A DNA stretch of 63,884 nucleotides, counting the filler, from Choristocarpus tenellus KU-1152 (taxonomy: Eukaryota > Protista > Phaeophyceae), in NCBI GenBank assembly GCA_964200185.2. It is 12 parts of 12 records of this genome, joined end to end, with 100 filler letters (N's around TTAATTAATTAA, not from the genome) between each part and the next. Parts side by side here need not be neighbours in the genome. Positions count along the whole stretch, not along the records: positions 6,969 to 13,044 come from CAXNAD020009000.1; 11 more parts are not named here. The stretch is one strand, 5' to 3'. Positions within the stretch are counted from its first letter, which is position 1, and every line of letters begins with the position of its first letter. This document shows positions 1 through 63,884 of the stretch, piece by piece. Under the pieces are notes generated by a model. That model ran no database searches and was not told the origin of the DNA. It worked only from the letters and a program-made list of their open reading frames with translations. Both the position numbers and the translations under genes were made by a program.

Positions 1-25
1 CCCCCCCTCCCGGATACTTTGGGTC
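1..25 (-). mobile_element. MITE family B, terminal fragment
   Basis: cccc...ggatactttgggtc is the reverse complement of the family B left end GACCCAAAGTATCTGGGG. Confidence 0.7.
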
Positions 26-638
26 AGAGGGCAGTTTCTTATCTATCACACGTCTCCAAGAACAAGAAGAGTATATTGTATCCACAGATACATGCTTTTA
101 ATATCGAATGGTACATTTTCTATTGTCGACTAGCGCCAATAATTTTTGTTGATCTACTGAAGAGGTAAGATCATGGAAGGATTTACATAACAGGAAAATC
201 CACATAAATACTACATACATATGGATGTAGAGTCTGAGGTAATCCTTGCTCATCAAGCAGCAATAACATAATATTCTGACATAGTCAATCAAGATTTACC
301 CAATCACATATTGACATTTTTATCCCAGTATGGTTCTCAGTTCCGTGAAGTGAGTTCCTGACAGATGACAAACTTTTTTGTGAAACATAAACGATGGGTT
401 GTCTTTGGAAGCATATTTTTACTGTGTTTATCTAAATGAACTAACCTCAGATGTCTCTTCTTCCATAGTTCTGTGATAATTGCTTATGACAGAGCGAGAC
501 AAGAGTTGTCCACAAGAAATACCTATGAATGCTTGAAAAATGGAAAGTATGTAGCCTATTCTGAACAAGTCTTAAACTTGTAGGTATTTCAGAAGAGCTT
601 GAAGACAATTTTTGTTATGAATTTCCCTTTCGTAATAG

Positions 639-1231
639 TGTTACAGGCGCCCCTCAGACACTCACCTCCACAGGATGTACAACTCAAATCCAACGACCTT
701 AAAACGACGCTACGAGGGGGGTCCACAGATGATAACCGCGTACGATGTCAGCTTGATGTTTAGCTCAGTCGATGTCTCGCTTTCGCTTTATCAAAAGAGG
801 TTCAATCAAAGAGGTCTGAGAGCGTGGTAGTCTACATCAGCCTTCTATTAGCATCATCCACCAATTTTCTACAGCCAAAGAGTTAAAAATGAAGTCTCAA
901 AACTGCTAAGTAGATACTTCAATCATGAATCTTTACTCTGCAACTTCCAGGAATTGACACCTATTCTGTAAGATTGTGTTTGAATTTCAAATCTTACTCT
1001 GCGTCTCCTATCAAAATAATCATTTATCCTGCTACCTATCTATGTGTTACTAATATCGTATATTGTTCGTACTTGTCAGAACTCGAGAAACAATCCTCAC
1101 ACTATACGTCTGTTACAAATGTTCGTATTTCCTGAAACATAAGAAGAAAATGTTCGCGCTATTCGCGTGTAACAAACGCTCGCACTTCGTTCAAATACAA
1201 GAAGAAACGCTCGTGCTATTCGCCTGTAACA
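639..1231 (+). mobile_element. Family C element (TGTTACAGGCG...CGCCTGTAACA); solo LTR or Ginger-like non-autonomous element
   Basis: 11-bp perfect terminal inverted repeat with TG...CA ends. Homologous ends at 16015, 30400-30709, 38995-39482, 48613-48680 and 51588. No clean TSD on this copy. Confidence 0.75.
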
Positions 1232-1354
1232 TATATATCCTTTTTTTATGTGTTCAGGATGGTGGCAAAGAAGAAAGGAGATGAAAGGTGCAGATGAAGA
1301 CACGGAATATGCCTTGAAGGAAGACAGTGAGTCATCAGTGGTTAAATTGGGTCA

Positions 1355-1614
1355 GAGTCAAAGTATCTAATAGGGTAGAGCCGTATCCATTTTGAGACCA
1401 ATATCCAATGTTGCGATTTTGATGTAATTTTTACTATTGTGTTTGTTAGCAAGTATCAATATCCTTGTTCCGGATACACTTTTTCATAACGTAAACATTT
1501 TACCTACTCCGAACCTTTGGAGTAGGTAAATACATGTCATACAAAAACAATGGGAAGCCAAGCCCCCAACGGATAAACAGGGCAAAACTCGTACCCTCCA
1601 AGGTACTTTCTCTC
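1355..1614 (+). mobile_element. MITE family A (~260 bp)
   Basis: Imperfect TIR gagtcaaagtatctaatagggta...taccctccaaggtactttctctc; flanked by TCA/TCA; 10 copies or fragments in the window. Confidence 0.85.
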
Positions 1615-1689
1615 TCACTTGCTGGAGGAGAAAGGCCACAATATCATGACCCACACTACTCCATAGATCTATGTTTGGAGTGTGTGAGT

Positions 1690-1860
1690 GGTATAGCATA
1701 CAACAGGGGAGGGGTAAAAGGTGCCACTAAATCAGCTCAGGCAACTGTTGAGACCTTTTCAAGGTCTAGCCAGGACAAGGAGCACTTGGAGATGTGCTGT
1801 ATGTCGAGGATTGAGCCAAAGAAAGTGATGAAGGACGCACCCTGACTCGTTAGTCATTCA
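1690..1860 (+). pseudogene. Possible hAT transposase remnant
   Basis: VETFSRSSQ..L...PKKVMKDAP followed by a frameshifted TR(W)xS, resembling the hAT DxxTRWxS motif; heavily decayed. Confidence 0.3.
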
Positions 1861-2059
1861 CTGGTTCCATCGTCAACCCCTTCCTGTATCTCAAATCTGC
1901 CATCACTCTTCACAAGGAGAACATTGATAGTCAATCACAACATATGTCGACATTGAGTGAGAAGTAAGGAGTAGGAATATGAATGCAAAACAGAAACAGG
2001 AAGTGCATTTAGGAGGAACAGAGAGAAGTCATCTGTGACCTTTCCAATATCTTGACAAA

Positions 2060-2198
2060 TAACAGCCAATTTCAAAAATTGAGGATGGAGCTTTTCATTA
2101 TTAAAAAAAATACATATCGACACTTTTTCCCAGTCAATTTTGGGTCAAGCCCATCCTCAATGAAAAGCTCCATCCTCAATTTTTGAAATTGGCTGTTA
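2060..2198. mobile_element. Small foldback/MITE with 38-bp perfect TIR and TA flanks
   Basis: acagccaatttcaaaaattgaggatggagcttttcatt and its exact reverse complement, with TA on both sides (Tc1/mariner-type TSD). Confidence 0.7.
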
Positions 2199-2539
2199 AA
2201 TGTGCAATAAATTTCTTTCGATATTTTACTTCCTCTGTCCCATACGTCTGGGCCGTTAAGTTGTAGCTATTTGGGATGACCTCCGAATACAAAACGGTCC
2301 TCGGCGTTCGATTCCTTGGAATATTTTACGTTAAAAACTATGTTTCGCCGTTCAAAACCGTCAACACACCAATCCAGGACCGTCACGGAGGTCGCTCGAT
2401 TGTTTCGTTGGCGTAAAGTCCGACCGCCGTCCAGATCGTGCTCGTGATTTCAGGGAGACAGTATTCCTCCGGTCTAACTGTTCTTTGACGCGCGCCCGCA
2501 CCCCCTGTGGTTTGGGTCTGTTGTACCATTTACAACGCA

Positions 2540-3065
2540 CAAAGTTGAATGTGCTCCAGGTTAGCTCACAACAGCTGCATGATGAAATAGACTTTGACAG
2601 AAAATGGTAGGAAACATAGAAGGGATACATCAACTGTTCAATGGCGCCACCAGGCATGCGGTGACAGTGGGGCCATGATAAGAATAAAACTTTGTGTGTT
2701 GTGTCCTTGTTTTCTCACTGCCTGAGTCCTCAAGTACATGCCTATACTACGTTCCATCCAATTAGCATATTCTTTGAAGGACCTAGCTGCATATTGGACA
2801 AAACATACAGCAAATCATTCGTACCACTTGGCTTCAGTCAGTTGTGTTTCTTGGACTGCAGAAAGTTGAATGTGCTCCAGGTTCAAATGCAACCGCTGCT
2901 GCATGCTGACAAAGACTTCGACAGGACACAGTAGGAAACACGCAAGGGGTAAGTCACCTCGTGGTCCCACAGACGCCACCATGCATTCAGCACCAGTGGG
3001 GGCATGAGCTGACTGACCCATTGTCCATTGCCTTATGTGTCTGTCTCCTCACTGTCTGAGTCCTT
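2540..3065 (+). repeat. Diverged direct duplication (~320 bp period)
   Basis: aaagttgaatgtgctccaggtt at ~2541 and ~2862, with collinear downstream blocks (ctgcatg, gtaggaaaca, cgccacca, ctcactg.ctgagtcct). Confidence 0.7.
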
Positions 3066-3086
3066 GTGCTCCTGTTGGTACTACAT

Positions 3087-3159
3087 GAGCCAAAGTATCT
3101 GAGAGGGTAGAGCCACGTCCATTTGGGGGTCAAAATGCAATGTTCCGATTTTGATGTAA
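3087..3159 (+). mobile_element. MITE family A, truncated by contig end
   Basis: gagccaaagtatctgagagggtagagccacgtccatttgggg. Confidence 0.85.
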
Positions 3160-3259
3160 NNNNNNNNNNNNNNNNNNNNNNNNNNNNNNNNNNNNNNNNN
3201 NNNTTAATTAATTAANNNNNNNNNNNNNNNNNNNNNNNNNNNNNNNNNNNNNNNNNNNN
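3160..3259. other. Artificial contig linker
   Basis: 44N-TTAATTAATTAA-44N; stop codons in all six frames; identical structure 11 times. Confidence 0.98.
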
Positions 3260-3261
3260 AT

Positions 3262-3328
3262 GCATATATATAGTTTTCATTGGTTTCCCCCCTGACAAAT
3301 CTGCAAAATGTCAGAGGGCATAATAAAA
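3262..3328 (-). repeat. Short hairpin repeat family D
   Basis: ttttcattggtttcccccctgacaaatctgcaaaatgtcagagggcataata; near-identical at 41441-41516, inverted and diverged at ~4278-4335. Confidence 0.7.
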
Positions 3329-3464
3329 TCATGTGTGATTCTGTGGCAGCGTGGTTCCCTCAGACAGGGGTGGTGAATGTTGAAACCTGAATGCGAATCA
3401 AAGTGACTAGTTTGTGACTAAGAGGTATCATAGTGCAATAAGCAATTGGTGAATTTGTTCTAGT

Positions 3465-3576
3465 GAACTTGATGTGTTTGAAAAGGTCCGAACTGCAGGA
3501 CATTGCACATTATTCTTTGATGAGTTAAGACTCCATAGCCCAGCACCACCATGGGGATCTAGTGGGGATGAACCAG
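3465..3576 (+). pseudogene. Decayed CDC48/p97-like AAA ATPase exon fragment (Walker B region of D2)
   Basis: With frameshifts reads [34 protein letters not shown], ending at a GTGAG donor; compare CDC48 [31 protein letters not shown]. Confidence 0.65.
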
Positions 3577-4277
3577 GTGAGTATTGGTATTGAAGAGAGT
3601 GCCTTTAGTTATTGGTGTACGTTTATTTGGTCGTTGAAGGGCACGTGGGATGTGCACAGATGGTGGTGACATGTTCATACATTGATATAATTATTTGTGT
3701 TGTCGTGTGGGGATATTCCTTCATTTGGTGCATGGGGGATTGTGTGGCTGTTTGAAATTCAACACGTTCTGAGGATGTTTGAACTCTAAATATATTGCAT
3801 ACAGGTATTATCAGGTACACTTAGCACAGAGTGAGTTTGATCTCTTATGAAGGGTAATGCCAGCGAAGAAAAAATAATAAATTCGTAACATACAACTAAA
3901 CACTATTGATGTGAAGAAAAGGAAAAACAAAGAAGAAACAAGGAGACAATCTTGAATCAAAATTTAAGGTAACTCATGCCACACTAAGAACAAATCAAAT
4001 GACTACTTATGTTTTAATAGTGAAGAGAATTAATTACCATGGAAGACGCACCAGACGGACTAAGACGAACCGTAACGGAGAGAACGAAGTTAAGGTTGGA
4101 CAAGTGGAAGACAGCAAGGACTTGCAGGAAATTGTGGATGTGAATCTTACGAGAGGGAGAACATCACAAAACATCAAGACATCACAACCAAGAGAATCTT
4201 TGATGTGTGACATATCGGGTTGAAGAGATATCCACTATTTTTGTGGGATTTATCTCTTGAAAGATTCCACACCTCAT

Positions 4278-4335
4278 TTATTATATTATTTTTCCCTCTG
4301 ATATTTTGTAGATGTGTCAGGAGACAAGCCAATTC
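4278..4335 (+). repeat. Family D, diverged inverted copy
   Basis: ttatattatttttccctctgatattttgtagatgtgtcaggagacaagccaat. Confidence 0.55.
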
Positions 4336-4409
4336 AATATCATTAGAACCCCTGTAAAAGTAACATTTGTCGTAAGTGTGGAAAACATCTCTAAAATATA
4401 TTTACTATT

Positions 4410-6295
4410 TGACTACCAGGTATGCTACACCACTCCCCTCCTATCCCTCCAACCTAGCTTAGCCCTACACCACAGGGCAAGGAGCTAGGGAAGCATCCCA
4501 AGAATATGACAGGCCCCTCCTTGCCCATCTCCCTGGTGTCTCCAGCTTACAACGCATGACATGTCTTGATAGAGCCACTTATGTTGTAAGAAGACACTAT
4601 CTGTCGTAAACGGGATTTGACGGCTCCTTTTTGTTGTAGCCAACCGTCCCTCTTCCCCCTACCACGTGTGTAGCCAACTCATCCAGAAACCGTTCTGCTT
4701 ACTTGCCAAGGTACACATACTTTCCACTACAAAGATATTGAGGTTGATACTACAAGGGCCAAAAGAAACCCAAAGTTGGTGCGCATTCGCACCTCAGCTG
4801 CAGCAGCAGCTTCACCATTGCTGGTGGATGAGTGGGGCAAGTGGGAGGCTGCTTGTACTTCTGCAAATGTAACACCCAGGAGGAGGCTTTTGTCTCGGTA
4901 GGGAGCTGATCCAGCGTCTGCAAGTGCCCCAGTATGGAAGACCACGTCCCTGTGAACATTCCGGTCCACTGTGAATGTGCTACCGTCCTCCATAGTGCAA
5001 GGGATGCCCATTCCATTGCAGACTTGACCTAAACACTTCACCATTGGTGTGTGTTGGCGGACTTGTCTCCCTGCCCTAGGAAAGGTACGAGCATGCCTAG
5101 TGTCCACATTTTGCCTCCTGCACCTACTCACTGGGCACCTGTTGGATAGGGCCTCCTCCCTTCCTTGGGATCTGCTGGCAGTGAGTCTGAACTCTATGGG
5201 AGCGATCAAGCGTGCCGGATCCAAGGATTGTGTGGAGGCCCACGCATTTTCACCTTGTCCACACTGGCTCCGGTGGCGGACGAGGGCTGGCGAAGAACTT
5301 TCCCTCCCTTGTTCTGTATTGTCTGGTAAATTCGTCAATTGTTTCCGGAAAGAGTAGAACCTGATCCTGTTCAGGAGATGGGTGATGTCATGTTGTGCCA
5401 TCCTTGTGATCCTGGCATCATGGGCAGCCAGAGTGTGGACCTCTGGGGCAGGTGTAGGGTTCGTTTTTCCTTTACAGGCTAACCAGCCTTGGCCAATAGT
5501 TCCTGGCAAATATTTTGAAGGGACTCCTGTCGAGAGGAGGGTGTGGATGGATGATCCTAGGGCCCTAAGTGTGGGACTCATACAGATGGCTTGTGAGGAA
5601 GACTCTCCATGATGCCGTTGTTGCCTTGCTAAAAGGGTGGCCACCATGATCCTACAAAGGCTGCATACTGATGATATTTCATAGAGGATAGCCCCACCCC
5701 CCCCGAACTTGTGGGCATCTGTGCCTGTGCTTGTTGGTATATTTCCAGGCGAAGTGATCCTTTTTCACACCTTCCTTCAAAGAAGCCAATGGCTCCCGCT
5801 GAGTCTGCTATCTCCATTATCGTCTCGAGCGTCCACAGTGAGGTGTTGCCTACTTGTTCCATGGTGGAGCGAGCCAGGTGGGGGGGAGTGACCCTTATCA
5901 AATAGCCTATGGGGGAAGAGAGGGACCATGAGTTGAGGAGCCAGGCAACTTGTTTGTCCTCCATCTCACTCAGGTGCGTGACCAGCATTTGTGACCCTTA
6001 GCTCTAGATCACCTCAGCCATGTGGGCTTGGATAAATTGATCTGTTCCCACTGGAGACCCTAGTGCAACAAAACTATTTGGGTCTGGGGCCAGGTTGATT
6101 CCCGCTGTGGCCAGAAGTTCTAGTTCTGAGGGGCGTGGACTGGTGGCCCTGGGGAGGTGAAGCAAATGTCTTGTTCATGTTGAGGGCGATGCCTACCCTG
6201 TGTAGATCAGTTTTCACCTGTTCAATAGCAGCTATTGTGGTGCAGTTAATCTCCCTTACAGAAATGGATGTGTCTGTCAAAACATAGGCTAATCA
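4410..6295 (-). mobile_element. 5'-truncated, decayed CRE-like (RLE-clade) non-LTR retrotransposon
   Basis: Degenerate RT end (LAY.xDT), AQMPTSSGGVGLS (LPxxxGGLG motif), zinc-knuckle remnant CRRQNVDTRHART, RQH..V..L, restriction-like endonuclease DVV/VTF..AAAAAE, and C-terminal FLDELATH; multiple stops and frameshifts. Confidence 0.75.
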
Positions 6296-6868
6296 TTTGT
6301 TTTTTCTTGACACGACAGAGTGCTACCAGTCCATACTGACTGTTGATTGATCCGCTGTACTAGTCGTTACTTTCACTTGCATCACTAGTTCATCATCACA
6401 ACAACATCAACTATCTTCAGAACACAGCAGTACATACGAAGTATAAGAAGAGTCGCTACCCACCACACACACACACAGGCATAATATGTGTCGCTTGAGT
6501 TGCTTCAGACAGATTCATTTTTTTTTGTGTAATTTCTTTGTTCTTGTTTTTCCCTTCCTTCTTCGTCTTAACAGCAGAAGATTCCAGTTGTATGTCGATT
6601 GCTGATTATCAATTTTCTTGGGTTGGCATTGCTTCTTTGTCAAGATTATGCTCGACCATTTGTGAGAATATGATATGAAGTATTATTTTATGTACGCACA
6701 GAAGATAATGCGGAACATTCGGGATATTTAGGCGGGGTATATGACCAGAAGTAATCGGCGGACTATTAGAGTCGGAGTGTTTCTGACGTGTACTAGAGAT
6801 ACGTTGAGTCATTTGGTATTCTGAGTCATTAAGTGTAAGGACTGGTGAGCCCCACCTAGTGAAGGTAT

Positions 6869-6968
6869 NNNNNNNNNNNNNNNNNNNNNNNNNNNNNNNN
6901 NNNNNNNNNNNNTTAATTAATTAANNNNNNNNNNNNNNNNNNNNNNNNNNNNNNNNNNNNNNNNNNNN
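6869..6968. other. Artificial contig linker
   Basis: 44N-TTAATTAATTAA-44N. Confidence 0.98.
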
Positions 6969-7143
6969 CCACCTCGCATGCCCCCATTTCCCCTCCCCCC
7001 AATGCATCCCGGTACTCTCAAGACAACGAACCCTGAGCAACGGAGAGGGAGGTTCCTCGACGAGCTGATCAGAAGATGGATTCGAACACACAAAATGGAA
7101 CATCGAATAGACAGATTCCCCTCCTCCCCTAAACACTCCACAC

Positions 7144-9362
7144 CTGGAACATCTTTCGCGGGCCGTCCATAGCACTGAAGTCGTTGGTCACCTCCAAGAC
7201 GTTAGAGTCCATATCTTTCCTGGCAACGAACCATGGGCCACGATTGACTTGTTGAACATCCAGAAGAGGACCGATACCCTTCCGCTGCCCAATTGTGTGG
7301 AACCAGAGACCACGGTGACTGCCGATCTTCTCACGAGTTCGGTAGTCAATGATCACACCAGGGGACTCTCCCAGGTAGTGCCGCAAAAAGTCATCGAACT
7401 TCAACTTCCCAAGAAAGCAGATTCCCTATACCAACCAACAGAAAGCGTTTAGGAACGAAATGCAGAGAGAACTATCTATAGCAGGCGCTACCGATAGCTG
7501 TCTGCCTACACACTGGAAAAGAAAGGAAGCGGAGGAGTGAAAAGCTGGGAGACACTTGAACCCAGAAATATAGTCTCCCCCCCCCCCCAGTCCCTCAAGG
7601 ACGTCATGCGTGCATGTTTCAAGAAATTCAATTGTACTAGAGTGTCACAACTGACATGGTGGTGATTGAGAACGCAGTACACTGCTGTCACGTTGGAACA
7701 TAAGCACATTATCTACACATCTGAGTTAGTTCCCTTGCCTGTGAGTCCTTTCGTGCCTTGGTTGGCAAGTTGTAGCCCTCAGCAAGGTCTCGTATCTGAG
7801 CTTTGGTGTAGGCACCGATTGGAAACATAGCTTTCCTGAGCTGTTCTTGAGTCAGTGCACAAAGAAAGTAGGTCTGATCCTTCACCTCATCGGGACTGCA
7901 CAATAGTCGCGCCTGTCCAACCCCACCCCCTTCCCCATGAACGCCTGCACCAAGCACCATGCGTGCATAGTGTCCTGTTGCAACTCGGCTAAAGTGCTTT
8001 CCAATCAGGTTGTAAAACATCCCGAACTTTATCCTGCTGTTGCACATAACGTCAGGATTGGGTGTGCGCCCTTCGCGAGCCTCCTTCACCGTGTAAGCCA
8101 CAACGTGGTCCCAATACTCCTTCTGGAGGGGCACCACCTCAAGGGGCACGCCGACCTGCTCACAAACTGCTGTTGCATACATGAGGTCTTCCTCCTGAGT
8201 GGTGTTGGGAACGAGGAGGAAGAAAGTATGCCAAGGGGGTCAGGAGTAGTGCATGGAGTGGGGAAGAATTTTTCGAGTAACTGTCAGCTTCTCACAGTGG
8301 GTGCCAGCCAAAGAGATGCCTCTAGAAAGGTTCGCCGTTCCTGGAGATAAGCCAACTACAATGAGACCACCTAGAGTGTTGGTGCCCCAAAGCTCTCACC
8401 CATGGGCATTCTCCCAAGTGTGCAAGTTCGTCTTCTAGCCATATCTTGAGGTAGAAAGCCCGAGGTCGATAGCCCTGGTCCAATAGTAGTCTCAGGGCCA
8501 CAGACGAGTCTACGCCTCCTGACAGGAGAACTGCCACCTCCTTGTCATCTGTAGGGTTGGGCTGTGCTCCCCAAGAGCGATTCTCGTCACCTTGTATGGC
8601 ATTTTCTCCGTCCACGAGCAACTGTGCGACTTTTGCATTGTGGGATACACCCGAATCGCCAAACTTGGTACGTGAAGTCATCTTCCTTCGAACCTGTTCT
8701 TGGATCACATGTAAGAGATTTCCCAGGCCGTTGATTCTACTTTCTGTAAGACCAGCCCTAAGACCCACAGCATTCGCTAAGATTTTTCCATCGATCCCTA
8801 GGACGGTTGTTGGGCTCTCTCCACTCAGGGTGTTCGCTAACAGTGCCAGGATCCCCCGCGACAAACGGGCATCCGCTGCCCCGCGGACGTTGACTACCTC
8901 CCCCCCCTCCTTATCTGCGGCCGGTTCCACATCGACCGTAACGTAGACTTCAGCCACGCATCCTGGTACCCTGTGCGCGACTGATATTGCGCCTGGAGCA
9001 GGTAAGTCGATTCCTCGGTCACTCCTCGAGAAGACGTCTCCTAGCTGTACCAACAGGGCACTACGATCCCTCAAGTCGGGAGCTTCGCACAAGCGGTCCA
9101 CAGCCTCCTGAAGGCGAAGTGGAAGCGGCAACCCAACCGTAGCATCCGTCTCTCCAAAAGTCCCCCTTAAGCATGACCTCGGCCGTTTGCGTGCAGAGGC
9201 AGCACTAGGTGACTGAGCCTCGAGGTAGCTCACGTAATTTGTGCCTCTTACACAATGTTCTCTCCTATTTGCGCGGGACGAAGAAGTTCCAGAGATTGGA
9301 GGAGCAAAGCTATAGCCCCCTGCAGCCAGGAACGCGGCCATAGCCGCTCGTATTGCAACCAT
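7144..9362 (-). CDS. mnmA: SufE-MnmA fusion: plastid-targeted tRNA-specific 2-thiouridylase with N-terminal SufE domain; exons 9362-8400, 8194-7739, 7425-7144; 3' end cut off by contig end
   Basis: SufE motifs HRVPGCVAEV, ADARLSRGILALL, LTESRINGLGNL. MnmA motifs SGGVDSS, YLKIW..CPW|EEDL, TPNPDVMCN..IKF, ATGHYA, KDQTYFL, KDSQ|GICFLG, TIGQRKG. All junctions are phase 0 and rebuild the motifs. Alternative in-frame ATGs at 9395 and 9497. Confidence 0.92.
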
Positions 9363-9541
9363 CTTCAACCAAGAAAACACTCTGAAAGTCCTCATTACAC
9401 ACAACTCAAGCATGTACCGACCGATGTTTTTGTCGAAGCGCGAACCGTCGGTCGAAGAAACGGTGTGGAGATAGTGTAATATAATTCCATGTCTCATCTC
9501 AAAACAGATCTAGACCTACCAACTATAACAAGGACACCAAA

Positions 9542-12500
9542 ATGCCAATTGCAGAATGTTCTGCAACTAATAATGCGGTCAATAACGCGTCAAGGTGTTT
9601 CGAGCATGAAATGTTCAAGTCGTTCCTACGGGCGCCACCAACAAAATTGGCGATGGTGGATGGCCAATTGTCGACAGCGCACACCTTACGATACCTGCTC
9701 AAGGCCAAGAGGTTAGACCTCATGAGATCTGAATTGAAACCTCAACCTCTCGATGACGCGCTGACCCTAACGAAGGCTCTCTCCCCTAAGTTCGTCACCA
9801 AACCCAACTTGCACAAGACATTTCATTACCACTTGATGCTTCTCTATAAGACAATATGCTTAGTACTACTGTGAAGAAAAGAGTAGAATGGGGTACAACT
9901 TCAAGCAAGGAAACTTTGTTGTGTAGTCCAAAAGAGTCAAAAGTATAATGATACTCTGGCACTTCAACTACACGAGATAATATTGTCAGCTCCCCATCAT
10001 ACGTCTAAGGACAGTATGAGATGGAGGAGGGGATACCACTTGAGGAGAGTCTTTTGGGCTTATCTCAAACGCAGTGAAAAAAAAGTCCGCAAAAGATCGA
10101 TATCAAGCAAATTTCAAAATGCATGAAAAAATAGCCCAAAAGTTCAGATTAATCAACTGTAGCATGACTGATGGTTCTCTGTGGGTTGACAGGCAAGTCA
10201 TATTCAACAAAAAACAATTGTTTATGGTCAAATAAGTGTGAACCAGTTGCTGATCACACAAATCAAAGCTTCAGAGAGTGGCCTGACCTGGCCTTACTAC
10301 GTTGTTACTACTCAATTGTTGTACAGAACACCATTAAGTCGTGCGTGTTCTCACTGAATATAATTCCTCTGGAAACCAACAGATTGGAGGAGGCAGCAAG
10401 TGCGAAGCTTGACCCACCTCTCTCGCAGGAGGTGATAGAGATTCAACGGTTGCAAGGGTCAAATGGACAGTGGCAACCATCAAAACGTCTACACCGTGCA
10501 CTAGGGGGTCATGTCCCAGATCCACCGCTGGGGACAAAGAAGTGGCGCTGGGCAACAGCGCTTGCAGTGGTTTTCCTTCAGCGAAGACCAGAGATATTTG
10601 AATGGGTCTATGAGACATACAGGTGCAAAGGGGGGAAATTATCACAAACACAAATTATACACAAAATATCACAGTCTGCCCCTCATCATGTAAGCTTTCA
10701 ACTTGATCTTCAGGCAGATTGCCCAGAGACCTTGTTACTAGCTAACATCGGCTCTCTGTAAACCTTAACAAATATCTTTCTTTAGGCGAGGGCTTGAGTG
10801 GATGGATAAAGATCTTCTCACCGAAGCTCGCATCCGTTTGCCACCAGATAATCTCTACTATCCTCTGGACACTGACCATGTCAGGGACGGGCAATGGCAA
10901 GAAGGTGTGTCGGAAGCTCTCGCTGAATACGGTTACGCATACTTCAATCAGATTCACCATACTGTTCAAAAAACACAAAGGCTTGAACTAGAGCAGCATT
11001 CAGGCGAAGAAGACAACCTCCAGCCATCTCCACACAGTTTCAGACCTCTTCCCCAATGCTGCGAAGTAAAAGAGACCCATCAGAATGAGCTTGGGGCACT
11101 ACAGGAAGGAACAAGTCGAAAGAAGATACATGGCATCAACCGTGATGGAAACCTGACTGCTGATGAGGAGGAACACGCCCATGGCCTGGGTGTGGAGTTG
11201 CTTCTAGCAACCAGTGAGGTGAAGAGGAGTTTCAGTAGAGGAGACAGGGTAGTTTGTCAGTGGCGTCAGCCTACCCGCCTGGACCACCCACGCATCGATC
11301 TGGCTGCATGGCACCCTGCACGGGTAACAGAGGTGCATAAGGACCACCATTATGTTGATGTTGTCTTTGAATCCGGAGCCTGCGAGCGATTGTCCCGAGT
11401 TCATGTCAAGCACCTCCACCTAGCGCCGCATCCCAACTCAATAAAGCCAATACCTCATGAGGGCGAAGACATTCCTACAGTGGCTCTTTCAAGCAAGAGC
11501 TGTAGGGAGCTCGCTCATATAGCCAAAAAAAATGAAGCAGTTCAGAGGACTTGGAATCAAATTATGCCCATTACTGAGGAATTGAAACGGCTGAGAGGTC
11601 TGTGTATCAAGCACTCTAGGCGCCCCGAGTGGCAGGGAACCTTCCCTGCAGTAAGTTGCAACATGACAAGAAGACTCACAACGAAGAGAAAAAAGAGGAT
11701 AAAATTGAGGAACACACAAACAAAGGAACAACTCCAAAGCCCACTACCACAGGAGAGGAATGTCTGTGACCTTCAAGAGAACACTCTGAACCAATCTATA
11801 CATTTAGGCCGCCAGAGAACAACACCCATAGCAACCATTGTTGAATCCAGTTCAGGTCGAGGAGGTAACATATCCTCAACTGTACATTCAGCACAGATGG
11901 TCTTAATAGCCAGTGTCATGGCATATGAAAAATGTGTCTCTGCTGTTCATGACTGCATCGAGCGAGGGAGAACAGCGTATCATGAAGCTCACACCTATTC
12001 TGAGCAGCACAAGGCTTTCGAGGAGGTGACTGCCAACCTTGGCTTCTACCAGCCTGCAAGAGCAGGGTACAACGACTGGCGAGGCCAACCTGTAATAGGA
12101 CTACAGAATGCAACAGTTGATGCTATTGAGGCTGTTGGGAAATGGGTGGAAGCCCGGTGTGCAGATGCTCAGGGGGGGGGGGGAGGGAGTCATGGGACAA
12201 TGCGCTTCTTCTGGAAAGGACAACACTTTCTGCTTTGCATTATAGATCAGACAGAGCATATCTTCAGTCGGGCCCCAGAGCTTGGGGAATGGTATGGGCC
12301 AGGTTTTCCTATTCATAGAAACCCTTTTTGCCTATCATACAACCTCGACGAGAGGCCTTGCACGCCACGCAATATAATGGTGCGATCCTTTGTCAATGGA
12401 GAGTACACAACAACAATCAGTCCTACCCTACTCATGGAAAGGGAGAGGGAGGAGACTGCACTCAAGGCCATCACAGACAGGCAGGAGGAGGCCCCATCAT

Positions 12501-12634
12501 GGTGGCCAGCAAGGGGGATGGACAAGCAGCACTTTCAAAGGATAAGGTCTGCAGAAAGAATATTGCTGCTGGAGGAGCAATCGATTAATGCTAAGGGCCA
12601 AGAGCCAACACTATGTATGACTGTTCCAAGATGA
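9542..12634 (+). CDS. Uncharacterised multi-domain protein; exons 9542-9789, 10383-10622, 10786-12634
   Basis: GT-AG junctions are phase-consistent (2/2, 2/2); 610-aa open last exon. Contains LQGSNGQW..WATALAVVFL..EW..GLEW (VWA5/PARP4 C-terminal-like), a Tudor/Agenet-like segment (GDRV..W..WHPARVTEV..YVDVVFESG) and a C-terminal FFWKG..EWYG..RNPF block. Confidence 0.75.
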
Positions 12635-13044
12635 TAAAAGTAATTAGATCTACTGGTTGCAGCACTCAAAGCAACAAGAAGCATTTTCCCTAAGAAATCA
12701 ATACAATGTGTCCAGCAAATGACACTCTTGGTCATTGGTGGCCATAAGTGGTCACACCACAGTGACCTGAGGCAAAGATGAGGCAGACAGATACCCCAGC
12801 ACATCATCTCCTCTCGTGGTGTACAAAGGAATATATACATTTAGAGCTCTAGCCTTCAGCTCTGCCCAGGAACTGGTGAAAAAGGGCATTCAAATCTACA
12901 ACATGGCAACTGCTATCGCTCAAGACCCACCAGCTCTGGGTTTGCCTTGCCCAGACCTCCCACTCCGCCCTCGTCCCCCTGTGCTTCCACGGCCATATGA
13001 CGATCGACCATCACCCCGTCCCCCCCTCCCCCCGCGTCCTGTAG

Positions 13045-13144
13045 NNNNNNNNNNNNNNNNNNNNNNNNNNNNNNNNNNNNNNNNNNNNTTAATTAATTAA
13101 NNNNNNNNNNNNNNNNNNNNNNNNNNNNNNNNNNNNNNNNNNNN
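13045..13144. other. Artificial contig linker
   Basis: 44N-TTAATTAATTAA-44N. Confidence 0.98.
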
Positions 13145-14964
13145 GTGTGCACGCGGATGTGTATTTGGACTAAGATCAGCTCCCGAAGGGACCTGTCCGT
13201 CACATATACAACAGTGTATGATATACATTGTATCTATAATTATTGTTGTATTTCAACGTTTAGTCAAACAGTCGTATTAAATAATATAGTGACATACAAC
13301 AATATGTTCAATACATTCATTCTATGTGTGATTTTTGTTGTACTTCAACCTAACCTGCTCTATGCGCTTAGTATTGTACCTCTGTTCTAATAGCCTGTAT
13401 AATGCCGCAGAACTAGCTCTGTGGCTTCTCTTTGCCTTACACTCTTGACCTTGTACATGGACTTTCTTGATCTCTTGCACCGTCATTTCTGTCACAGTGG
13501 TCGTTGAAGGGGTCACACCTATGGAGAGCTTAGTGGAAATGACAGGCGGGAAGGACTGCCAAGTTGCTGGGACGAGTCTCTTGATATTGCCCCAACAGAT
13601 GGAAGGGGCATGGATGACGAAATTGGGGGGGTAGTGGAAGCTCCATCCATGCTACACCAACTACTATGACAACTAAGAAGAAATCAGGTTCTTCTTGCAG
13701 AGACGGGCCTTCAGCAAAGAAAGCAAAAGTTGGCAAGACCTTGACCTCTGCAAACAAGAAGAACAGGAAGTCCGCAGTAGTCCTTGAGGGAGTCAACAAT
13801 TGACATACAAATGGAGTCTTCTGCTGCTAAGAAGAAGGGAAAAACAAAAAAAAGAAAACACAACAATCTTGAATCAATTAACAAAAGCGACACATATTAT
13901 GCCTGTGTGTGTGTGTGGTGTGTAACCACTGTTCTGATGCGTCCTATGCAGTGCAATGTTCCGAAGATAGTTGTTGTGATTATTGAGCTAGTGAAAAAAG
14001 TGAAAGTAACGACTACTACAGCGGACTGACCAATCAACAGACAGTTTGCACTGATGGCACGGTATCGACTCAAAAAGAACAAATGAGTAACTTGTGTTTT
14101 ATCACTTGCGCGGCGACAGGTTGGTTGTGGCGGAATGGTGACATAGTGCAATTGAGCACCAGTGAAATCTGGCAGGTGAACCTAGCGACATGCTGCAGTC
14201 GCCTCAGAGCTCAATTGCAAGGTATGCAAGGAGTGGAAGGTCAAAAATTATTTCGTGGAGTGATGCTGAGCATTCCATGTTGGATTTAAAAGAAGAGATT
14301 CATGCTGTGTGTAGAGGATTGCCCCCTTGTTAAGGTTTTTGTGGATGCTTCAACTCTTAATATATTGCATGCAGTTATGGTTGTGTATTAAGTACATTTA
14401 ATGCTAAGTGACCTTGAGGTCAAATTTGGGGAAAAGCTATCTTGAAAAAAAAATGTAACACAAATGATGGTAGTGATTTGAACATCAAGAAACAAGAAAA
14501 AACTTGAACCAATATCTGGGACAACTTATATGGCACTTTATTTCCGCCACATGTCGACTGTTCCATACTTCCTATGCACCATTAGATGTTAACGGCAATT
14601 GATGATCCAACGATTAGATTCGATACCTTGACGTAAGGAGGTGCTGAGCTGCCAGAAGCTTTACTCCTGCCATGAGTGTAGACAAAGATAGTACACTAAT
14701 ACTGTACTACTATCACAAACGCTTGAGAAATACAACAATAGGGTGTGTCAGTAGGGAGAAAATCAATCTCATCAACGAGGTCTTTCTCATTCCCTCAATC
14801 CCCTAAATCAAATCGAACAATAAACAACAACGTAAACACTGCCCCCAGTTGAGCATTATGCAACATAAATGTTCTTGGCGATAAGTATTTTCACTCTATC
14901 CCCCCCTGTCTCCAACCAGGGTAACCTCCCTTACATAGTCTTGACAATATCCACACCATTCATG

Positions 14965-15869
14965 TTAGATGTGAAGCTGCTTGAAGTCTGTGCCGAAACC
15001 ATCTATTACACGATAATCTTCCTCCGTCCCACGGATAGCCCCTATGCCTTCCAGAATAGGATTTCTATCCTCGTCCATTTTGGGAACAGTAGTCTCACCC
15101 AAAATGCCTCGAGGCACGGGTCCAAAGTCGACTTCCACAAATCCGAGATTCATTTGATATGTGAGGTGATCTGGGAGATCGAAGAGACCAGAGGGGTCCG
15201 GCATTGCTACCTGGTGCAGCTTGCCGTGATTCAAGCGCAGGTTCATTGTAGGGATGACGATCTGGAACGAAACGTGCTCGGACTGATGGTTGAACAAGGT
15301 GCCTTCCTCCACAGCACTTCTAACATAGGAGTGACATTCACCAGCGTTGGTCTTTGCAAAGTCACGGAGTATCCACTCACCCATGTCCAAAACAGCCTGC
15401 AGTCGGCGACTAGACTGACTTTGAGCGGCAAGCTCTGCCTCATGCACCTTTCTTTGCCAGTACTTCTCAAAACCAAACGGTCGGCATTCTCCAGGAATAT
15501 TTGCAGCAATGACACTAACACTACTGCCTACATCATAGTGTCCAGGAGCAGTCACCTCAATGCCATTCAGTCAAACGATGAGTGCACCATCAGCAAGGCA
15601 TGGTTTTCCCCCAGGAGCGCACATGGTCTCAATGTTATTGGTGTCTTTCACAAATATTTCAATTGTGTTCATGTTGCCATCAAGGTCCGGAGAGAGAACA
15701 CTAAGTCCAGTAATGTAAGTAATGACAGGTGTCTCCGGTACCGGAGCAGTCACCCGCATGTTGATCGTTACATCTCTGTCTGCGATCAGGTTATACCAAC
15801 CGCCACTTTTCCCAGTGAATTGAAAGTGCTGACCCGAAAATCCAGTCAGGTGAGGATCTCCAGTTGCAC
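14965..15869 (-). pseudogene. Terminal exon of a GDPH/VWD-like domain protein with one in-frame TGA (15573-15571)
   Basis: CAG acceptor at 15872-15870, then ATGDPHLTGFSGQHFQFTGKSGGWYNLIAD..INMRVTAP..CLADGALIV*LNG..CRPFGFEKYW..RGILGET; the two listed ORFs are in the same frame. Confidence 0.7.
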
Positions 15870-16014
15870 CTGATTCCGTTTGGTCAATAGTAAGTCAGAA
15901 AAAGGTTAGGCCCTACAAATTTAGCATTTCCAAAACATTTTGCAAGGTGCTTGATATTTCCTTCAGAAAGATCTAAAGAAACTTTAAAGATGAGAGTGGA
16001 AGTTGAACAGCGTT

Positions 16015-16265
16015 TGTTACACGCGAATAGCGCGAGCATTTTCTCCTCATGTGTTAGGAAATATTAACATTTGTAACAGACATACAGTGTGAAGATTGTT
16101 TCTCGAGTTCTGACAAGTGCGAACTATATACGATACTAGTAACACATGGGTAACGTTACAGAATAGGTTATTATTTTAAGAAGATGCAGAGTAAGATTCG
16201 GAATACCTACGTAACATTACAGAGGAAAATGTCAAAGTTACTAAGAAGTTCAAGAATAGAGGCTT
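16015..16265 (-). mobile_element. Family C fragment, truncated by contig end
   Basis: Reverse complement of ~950-1175 (tgttacacgcgaatagcgcg...tctcgagttctgacaagt). Confidence 0.75.
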
Positions 16266-16365
16266 NNNNNNNNNNNNNNNNNNNNNNNNNNNNNNNNNNN
16301 NNNNNNNNNTTAATTAATTAANNNNNNNNNNNNNNNNNNNNNNNNNNNNNNNNNNNNNNNNNNNN
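16266..16365. other. Artificial contig linker
   Basis: 44N-TTAATTAATTAA-44N. Confidence 0.98.
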
Positions 16366-19300
16366 CCCCCCCCCTATAGCAACACTGGAGTGAGAGGTGG
16401 AAGTTTTTAATGCTGTGCAGGGAGGAGGGGGAGGGAAGGGCTTCCTTGCCAATAGTGCACTACACGAATGTGTATTGGTGTTTGAGCATGGGGAGGAGTT
16501 GGGGAATTATGGTGATGATGTGTTGACCGTCTCAGTACTGTGGTTTTTGTTCCAGTGATTCCAGTCAAGCCTCCGTTGGTGAGCACTGGGATACGTTCAA
16601 AGGGACAGGAATGGCGAAAGGACCCACGAACAGGCTGAAACTACACAGGCATACGGGCAACATCGGCATGTGGACAGGGTTATTTTCGGGCATACATACA
16701 CAATGTATAGTACCTTTATAAGTTTTGTCCTAAACAAGTAAGAAATCTTTGTTGGATTGAGATGTGCGTTGGTGTGGTGAGAGGTTGAGGTGTTGTGTGG
16801 ATGTGATTAGATCACGGGTGACACGTAATTGGGTTGGGTTGAACATGAACAGGAGAGAGAGAGAGAGATGGATGAATTATTGGTTGGGTGGATGGATTAT
16901 GGATGTGAACAACAGAAATTGTCTTTGTGTGTCACGGGCAAGGAAAATAATGTTATCCAGCAAATCATTGATTTCTGCCAAGAAAGAGGGAGTTGGCAGA
17001 ATAGTATGGCGGTATGAATTTAATTGCTGGCAATGCAAGTTGTACCCATGTACCGTCAACAGGTTATTTTTGCGTATACAGCAGTGTTGCTTACAATAGT
17101 TGGCCCCTATCTACTGTGCTGATGGGGGAGAGGGAGAAGAAGCAACACAATGGGTATCGGTTTCTGTTGGAGTACGAGAATGGTTTTCTTAAGGCAAAAG
17201 AAAGTAAAGTTGATCATAGGTGAACGATGGCTGGATGACGTTTTGGCCCAACTCCCATAGTAGTACTGCAGTATCTATTGACAATATAATAATAGTGGCT
17301 TGTGTGTGCATTGGTGGGAGCAAATGTTATTTATTTTTCCTGCATCTGTTGGACTTCTTTGTTACTGCTCAAAACGGGTGCTCGCAAATACAAGTGCCTG
17401 CTCACCCCCTCCACATTCTCATCTGTCGGTTGTTTAATGCATACATCCATGCATGCACTAAAATGGGCGTACACATATTCATTCGCTGGGTTTTTCTTAC
17501 TGGTTTCTGGGGGAAATGATTCGGATTGATTTCGTGGGGATTCTGAGTGGGTGAGACGTTTAGTGGAAAGAGCAGAGGGAGGGAAGGGTGAACATGCAAG
17601 CAGCAAACTTTGATAAGGAACTGAGATGAAACTAAGCTAGACTTTGGATCGCCAGAATGCGTTTTTTAATATTGACACGAAACTTCTCTGAGGTGGAAAA
17701 TGATCGGCATTTTCTGTGAAGGGTTGTGCGTTGAAGGTGGTGAGCTGGCCAAAATAGGCTCATACTGGTATTGTGTCGTGGGTGTATGCATTCCTTGCGT
17801 TGCTTTTGAGGGACTTGTAGAGAGAAAGGTGTTTGTCTGCCAGTATTAAGTTAGTGTATGAGTGAGTGCGATACATTGCCTCCCCTTTCCCCCACATGGT
17901 CTGCTCGCCCTTTCTTGCAGTACTAAGTAGTGGTAGTACTAGTGGTATCAAGAGAAGTAGTGGTTTGTTAACTGTAAGTAAATGGTGGCAACAATATTAA
18001 TACCAACAATTAACACAGGACCTTTTGAATTTAGAGTCACTCATTGAAATTCAGAGTGGCACTTCCTAGAAATACTTTTTTTCTTACCATTCAGTTCTGT
18101 GAGAGGGAACGAAGTTGGAGTATTCTAATGCATAGTGTAGTTTACGACTGGTGGGGAGTTTGTTGAAACGAGGTCCACTCCAGTGTCATGTCTGCTCCCT
18201 CTATTAGCATTTTAAGGTTTGTACCTACCTCACTCAGTGACGATCATGATGCCTGTTGTTTATTTTGTCATAACCAGGTATGTTATGTGTGGTGCATATA
18301 TACTTCCTTGCCGGACAATCCTAAGTTTGGGAAAGTCTTATCATATCTCTCTTGGTTTGTGATAGCTTCATGCTGTCTCCCTCTCTTTGTCTGCAATTGT
18401 AAAACGTAGAAGCAGATGATCTACAAATACTGAATTACAAATACTATGAATTACAATGACAACAAGAAGGATTGAAAAAGGGTAGACAAGAGTGGTATAG
18501 GAGGAATGAGAGAGGAGGCGTTGGCTCCAGGATCGACACTCACTATGAAATGATCGGATAATTAACGCTTTCTGGATACATCATCCTGCGTCTCACAATG
18601 CAAATGCATGGATACGTACAGCGGTGGTTGTATTTGTAAAATTAGGATTATGATGTATGCACGATCTATGGGACATCACACACAACACATACTAAAAATA
18701 ATACATTGCCTATATTATACAAATAGAAATATATAAAAAACAAAATATACTGTACAGAAGGCAGTCGCAGTTGGTATATGCTGCACTCAGACGTACATTG
18801 CAATAAACATTGAAATGCACGACAAAAGAATCCTGGATACAGTATTAAAGGTATGGAAATGGAGACAATACATACACACACACACACACACACAATCTTT
18901 TGCAACGTCAAAGTGGGAAAAAATAATCCAAAATAATCATCCCAGCAATTTCTCCACCATACATTTTTTGTTGTACCTGAAAATACCCTAGGTCTATAAG
19001 TCAAAAAGATCATAATTCTTTCCTGACCAGTCAATGACATCGCCACCACTTTTCCCTAAGTTGCAGTACCACATACGGCAAGGAAATTGTGCTTCCTCTC
19101 TGGTGCATGCACTATCCTCCCACCAAATTGCTCAGTATGATCCACCTTGAGGTGTTGTCCATCATCCTGTTGAGCTATCAGAGTCCGAGTAAACGAAAGG
19201 TACTCAGGTGTTGGCCAATTTGCATTTTAAGACACCTAGTTTTCTTTTAAGTTCACGCTTATTCTTAGGGTTGAAGCGCTAAGATTGACTCAAGAGAATT

Positions 19301-19736
19301 GATTTCTCATTATCTAAGTAATTTTCGACAGCATTCATAAAGAATTTCTATATTCATTTGCACAAAAAGTCGAATTTGGCACATAATCTTCAGCGTCCCT
19401 CTTGTTACTTCAGCTCACACCACTAACACCACCGCTAGTACTGTCTTTATACATGTATGGTGATAAGAAGAACTACCAACACTACCACTGTAAATTACAA
19501 CTGCTGTCACCACATTAGCAATTATGGGAGTGACAAGAACTGTGGTTAGACGGTGTTGCTCGCATGCTATGTAATGATAATGACCTAACCCTTAACCCTA
19601 TGTAATGATAATGACCTAGGTGAGAAAAGAAAGTTCAACCGTGGAAGAAGGAACATGTAAGAAGCATGGAAAATGATTTATGAAGGGAAGCAGTATCAGA
19701 GTATCATATAACCATATTATATTCTTACAGGCTTTA

Positions 19737-19998
19737 GAGTGAGAGTATCTCAAAGGGTACGAGTTTGCCCTGTTTGTCCGTTTAAGGCTTGGCTTGCCAC
19801 GTTTAAAAAAAAAACATTTTCTTACTCTGAAATGTTTCGGAGTAGGTAAAATGTATTTGTTATGAAAAGGTGTGTTCGGAACAAGGGTATTTATTGACAC
19901 TTCCCAACAAACATGATAGTCAAAATTTCATCAAAATCGATACATGGGATTTTGGCCCCCAGACGGACGTGGCTCTGCCCTCTAAGATACTTTGACTC
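19737..19998 (-). mobile_element. MITE family A
   Basis: Full copy; TSD TTTA/TTTA. Confidence 0.85.
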
Positions 19999-20738
19999 TT
20001 TACCCTCATATATCTGCAAGAAAAGCAATTTTATACAATATGATGAACAACCCTGCATAAGAATGTCAACACTACTAGTAACCCCCACTCATGAAGACCC
20101 CTTCCAAGGCACATGTTGGAGTATCAAAGATCGGTCAGACCACATAATCCTAACCCTAAGTCAAATCCTAATCCTAATTCCGAAGCCATTAATCACGCGA
20201 CAAAAGTAAAATCTAGAGATCATGCATATTATGCATCACACAAAACGTTTGTGTAGATATAGCAGAACGCACCAGAGTAGACCAAAACTTCTTTCACCAT
20301 CACAACATTTGACTTGCAACTACTTCCTATCTTGTGACTGGAAGATAACACACTCATCACCGTTGACATCCATAGGAGTGGTGTCCCCACCATGTCCATG
20401 TCCAGCTGAAGATCCAGCCGCCTCTTCCTCCCTTCCATCTGACAACTCTATATTTCTGGGCATCACTCTCAACCTTCTTGTCTGAGGCATCCTTGCGATG
20501 GGCCCTGCAACCCATAAATCTATGAACCCCCAACGTTGTTTCCATGTGCTCTATACCCCGTTCGATATATTCAAGAAAACTGTATGGATGGTTGTTCACA
20601 CTCTGTACTGGACGGATTGGAGCCGTTTCCTCTTCTTCTCTATCGGTGCTTCCTCCCTTACATGAGTCATTTTCCTGGCGAGTTTGGCAACGTCCACGCA
20701 GAGGTCAAACTCCCCACTATCACTACCTGTGTAACTCC

Positions 20739-20994
20739 TAGTGAAAGTATCTTAGAGGGTACGAGTTTTGCGCTGTCCATTTGGGGCTTGGCTTCCCATA
20801 TTTTTTTTAAAGACATTTTCCTACTCCAAAATGTTTCGGACTAGGTGAAAATGTATACGTTATGAAAAGGTGTGTCCGGAACAAGGATGCTGACACTTCC
20901 AAACAAACACGATAGCCAAGATTATATCAAAATCGCAACATTGGATTTTGACCCCCAAATGGACGCGACTCTACCCTCTAAAATACTTTGGCTC
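20739..20994 (-). mobile_element. MITE family A
   Basis: Full copy; flanked by ACTCC/ACTCC (5 bp). Confidence 0.85.
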
Positions 20995-21491
20995 ACTCCT
21001 TTGTGTACAGGACAGCTCTTGTCGATGACGATGTACAATGCTGCTCTGGTTCCACACCTCTTCTTTTCTACTATGAGCATGGAGTAAACTCGGTGTTGTC
21101 CAGGACCCATGCCATCTTGAGCATGAGAATGTTGTGATCCTTCATGTACTTCCTCGTATGCTGAGGATATGGAAATTCCGAAGATGGTTATTTTAATTAA
21201 GGAACTTCCAGTCTTTGTTACAGGCAAGATAAATTACTCTCAGTTGATTGAAATGGCTAAAAGAGCAATGGATAAAGAGTAAGAGTGTAGTTATACTAGT
21301 ATTATAGATAGTTCTAAATAATCCTGAATGTAACAGACTGTAGAATAATACTAAAACTTGAAATTATTAATGGGATTTTAGCTACTTTGTACATGAATGG
21401 AAGAGAAGATACAGCATCGTCACTTATGCATTGCTTTAGTGTTTTTAATCAGGGCACTTTAGGGGTTTCACCCTGTATTCACAAAAACAAA

Positions 21492-21749
21492 GAGTGAACG
21501 TATCTTAGAGGGTAGAGTCGCGTCCATTTGGGGGTCAAAACCCAATGTTGCGATTTTGATATAATTTTGGTTATCATGTTTGTTAGGAAGTGTCAATATC
21601 TATGTTTCCGACACACCTTTCATAACGTATACATTTTAACTACCCCGAAACATTTTGGAGTAGGAAAATGTCATAAACAAACCCATGGGAAGTCAAGCCC
21701 CAAATGGACAAAAAGGGCAAAACTCATACCCTCTAAGATACTTTCACTC
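21492..21749 (+). mobile_element. MITE family A
   Basis: Full copy; flanks CAAA/AAAA. Confidence 0.85.
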
Positions 21750-22060
21750 AAAATCGTTGAACTATATTAGTCTATTGCAATCACTATTGTTTCTTTGCAA
21801 GTAGGAAGGTGCACCACAAAGGTAACTTTGTACTCTGTGACACCTCTTTGACAGCGAAGGTATAGTTTTGAATCTTCTGCATCATCATATCGTGGAGCTG
21901 GTTATTATATGGAAAGCAAGTGTGAGTTAAGTGGAGGGTGAGAAAGATGTGTGGAGGAACAGAGGGCTACTTGACAGAGGGCAAGAGTCCCTGCACATGA
22001 TAGAGTAAGCTGTACTATTAGTGATAACAAACATTGCGTACTGGGTTGCATGTGAGGTGA

Positions 22061-22319
22061 GAGTGAAAGTATCTTAGAGGGTACGATTTCTGCACTGTTT
22101 GTCCATTTGGGGCTTGGCTTCCCATGGGTTTTTGGTGGCATTTTACCTACTCCAAGATATTCCAGAGTAGGTAAAATGTTTACATTATCAAAAGGTGTGT
22201 GTGGAACAAGGATATTGACATCTCCTAACAAACATGATAGCCAAAATGACATCAAAATTGCAGCGTTGGATTTTGGCCCCCAAATGGACGCGGCTCTACC
22301 CTCTAAGATATTTTGACTC
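22061..22319 (-). mobile_element. MITE family A
   Basis: Full copy; right flank runs directly into TTAGGGTTAGGG. Confidence 0.85.
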
Positions 22320-22737
22320 TTAGGGTTAGGGTTATTGTTCAGGTTAGAGTTAAAAATTATCTGCGCTACAGACCCTCGTGTAGAATAAGTTATTGCCTAT
22401 AATATATCCAAGGATAGGGAATTATACATACTAGTCTATAATAGCTTTGGGTTATGTGTGTGCTTGCTGTTATGTGCTTAGAGCTAGGGTTAACCCAAAC
22501 CCTTACCGTGCTGCAATGTGCTGTGAAGTGTAAAATTGATCTCACGTAGTACTGTTTCAATAGGAAGTGTTGATGCCCTAACACACAACATTCCAATCTA
22601 CTTGTGTTAGGTTTACATCCACAATCCATGTAACAAAATAATGCAAATTTACTTGTGTTTCAAAAACGTAAGTTTTTTCAGTTTGAAAAAAAACAGCTAA
22701 AAAAATGTTCCAAAATAGAAAACGTTCAATTTTAAAT

Positions 22738-22762
22738 CCCTAACCCTAACCCTAACCCTAAC
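22738..22762 (+). repeat. Interstitial telomeric repeat (CCCTAA)4
   Basis: ccctaaccctaaccctaaccctaac. Confidence 0.9.
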
Positions 22763-22950
22763 CACAAACTTAGTAAGAGACCTCTAGAGTCCTAAACTCG
22801 ACCTAACCTCATATATAACATTTATACTACAAATACCAGAATAGTAGGTATACTACAGAGCAACGTAATTAGTCCATTCATTGAAATCCTTGCAAGTGGT
22901 GAATATAAAAACGACGCCTAGTGGTGGAAAGAGTGTGTTAACAATCTTGC

Positions 22951-25900
22951 CTTCGGCTCCCATAGAGCAGCTCTGGGGCTCGATACCACCTGGTGGCAAC
23001 CTGGTGGCTGTACGACTGGCTCTGGGGCAGGTGGTGTGTCTGCTCCAGGGCAAGGGTTGGGGGTTCCAGAAACAATGTTGATACATACTTATAAAATTAG
23101 GCGTTCAGGAAGGATGTAGTGGGGGATTAGGGCTAGGGTTTCAAGCAGGTGGTGGGTAGGGGACTTCAGAATACACATCACACCTCCCATATCTTACAAC
23201 AAGACTCTTTAAAGTCTATATTGAAAATTTTGAACTTGAAATAGAAATATGTGAAGAAAATAAGAAAGTTTGGTATGGACCCTCTCCTACCACTATATGA
23301 ACCATTGTGTTGTAGGGTCAGTGTTAGTCACTTGAACATGAACAATAATAATTTAGGTTTCCTTTATCCATGGCCATGATAATCAACTGAGGAGACTTAC
23401 ATATGAAAAAGCATCTCTTACATCTCAATCAAAACACCTCGTAGAGGATAAAATAATACAGGTAAGGGTTTGGTGTTATCTGGGAGATGTAGTTATGACT
23501 AGAGATACTGGTTAGGGTTAGGGTTAGGAACAAGAGGTGCGAAAACAATACCAACAAATTTTGAAAAAAACTCCTGGTATTTAGTAGAAGTGCATGTAAC
23601 CAAAAGGTGAGAAGAGGGCAACAGGTGGTACTTTCTAGAACATACCATAATATTGAAAAATTGCATTAACCTCGTGGTACTTTCTAGAACATACCATAAT
23701 TTTGAAAAATTGCATTAACCTCGTGGTACTTTCTAGAACATACCATATTTTGTATCAGTCCCGGGCCATTAACCTCACCCTAACCCTAACCCATTGATGA
23801 AAAAAATTAAAAAAGAATGAATTGTACCTGAAACAGTCTTCTGTGAGCCAGAAATACTGGGAGAACAAACCTAAAATGCTTTTGCTGGGGTGGGATTGGG
23901 GTTCTGGTAGGGTTAGGGGTGAATGTTGTACACTCACTCGTGCTTGACCAAAGTCTGCAATCTTGAGAACCCCCCCCTTGCTAATGAGGAGGTTGGAAGG
24001 CTTCAGGTCTCGGTGCAGCAAGCCCTGAGATTGTTATATTTCCAAGGTTGAAAGTTGCAAGGATGAAGTGTTGGTGATCAAAACTTAGAGTTAGGGCTAA
24101 CTTGGACTGAGAAAGAAAAAAAGGTTAATGAATGACACCCGATGCATGGGTCACCACTTGAATGCTGTCTCATAGTCGAAAACTACTCCCTCAAAAGTCA
24201 CAAATAAGGCCATTCAGTGTGGTTTTTCTTGAGCAGTATTTAGCTAACTCTAACCCTAACCCTAACCCTAACCTGGTTTTATATTTGACATCAGGAGCAA
24301 GTACCCATACGTGGGTATAATAATTTCCACATCCAATGAGTTCTTCAATAAGCAAATTTCATGTTAATATAGATATTCAATACACCATTGAGGTACATTT
24401 AGCAAACTCAGAACAAAACTGTGCAAAAAAAAGCGATTTCGTATTTTACAGTTCCACTATATAGTGCTCTAAATTTAATCAATTTACGGTGTACTGAATA
24501 CTCATGAAACTGATAAAATTCGCCAATAGAATAATATGAACAATATGGATACCAATACACCCACGCATAGGTACTTGATCACTAATGCAAAATTGGAATA
24601 TGAAAGCATGAATCAAGCACAAGTAGTCATTGCGAAATTTGGTCCTTGCGTCTTGCGACCTGATGACCTAACCCTAACCTTACCCTAATGAAGGGCACAG
24701 ACCCTAAACCTAACCCTAGATGCACTCATATCTTGTCAGAAAACCTAACCCTAACTCTAAATCTGATCTACTGCCAATCCTTGCCTCAACTCTAGTCCAG
24801 ACCCCAATGCATACATCTTGTGTCACAGAATCTAACCCTAACCCTAACCCAGAACCAATCCCGAACCCTAACCCTAAAGATGACCTTGGAGTGTATGAAG
24901 GACAGCCCCCTGAGCATCATGCAAGCAAATGCTTTGACCACTGCTTCAGCCAGGGGGCAGGTAGTGTTCTCCAGCACCTATTGGAGCCAGGAACAGCATT
25001 TGTGATAATGTTAGATTTAGGTAGAGATTAGGTAATAGAAAAGGGTTAGGGTTAGGGTTAGGGTTAGACGAGAAGAATAAGCAGAGGCTGGAGGCTACTG
25101 GACTTGATGTAGGCAATCACCTTTCAAAAAAATGGATCCTCTATAATTAGGAGTGGGTTTAGAGCTCTGACAAGAGACTGTCAAGAATAAATGGGGCAAG
25201 AGGTTAGAAAAATGTTTTGTTATGCCAACACATCTGATACACATATGAATGAGGGAAGGAGTATTTCTCTCTAGATTTGGTTTAGCGCTATTTTCTGGCC
25301 AATGGGACATCTGCCAAGATCAAGTCAAGGACACACATAATGGGCTTAATCTCAGCAGCACTGAAGGGTGAGGGTTACAACTATCCCTGAGACTGAGCAA
25401 GGAGACAACCAACCCTAACCCTAATCCTCACTTATACAACAACTAGGGGTATAGGGTGCCCATAAATTGCATTATCCGTTCCCCTAGTGCGCTTCAATAC
25501 ATCCCATTGAATGTAATTGATCAGGACCCAAGTCCTAACACCCTGCCCTGACTGCAGTGTAATATCAACTTAAATGAAATATATATATAGGTATGGAATA
25601 GCAACCTCCAACCCCAAAAAAGAAATAAACCATACCTGCCCCAGATCTGAAGGCATATACTCCAGAACAAGAACAGCAGTAGAACCCTGTTAACAAGGAC
25701 ATGGCACCAGTCGAGAGGAGTTAGAGTACCAACACACAGTACAAATAGATAAGAGGGGAGCGTACACTAGACGTTAGCACTTGTCGTGGATAGTGCAAAA
25801 ATAAACACATACATAGTACTTGATATGGAAGCCAAAGGAAATACTAAAGTGCAAGCACACTGTACCAACACACATACATCCAAAATTCATCCACACAAAT

Positions 25901-27136
25901 ACATCCACACAAAAAAACTCATATACACACCCATAATGCAAAGGTGAGCTGGTTATGCTTCCAATCGTAGACCGTGTTGGAAGGAAGGGTTTAGTTTGAA
26001 GATATTAAGCAATGGACACAGAGGAGGGGTGAACTGGAAGAATATGTAGGAGGGTTTTAAGTGGTAGGTGTTTAAAATAAAAAGCTGTCTCGACATTACA
26101 GTTAGGGTTAGGGATATGTCATGTTCCAAATTCAGGAATAGGGTTGGCACTACAATTGTGGACCCTAACTCTGACCCTAACCCCAGAAACTGTTACTTCA
26201 ACCTCACACTGTGTTACGATAGATACATCGGTCAGGATTAGAGATAGGGTGGAGTTTTCGGTGTACGAGGTCAACCCAAAAGCGGATAATACTTGTGCAA
26301 TGCAACGCACCTCAGGGTACACGTCGAAGAGGTGCACAATGTTGGGATGGCCACCAAGCTGTTCCAGAGTCCTCATCTCCCGAAAGAACCCTCTCGCCAA
26401 GCCGCCCTCCCAACCCCTTCCCCCGCCCATGCAACTCACTTTTTTCAAGGCAACCAGACCAAGGGGAGAGTTTCTCCCCTCAGATGGATTATGACTGCTT
26501 CTCAATTTGCGACCAGGTATCATATATGTCCGTCCTATATCATCACTAGGACACTTCAACTCAAATATCCTCGGTATAGCATCCTGGTCCCTTAATTCCT
26601 CCCCCTGACTCGCTGGTCGCTTCAGACTTCGGATCCTTCGCAAATGCCTCGATGAGAGCTCTTCTCCTCCCTTCCTACCGCAATTTCCATTGGCTCTACC
26701 AAAATTCTCGAACTTGGCTTTATCAACCTGTGTTGGTGCCTGCTTGTCCAAGGCCAAGAGGACCTGGAAGACGCAGGGGTGGGAGGTGCGCCTGACTCTG
26801 TGACAATGCAAGGACGTGAATGGAAGGTTTTCATCTGGCTTGTAACTGCTGGTGAGCTTAGAGTAGAGCCGTCTTTGTACTTATCAGGTTGCTTAGTTTA
26901 CAGAACGGAGATGACACAGTACTGTTACCATGCCAAGGTCTTGACAAAGTCGAAGTATCGGACCAAAGTCAAGATGGAGCACAAATCCCTTTTTTTATTC
27001 CTCTCACCTCGCCAAAGGATCCTCTTCCCACAGCTTCCAGTACTCTGTACCGACCTGATCGATCCACATTGTAAGGCTCTGAGTATACAGGTGATAAGTT
27101 GGACTTGCCACTTGACCCAATCCCAGAGGAAATCAT
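22951..27136 (-). CDS. CDK20/CCRK (LF2)-like kinase; exons 27136-27008, 26763-26311, 25686-25636, 24977-24885, 24024-23938, 23039-22951; subdomains IX-XI not found
   Basis: GRGSFGE|[65 protein letters not shown] (CDK20-type activation loop); phase-0 GT-AG junctions; start codon uncertain. Confidence 0.85.
23625..23748 (+). repeat. 49-bp tandem repeat x2.5 (intronic)
   Basis: gtggtactttctagaacatacca at 23625, 23674 and 23723. Confidence 0.9.
24243..25066. repeat. Cluster of interstitial telomeric tracts in kinase introns (both orientations)
   Basis: CCCTAA tracts at ~24250, ~24668-24755 and ~24832-24877; (TTAGGG)n at ~25042-25066. Confidence 0.85.
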
Positions 27137-27699
27137 TGTACATATGGGGGGGAAATAGAGAATGGTCAAATAGAAAGAAGTTGCACCCTTAGACTTAGGA
27201 CTCCCGCCTCACCCAGCTAGCTCTCTGTAGTCAGAGGTACACAGCCCCCGACGTTTCTACCTCCTTTCTTGTTTGAAGGTATGTTGTGAAACAGTGGTAT
27301 TAGATTGTGTTGTTAGAATATAATATATAGTTCAAAAGGAGTTGTATTAACATTAGTGTTCAAAATTGTCTCGGGTTAAAGGCATGTCACTGCTCAATTT
27401 TGGATTTTGATGTTGTGAGTTGTATGTGTTTATAGGAAAAGAGTTCGGGTTGTAAAGAGGGGTGAACGGCATGATGGTATGATTGTAAAATATGTGTTAC
27501 TATATTTTATTATTATGAGCTAACATTTTAGAGATGTGTGGGGGTTAAAGGTATTGTGTCTTTGACCATTCTACATTTTCTTTCCTCACGAATTCTGGGT
27601 TATTATGTTACAAGGTCTAGTTCTATGTGTGGTGGGGGGTCAAGAGAACTCCCAGAAATGAGGTTTAGAAAGGAAATGAGAGACGAGACTGAGTCATGC

Positions 27700-28120
27700 T
27701 GGACGTATGTTGTAGTTGCTGCTGCAGCTGAGGCAGGAAAGCACACCCACTACGAGGTCTCTATTGACCCTCGTAGTTATAACGTCAACACCTTCTCGAT
27801 GGAAAGTCTTGGGCGCCTCAGGCAGCAAACAGAAAGTTTTGTGGATGAGCTACCTACACACGCAGTAGGGGGGAGAGGGAAAGGAGGCTACAGTAGGAAA
27901 GGGGTGGTCAAATCCCGCCTACGCCAGGTAGTCTCAGTCACAAGCAAGTAGCCTTATCTAGACGGGTCATGCGTTTTAAGGTGGAGTCACCAGGGAGATG
28001 GGCAATATTTCCCTAACTCCTAACCCTAACCCTAACCCTAACCCTAACCCTAGGGTGCAGGAATAGGTTTGGGACACAGGAAGGCAGTAGTACAACATAT
28101 ATAACTGGTGGTAAAATAGG
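27700..28120 (+). mobile_element. CRE-like LINE 3' fragment containing an internal (CCCTAA)n array
   Basis: AAAAEAGKH..FSMESLGRL..FVDELPTH..KGVVKSRLRQ aligns with the 3' end of the 4410-6295 element; telomeric array at ~28011-28052. Confidence 0.75.
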
Positions 28121-28474
28121 AAATAGTTTTTTTTTTCACTGTTGTGGCAACACATCTGGAAAATGTCTGAGGGCAAAATAAATATATATGTTTGCACCCT
28201 CAGAGTGCCTTGGTATATTGGTTGCAACCAGTCAGAACAGAAAACCCAATCTTGGACTTCGCTGATTTGAATCCACCATTCATCTCGGGATTGCCACCAG
28301 TCGGTCGTTTGTCTTTCCCGATCCCTGGCCTCAACAGAAAAATGTGGCGCGCGGAAATGTATATGACTGCGCGTATTATCCTCATCAGAGTCGGGTCCTT
28401 TGGGAGAAAATATATATATATATCCTTGTTTATTCAATTCAGAGAAAAAAATGAAAAAAGTAAGAAGGTGAACC

Positions 28475-28497
28475 TTAGGGTTAGGGTTAGGGTTAGG
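28475..28497 (+). repeat. Interstitial telomeric repeat (TTAGGG)~4
   Basis: ttagggttagggttagggttagg. Confidence 0.9.
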
Positions 28498-29611
28498 AAC
28501 CGCTAGTGGTGATCAAACCCTATGTCGCACTCTAGTTCAAAGTGTAAAAACCTATGTTTATGCGTGGAGAGTGTAAGGAGAAAAATGGTGTGAACCAGCC
28601 TATCTCCTACATACCCGCATGGATCTGGATGGATGAAGCTCAGTATCACCACGGCTTTGGTACATCAAGTCATCTTTTGGGGGGTGTTGTCGGGATAGCT
28701 TCAAGAGAGATAGGAAACCTCGTCTCTTACTGTCACCTTTAGTGCTTGGATAACCAAAAAATGTGACCACAAAAATATTTGTTGTGAGTATATGCGCACT
28801 TGCTTTTATTTGTGAATGTTTTAATATATGTTCTCATGGACAGAACCAAGCTGTGTTTGTGATTCTTGATAAGAGCTATTTTTCTACTCCACAAGCCCTG
28901 AGTAGTCTGATAGAAAAGGTCGAAATACCACCCGGACTGATCCACGGTATGGTCTTCAAGAATTTATTGGAATCGCTTCCGCCATCTTGGTAGGGAAAAA
29001 GAAATATCTTCTCTATCTGTGGAATCTGGTGGCAATTGACAGGCCGGAAACCCACTAGTATAGAGCAATTCATAGCACTTTCCAGGAGGGTTATCACAAG
29101 TATCAGAAGAGACTGTGCAGCTTGTACGCGGACGTCTGGTTGGCAGTAATTCAACTTCTTCAGCTGTTTTTTAAGGACAGGAATCTTTCTCTTATGAAAC
29201 GTTACTTGGTCAGTGACTCTTAAATTAGGGAGGTTCAACTTGTTTTCTTCCCCATAGGCTGCGATCATCTCTACACATTCAGGTATTTTAGTGGGTTTGT
29301 ACCATACATCACTGGCTGGTGAACATCCTTAAAGGTGAAGTCGATATAAATAATTGTGCAGAGTGGAGTGTTTCAAGAGATAAAAACGACTCATTACCAT
29401 CCATTGCAGTAGTATACCCCCCAAACCCTAGCTCTATCCCTAACCGTAACTCTCACCTGAGGTTCTGCCTAACCTTCCTCCAATGCTCTAGTCCACAGCC
29501 GTTTCAAACACAGTGAGCTCTGCCTCAAAGGCATCGCCTCTGAAACTGCAAACCCTGAAGCAGCTGGCGGTATGTCACTCTCAGTTCTCCCCACTATGCT
29601 CTGAGCCCCTA

Positions 29612-30090
29612 CTACCAGGGTTTATCCGGCGTAAGGCCCACCTCCTTGGTCTCGGTTGAGCTCGTATTCTCCTGCTCACCACCTACAGATGCACGTTGAC
29701 ATGCGTATGTAGCCATTTGATTTGACAATGACCTTATCTCGCCCTGCCCCTGGCCTTGACCCTGGCCCCGATCCTGAGCACTGCTTCCACCCCCTTCATC
29801 TGTACCCCCCTGGTCAACACGTCTTTTTGTATATGTGTCTGAAGTGATTTGATTGCACAATGGCATTGACTCTCTCTGGCCCTGCCCCTGGGCACTATCC
29901 TCTCTGCCGTCATCCTTCTGGCTGGTTCTATCTTCTGCCTGCCCACACCTTCCATCTGCGTATGTACCTAAGTTTGGAGTGATCGGATTGACCGACGAGC
30001 TTCTTGTTGAGGGTAGAGCGTCGATAAAGAACTGCAACAATGCAATCGCTTCCTTTGCAAGAACATCTGCAAGTCCCGCTGCAGCTCTTA
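29612..30090 (-). CDS. Possible internal exon of an unknown gene
   Basis: Helical-looking AAAGLADVLAKEAIALLQFFIDAL followed by low-complexity QG repeats and a candidate GAG|GTGGGC donor; no family recognised. Confidence 0.3.
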
Positions 30091-30283
30091 AGGGATATAA
30101 TAAGAGCAGCAAGGTGGTAACGAGGGTAGAAAGCCAGGAGTCAGGGTTAGGGTGATGCTTGTAATTTCTCGAAGATAAAGGGAGAGTGGGTCGAAGTATC
30201 AAGGGGGGGGGGGGGGGGTTTGTGAGGGGGCGGCCGTTTCGGTCAAACAACTCTTTTTTTTTTCTGACATTTCAAATTCGTCA

Positions 30284-30383
30284 NNNNNNNNNNNNNNNNN
30301 NNNNNNNNNNNNNNNNNNNNNNNNNNNTTAATTAATTAANNNNNNNNNNNNNNNNNNNNNNNNNNNNNNNNNNNNNNNNNNNN
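30284..30383. other. Artificial contig linker
   Basis: 44N-TTAATTAATTAA-44N. Confidence 0.98.
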
Positions 30384-30399
30384 CTCGACAGAGAGAGAG

Positions 30400-30709
30400 T
30401 GTTACAGGGGATATGTCTTGATGGCGGTTTCATAAACACCATTATGACCTTGAAGTCCTAGATTTTGATATATTTGTACTTCTTGACAATTTATTTATTA
30501 TTTAGTAATTATCAAGTGGTACATCCTTGCCAGTTCCTTTTTATACGAAGATTTTGATTATACTTACGAAGGAATAATCCAAGTGAGAGATCCAGCATAC
30601 TTGACGATTTGTGCATCAGGAGTCCTTTACGTGCATCAGCGTCATATATAGGCCTGTAGATTGGAGCTATACGTCCTGTGGAGGTGAGCTTCTGGAGCGT
30701 GCTGTAACA
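30400..30709 (-). mobile_element. Family C element (310 bp)
   Basis: TGTTACAG...CTGTAACA; TSD AGAG/AGAG; shares tcctgtggaggtgagc end block. Confidence 0.75.
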
Positions 30710-31068
30710 AGAGCTGAAGAATTCCTGCTCACCATCCAGGTCGCGACCATGCCTGTGCTTCATTGGTTTGAGCGTCCAGTTGCAGCACTCCACGACCTCC
30801 TCCTTCTCGTCTTGTGGACGAGCGGGAATCCTCAGCCGATATCCCTTGGGCCTGGCCTCCCAGTGGCATCAGACCAACTCAAATCCACCAGGGAGTGACC
30901 GCACCACAACGTCAATGTCGTCAGGTGACAACTCGGAGCTCATTGGGCGTCACAGTGTCCTGTGAGGGGCAGGTTACACCTCGGCGGTCATTGGGTGTTA
31001 CAGTGTCCTGTGATGGGCTTAAACAGTATTAAGCCGAAGCTCGCCGTCCACATACCGTTTCGGCGGTT

Positions 31069-31380
31069 ACCAATCTTGATTTTTTTGAAAAGGTTAGCCA
31101 ACAAGTTAAAAGCTATCAGCATATCGAATGAAAGCTCTTGATCTAATCTATCGATTTCCGCAAAGAAATTCTTGGGGAAAATATTTTTGTTCGTGATAAT
31201 TTATTCCGAAGCATTTCCAAGATTGTACCGAAATAATTCGGTTAAACTTTAACATTACCAAATCAACTTTAACCACAATTTTCTTTACGTAAATCGATAG
31301 CTTAGTTCAAGAGCTTTCACTCGATATGCTGATCGTCGATTAACTCGTTGGGCAACCTTTTCAAAAAAATCAAGATCGGT
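31069..31380. mobile_element. Foldback element with ~100-bp imperfect TIRs
   Basis: accaatcttgatttttttgaaaaggtt...atcagcatatcga.tgaaagctcttga mirrored by tcaagagctttca.tcgatatgctgat...aaccttttcaaaaaaatcaagatcggt. Confidence 0.75.
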
Positions 31381-31604
31381 CTGATCCTAGAAGCGACTGC
31401 CAACACGATAAACGTTTTGAAGATGAGGAGAGAACCACAAGTTATTCGTACACGTTTCGTAGACGATAAGTCTTACCAACAAATATTTGCATATGTTTTT
31501 AACAGGTACCGATATCTGAAATGCCTGCACTGACCACTGATATACAGAACAATATATCGGCAAATGTTTTCAACTTCTAATAGTTAAGGGAGTAACGACA
31601 AAGG

Positions 31605-31880
31605 TAGTTTTTCAGATGAGTTGCCTGTAGGTGTTGTGGTGGGGGGAGAGGGGTGAGAAGTTATACCAGAAAAGGAGCTATCAAATCCTGCTTACGACAA
31701 ATATTGTCCACCATTACACAAGTAGCTCTGTCGAGACATATCATGCATTTCAAGCTACAGACACAAAGCAGATGGGTAAGAAGGGTCAGATTGTCGGAAT
31801 ACTTCCCCAGCTGCTCAACCACTTATATAGGGCTAAGGTAGGTGAGAGGCATAGCAGCAGTGTACACATAACATAGTAAT
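31605..31880 (+). mobile_element. CRE-like LINE 3' fragment
   Basis: FSDELP..YTRKGAIKSCLRQILST.TQVALSRH.MHFKL matches the other two copies. Confidence 0.7.
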
Positions 31881-34579
31881 TTCCAACCTCTAAGGGAGTG
31901 TTGAGCTGCTATTTCAAATAGTAAATAGTCTTTGGGGGGTATCTTTCACATTTACCACAACTACTGTTACATTTTCAGGGGTCCTGGTGTTGTTGGTTTG
32001 GCTTCTTCCTGCTTTATCTTCAACATGTCAGAATGCACAGTTATATAGTGGTATATAGGGACCTCAACATAACATGTTAGAGATACCATGTTACCCAGCA
32101 CTATACTTGAGCTTTCACAATGTAATTAGTTCATGAAAGGAAGTAGTGAATATGGAGATTTAGGTAGGGACAGACGACCAATACACAATTATGTTCTCTG
32201 AACGTATAGGATCAAATCACTAATAAGTGTTTATAAAACCGTGAGTGATATCTACAATTTATGTGTATATAGATGGTAACCAACTTGGCAATATAGTCAG
32301 GATTTGTACGTCATTTGCCAATATCAAGTGGTACTTAGAACATGATTTATGGTACAAGATTATTGAGTATAAATTATTTTCATCTATCTTCACCACTTCT
32401 TCAATGCACACATACAAATTTGCTGATGATGTCGTAAGTCAGGGTCCAATCAGTCGTGGGTGGTGTTCAGAATCACGAGTTGTGCTAAAAATAACGAAGA
32501 AATGTGCGCGCAATGCACTTGTGTTTGCGCGCGGGTGTGAATCTAACCTGTCCATCACAATTTTAAAAAGTACTAATTTGTGAAATACAAACGACTTTTA
32601 TTTTATGGTTTGTATCACTTATTATCGCCATTTAAATGTACAACTAATATGGACTGTCCTAGAACTACTACCATATCAAACCTCTACATATTCTATAATT
32701 TATGTTCTTCATTCTTAATCGGACGTTCCGACATGTGGAGAACGTTGATGAGGCTCATAAAATAAAATATATGGAAAACTCTACATTATTTGAAGGGTTT
32801 CGCTGTTTTTGTCGAGTTTTAGTTATTTTCTATAGTCAGTAAACTAATACTAATGTTTGTGTTCGGTGTTTTGAATCGATGAAATATTTATAGACCACAA
32901 TGAACAAGCATACTTGTAAAAAAATTCCGAACACAGAACAGATCCCAACTTCTAACCCTGAAAGACTCCTTTACTTATTGTTGTTCTGAATGTGGAAAAT
33001 ATATGTGAGAAGTTAGTCTATTCGCAGTACGAATTATGCGCGTTTATAACCGTTCGACACCAGTGTTCTATTCGTGGAAATCCGTCTTCCACATCCATTT
33101 GCTCAAAACAAGGACAACGAATGGTACATCTCTAGTATCCTGTTTACAGCTATATATTATACCACAAAAACCTTCCACCAAGATCGAGGTGGTTCAATTA
33201 ACCCGTACTTGATTCTCACTAAATTGTATTAGAAGTAGCGGAGTGTGTACTGCCTGGTCTGACTAAGGGTCAGGAAAATTCCCAAGACTTGTATGAAGAT
33301 AATAATATTCAGCTAGTGTCAGCTCAACAATTTTGAACGAAATACAATGATCCTACACATAGGTAAAAAAGAGTAATTCGTTCCTGTTTGAAGACCTCTG
33401 TGAAAATATAACTTGAATCTAATTGTTTGTTCCTTCCTATTATTCGTTGTGGGAATGGTCTCTGTTCCCTCACCAACAATGAGTGTGAGCATATCTATAA
33501 ACCTGTGCAACACTGCTAACAAGCTTTGGTCACTGAGGGTACTGAGTCCAAACCAAGACAAACATTCTATATAATAAGGAGTACACGCCTGGATGAGTTA
33601 TTGCATTCAAAATGAACGTCATGGGTTATTGCACTGCTACCAGACATATTCGCAGCTGGAAAAAATAATACGAAGGGAGGGGTAAACTGTGCCAGACAGG
33701 TAGCGGAGATTGATCGCTGAGCGTTCTAACTTCAAACCGAGCAAATTTGTCCCAGGACTACTAACCTGCCCATTATTACCAGCACCAATAGTTGTGCGTA
33801 CCAAATAGTGGATACAAGGAAAGCTCTACATCAAGTGCAAGCAAAACCAAGGGTCCTTAGATGATTCTGCCTCTGAGTATCATTGTGGAAATTTGAGAGA
33901 TAATCCAGCTCACAGTTGTGTGACTCAAGGCACAACAGCGCAATTGGTGCTGCAGGTGTTTGCCATCTGTCATGGTCTTGTAGATTTATTTCTTGCTGTA
34001 TGCACCTTTCTTTTCTTTTCACCTTCTTGTTATCTGTACGATAGTGTGTCCTGACTTGTCTGTTTCAGAATGATGGGTGGAGAGGGGTGGCATAGACCTT
34101 CGATGTTGGTAATGGTACTGGTGTATACTGGAACCGATTGGTTGGTACACCCATTTAGATGGACATTCCCGTCTTAGTGTACTCGATTTTTATTTTTATA
34201 CCCCTTGTTACATTTTGTTCATGTTTGTTTCTGTCTGCGCATTTCTGCTTTTTTTTGCGTTTCATTGATGGATGTCGGTACTTGTATCTGATATCTTTGA
34301 AGATGAACTTGTTTTTATGCTCTCATTTTTGTAGCACCTTTGACCCCGAGTCTGAGTGTGCTGTATGTTGCTTCCTTCTCCATGATAACATCGGCTCATT
34401 TCCAGGCACTATCACGGCATAATGTGTCGAACTTACCAAAGTATCGCATTGCGAAAGAGAAAGAAGGAGGCGGCATCCTCTCTTAGTGGTGTCAACTTAA
34501 CAATAACAAGAATGTGAATCGATTATGAGAAGGGGGTGCTTTGACCCCTCAAGAAATGCCTCTTGCATTAAGTCATTTT

Positions 34580-34761
34580 GACCCAAAGTATCTAGGGGGG
34601 GGAGGGGGGGGTCTACCCCAGGTGTCCATTTGGGGCATAACCAGAAAAAGTGAACTTACATTATCCATCCGACGTATGCAACCAAATCACCCAAAAAATG
34701 CGACATGAAAAAAATTGGACCCAAATGAACAACCACCACCACCCCCCAGATACTTTGAGCC
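34580..34761 (+). mobile_element. MITE family B (~180 bp)
   Basis: GACCCAAAGTATCT(G)n...(C)nAGATACTTTGAGCC; TSD TTTT. Confidence 0.85.
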
Positions 34762-36826
34762 TTTTCCCATCTCTCGGTCTCCTCAGTTTGATAGTGGGGG
34801 TTCCATGGTTCAATTATTCTGTCGACAGATATTACTACTCAAATGATCCCACACGAAAAATAAGAGATATATGGAAGAAGTTGAGGAACTAAGTGTGGAT
34901 TGGATAAAAGAGTTACATTTTAAGGATATTGAGAAAGGGCAGTAAGATGTAATATTGTACCATTGTAGAAAGGCCCTCTCCTGGACTATGGTGTCACTTT
35001 ATGCATGGAAAGAGGAAGAAAAAATTGCATACACTATTCTGCACAAAAGCGATAAATAGAGTGTAGTGCACAAAGTAAGAAAGATGACTCTTAATGCAAT
35101 AGGGTCCGAACCTACCTACCTCTCACTTGGTTTGACTTATACCGCCAGGCTCTGCACCTTTCTGACCTAAGACAACACAACTTCACACATTCAGCATGAT
35201 CCCCAACATCTGAAGCCAATCTGGGTTACCCATAGCTAGAGATCATTTCCTCACCTAGCAATCAAGTATCCATCTTTAGCTCTGCCATAAATAACTCCGG
35301 ACTTCACTTTTCACACAACAATGGAGCGCCACTACCATATTAAGAAGGCAAGCAGCCAAGGGGAGTAGAGCACTAACATGTTTTGATGTCTTGTCTCTTT
35401 GGATTGCGTTTGGAAACTCAAGGAAGATATTGTAAGCCTCAAAACCTAATGTTGTAAAGATTGCCATTGGTACAACTCATACAGCTGTCCAGTCAAACCA
35501 ATGGAGAGGTAGGAAGGTTTGGACCCTTTTGCATTCTAAGCCATCTTTCTTACCCAATTGCAATACAGTCTATGTCATTGCTTAATGTGCACAATAGTGT
35601 ACACAGAATTGATACACTACGTTTCCACACACAATGTGACACCACAATTGAGCAAACGCTTGAAATACTCCAGATCTCATTCTAACTAAATTGAGCAAGT
35701 GTTTAACATCCTGAGCACTTTGCAACGGCGACAAGGATAGGGTCAAGGCAAGTAGACGGTATGTGATCCCATTCCAAATCTACATCAATATTCTGTCCCA
35801 AATGCAACAGCTCCTCATTATCTACATCACAAAGGGACATTATCACCATTCGAGCAGTGCATGACAATTGCAACCCCAATGATATAGGACAAAAAAGGAT
35901 GGCACGAAGTGGGTATGCTTCTGTGATTCCACATTAAAAAAATCAATTTGAAGTACAAGAAATTATAGGAGATGGGGAATGTTTAAGCATCCTGTGGGGG
36001 AGGAAAGTGTTACAAGGAACAAATCCACTGCTACAAGAAGATCGAGTGCCACACAACATGCACCTGTTGTTCCTTACTCAACAAAATGATCTATTCTATG
36101 TCCACCAAACATAATATGAACAGCCCTACAGAGTACTGAGAACCTCCCAAGGTCCTTCACTCCAGACACAGGTCAGAGGGTTCATTTGCAGAACTGATGT
36201 TTACTGTGCAGACAATGATCTAACCAACCATGTAACTAATACAAAACTACCTTCCTATGACAAAACAAGAATGGTATGTGCATGCGTGAGACAAAAACAC
36301 AGGCCTCAGAACCCTAGGCATCACCTGAAGATACATTTGGCCACTGTTAAGCAAGGCAAAACTTGCTAAAGTAGTGGCTGAAGAAGGGAAGCAAAATGAT
36401 AACAAGAAATAACAAACACCTATTATTAACATAAAACACAAACAAGAATAAGAACACACAAGATCGAAAGATGGGCATTGGGCAGCGTGGAGACTAATGC
36501 GCAGGCATGCACCTATTGAATACATCACACCCTTAGTCAAGTGGAATTCCAGTTGATTTTGAACTAGTCCCTTACCCTAGCACAACCATCACACACCTCT
36601 AAGAACAGACCACGGCAGTAAATACTGTCAAAACAACAATGAGAAGGACATCGTAACATGTACCAAAATTCCTTAGTATGTAATGCATTCTTGCCCCACT
36701 GTCAGTGGCAAGTTCCGGGGGTTCACCCCCCTCTAACGATAAAAAGTGGTAACATCTACCTATGTCTCCCTTCCACCCCGCCACAACACTCTTCACAGAA
36801 TCAACAAGTACCACACTACTGTGCAC

Positions 36827-37280
36827 CTACGGGAAGAATGAAGGTAGTGAATGCACCGGTTCAACATTCATATCCCATGAAGCACTTTTTTCACCAGGAA
36901 CACTACCATCACCACCACCATTAATGCCATCACTGGGTAGAATAGATGCATCCATCGGACAAGAGGGCTCTATCTTTACCTTGGGTTGCTCTGAGTTGGG
37001 GTCAGCCAAGACTCTGGTGATTGGAATAAAATCGGGGACGGTCTTCACGAACTTACCAAACTTTCGAGGTCGTTGCCGTGCAGCTTTGGGTCGTGATCTT
37101 GAGGGAGAAATGTCCCTTGTATGATCAGCGAAACGGCGACGAGAACGCTTCCGCAGGTACTTTTCAATGGCGGCCCTCCGTCTCGCCTGCCTGAAAATAT
37201 CCTTGTGAGAGTCGGCATCGCGCAGCAACACCTTCCCCCCATCTCCAATGCCAGTGGCGTTGTCCATTCTGTCTCTCAAC
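36827..37280 (-). CDS. Terminal exon of a CCT-domain protein
   Basis: RRAAIEKYLRKRSRRRF..TR..SR.KAARQRPRKFGKFVK matches the CCT (CONSTANS/CO-like/TOC1) motif; TAG acceptor at 37283-37281. Confidence 0.8.
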
Positions 37281-37317
37281 CTATCAGCCCCCCCCCCCGC
37301 CCCCTTGTCGATATCAT

Positions 37318-37417
37318 NNNNNNNNNNNNNNNNNNNNNNNNNNNNNNNNNNNNNNNNNNNNTTAATTAATTAANNNNNNNNNNNNNNNNNNNNNNNNNNN
37401 NNNNNNNNNNNNNNNNN
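37318..37417. other. Artificial contig linker
   Basis: 44N-TTAATTAATTAA-44N. Confidence 0.98.
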
Positions 37418-38210
37418 CTATAGTAATACCACTCTAGGTGTAATGAGAGTACAAAGGGGGGGGGGGGGGGGGGGGGCAAAATCTTAACAGGAACTACCAG
37501 GTTCAATGAGTGTCCACCCTGACATTCTATCCCATTACTGTCACTTCTACCTACAATCTCTCCAATTAACAACTGGACTTGTACAACACTATACACACTG
37601 CACACTGCACTCTGCACAAATTTCCAGTATATGGGAAAGCGGCACTGTCCCTGAAAAAAATAAAAACACACAAAGAAAGAAAAAAAGACACAGACCAGCC
37701 CCATCGTACTACTGCACCAACAGTGCATTTCCAACCCTTAACCATACCCCTACCTCTTCGAAATGCTCCTCTGGGGTGGCCAGCACATCCACCACATCAC
37801 CCCCTGCCCCCTGCACAAGCTGCAAGGCCATCAGAGATGCCCATTTTTCGTGTTGAATATTGCACGGACCTCTCCGTCTTCACTACTACTAGTACCAGTA
37901 CCAGTACCAGCCGGTAGCTTGGTTGTGACAGTGAGTGTCCCCAGGCGCTTGTTCTCGTGTACCTCCTGGGTACTATGGACGATGGTTATGACACTCTCTT
38001 CCTCCTTGCTTTGGTTGTGTGCAGCACCAGCTTTAGCTTCAAAGGCTGCTGGCATCTGATACATACCCATACATACATTTTTTTGATCAGCCGCATGTGT
38101 AAAATTCACCAAACACAGCATATAGTACATAGACATGCGCCAAAAACAACACACAGACGAAGGAGTGTGGATATTAATAATTAACCAAGGGATAGAGGGA
38201 AGGTTGGAGT

Positions 38211-38389
38211 GACCCAGGGTATCTGGGGGGGGGGGTTCTACACCAGGATGTCATTATTTAGGTCAAAATAAGGAAAAGTGCATCTACATTATCCATCTGA
38301 CGTATGCAACCAAATCGCACAAAAATCGCGACATGAAAAAAATGACCCCAAATGAACGGCCACCACCACCCCCCCAGATACTTTGAGCC
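38211..38389 (+). mobile_element. MITE family B
   Basis: Full copy; TSD AGT/AGT. Confidence 0.85.
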
Positions 38390-38994
38390 AGTACAGTCTC
38401 GGTACGATTTAAGGTACAGTCAAAGAAGGGTATTGAATTTTGTACATCACGCTCACTGTAGGTGGTCTCATCATCGTTAACAAAAGATTGGAGGGACAAA
38501 AGGTATTAGGGTGGGCTGTTTGAAGTGTTAGGGTTAGGAAAGATTGGAAGACAAAGATGACTTTGTATAGAGCCAACCCTGCTTATGAAGCACGGAGCAA
38601 CTTCGCTATGACCTTTGACAAGATTGAGATTAACTGTTCCACAGGGAAAATCCACTCACTGCCTATGCTCATCCCAAGGGGAGCAGGTGCTTGCAAGATG
38701 CTAATATATCTTTAGTATATATCATGAGAACTGGTACTCTTAGCACCAATATCTGGGGGAGAAAACTTGAGTTTTGCAAGGCTACTAATACCAGATGCAC
38801 TCCACTTGTAGGAACTGGACTTTTTTTTGTTAATTAATAATACTATTGCAGTTACACTTGTACATAGACATCATACATTTAACTTTTTTTCCTCATTCTA
38901 GGGGTTATATGGGATATGTGAAGTACTGAGCAGCACACACACAAGAAGCCTCACTGATGAAAGGTAGTCTATATGCAAGAATTCAGAGCGCAAA

Positions 38995-39482
38995 TGTTAC
39001 AGGCGAATAGCACGAGCATTTCTTTCCGCGTGCCAACATGCGCGAACAGTATACATACGTAAGAATTCATACAAGAAGAACGTTGAAATGATAACAAGAC
39101 CCGGAGTAAGATTTGAGATGCATACATTACCTCACGGAATAGACGTTAAATCCCTGGAAGTTGCAGAAAAGTTTTGTAATTTGAATACGTAGACAACAAC
39201 TTGAAGATGTCTTTTGACTTAATAGTCTGAAGAGGTCGGGCGAATGATGAAAATATGAGAAGGGCTTTTGGATGAGATTATCCTTACCTCTTCAAATCAG
39301 TCTTGATCTTGAACGAAACATTGAGTCGGGCTTTGAGCTACGTACTGAGTGGAGTATCGAGAGAAGGCTGTCTGACGCCCAAAAAAATGTTTTTAAAGGC
39401 AACGCCTCTATAGCGTCGTTCTAAGGTCGTTGGATTTGAGTTGTACATCCTGTGGAGGTGAGCTCTGGTGCACGCTGTAACA
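38995..39482 (-). mobile_element. Family C element (488 bp)
   Basis: TGTTACAGGCG...GCTGTAACA; TSD CAAA/CAAA; both ends homologous to 639-1231. Confidence 0.8.
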
Positions 39483-40859
39483 CAAATATAGGTTACTATT
39501 GTTACTACTATTGCACACCTCTAATATGATATTGGACCTTGCTTTTTTGTTTTCAGCTACTCGACCCATACTACAGTAGAATATATTTTACGGTACCGTG
39601 TGCCACTGCAGCAACACAGGAACAATGTCTCTAAAATACACTCCTATCGTAGAAGAAGGGATAATATTTGCCATTCCTTTTCTACAACACCGATATGGGG
39701 GGTATTACTTTTCTCACAGTTCAGAGAACGAGGTAGGCAGAGCAGGGGGAGAGGGCACAGAAAATAAGGGGGGGGAAGGCAATGATTTAGAAGCGACAGA
39801 AAACGAAACTGGAGCATCGGGTGTTGGATACAAGAGTACAGATTATTGTAAGTGTAGATAGTAGGAAGGAACAAAAAACTCCGTCCACAAAGAAAGGAGA
39901 AGAACCAGTTGGGGGGCAATCTGATACCTATGTTAGTGTACAGTGTCAATATTGGACTCGTTGGCTGTTTGTTTGCTATTTTGTTCGGTCCTTAGCCAAC
40001 TACCCCCCCCTTCTTAATATCCTGGTAGTCCTTTTTAATATAATCAGTGATCAACCCTTTAAATAAAGATAATAAAAGTTAGCGATTCATTGATATAGGC
40101 TTGACTACTCATCAGGTGTAGTCAACTGCATTCGTTTCAGAACATCGAGCCCACATCATCCCAACTAGGAGAGTCTAGCTCGGTGCTGCAACATTAACAC
40201 ATGTTGAGACCTCCCACTACTGGCGAGGAACGGATGAGTTGGTCTTACGATGCATTTGAGGATATGGTAGTGCACTGACAAGCGTTTAACAAGTCAATAG
40301 AACAGCAATATTGGGGGACCAGCCGTATGTGATGGACTACTATATTTAGAGAACCAAGCTAAGCAAGGGACTGCTTAATATTTCAATAAGGACACAATGG
40401 GCAAGAGTTGCGCCAGCACATTGAGGAGGAGTTAATAATGAAAATGAAGTTTACAAGAGGTGAAGGGAGATTTATATGAGCAATTCACGACCTCTCCATC
40501 TCCTCTTTGAGCAGCTGGTTGAGTCGCAACAATGCCTGGGAGTCTTTTGTTAGGCATTCTATTATTTTGGATATTTGATCATCACACTAGTCTAGAGACA
40601 CTAGACCCCTGGTCAAGAAGGTAATCTAAATAAGGCAAAATACACTCAATGAGAAGACATTAAGGACAAAAAAAATAAAAGCAAGAGATCGGAAGAATTA
40701 AGAAAAGAGAAAGAAAAGAAAGAGAGAGATCCTGGAAGTGAAAAAACACTACTTCCTCTGGACCAAACTAAAGTTTAGAATTGGAATAGCAGAAATATAG
40801 TCTGGGATTGGGTCAGTATACACTTTGGGCTTTGCACTTCACCTCGCAGACAGGAGATT

Positions 40860-42200
40860 TCTTACCACCATAAACATGGTACTTCTGACACTCCCTGCAA
40901 AAAAAAAACACTTCTCATACAGATGGACGATATTTTCGGAATGGTGGAAGCTCTTCGAGCCTTCAACTTCCTTGATGACCCAGTATGTCGCACACCTCAG
41001 CCTTTGTAGCTTGCTCTCGGCAGTAAGAAACGGATTAAGATAGGTTGAACACGACCTTAACCAAGCTTGTCCATGTTGTCACATGGAGTAGATACGGAAT
41101 ACACACTTGAGCTAACAAGGATGCACTGCATCTCTAAGGTCATTGGCGTTGATCATGTTATTCAAACAGTCCACTGTTTGCTAACACGGCTTCCTCCTTT
41201 GACAGTTGAATCTCAGCCATGGTCCAGAAGTTCAAGATGTTTTCTATCTTAATATATTAATTATCGATGTAGCAGTTGTTTCTAAACCACACCCACAACA
41301 GTATGTTGAAGAGCTTTGCACAGGAAAGGCTCGTCTTCAAAGGCTGCTGGTAGGTTACTTGGTAACATACACTGGTTTATTCATTATTCGGCAACCTTTG
41401 TCTTTAGTCATCCATTATCACTGTATCACTGATATATGACTAAAAAATATATATGGAGTTTTCATTGGTTTCCCCCTGACACATCTGCAAAATGTCAGAG
41501 GGCATAATAATATAATATATATGACCAAAGACTGACTCATCATATCGATACATACGTTATTAATTGTATTGTACCGATAAACGTACATGAAACGGTGTTA
41601 TATACTTGTGTCACCTCACACAGCGTAAGTATAACACTAGTTATTCGAAACAGTAGACCCTTCAATTGGAACTCGAAGCTAGGTTGAGATTGGAAGTGAT
41701 TATGTAGGACTTTCTCTTGACCACCTGTAAACATATAGAACAACCCTCTACTACAGAAGTCTAGAAACATTCCCAAAATCTCTATCCTTACACTTTGTAG
41801 TTTGCAGTTTGGAAAACAGTAAACAGTGAGATCTGGAATTATTCCAGGAATCCACAGTATCTTACAAGATCTGATTTATGTTCAACACATGTAATGTACT
41901 ACAACAAACACCCTATTAATAAGTCTTTGTGAGTTCCTCTCAACATGAACAACTTTACGGTCAGAGGCCTCCGCTCGTTGCATACCAATGTTGGGATCTT
42001 TAACACCAGCGTCCTCTTGGATGTTGTAGACCTTCCAAAGTCTTGAGATGGTCAGGGTTTTGCTCTCAAACATCTCGGCAACTTCGTTGATGTCGCCGTG
42101 ATGTGAGTCTTTGTTGCTTCCCTGAAGCAGTTCTTCTGTAGTCACTTTATTTTTTCAACCAGCATCAGGTTTTTTCTTTTGGCAATCTCGCACGTCTTTT
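40860..42200 (-). mobile_element. Decayed DD39D (plant-mariner-like) Tc1/mariner transposase in two pieces (42200-41950 and 41060-40860)
   Basis: HTH-like ELL..S...HG.I.EVA.MF.....ISRLW, then PFLTAESKLQRL..F...ENIVHLYEKCF (compare VHxDEKWF). Confidence 0.65.
41441..41516 (-). repeat. Family D copy flanked by 9-bp direct repeat ATATATGAC
   Basis: atatatgac at 41432-41440 and 41517-41525; internal hairpin ctgaca...tgtcag. Confidence 0.7.
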
Positions 42201-43484
42201 TATCCATGCATGCACCTAGTAGTGCGTGACTGGAAGGGCTTTGTCTACGGATTTCAAATCAAAGGTTATGGCTTTTTACCCTTTTTCCCAAAAAATTACA
42301 AATTAATCAAATCAAGTGAGAGGTAGACGAGGTTGTGTTTGCAAGGATCCCGAGAAAGGACAAAATTACGCCCTTTTTTGCAATTGCAGAAAGAGCCTTT
42401 GCTGAATTGTTTTATCGCTTTGTGTGTGGAAAGGGGGATTATCAATTTCACGTATACCACTGTGCACACCATGCAGTAAAATGGAGTAATAATTCGTTCA
42501 AGGAAGTGGGTTATATATATACCATGTTCAAATCTCCAATCTAAACTATATTTTGCCTTGGAGAAAGTACTACCCCAAAATAACGTAACATACGAGGGGA
42601 AGAGAACAGAGAAAGGAACTACAGATGGAAGAAAAATTAACAAAAAGGAGGAAAGCACCATTCAAAATACAAAACAGTAATGGAGATGGTGTTGGTGATT
42701 TGATAGACCCTAGTTGCAGCTCTAGCATGGCGTACATTAGCTATCATGACTTTCTTGGAGTACCACTCTGCCATGGAGTTCGTAATGCCGACAGCCACAC
42801 ACTCATAACACTTCTTCTGTTCCTCAGACGCCCTAATGCTCTAACCCTCGACACCTTAATCCCGAACTACTCAAGGTCATTGTGGAGGCACACCCACCAT
42901 TTTTTTCTCCTCTTCACTCTGCTTCTGTCTTCCTATCGGAAGCTCCCCGGACATCAGCACCACAGGAAGTTGATCATCCCCCCCATGCGTGCAACTGACC
43001 CAAAATAGGAGTTTTCACTTTTGCACCTTTCCCTCGATACTCCCACATCCATGCTTTACAGGCGGATCTTTGTAGGACAGGACATGATCATAACATTCCC
43101 GTTTCTGCAGAGGAGGGATTTACAATGATGAGAACGAGCTTCATGCAATGAATCTGGCCGACTGTCCATCTCATACAATCATATAATATTCAACCGCCTC
43201 AGCCTTGAGCATTGGAACCTTAAGCTCAAGTGGATACACCTAACGTCCTGTCATAGAGCACTTGACTCCATTTACGAAAACAACTCCAAGCTTTCTCGAT
43301 CCTCCCAGTAATGTCAACAGCGATACCATGGCTTCGTCATGGTGGTGCCTCCAATAATGGACCATATGAAGGGAATATATCGACACCATGCCTACCCCCC
43401 TCTCCTCCCCCTCCTGTTGTCTCATAACAAACTACACAGATAGTAGGGCCATAAAGCACTCCACAGCACTCCGCAGCACTACAA

Positions 43485-43661
43485 GACCCAAAGTATCTGT
43501 GGGGGGGGGTCTACACCAGGGTGTCCATTTGGACCAAAATATGGAAAAGCGCATTTACTTTATCCAGCCGAAGTATGCAACCCAATCACCCAGAAATCGC
43601 GACATGAAGAAGTTGACCCCAAACGGACAGCCGTCACACACACCCCTAGATACTTTGAGCC
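43485..43661 (+). mobile_element. MITE family B
   Basis: Full copy; flanks ACAA/ACAC. Confidence 0.85.
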
Positions 43662-44415
43662 ACACAATGATACAATAGTGGCATTATAGCCTATTGCAGA
43701 GTGCTGTGATCGGCAGAGATTAATAGAAGATGCATAGAGATTAAAATACAACAGTGGAGTATTTCCGATATACTGAAGGCAGTCTTCCTGGTGCCAAGGC
43801 AAAAGTATAGCAAAGCTCTTTCTAGTACAGGGGGGTTGAGGTAGGTTGCTCCATCCACAATCACACATAAAACTACATTACTGATACTTCCAGGGTTGGT
43901 TTGTGGGTCAATTGCCCCCTTTTCAACTGCCAGCCTCGATCATGCCTCTTTGTTTCGTGACTGGAACCTTCCCAGAGCCATCTCCTACAGAAAGTTCATT
44001 TCGACACCATTTCTGTACAGAGTACAATGAACCTTAACCATTGCCACGTGGAGGTGCCGTTGGGTGAGCCTGTAATATCCTTCCTGTATTCGTCAATGGC
44101 CGTACCCAATGAAACTCTAGTACTTGGTTAAGGCGTATACGAAGAGGAAAACATCACACTCTTTGACAATAATTCCTTGCGGGTGCATGATCTCAACATG
44201 CAACCCGTGCAATACTCCCAGTTTTAAGACTTTCTGTCCTGAAGATTAGGAATAAGTCATTCTCGATTGGAATGATCGTGCATGGTCTGTCCTCTGTACA
44301 TTTCATTGCCTTCTTCAACAATGAGATCAACATGTCCATCGCTCTATTACTTCATGCATGAAGACATAATGTTTGGATGTCCTTCCTATATCATTGGTGG
44401 AGAGAGGCAAAGCAT

Positions 44416-44489
44416 GAGCCAAAGTATCTTAGAGAGTAGAGCCGCGTCCATTTGGGGGTCAAAATACAATGTTGCGATTTTGATGCAAT
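44416..44489 (+). mobile_element. MITE family A, truncated by contig end
   Basis: gagccaaagtatcttagagagtagagccgcgtccatttgggg. Confidence 0.85.
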
Positions 44490-44589
44490 NNNNNNNNNNN
44501 NNNNNNNNNNNNNNNNNNNNNNNNNNNNNNNNNTTAATTAATTAANNNNNNNNNNNNNNNNNNNNNNNNNNNNNNNNNNNNNNNNNNNN
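44490..44589. other. Artificial contig linker
   Basis: 44N-TTAATTAATTAA-44N. Confidence 0.98.
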
Positions 44590-47550
44590 GCTTGATTTTG
44601 TGGGGTTTTGTTAGCGAGCGCGGGGCGCAAAGCGGGCGGGGGGGGGGGGGGGGGGGGGTTGTTGTACATGCAAGAAGAGCTACAACAACAAGTGAAGGAG
44701 AGCAGCAACCATGGTAGAATTTAGGGACCACTCGAGCAGAAGTAGATATTTTTTAATACAGGAGGGCCACTGGTGTGATAAGGAAGTGGAGATGTACTTG
44801 TGAAAATTCGTCTCTAACAATGATTACAAGGAGGATAAAGCCCTTTGAGAAATGATTGGGTGAAGAGATTTTTAATTAATGCTGTTTTTTTTTAATACAA
44901 TTCTTTATTTATATTGTTTTTCCTTATGTTTTGCTAGAGAGGTTTCGATTTGCACTGTCAATACTCTACTACTACCATGACTACATTCTGTAATTTTCTC
45001 ATTGAAAGTATACATGAGGTATGTCAATGTATTAGTATATATGGTTTACTCCTGTATGCTTGTTGTGTAGGATATTTGTGTACATACAGGCCAATTAAGT
45101 GGGCATGACATCTAATGCATACATCCACCTCTCATTTAAAACTTTCACAGCAGTACCAGTAGTGGGAAGAAGGCATGGTCATCTTCTGGAAGTGTGCTTC
45201 TTTCTCCCTAGCCCTGAGAAAGAGAAGAGTATACAGTATACTTCAAGGTATTAGTAGAATGGTAGTAGGATGGTGCCAACATAGACAAGATGGAGGTTTC
45301 GAAGCGAGCGCATTTTATTGGGTTACTGTTTTAATATTTGGCATTCAGGCTAAGATACATGCTATTGTAGGCTGCTCTCTTTATCACCTTCCTTAACCTT
45401 ATTATGATGGATTTTATTATCTGCAATTGAAAACATACACACCGCCTTGTTCATATATTTTTTTCCTCACCAAATGGAAAAGCAAAAACAACCCTTTTTG
45501 CAACAACAATATTATTAGTAATGTTTTATGTTACTTACGTTACTGAGTCGTAAAAAAAAGTCACTTTCAACAAGCCCCACATGATACATGCAAGAAGTGA
45601 TAGGATAACTTTACTAGAACAGACCCGAAGAGCAAGAATTAGGGTGTGATGGAATAAATGGGTGCCTGAATCCTTGAAAAACTAAGACCTAAGCACTTGC
45701 TCAACAACATACTAACGGTATGACTTAAGCAACATTTGTATTAACTAATATTAATGGAGCATTTAACTTGTGCCCACAGACATCCTCAAACAGTCAAGCC
45801 CCAATGACTCCTGAGTGCTAATCAATGAAGTTTTTTTTTTATTGTTGCTGTAAAAATCTTGATTCACCACTGGAGGTGGAACAGAAAGACTGCCTTAGCT
45901 TAACTGTGCACAAAGCACTTTCACACCTTCAAAATGATTTGATGGAAGGATGGAGGCCCTGAACCCCTTGAATTTAATGTTTATATGTTTTACAATCATC
46001 ATCGGTCTGATTGCAGTGTATCTAACCCTCCTTAACAGAAGTATGGGAGTGGGGTTATTGTCAGTATGATCTGGTAGCCAATACTATGTGTACTTGGTGA
46101 CTCTGAACCAGAATCTCCAATAGGGATGTCAATTCAGGACCTTTCGAGTGTAACGACCTTGAAAATATTCTGCCTGACACCCCCATTCAAATGCAGTAAA
46201 TGCAGCTAACTCCCATCAGGAGGCTGTTGAAGTACAAGAAGAGATCAGCAATCGTCCATGCAACCAGAAAAACGCCCTCCAAGGTGCTTGAAGTGCATGG
46301 TACCAGTTGGCAGTCATACAAGTCACAAAAACTAAACGGTACCCCCTCTAGGGTACTATTAATGCGGCCTCTTATGGTGGGAAGGTTTCCTTCCATCCTA
46401 GGACCAATTTCTATCTATTTTTGCATGACCACTTTCTCGACCTTTTCTTCAGTTATTGGAAATGTTTTCAATCACAACCTTCTACTAATCCGTATTTTCA
46501 GCAAGCAGGAAGTGGACCTTAGTGGCTCTGATTTTCAGCAGTAACCTGTTTACCTAAAGTACATCAACTGACCCACAAGGCAAGGGACCGAGTCTCACAC
46601 AAGCTAGGGACAAAATTGCTGTCATAATCAAACATGGTGCAAATTGCAGTAATCATTTCGGGTCATTTCACATTACTGCTATCATCGTATCAAAGTACCT
46701 CAACAGTGTGGTCTTGCAAAGAGAAGCAGTAACAGGAGTCCGGTGAAATGCTTTCCATGTGAGAGAGCATGTAACGTAATGCACACTTCATCAGACAATA
46801 AAAAATAAGAAAAAGTTCTAAATCCCTAATCCTAATCCTAAGGCACACTGCTAATGCACAGCTTTGCTAATAGGACAATGAGAGATGTCTAGTGAACGTC
46901 ACAAGGTCAGAACGAGTAAGTTGGGCGCAAAGTTGAGAAAATGTTCTACAACAAAATAGCATATGATTGCGTGCATCAGAGGTCAGAGGGCAAATGTCGC
47001 AAGCTTTGGAAGGACAAGGTGGGGTAGTTTAGAAAGGGCATGGGATTTCACACACTCTATACACATGCTAATGCATACTAGTATTGCACAGCCTGGCACA
47101 AGTGAACAAAGTTGTGGCCGATCTTGAGTCTAATGTGAAATCTGAACAATTGCACTAACACACGAAATAACTTGGATCAGACATCCCCTTAACTGGTTCC
47201 AGATGGTGGACCAACCTCAGCGCAACCACTAACCTGCCTGAAACCAATACAATTGTTCACATAATGTAGCTCATCACATTTCCTAAGACTTCGATAAAAA
47301 AAATCATGCAGCAGCAGCGTTCGGCACAAGGGCTCTGATAACGACATTCATTAGCACTAACCACCCCGCTCCATTACATGCACACAGGTAAAGTCTTCCT
47401 TCGTCCATTAGGGATATGACATCATTGTATAGGTCAAGGACACGAAGAGATGAGCCCACTGAATCAAATTCGGAGCTTACAAAAGCATAACAATTACTCT
47501 AGTCAAAGATTAGAAATCCTGGTTGAATTTGACGAGACAGCATGGGATGA

Positions 47551-48297
47551 TCAGTCTAGGTCACTGATCTGGTCTTCTCTATCAGCGCGGTTATCCTCGA
47601 GATACAAGAGTGGTATATGGAGCATTGCACGCTCGTGAGTGCTCTCCAGGACCACCTTGGGTGCTTTACCAGCATTAAATGCTTCTAACCATCGATCGGA
47701 GCGAAGACACCAGCGGTCGCCTGGTTTTAGACCCGGGAAATATCCATCTGGGGAAGTCAGGTCATCCCCCATCTTCCTAGAGTAGTCGAGAAAGTCGGAT
47801 GTCACTTCGCAGCACACACACTGTAGCAATGTATCGCGACTGCATGTTCTGCAATATCCGTCTCGTAACCAACCAGTATTCGGTCCGCCTATAAGGGAGC
47901 ACCTCTGGAGAGAAGTGCAAGAGGGGAAAATCAACTATTGGGGCATCCTCGAGAGACATGCATGATACTCAAAAGACATAAGAAAGGGTGCTAGGCGGTC
48001 CATCATGTAGCTCGACCGATCGTGTCTATTGTCTCAGCTAGCACATTAGTGCACGATGTCTTCTCTCTTTAGCTCTTCCGCATCACAGCTCTAGGAACTC
48101 GAGGTGGACTGAGTATCGTCCAACCACACGATCTGGATCTGAGTTGCACAACACTTCGGGCTATTCACCTTGAGAGGATTTTGATGTACGTTGAGAGCTC
48201 CTTCATCAATGGGGATCTCTGCCATGAGCACAAAACCTCTGGCACGCAAGAAGAAGAGTACTATCACAGCGGCCCATCTCCCAGGAGTGAAGATCAT
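47551..48297 (-). CDS. DUF2237-family protein with N-terminal signal/bipartite presequence; exons 48297-48169 and 47904-47551
   Basis: LNV..NPLK|RCS...PNTGWLRDGYC..D....VC..VT.DFL.YS...G.DLT.P..FPGLKPGDRWCL..RW.EA...GKAP.V.LE.TH; phase-0 GT-AG intron. Confidence 0.88.
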
Positions 48298-48512
48298 GGC
48301 GATCAACTGACACAATACCAAAGTTCAATCTCAATGAGGTTTGCATAATATCGGATGGGTGACCATCGTTTTTAATTGATCGATTGATCGGTTTACAGTT
48401 AAGTGAGCAGAAATACGATTTAAGGGTATAAAAAAGTAACATCATGTGGAAAGCATGTTTGTCTGTTATTATACCGTATTGCTCGTATGCCATATACCGT
48501 TATACCGTGGTA

Positions 48513-48612
48513 NNNNNNNNNNNNNNNNNNNNNNNNNNNNNNNNNNNNNNNNNNNNTTAATTAATTAANNNNNNNNNNNNNNNNNNNNNNNNNNNNNNNN
48601 NNNNNNNNNNNN
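48513..48612. other. Artificial contig linker
   Basis: 44N-TTAATTAATTAA-44N. Confidence 0.98.
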
Positions 48613-48680
48613 CGTTAATCTGTGAATTGGATTTGAGTTGTACATCCTGGAAAGGTGAGCATTGAGGGGCGCCTGTAGCA
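48613..48680 (-). mobile_element. Family C terminal fragment
   Basis: ttggatttgagttgtacatcctg...gaggggcgcctgtagca. Confidence 0.75.
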
Positions 48681-48984
48681 TTTCACTTGTTGCATACATT
48701 TACCCCCCTAAACAATGCGCCACGTACTTTGTGTAACCCTAACTCTACTGACCTTAACCCTAAGTACTCCCTCTGCACCATAGGTCTGTGCCATTAAGTT
48801 GAAGCTCTTGACTCCGATTACAAAACGAATTTTTGCAGTAGATTTCTTATTCTACATTGAAAAATGCAGTTTTATTTATATATATGTAAACATATTGTTG
48901 TAGGCGACTTGGCCTACTTCAACCTCTCTCTAACCAACCGTTCTTCCTGCTGCCTTTTTTTTGGTTCACGTGTGTTCTACCTAC

Positions 48985-49200
48985 AGGAATTATTCCGCCC
49001 CCGAACTCTTAACACCTGGTTATACCTCTTAAACACACTCTTCCACCCCCCCTCGAGCTTGTCTGCGTTGTACGTGTGAAGCATGCTCTTATCTTAACCT
49101 CCTCTGTAAAGTCATCGATGGTGCAGTAAGGCTCCACCCAAACCCTCCTCCTCAGGGATGCGAAAAGACTCAAATTATTGATGTTGAGATCCTGTTCCCT
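48985..49200 (-). mobile_element. DD39D mariner-like transposase C-terminal remnant
   Basis: QDLNINNLSLFASL (compare SPDLNVxDLGFF) and YNADKLE..WKSVF..YNQVL..RGRNN. Confidence 0.6.
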
Positions 49201-49496
49201 TGCTGTCGATGTGGAGGACTGCTGGAGAGGTATACCTTTGAGCGCGTACTGTTGGGGTTGTGAGGTTGGTAGGTGACTCCAGGGTACACCAGGATATTAT
49301 AAAATGGGCCGAATATTCCCCATTCTGTATTCCATTACTTCGGAACCATTTCAGAACGGTATCCTTTGCAGTATTCTCGATTTTTCCAGGCTGTTGTAGA
49401 ATACGCCAAGCAATCCAACGCAATATTCGTTTTTTAATCGGAAGTCATCTCTGAGAGCTACAACTTAGTGACCTGGGCGTATGGGAGAGAGGGAGT

Positions 49497-49752
49497 GACC
49501 TAAAGTATCTGGGGGGGGATGAGGTTTTCACCAGGGTGTCCATTTGGACCATGACCAGGAAAAGTGCACTTACATAATCCATCCGACGTATGCAACCAAG
49601 TCGCACAAGAATAGCGACATGAAAAAATTGACCCCAAATGGATAGCCACCACCCCTCCCCCAGATACTTCGAAACGAAATCACACACACATCGTGACTTG
49701 AAAAAATTGACCCCAAATGGACAGTCGGCACCCCCCCCAAATACTTTGAGCC
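49497..49752 (+). mobile_element. MITE family B with duplicated right arm
   Basis: TSD GAGT/GAGT; gac.tgaaaaaattgaccccaaatgga..cccc.agatactt block present twice. Confidence 0.85.
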
Positions 49753-50189
49753 GAGTACAACTGCACTCCAACCCCCCCCGCATGGGTACTTTTTACTACA
49801 CACACAGGAACTTGCATACCTACTAGCACATATATCGAAGATAAAAATCTTATCATTTTCAATTTCAATCTTGTTGGAGAAGTGCTAGGAGGGTCACAAC
49901 CATACAATATACATGATACAGTGCTAAAGGATGAATGATGGAGGAATTCACTCTCTTGGGGAGAAAGTGTAGTCATATAGGTAGGTCTGTGTAGTCGGCC
50001 CTACACTACATTCACTAGAAAAGCTTTAGGTGAGTGTTCCCTTGGTCAAGAAATAATAATCTCAACTACATAGTACCTTACCTACACAGGTCTCGCATAG
50101 GTGCCGCCGTCCCAGGCCTCGACCATTGATCTTCCCCCATTGGTCTTCCCAAATCACTCGGGATAGGCAAAATGAGAAGAAAAAAAATG

Positions 50190-50262
50190 TGGAGAATGTG
50201 GGTATCGATCCCACTACTTCTTCCATGCTAAGGAAGCGCTCTACCATTTGAGCTAATCCCCC
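50190..50262 (-). tRNA. tRNA-Ala (anticodon AGC)
   Basis: GGGGGATTAGCTCAAATGGTAGAGCG-CTTCC TT AGC AT GGAAG-...GGGATCGATACCC ACATTCTCCA; 73 nt; followed by an oligo-T Pol III terminator. Confidence 0.95.
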
Positions 50263-51249
50263 GTATTGAGTATATGTGACCAACCATATTATTTTCTATT
50301 CAGAGTACGTATGATACTTACGTACAATGTACCAATCACATAGTTGGTCTACAAAACAACTATACTATCACCATTTACCGTGGACGGCATAGATGGGTTG
50401 GGAGGGAGGATAGTGAGAACGTGCAACTTCCAATGGGTTTTAATACCAAATCTTAATATGTTTCTTTCTGGGATAATACAATTTTATAGTTGGAACCATG
50501 AAAGCAAATATGAAAGAGATCGACAGGAACTTCGGCATACATGTGGTGCATCATGCTGGGGCTCTCTTGTGTTGGACGTATTAAGCTGTTTCGTTATTGT
50601 GGGGTTCGTCTTTGCCTTTTCCCTCGCATGATGCATCTGTAAATTACAGTGAGCATAATAATGATAATATTCCCAGTATATCACATTTTGTTGTATTTCT
50701 TTGGAGGATATGTGATAAGAGTTGACGGAACAGTATGACTGCGAAAGAAACCGATGACAGTGAACTATTGAACTTGCACAATCAGCAGTATTGTGTACAT
50801 GGTGGTGTGCCTTGGAATGGCATACTGATGTGCGGATCCCCTCAATATCTTGTTCGCAGGAATCTCCGATTTGTTGGAAGGGGAAAGTCAAGTCTTGTTT
50901 GACAAATACTCTCTATCATTGCACAAGTGAATCTTTCGAGGCACACCATGCGTTTCGAGATACATACATCAGAGATGTGAGCAACAACGGGGCCTGGCAG
51001 ATTCCTCGATTACTTTGCTAGGTCCTTGCTATCCTTCATAGGGCTAGAATGGATGCAAGGCAACGTGATCATTGGTTGAAGGTAACTACTATCTCCAATG
51101 GGACACTACTGAAGATTTACTTATTATGAAGTAATTCTAGTACATATTAAGGGAGGTTTATTAGCGAAGACAACCATTGTAAGTACATAGTTCTTGCAAT
51201 GTAGTTTTGGTCTCTTTCTCCCCTTCCATGATAAGCTTTCGGTCTCACC

Positions 51250-51400
51250 TTCACAATGTAATGCTTATTCTGCGCCTGTGGGGGTTTTGGGGGGTCGTCA
51301 GTGGGGTGCAGGTACACACCTTGCCCATCTTCAAGAACGAAAAAACACTTCTCGTCCACATACACCAAGCCATATAGATCGTCCACTAATATCCCACTAC
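51250..51400 (-). mobile_element. DD39D mariner-like transposase remnant (first catalytic D)
   Basis: LVYVDEKCFF...VYLHP.D.PP...QNKHYIVKV (compare VHVDEKWF..YL..E..P..KSK.FI.KVMF). Confidence 0.7.
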
Positions 51401-51433
51401 TCTCTCCCTCCTTTGCAAGTGACTGATGACAAA

Positions 51434-51587
51434 GAGTGAAAGTATTTTAGAGGGTACGAGTTTCGCCCTGTTTGTCCATTTGGGGCTTGGCTTCCCATGT
51501 TTTATTTTTTTTATCACATTTTCCTCCTCAAAATGTTTCGGGGTAGATAAAATGGATAACTTATGAAAAGGTGTGCCAGGAACAAGG
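51434..51587 (-). mobile_element. MITE family A, interrupted by a family C element
   Basis: Family A homology stops at aacaagg, where TGTTACAGGCG begins. Confidence 0.8.
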
Positions 51588-51673
51588 TGTTACAGGCGCC
51601 CAGGCGCCCCTCAATGCTCACCTTCCAGGATGTACAACTCAAATCCAACGACCTCAAAACGATGCTATGGGGG
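51588..51673 (+). mobile_element. Family C left end nested in MITE A
   Basis: tgttacaggcgccc...caggatgtacaactcaaatccaacgacc. Confidence 0.8.
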
Positions 51674-51773
51674 NNNNNNNNNNNNNNNNNNNNNNNNNNN
51701 NNNNNNNNNNNNNNNNNTTAATTAATTAANNNNNNNNNNNNNNNNNNNNNNNNNNNNNNNNNNNNNNNNNNNN
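51674..51773. other. Artificial contig linker
   Basis: 44N-TTAATTAATTAA-44N. Confidence 0.98.
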
Positions 51774-53263
51774 CTCCTGCAGCAGACCATTCCCATCCCG
51801 GTCCCCCTCTCCGTACACCGAGTAAGCTCCCACCCCCCCCTCCTTCAGCGGGGTCGCACTCCCCGGGTTTGCCAAGAGCCTCACCGTGTCCATCAAGAGG
51901 GGGGGGGGGACAGACCCCATCAACAGCGCTCGGTACGCCTCCTCCACTGACAGTGACCCCAGACCGTCGCTCTCCAGTTTTCTGAGTTGTGTGAAATCAA
52001 ATCAATGAGGAATGAGTTAAGGTTATAGCGAGAAAACGGGAGAGAGAGGGATGGGAGGGTTTGGTAAAGGGTGTAGGTAGGCGTGTGCGTGCAAGTGTGT
52101 GTGTGTGTGGTACGCGTGATCGTCTCGCGGAGAGCTATGTACAGATACTGTTATTAACATTATTAGTAGTAGTAGTAGTAGTAGCAGTATTATTACTAAT
52201 GACAAATAATAAATATCAACTCTCCAATTTCTCGTTTCGCCTTTCTGACAAGGTAATGTGCTTGTTTGTACTCCTCTCAACTTTTTTTCCTTTTTGATTG
52301 AAGTACACAGCAATGACAGATACAGACTTTTCGGGGGGGGGGCGGAGGGGGTTTCAACTTAAAAAATATATATATTTCAAAAAACAGTCCCAATACTCAA
52401 AAGTACTACTGTCTGTTTAAAATATATATATATATTTCTTACAGAGGGCACAATCACTGTACCACACCATTCCTGCCGCTCCTATTCAGAGGGTCACAGG
52501 GCAGAGGGATTGATTCAAAGGTGTGCAGTAGGCCCCAACAAATTCAAAACTGGTGACATTTTGAGCCATCAAGATCAAACCACTCCTAAAAAACATATCC
52601 AATTGCCATGGTAGTAAATACTTTATGCCTTTTATACATTCCAAAAAGTATGTTTCCTAATTCATGAGCAGCAAAAGTCGAATTTCACCCTCATCTTACT
52701 GTTGCATTACTACTACCTTGGTAGCCCCCCTCACTTCCCCCCCTTCCTACCCCTCCCCTAGCCAACACTACACACCACTCCCTGGCCATCTATTCGCTTA
52801 CCTGACCACCCCCTCCAACAAATTCAGCTGACGTTTGGTTTGCGGAGGCATCAACTTGACCAGCGACTCCTCCATGTTCCTGTAAGTAGCATTCAGCTGC
52901 ACCAACAGACTTCCCTGAAACAAGCAACAGTCAACAATCAACAAACAACAAACAACACACTCACACCCACACCTCATTCTTGGCAACAGTTGATGGTGCA
53001 ATGACATACAACACACAACCCTATCGGAGGCATGTAAACACATAAGACAGACTGAGGAAGGAACGTGGTGAGTAGATTTGGGAGGCACAACACAGAGTCA
53101 AAATGAGGTATACCCTAACCCCAACAATTATAGAAACCCCTACCCAATCATAACCCCCGCCCCCCCCCAACACACACATACCTCTTCTGCATTGGTCGTG
53201 ATGTTTTGCAGCAGCATCTGTGTTTGTAGCTCCACCACGTCCCGAAGAAGAGCCTCCTGGTAG
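51774..53263 (-). CDS. Internal exons of an unknown gene (53263-53182, 52914-52802, 51981-51774)
   Basis: Canonical AG/GT sites with consistent phases give YQEALLRDVVELQ..NAEE|GSLLVQLNATY..GVVR|KLESDGLGSLSVEEAYRALL. Confidence 0.6.
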
Positions 53264-53497
53264 CTATTGCCCACCCCCCGCTGTTTCCACTCCTCTAAAA
53301 AAAGGGAGGCGTGTGTTGCACAGGGCTACATTACCACTGGACCAGGTGTTGAAGGAGAACGGATGAATGGGAGGTGGGGGTACTAAAGGGTGCAATACGC
53401 CTCCTGTGGGAGGGCGTACAATCAGTGGGCCATGCCTTGAAGTTGTGAATCTTCTCCCAACTAGTCACAAAAGAGATGTATCCTGTATTCCCCGTGC

Positions 53498-54152
53498 TTA
53501 TCCAACTAATTGAAGTGTTTGATCGATAAACTATTCTGTTTTTTTAATCTAACTAATTGAGGCGTTTTATCGATAAACTATTCTGTTTTTATCCAACTAA
53601 TTGAGGGAGTGGAAGTATCTTAGAGGGTACGAGTTTTGTTTGCCCTGTTTCTCCATTTGGGTCTTGGTTTCTCTTGGGGGTTTTTATGACATTTACGTAC
53701 TCCAAAATATCTCGGAGTGGGTAAAATGTATACGTTATGAAAAGGTGTATCCAGAAGAAGGATGCTGATACTTCCCAACAAACACGATAGCCAAAATTAC
53801 ATCAAAATCGCAACATTGGGTTTTGGTTCCCAAATGGACGCGGCTCTACCCTCTAACGTACTTTGGCTCAGGTGCTTCGATCACCAAATTATTCTGTTTT
53901 ATCCAAATAACTGAATCGTTTGATCATTAAATTATTCCGTTTTATCCAACTAACTGAATCATTTGATCATTAAATTATTCCGTTTTATTCAACTGACTGA
54001 ATCGTTTGATTTTTAAATTATTCCGTTTTATCCAACTGACTGAATCGTTTGATTTTTAAATTATTCCGTTTTATCCAACTAACTGAATCGTTTGATTTTT
54101 AAATTATTCCGTTTTATCCAACTAACTGAATCGTTTGATCATTAAATTATTC
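53498..54152 (+). repeat. ~43-bp minisatellite interrupted by a MITE
   Basis: ttatccaactaactgaatcgtttgat(cat/ttt)taaattattccgtt repeated; more diverged units left of the MITE. Confidence 0.9.
53607..53869 (-). mobile_element. MITE family A inserted in minisatellite
   Basis: Full copy; TSD AGG (3 bp), supported by neighbouring empty repeat units. Confidence 0.85.
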
Positions 54153-55713
54153 TGTGCGCATTCATTCGCGTCCAATGTTCCCACTCACACAGGTAATCTG
54201 GGGCCATTTGGGGAAATGTCACAATGCAAGGGACATCTCTTGCTCGCTGCTGAACTAATAGTCCAAGCCCAAAATAGAACACGATTCAGAATTCTGGCTT
54301 ACTCCCTCACCAACTGGGGAGGGGTGGTTAAGTTGTGACTTGCCACTTGCCAGGGGTGGAAAACTCCTAGCCACACAACTGAGACCTAACCTATTCATTG
54401 GCCAGCGCTCAACCAATCCAACTTTGTAATCTCAAGCCCAGTCAACCAATTCCAAACTCTTTTTCCCCCTGCTTTCATGTCCACCTTGACCATAAAAGGT
54501 ATTGCCAACCATATAGGGTACACCTTGGTAGGAGAGATCTTTGTTGCTGTAGTAGCATATGTACAGTCGGAGAGGGGCCATTTTGCACGCCTTCCATTGA
54601 CACCACTGCAAAATAGACAAACAAAAAATCACACAAATTTCAAGCACCTCATCAACTTGACCCCCTCCCACCCCCTCCTTCTAAGAAACCTCCATGGAAG
54701 TTTCCAACACAATCTCGTACACACAATACGGCAGTCCTTTTGATAGACATCAAAACTGGCTCTATTATTGCCCAGTTGCATAAAAAAAAAAAACGAAAAA
54801 AATCATACATTACAAACATCAAGCTTCTGTGTGGAGGAGCACTAGGGGAAACAAGCCAACCCCCTCCCCTACAAGAAATAGACACCACCACCAACAACAG
54901 CAAAAGCAACGGATGGAACGATCCTCACACTCACACCCTAACCCTCACCCAATACGTACCACAGTGCACTACTGTTTACCCGACCCTACCGACAACGGTA
55001 CCAATATCCTCCCACTGTCATAAAGAAAGCCAGGAAAAAAGAGGATAGTCATATGCCAGGGTTTGAACTCACAACCTCTCACTACGTCAAGGTATTGAGA
55101 TATCGGTTTTACAACCTAGGGCAGCCTGTTCTGCTCTATTTCTTGACAAGATTGTTGGCGGCCAAAAGCCCTGATGTGGACAAATAAGACCATCTTTGTC
55201 GCAGGTAATAAGTGGTCGATTTGCGCTCTGGTTCTTGGGTTTGACATCAGTGAGGACGAGGAAGTGCCTGCGCGAGGGCGTAATGGTTCCCACATCCAAC
55301 CAGTTGCTTAAAAAAAAAAAAAAAAAAAAGAGGTCGAAATCTCACATTATTTTTATTTTTGTTCATTCAAAAAACGGAATCGATTCTCAAGCGAGATCAA
55401 AGTTTTACAAAGACCACCGCTCGCTTATTTCGTTTCATTATAGAATATATTTTATTTTATTTTATTTTATTATTATAGTTTATAGCTCTTGCACTGGAGC
55501 GTTTCTATCTTCTTTTTTTTTGGCAAATCATCACAAAAACATGAAAAATCAACGTCTTACCAGCTTGTCAAATACGACAAACAATTATACCCACACACAA
55601 GCACCTGCTCCCTAACACCACGGGGAAAAATCAGAACAGAAATCAGTTCCATATAACCCGTGGGAAAATAACACTGCATGCAGGTATTAGCCATCGTGTG
55701 TGTGTGTGGGGGG

Positions 55714-55813
55714 NNNNNNNNNNNNNNNNNNNNNNNNNNNNNNNNNNNNNNNNNNNNTTAATTAATTAANNNNNNNNNNNNNNNNNNNNNNNNNNNNNNN
55801 NNNNNNNNNNNNN
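55714..55813. other. Artificial contig linker
   Basis: 44N-TTAATTAATTAA-44N. Confidence 0.98.
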
Positions 55814-56414
55814 GCTCTTCCGACCCCCCCCTCCCCCCCCCCCCAGATACTTTTGATTATAGACAGTCTACTATCCCTGTAGTTTGCATAACCAGTATCT
55901 GTATAGCCAATCAATTGATCCCTAGGTCTATTCCCATGTAGTCCAAGATCTCCAAGGGTAATGCCACGATCTCTAGTGCCTAATAGGTACCCAATCACTC
56001 TCTCAGCATTCAACCAATCTGACCAACTTGGATTCTTCACACAAGATGCCAACTCTCTAACTAAGGGAAAAGAAACATCAGGTCTAGTCATGATAGCAGC
56101 CCATTGGATACCACCAATCATAGATCTGTAGTCGTCTGGAACAGGCTCCTCCTGCTCCACCCTTTTTGTCCATCCAGTTGTCCTAGTCCCCCCTTGGACC
56201 TCTGCACTCTCCTTTCCCATCCATCTGCCTCGGTTGAAAATCTTGTCCCTACTTAATGGGTAAGCAAACTGGATATTTGAATGTCTGTCGTGCCCGCCCA
56301 TTTTCTCATCCACAGCCCCTTTCCATAAGGGCCACTCCTCCGGTTTCATTTCCTCTCATATTTTCTTGGGTTCTGGTGGGAGGAGTTTATCTTTCCCAAC
56401 AACAAGCAGACCTC

Positions 56415-56472
56415 CAGTCTCTGCTCGCCCAGTCTCTGCTCGCCCAGTCTCTGCTCGCCCAGTCTCTGCTCG
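56415..56472 (+). repeat. 15-bp tandem repeat x~4 inside Copia
   Basis: cagtctctgctcgcc repeated (EQRLG on the minus strand). Confidence 0.9.
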
Positions 56473-57630
56473 TACCACAATGCACGCTCAGATGGTTCAC
56501 CAGGTTCAGGTGGGGTGTCATGGTTATGGTCCGCCAGTTGCAGTAACAACTTTCCACCATTCCCCTGCTGTGACGTAGGCGGATCAATACCACCAGCACC
56601 AGTGTTCAGCATCCCATCAGTACTTCCTTCCTCCACAATGTTCTCTATCTCTATTCCACCTTTACTACTTCCAAGTTCCAAATCTGAATCTGCATGTTCC
56701 GAATCCACCCGTTCTGGAATAATTTCCTCTGGAACCTCTTCTTCCAGTCCCAAAGAAATCGCTGTTGACTATTCTCCCTCAATTTATAAGAACTCGCAAA
56801 GAATCAGAAGGGCGGTTGGAAGAACATCCCATCATCAAGCAAGGTTCGGCTCTTGGAGCCAACTTATGCATCAGTTAATCCAATCTTGTGAACCCAAAGA
56901 GGCAACAAGTGAGGGTGGGTTGAACACCATAATACATTTCATAGGGTGATTTCCATGGTGGGTTAGCAGATGTGGGACGAAGGTTTGTTAGTGTCGTAGC
57001 CATGTTGTGCGCCTCCACCCACAAACCCAACCGATCCCTCAATCCAACCGCATGCATCATGACCAGCCCCTTCTCCGCTATTAGTGCAATTGTGCGTTCA
57101 ACTTTCTCATTCAATCGGGGGTACTCGGAACGGTGTACTCTTGTCGAATCTTGTGTTGATCCAACATCCCCTCGAAGTCCCCATTGTTGAACTCCTTGCC
57201 CTCATCAGTCCTCACACACCCAATGCGAAATTTTTCCACATCTGCCACATCTCGAATAAAAGCCCGAAAAACCATTGGAGTTTCATTCTTGGCTCGCAGG
57301 AATCGATTCAATTTCATTCCTGTCTTGTCATATACCATCAGCATCTCATAAAGGTGTCCACCCGGGCTACTTTCTGTTGGCTTCGGTCCGCTCAAATCTA
57401 TGAAAACCCGTCCCAATCGTCGGTCAGACTTACTCTCTGTTACCTTGGCTACTGGTTTCCGATTAGTCTTGCCAATAACGCACCCCTTGCAGAATTGCAG
57501 AAGTACTATTGCCACTTCCCAATTAAATAAATCCCACCATCCTTAGCATACCTGCGTACCATCGCCTCATTGCAGTGGCTGATTTGCATATGCATCTGGT
57601 TGATATCCACTCTAGTAGTAGGTCACATCT

Positions 57631-57809
57631 GACCCAAAGTATCTGGGGGGGGAAGGGGGGTCTACATCAGGGTGTCCATTTGGGGCATAACCAGGAAAAG
57701 TGCACTTTCATTATCCACCCGACGATGGAATAAAATAACCCAAAAATTGCGACATGAAAAAATTGGCCCCGAGTGGACAGCCGCCACCCCCCCCTAGATA
57801 CTTTGATCC
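57631..57809 (+). mobile_element. MITE family B in Copia pol
   Basis: Flanks ATCT/ATTT; removing it with 4 bp restores the pol frame. Confidence 0.85.
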
Positions 57810-58062
57810 ATTTCACCACTTGGGCCCCATGGGGCCGTGATAAAAGCTCCAGCCTCACCTTGGGCGAGCTCGTCAGGCCCACCATTGCCTGATATTGATG
57901 TGAGATGTACATCACCAGTTCCCATACTTGAGGCGAGCTCCTCCCCCTCAACAGTCCACCCTGGGACGATGGTATATGCATTAATTCCACGCAGTTCTTC
58001 AACACCCACCTCTGATGTTGCAGTTGTACTCGTTGACCCCCCTGGATCAATAACTGACCGTA

Positions 58063-58239
58063 GACCCAAAGTATCTGGGGGGGGGGGCTATCTACACCAG
58101 GGTGACCATTTACCCCAAAACTGTGGAAAGTGCATTACATTATCCATCCGACGTGTGCAACCAAATCACCCCAAAACCGCGACATTAAAAAATTGACCCC
58201 AATTGGACGGCTGCCTCCCGCCCCCATATACTTTGAACC
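58063..58239 (+). mobile_element. MITE family B in Copia pol
   Basis: TSD CGTA/CGTA; removal restores the frame (KMVRSVIDP). Confidence 0.85.
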
Positions 58240-60145
58240 CGTACCATCTTTGGGGTAGGTCCCTCCCCCCCAAGAATCCCCTCTGGGACGATGACATTCA
58301 CTTCAACCCCCTTAGAGGGGAGTGTACTCATTGCTACAGCATCCTCCACTGATGTAGTAGCCTCTAACATCAATCCTTCTCGATCAACATCTCCATCACT
58401 CCCCTCTTGGGTGAGATTGTCATCTCTAGTCCCAGCGTGGGCTAGGTTGATACCTCCAGTCTCATCCTGCGCGAAGTCGATTCCTCTAACCTCCTCCTGG
58501 GCACGGTCGATACTTACATCCCCATCCTGTGCGAAATAGACACCTCCAGCCTCCTCTTGGGTGAGGTTGATTGCGGCTGTTCCTCCAAGCACAAATGCCA
58601 TTTCGGTCTCATCAAGTGGGTAGGGGGGAGTTGGTCTACGTGATGGTATAGGTGTTGTAGTTATTCTCCTCCTAGCCTTCAATGTGAACAAATCAAAATT
58701 CTAAGTTTAACTCTGGAACCAACAACAGATTGCACAAAACAAAATCATAAACCTTCTCATTCTGTATAGAACGTAGAGGTAAGTTTCCAACCATGGTCGC
58801 ATGAAGTTTCTGCCCTGTCCCAACAGTCACAGACTTTCCACTAACAGGTCGTCGGTCTGTCACATCAATGGGGGTGTTGGTCATGTGGGCAGAACTCCCA
58901 GTATCAATATACCATACATTATCCCACTGTTCAACGTTCTCATCCATCACTGTCGAGAAACCTCCAAGCATCTTCGGTGGTCCATTATTTCCACCATTCG
59001 CCTTCCCTTGACCATGCCTCATCCTCTACGCAGTCACTGCACCAACATCTACAACTTGTGAGGCGGCTGCCATAGCCACTGCACGTCCAGGACAATTTTT
59101 AGCTTTGTGTCCTGGTCCGCTACAAATGTAGAAGGTACCAGATAATTTACCTGTTACAGGTGGGGAAGAAGCAGACGGATGAACAGACGGGCAAGCAGAC
59201 ATGTAGTGTGGTTCACCGCATTTGAAAAAAAATACTCCTTGACCATGATGTCCAACCGATGATGTTGAGCGTGATCCATGATTAAAAGTCGAGCTTCCAC
59301 TAGACATCAGTGCTCCATTGTGGTTCCCAATACCACCGTTCCCCAACCTCTTCTTCATCCTGTGGGTTTCGCAAACCCTCTTCTGAAGTTGCAACCTAGC
59401 CGTTTGACCCGCGTAGGAAATCTGACAAATCTCTATAATGTACAGTAGCAAAACAGTTGTGAATTACTGCCAGCTGTTCTTCTTCATCTGGTTCAACGCC
59501 GAGAATCCGCAACTTCTTCACCAACTTCTCCATCTCTTGAATAATATCAGCAGGATCTGCCCCAATTGGTAGACACAGTTCATGAAGCTTGGTCCTGAAG
59601 GTCGCTCGTTCGGTGATACCATCTTTTTCGAACGGTCTCTCAGTGCCTGAAAACCTTCTGACGGGCTGCTGTGATTGTCGACAATGTCGAGTGCAAGTCC
59701 ACCTACACTCATAACCAGCCCAGCCAATGCCATGCTGACTTCTTGTACTTCCCAGCGTGTCCACCTTGACGTGTTGCTTCCCTCCAGACCCACCCTGATG
59801 TGGTTGAGAGTAAATAGGGCATCCTTCCACCCATCCATGGCATCACAAGTTAACAGTCGTTTCATATACTTGAGAAATCCCTCCCCATCATCGTCATCAT
59901 TATACACCACAAACTTGGAGGGAAGTGGGATGAGGTGCTGCAGGATCACTCCTGCAGTCCTTCTTGTAGTCACAATCCCCCTCATCGCTAGCTCCTCCTC
60001 ATCATAGAAGCCCTGTACTTCCACCCCGACATCATCATCCTCCATGTTCATATTATCGACAGCATACGCCATTGGGACTCCGTCTGGCCCTTCTACTACT
60101 AGCTTTCTTGAGATATCAGCACACTTTAAAGTATGCTAGGTAGTA

Positions 60146-60694
60146 TGTTAAAGAATGTGTAGAATCCCAAGCCTTGATATAGAAATATGTAGATTCATTC
60201 CTTGTCAGCTATGTTGTAGTAGGTAGAAGGTTGGAGTGAGAAACACCCTCCAAGCGGGGGGGAGTGATTAACCTTTCACTCATCCACTATTACTAATAAT
60301 AACTTATCACTCAGTCTGTGCTACTGGTTACAACATTCCTTTTCCAGGATTCTTCTTATGATACTACAATAACCTGAATATTGTTATCTTAATCAGTCAA
60401 CAGAGAGATTATTATCAACCATCCAGTCATCCAACAGTTCTCCTACTGCACTCTAATTATCTATCTAACCGATTGTTTCCTTAAAAAGTATTTTCCCACA
60501 TGAATTTAAAGCATGATCTTGACACCCTACTTCCACATAGAGCAACAGCTAGTTTGTAGTGTACACACAATCTGTGGGGAACCCTCATATAGGCGGCAGG
60601 GTATATGGCAGGACCCTGTTATCAGACAGCCAATTCAGTTACCGCAATCTGGTACAAGGTGGTGACCACCTTACATAGGTCCTGACCTTCAACA
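60146..60694 (-). repeat. Candidate 5' LTR of the Copia element
   Basis: Minus strand TGTTGAAG...CTTTAACA (7/8 inverted termini), just upstream of the gag ATG at 60072; no clear PBS seen. Confidence 0.5.
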
Positions 60695-60892
60695 AGGTGG
60701 TGCTATTGCGGAAGCCCATGATTGTGCCACGGCACCACAGCACAGTTGTCCCTGCATCACTCATGCTGCCATGGTGGAGCGGACTGCACTACTTGTAACA
60801 AGAAGTGCTGCACCCTGTGCACCAAGCTGCCAGGAAGGGTGTGGCCAACGGTTCCAAGGACGCTGGGGTGGTGCAGGTGGTGGAAGAAGTTA

Positions 60893-61058
60893 GACCCAAA
60901 GTATCTGGGGGGGGCGGGGGGGCGGGGGGTCTATGCCAGGGTGTCCATTTGGGTCAAAATCTGGAAAAGTGCATTTACATTATCCATCCGATGTATGCAA
61001 CCAAATCATTCAAAAATCGCGACATGAAAAACTTGACCCCCCAAATGTACAGCCCCCC
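60893..61058 (+). mobile_element. MITE family B, truncated by contig end
   Basis: gacccaaagtatctgggg... Confidence 0.85.
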
Positions 61059-61158
61059 NNNNNNNNNNNNNNNNNNNNNNNNNNNNNNNNNNNNNNNNNN
61101 NNTTAATTAATTAANNNNNNNNNNNNNNNNNNNNNNNNNNNNNNNNNNNNNNNNNNNN
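61059..61158. other. Artificial contig linker
   Basis: 44N-TTAATTAATTAA-44N. Confidence 0.98.
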
Positions 61159-61640
61159 TACTGCTGTATGGTAGCATGACTCAGGAAGAAAGGCACTTTT
61201 CGAGAGAAATTTTTACGCGCGCGCCAAACTCGCCGAATACGAGAATTCCGGTACAAAAACCTATTTTTTTTAGCATGTCGAAAAAATCGGTACAAAATTG
61301 CATATTTTTCGATTTGGTTCAAAAATATTGGGCCCAAAATAGGGGTACCTACTGTATATGTATAGAATTTTAGCATCAGAATTATTAACTTTCTCTGTGC
61401 TGAAAAAGAAGAGGTGTTCTCACATCACAAATAAATAAACAACACAACAGAATGAATATGCCGCGTCCCCTTCTAGTGTGGTCTTTTTTATGCAGCGCTC
61501 CTTGTACCCTATATATATGGACACGACCTACAACGAGTACACATTCGTCTCTCCTAGATATGGCACTTTTACGACATTCGTATGATATTCTGCACTCCAT
61601 AAAGGACATAATTATACCTCTAAAATATACCAACGCGAAT

Positions 61641-61898
61641 TAGTGAAAGTATCTTAGAGGGTACGAGTCTTGCCCTGTTTGTCCATTTGGGGCTTGGCTT
61701 CCCTTGGGGGGGTTTTATGACATTTTCCTAGTCCAAAATATTTCGGAGTACGTAAAATGTATACGTTATGAAAAGGTGTGTCCAGAACAAGGATATTGAC
61801 ACTTCCTAACAAACACGATAGCCAAATTACGTCAAAATTGCAACATTGGATTTGGACCTCAAACGGACATGGCCCTACTCACTGAGATACTTTGACTC
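61641..61898 (-). mobile_element. MITE family A
   Basis: Full copy; TSD GAAT/GAAT. Confidence 0.85.
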
Positions 61899-63833
61899 GA
61901 ATATATACCTGCAAACAACTCATCATCCCCTCGCACCCCCTAGCACATAGAACGCACAAGTACTCCCCTTCACAATCTAACAAATCGACGGGGCTCCAGG
62001 GTCAATTGACGAACAGATATTGCTTAAGCTGTATATGACATACTCTCCCATAGTTCAAACCTTAATCCAACTAGATCAAGGGGATATACCTACAAGAGAT
62101 TAACTTCTATAAATACACACTTCACCACAAAGCAACATCCAAAACACCCGACTCCAGAAATAGGCCCACATAAAGGTTACATTTGCAACATCGAAGCATT
62201 AAGTATATACGCCAAGTGCAGAACATGCAATAATTCACTGAAACAAGATCAACCCTTCACCACTAAAAACACTCGAATATGCAATTTTCCCAACATTTTC
62301 CCAACACTAGGTAAGGGCCCAAGAGGACGCTCCAGTGCAGACCCCCCACACACGTACACTTCGGTCCTGTAAGGGATTTTACTTTCATTCCTAGACAACA
62401 AAGTCGGTTGGTGACGATAGTGTAAAAGAGGAGAGCTGCACTGCAGTGATTTTGCTTGAGGAGATAGCGCAGTGAAACAAAAATATTGGAATTTACTGAC
62501 AGAGATAATCTATCGTGTTTTACTTTCTCCGTCTCGCCCCAGATAACCCCTAGTAATATCATGTCAACGGGCACTATTCAAATGAGTATTACCAGCATTT
62601 GAACAAATGTCAACTAAGCAAACTCTCAAAAGTTACTACCTTCGCAATTAGTCCACTCTCACAAACATTAAATATTTCAGTTGTTGGTTACAAAGGACAT
62701 ACGACTCCACTGATTTCTCGTTTTGTTGTTTCTTTTATTTGCTCATGCATTCGGGTAGTCTACTTTGCACCTATAGCACATATCTTACTTGGAGTACATA
62801 GTTCAAGTAGAAAAAATTCACCCGCCATTGCTGACCAAACAGAAATCCATACATGTACTAGGTGCTGAAGAGAGTAGCTAATGGCAAGACAATGCTTAGC
62901 GAGTCTTGGATTGCCAGCAAAGTCAAATACTTCAGACTAAATCGGGAAGTCGATTCCCAATTCGATCTACAGATGGTTCGTATGGAGTTTATGTCCCTGA
63001 GATATTGGTTCTTGATATCTCGTGTGTCTTACTACGCAGTGGTTTCAAAGTGGCAAACAAGGTTTGAGGTTGACTTGCTTGAAACCACGAGTGACGCCCA
63101 GTTGAGTAAAACACAACTTGAGTTAGCTGATTATTTGCTTGATCAATTTCTTGTTCAAAAAAATTGTTCACCTTCTTTGGTCCCCAGATAAAGCTTGCGT
63201 AATAGTTCTGAGTCAAAGTAAATGAGAAATACCTACGGTTACATTTTAAGGATGTTGGCAATTATGTGCAAAATCCTGCGTTTCTTACAAAATGGGTATA
63301 GGATATATTCTTAATTCTGTCGAAAAGTCTCAAAAAATACAGAAATCAACGCTTTCAAGTCAAACTTAATACCTCATCCATGGAAATATGGATGAATTTC
63401 AAATGGTTGAATACTGACTTGAAATGCAAGACGACCAAAACCTTGGTGCCTCTAGTTTACCTTGGCTTACTACGGATATATAATGTGCACCAACCTGTAC
63501 TGTCCTATCCGTTGTCACGTTACGAAACAACGGACCAAGAATGAGGTGGCAAAGACATCACAACCCACCAACTCGGACGTGAGTCTAGCACAAGATTTGT
63601 GTGTGGAGAGCCAGAGTGACGAGGAGTGGAATGGTGGGATCCAGCACGCAAGAGGCAAGGAACGAAGAAAGGGAGTAGAGCTAGACGTAGAAGAGTCGTT
63701 TGTTGCGATGGTAGTAGTAGCTGTTTTTTGTACTTGTGGTAAAGAACATACGGTTGAGAGTGTGTGATGAGGGAAGCAACAAAAATACGAAGTAAAAGTG
63801 GATTGGTTGAATATTAGTATGTCGAAAAGGAAT

Positions 63834-63884
63834 CTCCCTCGCCGGGAGTCGAACCCGGGTCTCCTGAGTGAGAGTCAGATATCC
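63834..63884 (-). tRNA. tRNA-Glu (anticodon CTC); 5' part lies beyond the window end
   Basis: GGATA-TCTGA CT CTC AC TCAGG-AGAC-CCGGGTTCGACTCCCGG-CGAGGGAG. Confidence 0.85.

What the first reader, a model, noticed from the sequence alone, without database searches (positions are those of the whole stretch)
7144..9362. SufE-MnmA fusion: sulfur carrier covalently joined to the plastid tRNA 2-thiouridylase
Seen: one stop-free exon encodes a presequence, a complete SufE domain with its sulfur-acceptor Cys (HRVPGC, codon 8960-8958), a ~47-aa linker and the MnmA SGGVDS loop, so the fusion cannot be a gene-model artefact. Known: SufE accepts persulfide from the cysteine desulfurase SufS. MnmA gets sulfur via IscS/TusABCDE in E. 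coli or directly from YrvO in B. subtilis. Apicoplast MnmA depends on SufS. The plastid SufE fusions I know are SufE-BolA and SufE-NadA (Arabidopsis SufE1/SufE3). Inference: a Rosetta-stone SufS -> fused SufE -> MnmA relay for s2U34 synthesis in stramenopile plastids. I do not know of this architecture being described.
Basis: partly seen in the sequence, partly recalled or inferred. Interest (0 to 1): 0.92.

Follow-up and report, generated by a model that had tools for sequence, protein, structure and literature searches.

The report
SufE–MnmA fusion gene, brown alga
This is a real, expressed brown-algal gene that joins a sulfur-carrier domain (SufE) to the plastid tRNA-thiolating enzyme MnmA, but the same fusion and the same sulfur-relay idea are already published for dinoflagellates, Toxoplasma and Plasmodium, so it is a new member of a known family.

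Summary
The piece is a 6,076-bp contig of the brown alga Choristocarpus tenellus. One stop-free minus-strand exon (9362-8400) encodes a signal-peptide-like leader, a Pfam SufE domain with its acceptor Cys (codon 8960-8958), a linker of about 52 aa and the MnmA PP-loop. Exons 2 (8194-7739) and 3 (7425-7144) continue MnmA, and the C-terminal domain lies off the contig.

One RNA-like assembled contig runs from SufE across the spliced intron 1 into exon 2, so the fusion is transcribed as one mRNA.

The fusion is not specific to stramenopiles. I found it in red algae, cryptophytes, haptophytes, diatoms, a xanthophyte, chromerids and coccidians. All fused MnmA domains form one clade. The SufE Cys is present in 291 of 291 sequences that cover it.

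The novelty claim fails. Corel et al. 2016 (dinophytes), Yang et al. 2022 (Toxoplasma) and Swift et al. 2023 (Plasmodium and other apicomplexans) already describe the architecture, and two of them propose the SufS to SufE to MnmA relay. That relay is still untested biochemically.

New here:
- the width of the distribution;
- a corrected gene model with a GC-AG intron;
- several reference annotations (Guillardia, Tribonema, old Ectocarpus) that split or truncate the gene.

The parts
9309..9362 (-). Start codon (9362-9360) and signal-peptide-like N-terminus of 18 aa ending ...GGYS, followed by F at +1 (FAPP)
   Evidence: Sequence. The same motif is at the N-terminus of the Discosporangium, Ectocarpus, Cladosiphon and Ascophyllum orthologues. 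The start is inferred and is not covered by an RNA contig.
9126..9308 (-). Transit-peptide-like stretch, rich in Ser/Thr/Arg and poorly conserved
   Evidence: 10-32% identity within brown algae and not alignable outside them
8697..9089 (-). SufE domain (PF02657)
   Evidence: 62.1 bits, E 5.5e-17. It aligns to E. coli CsdE structures with the GC motif in register. It is 28-63% identical to orthologues.
8958..8960 (-). Codon of the persulfide-acceptor Cys (HRVPGC)
   Evidence: Cys in 217/217 plus 74/74 fusion proteins that cover the column
8541..8696 (-). Interdomain linker of about 52 aa
   Evidence: 13-32% identity. Its length varies from 6 to 166 aa among orthologues, median 32.
8400..8540 (-). 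Start of the MnmA HUP (PP-loop ATPase) domain, with SGGVDS at 8522-8505. Exon 1 ends ...GECPW.
   Evidence: PF03054 positions 2-52; 71-96% identity to orthologues
8195..8399 (-). Intron 1, 205 nt, GT-AG
   Evidence: Spliced out in X3 record 10. Tribonema has an intron at the same position.
7739..8194 (-). Exon 2: the rest of the HUP domain. Asp codon 8053-8051 and Cys codon 8044-8042 (NPDVMCN) match the E. coli D99/C102 motif.
   Evidence: PF03054 positions 55-195, E 4.7e-46; translation; aligned to solved MnmA
7426..7738 (-). Intron 2, 313 nt, GC-AG; also found retained
   Evidence: X3 record 9 joins 7424/7738 with 3 nt of slack. X3 record 8 (7398-7767) keeps the intron. The deposited model P0001 reads into it and stops.
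7144..7425 (-). Exon 3: GICFLGK with the second catalytic Cys (codon 7419-7417, E. coli C199 motif) and the PRC-barrel domain
   Evidence: PF20259, E 1.5e-20; translation
6969..7143 (-). Start of intron 3. The remaining exons (C-terminal beta-barrel domain, 3' UTR) lie beyond the piece's edge.
   Evidence: X3 record 7 (2473 nt) ends on 7142-7427 and carries 2187 further nt that do not lie on the piece. Orthologues have PF20258.

Best explanation
This is a nuclear gene of the brown alga Choristocarpus tenellus for a plastid-targeted two-module enzyme.

Shown: a leader, a SufE domain with its acceptor Cys, a variable tether and a D-type MnmA (PP-loop, the Asp-x-x-Cys motif and the second Cys) are encoded and transcribed as one unit. 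The arrangement is conserved, with an invariant SufE Cys, across red algae and the named red-plastid lineages.

Inferred: the plastid cysteine desulfurase SufS loads a persulfide on the SufE-domain Cys. The tether lets that domain swing to the MnmA active site and pass the sulfur to the Cys at the start of exon 3 (the E. coli C199 equivalent). MnmA then uses ATP to adenylate C2 of U34 in plastid tRNA-Lys, tRNA-Glu and tRNA-Gln and replaces the oxygen with sulfur. On this reading the fused SufE does the job that TusA/BCD/E do in E. coli, and it gives tRNA thiolation its own tap on SufS, separate from Fe-S assembly.
For: One ORF holds both domains.

One spliced RNA-like contig spans SufE to exon 2.

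The acceptor Cys is present in 291/291 orthologues that cover it, including the coccidians.

SufE is 28-63% conserved and the start of MnmA 71-96%, against 13-32% for the linker. Linker length ranges from 6 to 166 aa.

The MnmA catalytic motifs are intact.

The brown-algal N-termini share a signal peptide followed by F at +1.

In P. falciparum, SufS and MnmA are needed for apicoplast maintenance but the stand-alone SufE is not, and the authors propose the same relay.

None of the 80 closest bacterial mnmA loci has a SufE-like ORF within 3 kb, so the coupling looks like a eukaryotic invention that selection has kept.
Against: No biochemical test of the relay exists for any member.

SufE-less B. 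subtilis MnmA could replace PfMnmA, in one of four attempts, so a fused SufE is not strictly required for SufS-dependent thiolation.

D-type MnmA may use a [4Fe-4S] cluster rather than a Cys persulfide.

The 5' end and start codon are not covered by RNA contigs.

Targeting is inferred from sequence only.

Confidence: 0.6

Rival explanations
1. The SufE domain serves a cluster rather than a persulfide relay. It recruits SufS to build or repair a labile [4Fe-4S] cluster on the MnmA domain's Asp/Cys/Cys site, as proposed for the SufE domain of Arabidopsis SufE3 (SufE-NadA), and that cluster carries the sulfur for U34.
For: In AtSufE3 the SufE domain is required for NadA activity and is held to reconstitute its 4Fe-4S cluster through NFS2. 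A recent review reports that E. coli D-type MnmA can bind an Fe-S cluster with 2 Cys + 1 Asp. The window's MnmA has exactly that D-x-x-C...C set.
Against: In P. falciparum, deleting SufC, SufD or SufE abolishes Fe-S supply but leaves the apicoplast intact, whereas losing MnmA or SufS does not. This argues that MnmA there does not depend on the SUF scaffold. In-situ assembly by SufS plus the fused SufE alone is not excluded.
Confidence: 0.2
2. The SufE domain is mainly a docking and activating module. It binds SufS and stimulates it, keeping it next to MnmA, while the sulfur passes directly from the SufS persulfide to the MnmA Cys as in B. subtilis YrvO-MnmA.
For: SufE proteins stimulate SufS, about 17-fold for the P. 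falciparum pair as cited. Swift et al. judge that direct SufS-to-MnmA transfer is most similar to what they observe. BsMnmA without SufE could complement.
Against: The acceptor Cys is invariant in 291/291 sequences, although stimulation of SufS by SufE normally also goes through that Cys.
Confidence: 0.12
3. The fusion is an assembly or gene-model artefact, or the SufE part is not translated because the transcript starts downstream or the part is spliced out.
For: The main RNA contig ends at 9272, 90 nt short of the ATG. A minor joint (depth 2.8 against 157, with 24 nt on the shorter side) links 9685 to exon 2 and skips exon 1.
Against: Both domains share one stop-free exon and one RNA contig. 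There is no in-frame ATG between 9272 and the SufE domain. The skipping isoform would also lose the PP-loop. In-frame conservation holds in about 300 orthologues, including the intronless 670-aa Guillardia ORF.
Confidence: 0.02
4. The protein is mitochondrial or dual-targeted rather than plastid-specific.
For: No localisation predictor or experiment was available here. AtSufE1 is dual-targeted.
Against: The hydrophobic N-terminus followed by F at +1 is the ochrophyte plastid-import signature (own knowledge) and is shared by five brown-algal orthologues. The apicomplexan members were localised to the apicoplast.
Confidence: 0.05

Closest known systems
Apicoplast MnmA of Toxoplasma gondii (TGGT1_309110) and Plasmodium falciparum (Yang 2022, PMC9420914; Swift 2023, PMC10219651)
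   Same: Same domain order, with SufE or a SufE-like domain N-terminal to MnmA. Same family: the coccidian homologues Besnoitia and Neospora are recovered by the profile of the window's segment, with Pfam SufE and the Cys. Same proposed relay from SufS.
   Different: The apicomplexan proteins are 1000-1600 aa with long low-complexity inserts and a weak SufE signal, about 31 bits in the coccidians scanned here. The algal protein is compact and canonical (62 bits). The algal one sits in a photosynthetic plastid and has an ochrophyte-type leader.
[quoted passage not shown] 2016, PMC4766943)
   Same: The same two domains in a nuclear gene of a plastid-bearing eukaryote, with the same suggestion that SufE supplies the sulfur.
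   Different: It was reported for dinophytes only, as a preliminary example without residues, gene structure or expression. Here the distribution extends to red algae, cryptophytes, haptophytes, ochrophytes, chromerids and coccidians.
Arabidopsis SufE3 (SufE-NadA) and SufE1 (SufE-BolA)
   Same: A plastid SufE domain fused N-terminally to a client or regulator domain. In SufE3 the SufE domain is needed for the partner's activity.
   Different: The partner is different. In SufE3 the sulfur goes into a 4Fe-4S cluster and not, as far as is known, into a substrate.
E. coli IscS-TusA-TusBCD-TusE-MnmA relay and B. subtilis YrvO-MnmA pair
   Same: The end enzyme is a D-type MnmA with the same catalytic motifs. 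The sulfur comes from a cysteine desulfurase persulfide.
   Different: There are no Tus proteins. The carrier is of the SufE family and is covalently tethered, and the desulfurase is presumably the type II SufS rather than IscS or a dedicated YrvO. None of the 80 closest bacterial mnmA loci has a SufE-like neighbour.
E. coli CsdA-CsdE-TcdA
   Same: A SufE-family acceptor (CsdE is the best PDB match of the window's domain) works with a tRNA-modifying enzyme (own knowledge).
   Different: These are separate proteins, and TcdA makes ct6A37, not s2U34.

Membership tests
SufE family (Pfam PF02657) | Score above Pfam's gathering cut-off | tested here: met
   62.1 bits against 27, profile positions 5-120 of 121
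SufE family (Pfam PF02657) | Persulfide-acceptor Cys in the conserved G-C loop | tested here: met
   HRVPGC at 8975-8958. The GC aligns with the GC of E. coli CsdE. Cys is present in 291/291 orthologues.
SufE family (Pfam PF02657) | Equivalog of bacterial SufE or CsdE (NCBIfam cut-offs) | tested here: not met
   26.6 bits against 160 (SufE) and 29.2 against 136.4 (CsdE). It is a family member, not an equivalog of either bacterial protein.
SufE family (Pfam PF02657) | Accepts sulfur from SufS and stimulates it | not testable with these tools
   Needs biochemistry
MnmA / tRNA 2-thiouridine(34) synthase | HUP domain with the PP-loop SGGxDS | tested here: met
   PF03054 in exon 1 (36.4 bits) and exon 2 (157.4 bits); SGGVDS at 8522-8505
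MnmA / tRNA 2-thiouridine(34) synthase | Catalytic D-x-x-C and second Cys (E. coli D99/C102/C199 motifs, D-type) | tested here: met
   NPDVMCN in exon 2 and KDSQ|GICF across intron 2. Exon 2 aligns to solved MnmA chains including 2DER, E 2e-33 to 5.5e-29.
MnmA / tRNA 2-thiouridine(34) synthase | PRC-barrel middle domain and C-terminal beta-barrel | tested here: inconclusive
   The middle domain is present (72.9 bits). The C-terminal domain lies off the piece and is present in the orthologues P0127 and P0033.
MnmA / tRNA 2-thiouridine(34) synthase | NCBIfam equivalog score for the whole protein | tested here: inconclusive
   The exons were scored apart (36.5, 147.3 and 70.4 bits against a cut-off of 236.95). 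By instruction they were not joined.
SufE-MnmA fusion family of red-lineage plastids | SufE N-terminal to MnmA in one polypeptide, with the MnmA part inside the clade of fused proteins | tested here: met
   for the window. The brown-algal orthologues sit in the fused clade with support 99. The window's own MnmA part was not in the tree because its exons were not joined.
Ochrophyte plastid-targeted proteins | ER signal peptide followed by a transit peptide with an aromatic residue (F) at +1 | tested here: inconclusive
   The motif is seen by eye and is shared by five brown algae. No predictor was run and there is no localisation experiment.

The most novel reading that the evidence does not exclude
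The fusion arose once, in or before the red-algal ancestor, and travelled with the red plastid into cryptophytes, haptophytes, ochrophytes and myzozoans. In all of them it is the obligatory, dedicated branch that partitions SufS sulfur between tRNA thiolation (fused SufE) and Fe-S assembly (free SufE). The compact algal proteins would then be the tractable model for the essential apicoplast enzyme that could not be expressed.
Probability: 0.4. Interest if true: 0.45.

Novelty: new member of a known kind. Interest (0 to 1): 0.3.

Why it matters
How plastid MnmA obtains sulfur has been addressed genetically only in Plasmodium. There the enzyme could not be expressed for biochemistry, because the gene is AT-rich and low-complexity.

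The algal orthologues are compact and canonical, and in Guillardia the gene is intronless. They offer a direct in vitro test of a tethered SufE-to-MnmA relay. They also offer a test of the current dispute over whether D-type MnmA works through a Cys persulfide or an Fe-S cluster.

The invariant Cys across about 300 sequences, and the single clade, suggest an old, selected solution shared by all red-lineage plastids, including an essential apicoplast enzyme.

In practice, several reference annotations split or truncate this gene, which hides the architecture from domain censuses.

Tried and rejected
It gives no evidence either way.
- The homologue search with the SufE domain alone found only the Tribonema fragment, because of the word-index limit. 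The origin of the SufE module (cyanobacterial according to Corel 2016) could therefore not be tested.
- The bacterial scan is pattern-limited. The closest hits are about 50% identical and come from Latescibacterota, KSB1, Patescibacteria, Bdellovibrionota, Acidobacteriota and others, with no cyanobacterium in the top 80. This neither confirms nor refutes a proteobacterial origin of the MnmA part.
- The mixture-model ML tree did not finish, so FastTree was used. The tree has no cyanobacterial, plant or mitochondrial MnmA.
- Méheust et al. 2016 (PNAS), which may list this fusion, is not held.
- Artefact and untranslated-SufE readings were rejected (see the rivals).
- Green algae, plants and glaucophytes: no named hit turned up. 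By Swift et al.'s alignment, PfMnmA's 421-aa N-terminal extension has no counterpart in the Arabidopsis orthologue. This was not tested systematically.
- The spliced exons were never joined. Every search was done exon by exon, by reference.

Full report
**What is there**

The piece 6969-13044 is a whole 6,076-bp contig of the brown alga Choristocarpus tenellus. The deposited partial protein P0001 matches at 100% and comes from a contig of that length. A DNA run holds the stretch in one piece.

On the minus strand, ORF 8322..9497 is stop-free. Pfam finds in it a SufE domain (62.1 bits against a cut-off of 27; nt 9089-8697) and, 52 residues further on, the start of the MnmA HUP domain.

- The ORFs at 7709..8182 and 7129..7404 continue MnmA: HUP domain profile positions 55-195 (E 4.7e-46) and the PRC-barrel domain (E 1.5e-20).

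**Gene model and expression**

Three runs of one study hold the stretch. X1 is DNA-like. X3 behaves as RNA, because its contigs skip introns with canonical ends.

- X3 record 10 (1330 nt) covers 9272-8399 joined to 8193-7738. SufE, linker, PP-loop and exon 2 are therefore on one spliced molecule.
- Read with the stated slack, intron 1 is 8399-8195 (GT-AG).
- Intron 2 is 7738-7426. It has a GC donor right after ...KDSQ and an acceptor right before GICFLGK.
- Exon 3 ends at 7144. A 2473-nt RNA contig carries 2187 further nt that are not on the piece, so the C-terminal domain and the 3' UTR lie beyond the edge.
- The deposited model P0001 misses the GC-AG intron and ends inside it.
- No RNA contig covers 9273-9517, so the start codon is inferred.
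- ATG 9362 gives an 18-residue hydrophobic N-terminus followed by F at +1. The Discosporangium orthologue starts with nearly the same sequence, and Ectocarpus, Cladosiphon and Ascophyllum share the signal-plus-F motif. That motif is the ochrophyte plastid-import signature (own knowledge).
- I searched the exons apart, by reference, and did not join them.

**Residues**

The SufE domain aligns to E. coli CsdE structures with the G-C loop in register.

The MnmA part is D-type. It has NPDVMCN (Asp 8053-8051, Cys 8044-8042) and the second Cys at 7419-7417, and exon 2 aligns to solved MnmA chains at E 2e-33.

**Distribution**

- The exon-1 query found well over 100 proteins with both Pfam domains. 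They come from brown algae, diatoms, Vitrella and the red algae Rhodosorus, Gracilaria and Purpureofilum, and they include complete MMETSP transcripts.
- Querying with the MnmA part alone of Vitrella P0033 still returned almost only fused proteins, and it added Prymnesium, Pseudo-nitzschia, Discosporangium and Cladosiphon.
- Entries that look unfused are annotation artefacts:
  - Tribonema has one ORF with a leader, SufE and the PP-loop that ends at the same GECPW|gt intron site.
  - Guillardia has one uninterrupted 670-aa ORF that was annotated as an 81-aa model plus a 431-aa model.
  - The old Ectocarpus model sits next to a fused Ectocarpus protein in the tree.
- An exhaustive profile search found 107 clusters (50% identity) at E<=1e-30. 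They include Chromera, Besnoitia and Neospora, with Pfam SufE.
- In a FastTree of MnmA domains, all fused proteins and their truncated twins form one clade (SH-like 99), with the red algae as a subclade (98). Five truly short unfused proteins fall with the bacteria. The tree lacks cyanobacterial, plant and mitochondrial sequences.
- None of the 80 closest bacterial mnmA loci has a SufE-like ORF within 3 kb.

**Constraint**

- The acceptor Cys is present in 217/217 and 74/74 sequences that cover it. The remaining sequences are truncated.
- Against ten orthologues, the SufE domain is 28-63% identical, the start of MnmA 71-96% and the linker 13-32%.
- Linker length ranges from 6 to 166 aa.
- This is the pattern expected of two working modules on a flexible tether.

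**Mechanism**

The best reading is a tethered persulfide relay from SufS to the SufE Cys to the MnmA Cys, and then to ATP-activated U34.

Indirect support comes from P. falciparum. There SufS and MnmA are needed for apicoplast maintenance, but the free SufE and SufC/D are not.

Against strict necessity, B. subtilis MnmA without SufE could complement.

Two rivals remain. One is in-situ building of a 4Fe-4S cluster on the Asp/Cys/Cys site, by analogy with AtSufE3-NadA. The other is a pure docking and activation role.

**Novelty**

The fusion is published.

- Corel et al. 2016 describe it in dinophytes and suggest that SufE supplies the sulfur.
- Yang et al. 2022 report a Pfam SufE domain in TgMnmA.
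- Swift et al. 2023 report a SufE-like domain in five apicomplexan MnmAs and propose the relay.
- No later paper tests it.

This locus is therefore a new, canonical member of a known family. The added value is the pan-red-lineage distribution, the invariant Cys, the corrected gene model and the mis-split reference annotations.

Noticed in passing
window 9363-9711 and 10383 onward (+ strand): A divergent neighbouring gene: ATG 9542, exon to 9711, GT donor, spliced in frame to 10383 (...LKAKR|LEEAASAKLD...). The two start codons are 179 bp apart, which suggests a compact bidirectional promoter and explains the RNA gap over 9273-9517.
   Followed up: partly
window 7426-7738: The GC-AG intron 2 is also present unspliced in an RNA-like contig (7398-7767, depth 51 against 108 for the spliced joint), whereas intron 1 shows no unspliced contig. 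Retention would give the truncated product that the deposited model P0001 encodes.
   Followed up: partly
window 9685 joined to 8194 (- strand): A minor joint (depth 2.8, 24 nt on the shorter side) links an upstream minus-strand segment (9685-9860) to exon 2 and skips all of exon 1, PP-loop included. It is probably splicing noise or an antisense transcript.
   Followed up: no
window 10171-10761 and 10802-12634 (+ strand): Two long ORFs (196 and 610 aa) have no Pfam match. The 610-aa ORF also has no relative in viral contigs and no usable Atlas hit. They are probably exons of the divergent neighbour, and their function is unknown.
   Followed up: partly
L083 3284-5296 (Guillardia theta); L002 5599-6600 (Tribonema minus): Reference annotations split the fusion into a small 'SufE' model and an 'MnmA' model (6 bp and 105 bp apart). 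The DNA shows one continuous ORF or exon. The old Ectocarpus siliculosus model (478 aa) likewise lacks the SufE part.
   Followed up: yes
P0353 (Polarella glacialis, 547 aa): A dinoflagellate model joins a strong SufE domain (115.7 bits, Cys present) to a cysteinyl-tRNA synthetase catalytic domain. This could be another SufE fusion or a merged gene model.
   Followed up: partly
P0276 (Chromera velia, 1265 aa); P0270 (1147 aa): Some members carry extra domains: an NAD_binding_8 tail in Chromera and an N-terminal SET domain in P0270. These may be merged gene models.
   Followed up: no
L001 439-2647 (GCA_024449935.1): In this divergent clade (P0035, P0041, P0048, P0062) the first half of the SufE domain lies in a separate upstream ORF, so the called 549-aa protein is N-terminally truncated. 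The organism could not be named.
   Followed up: partly
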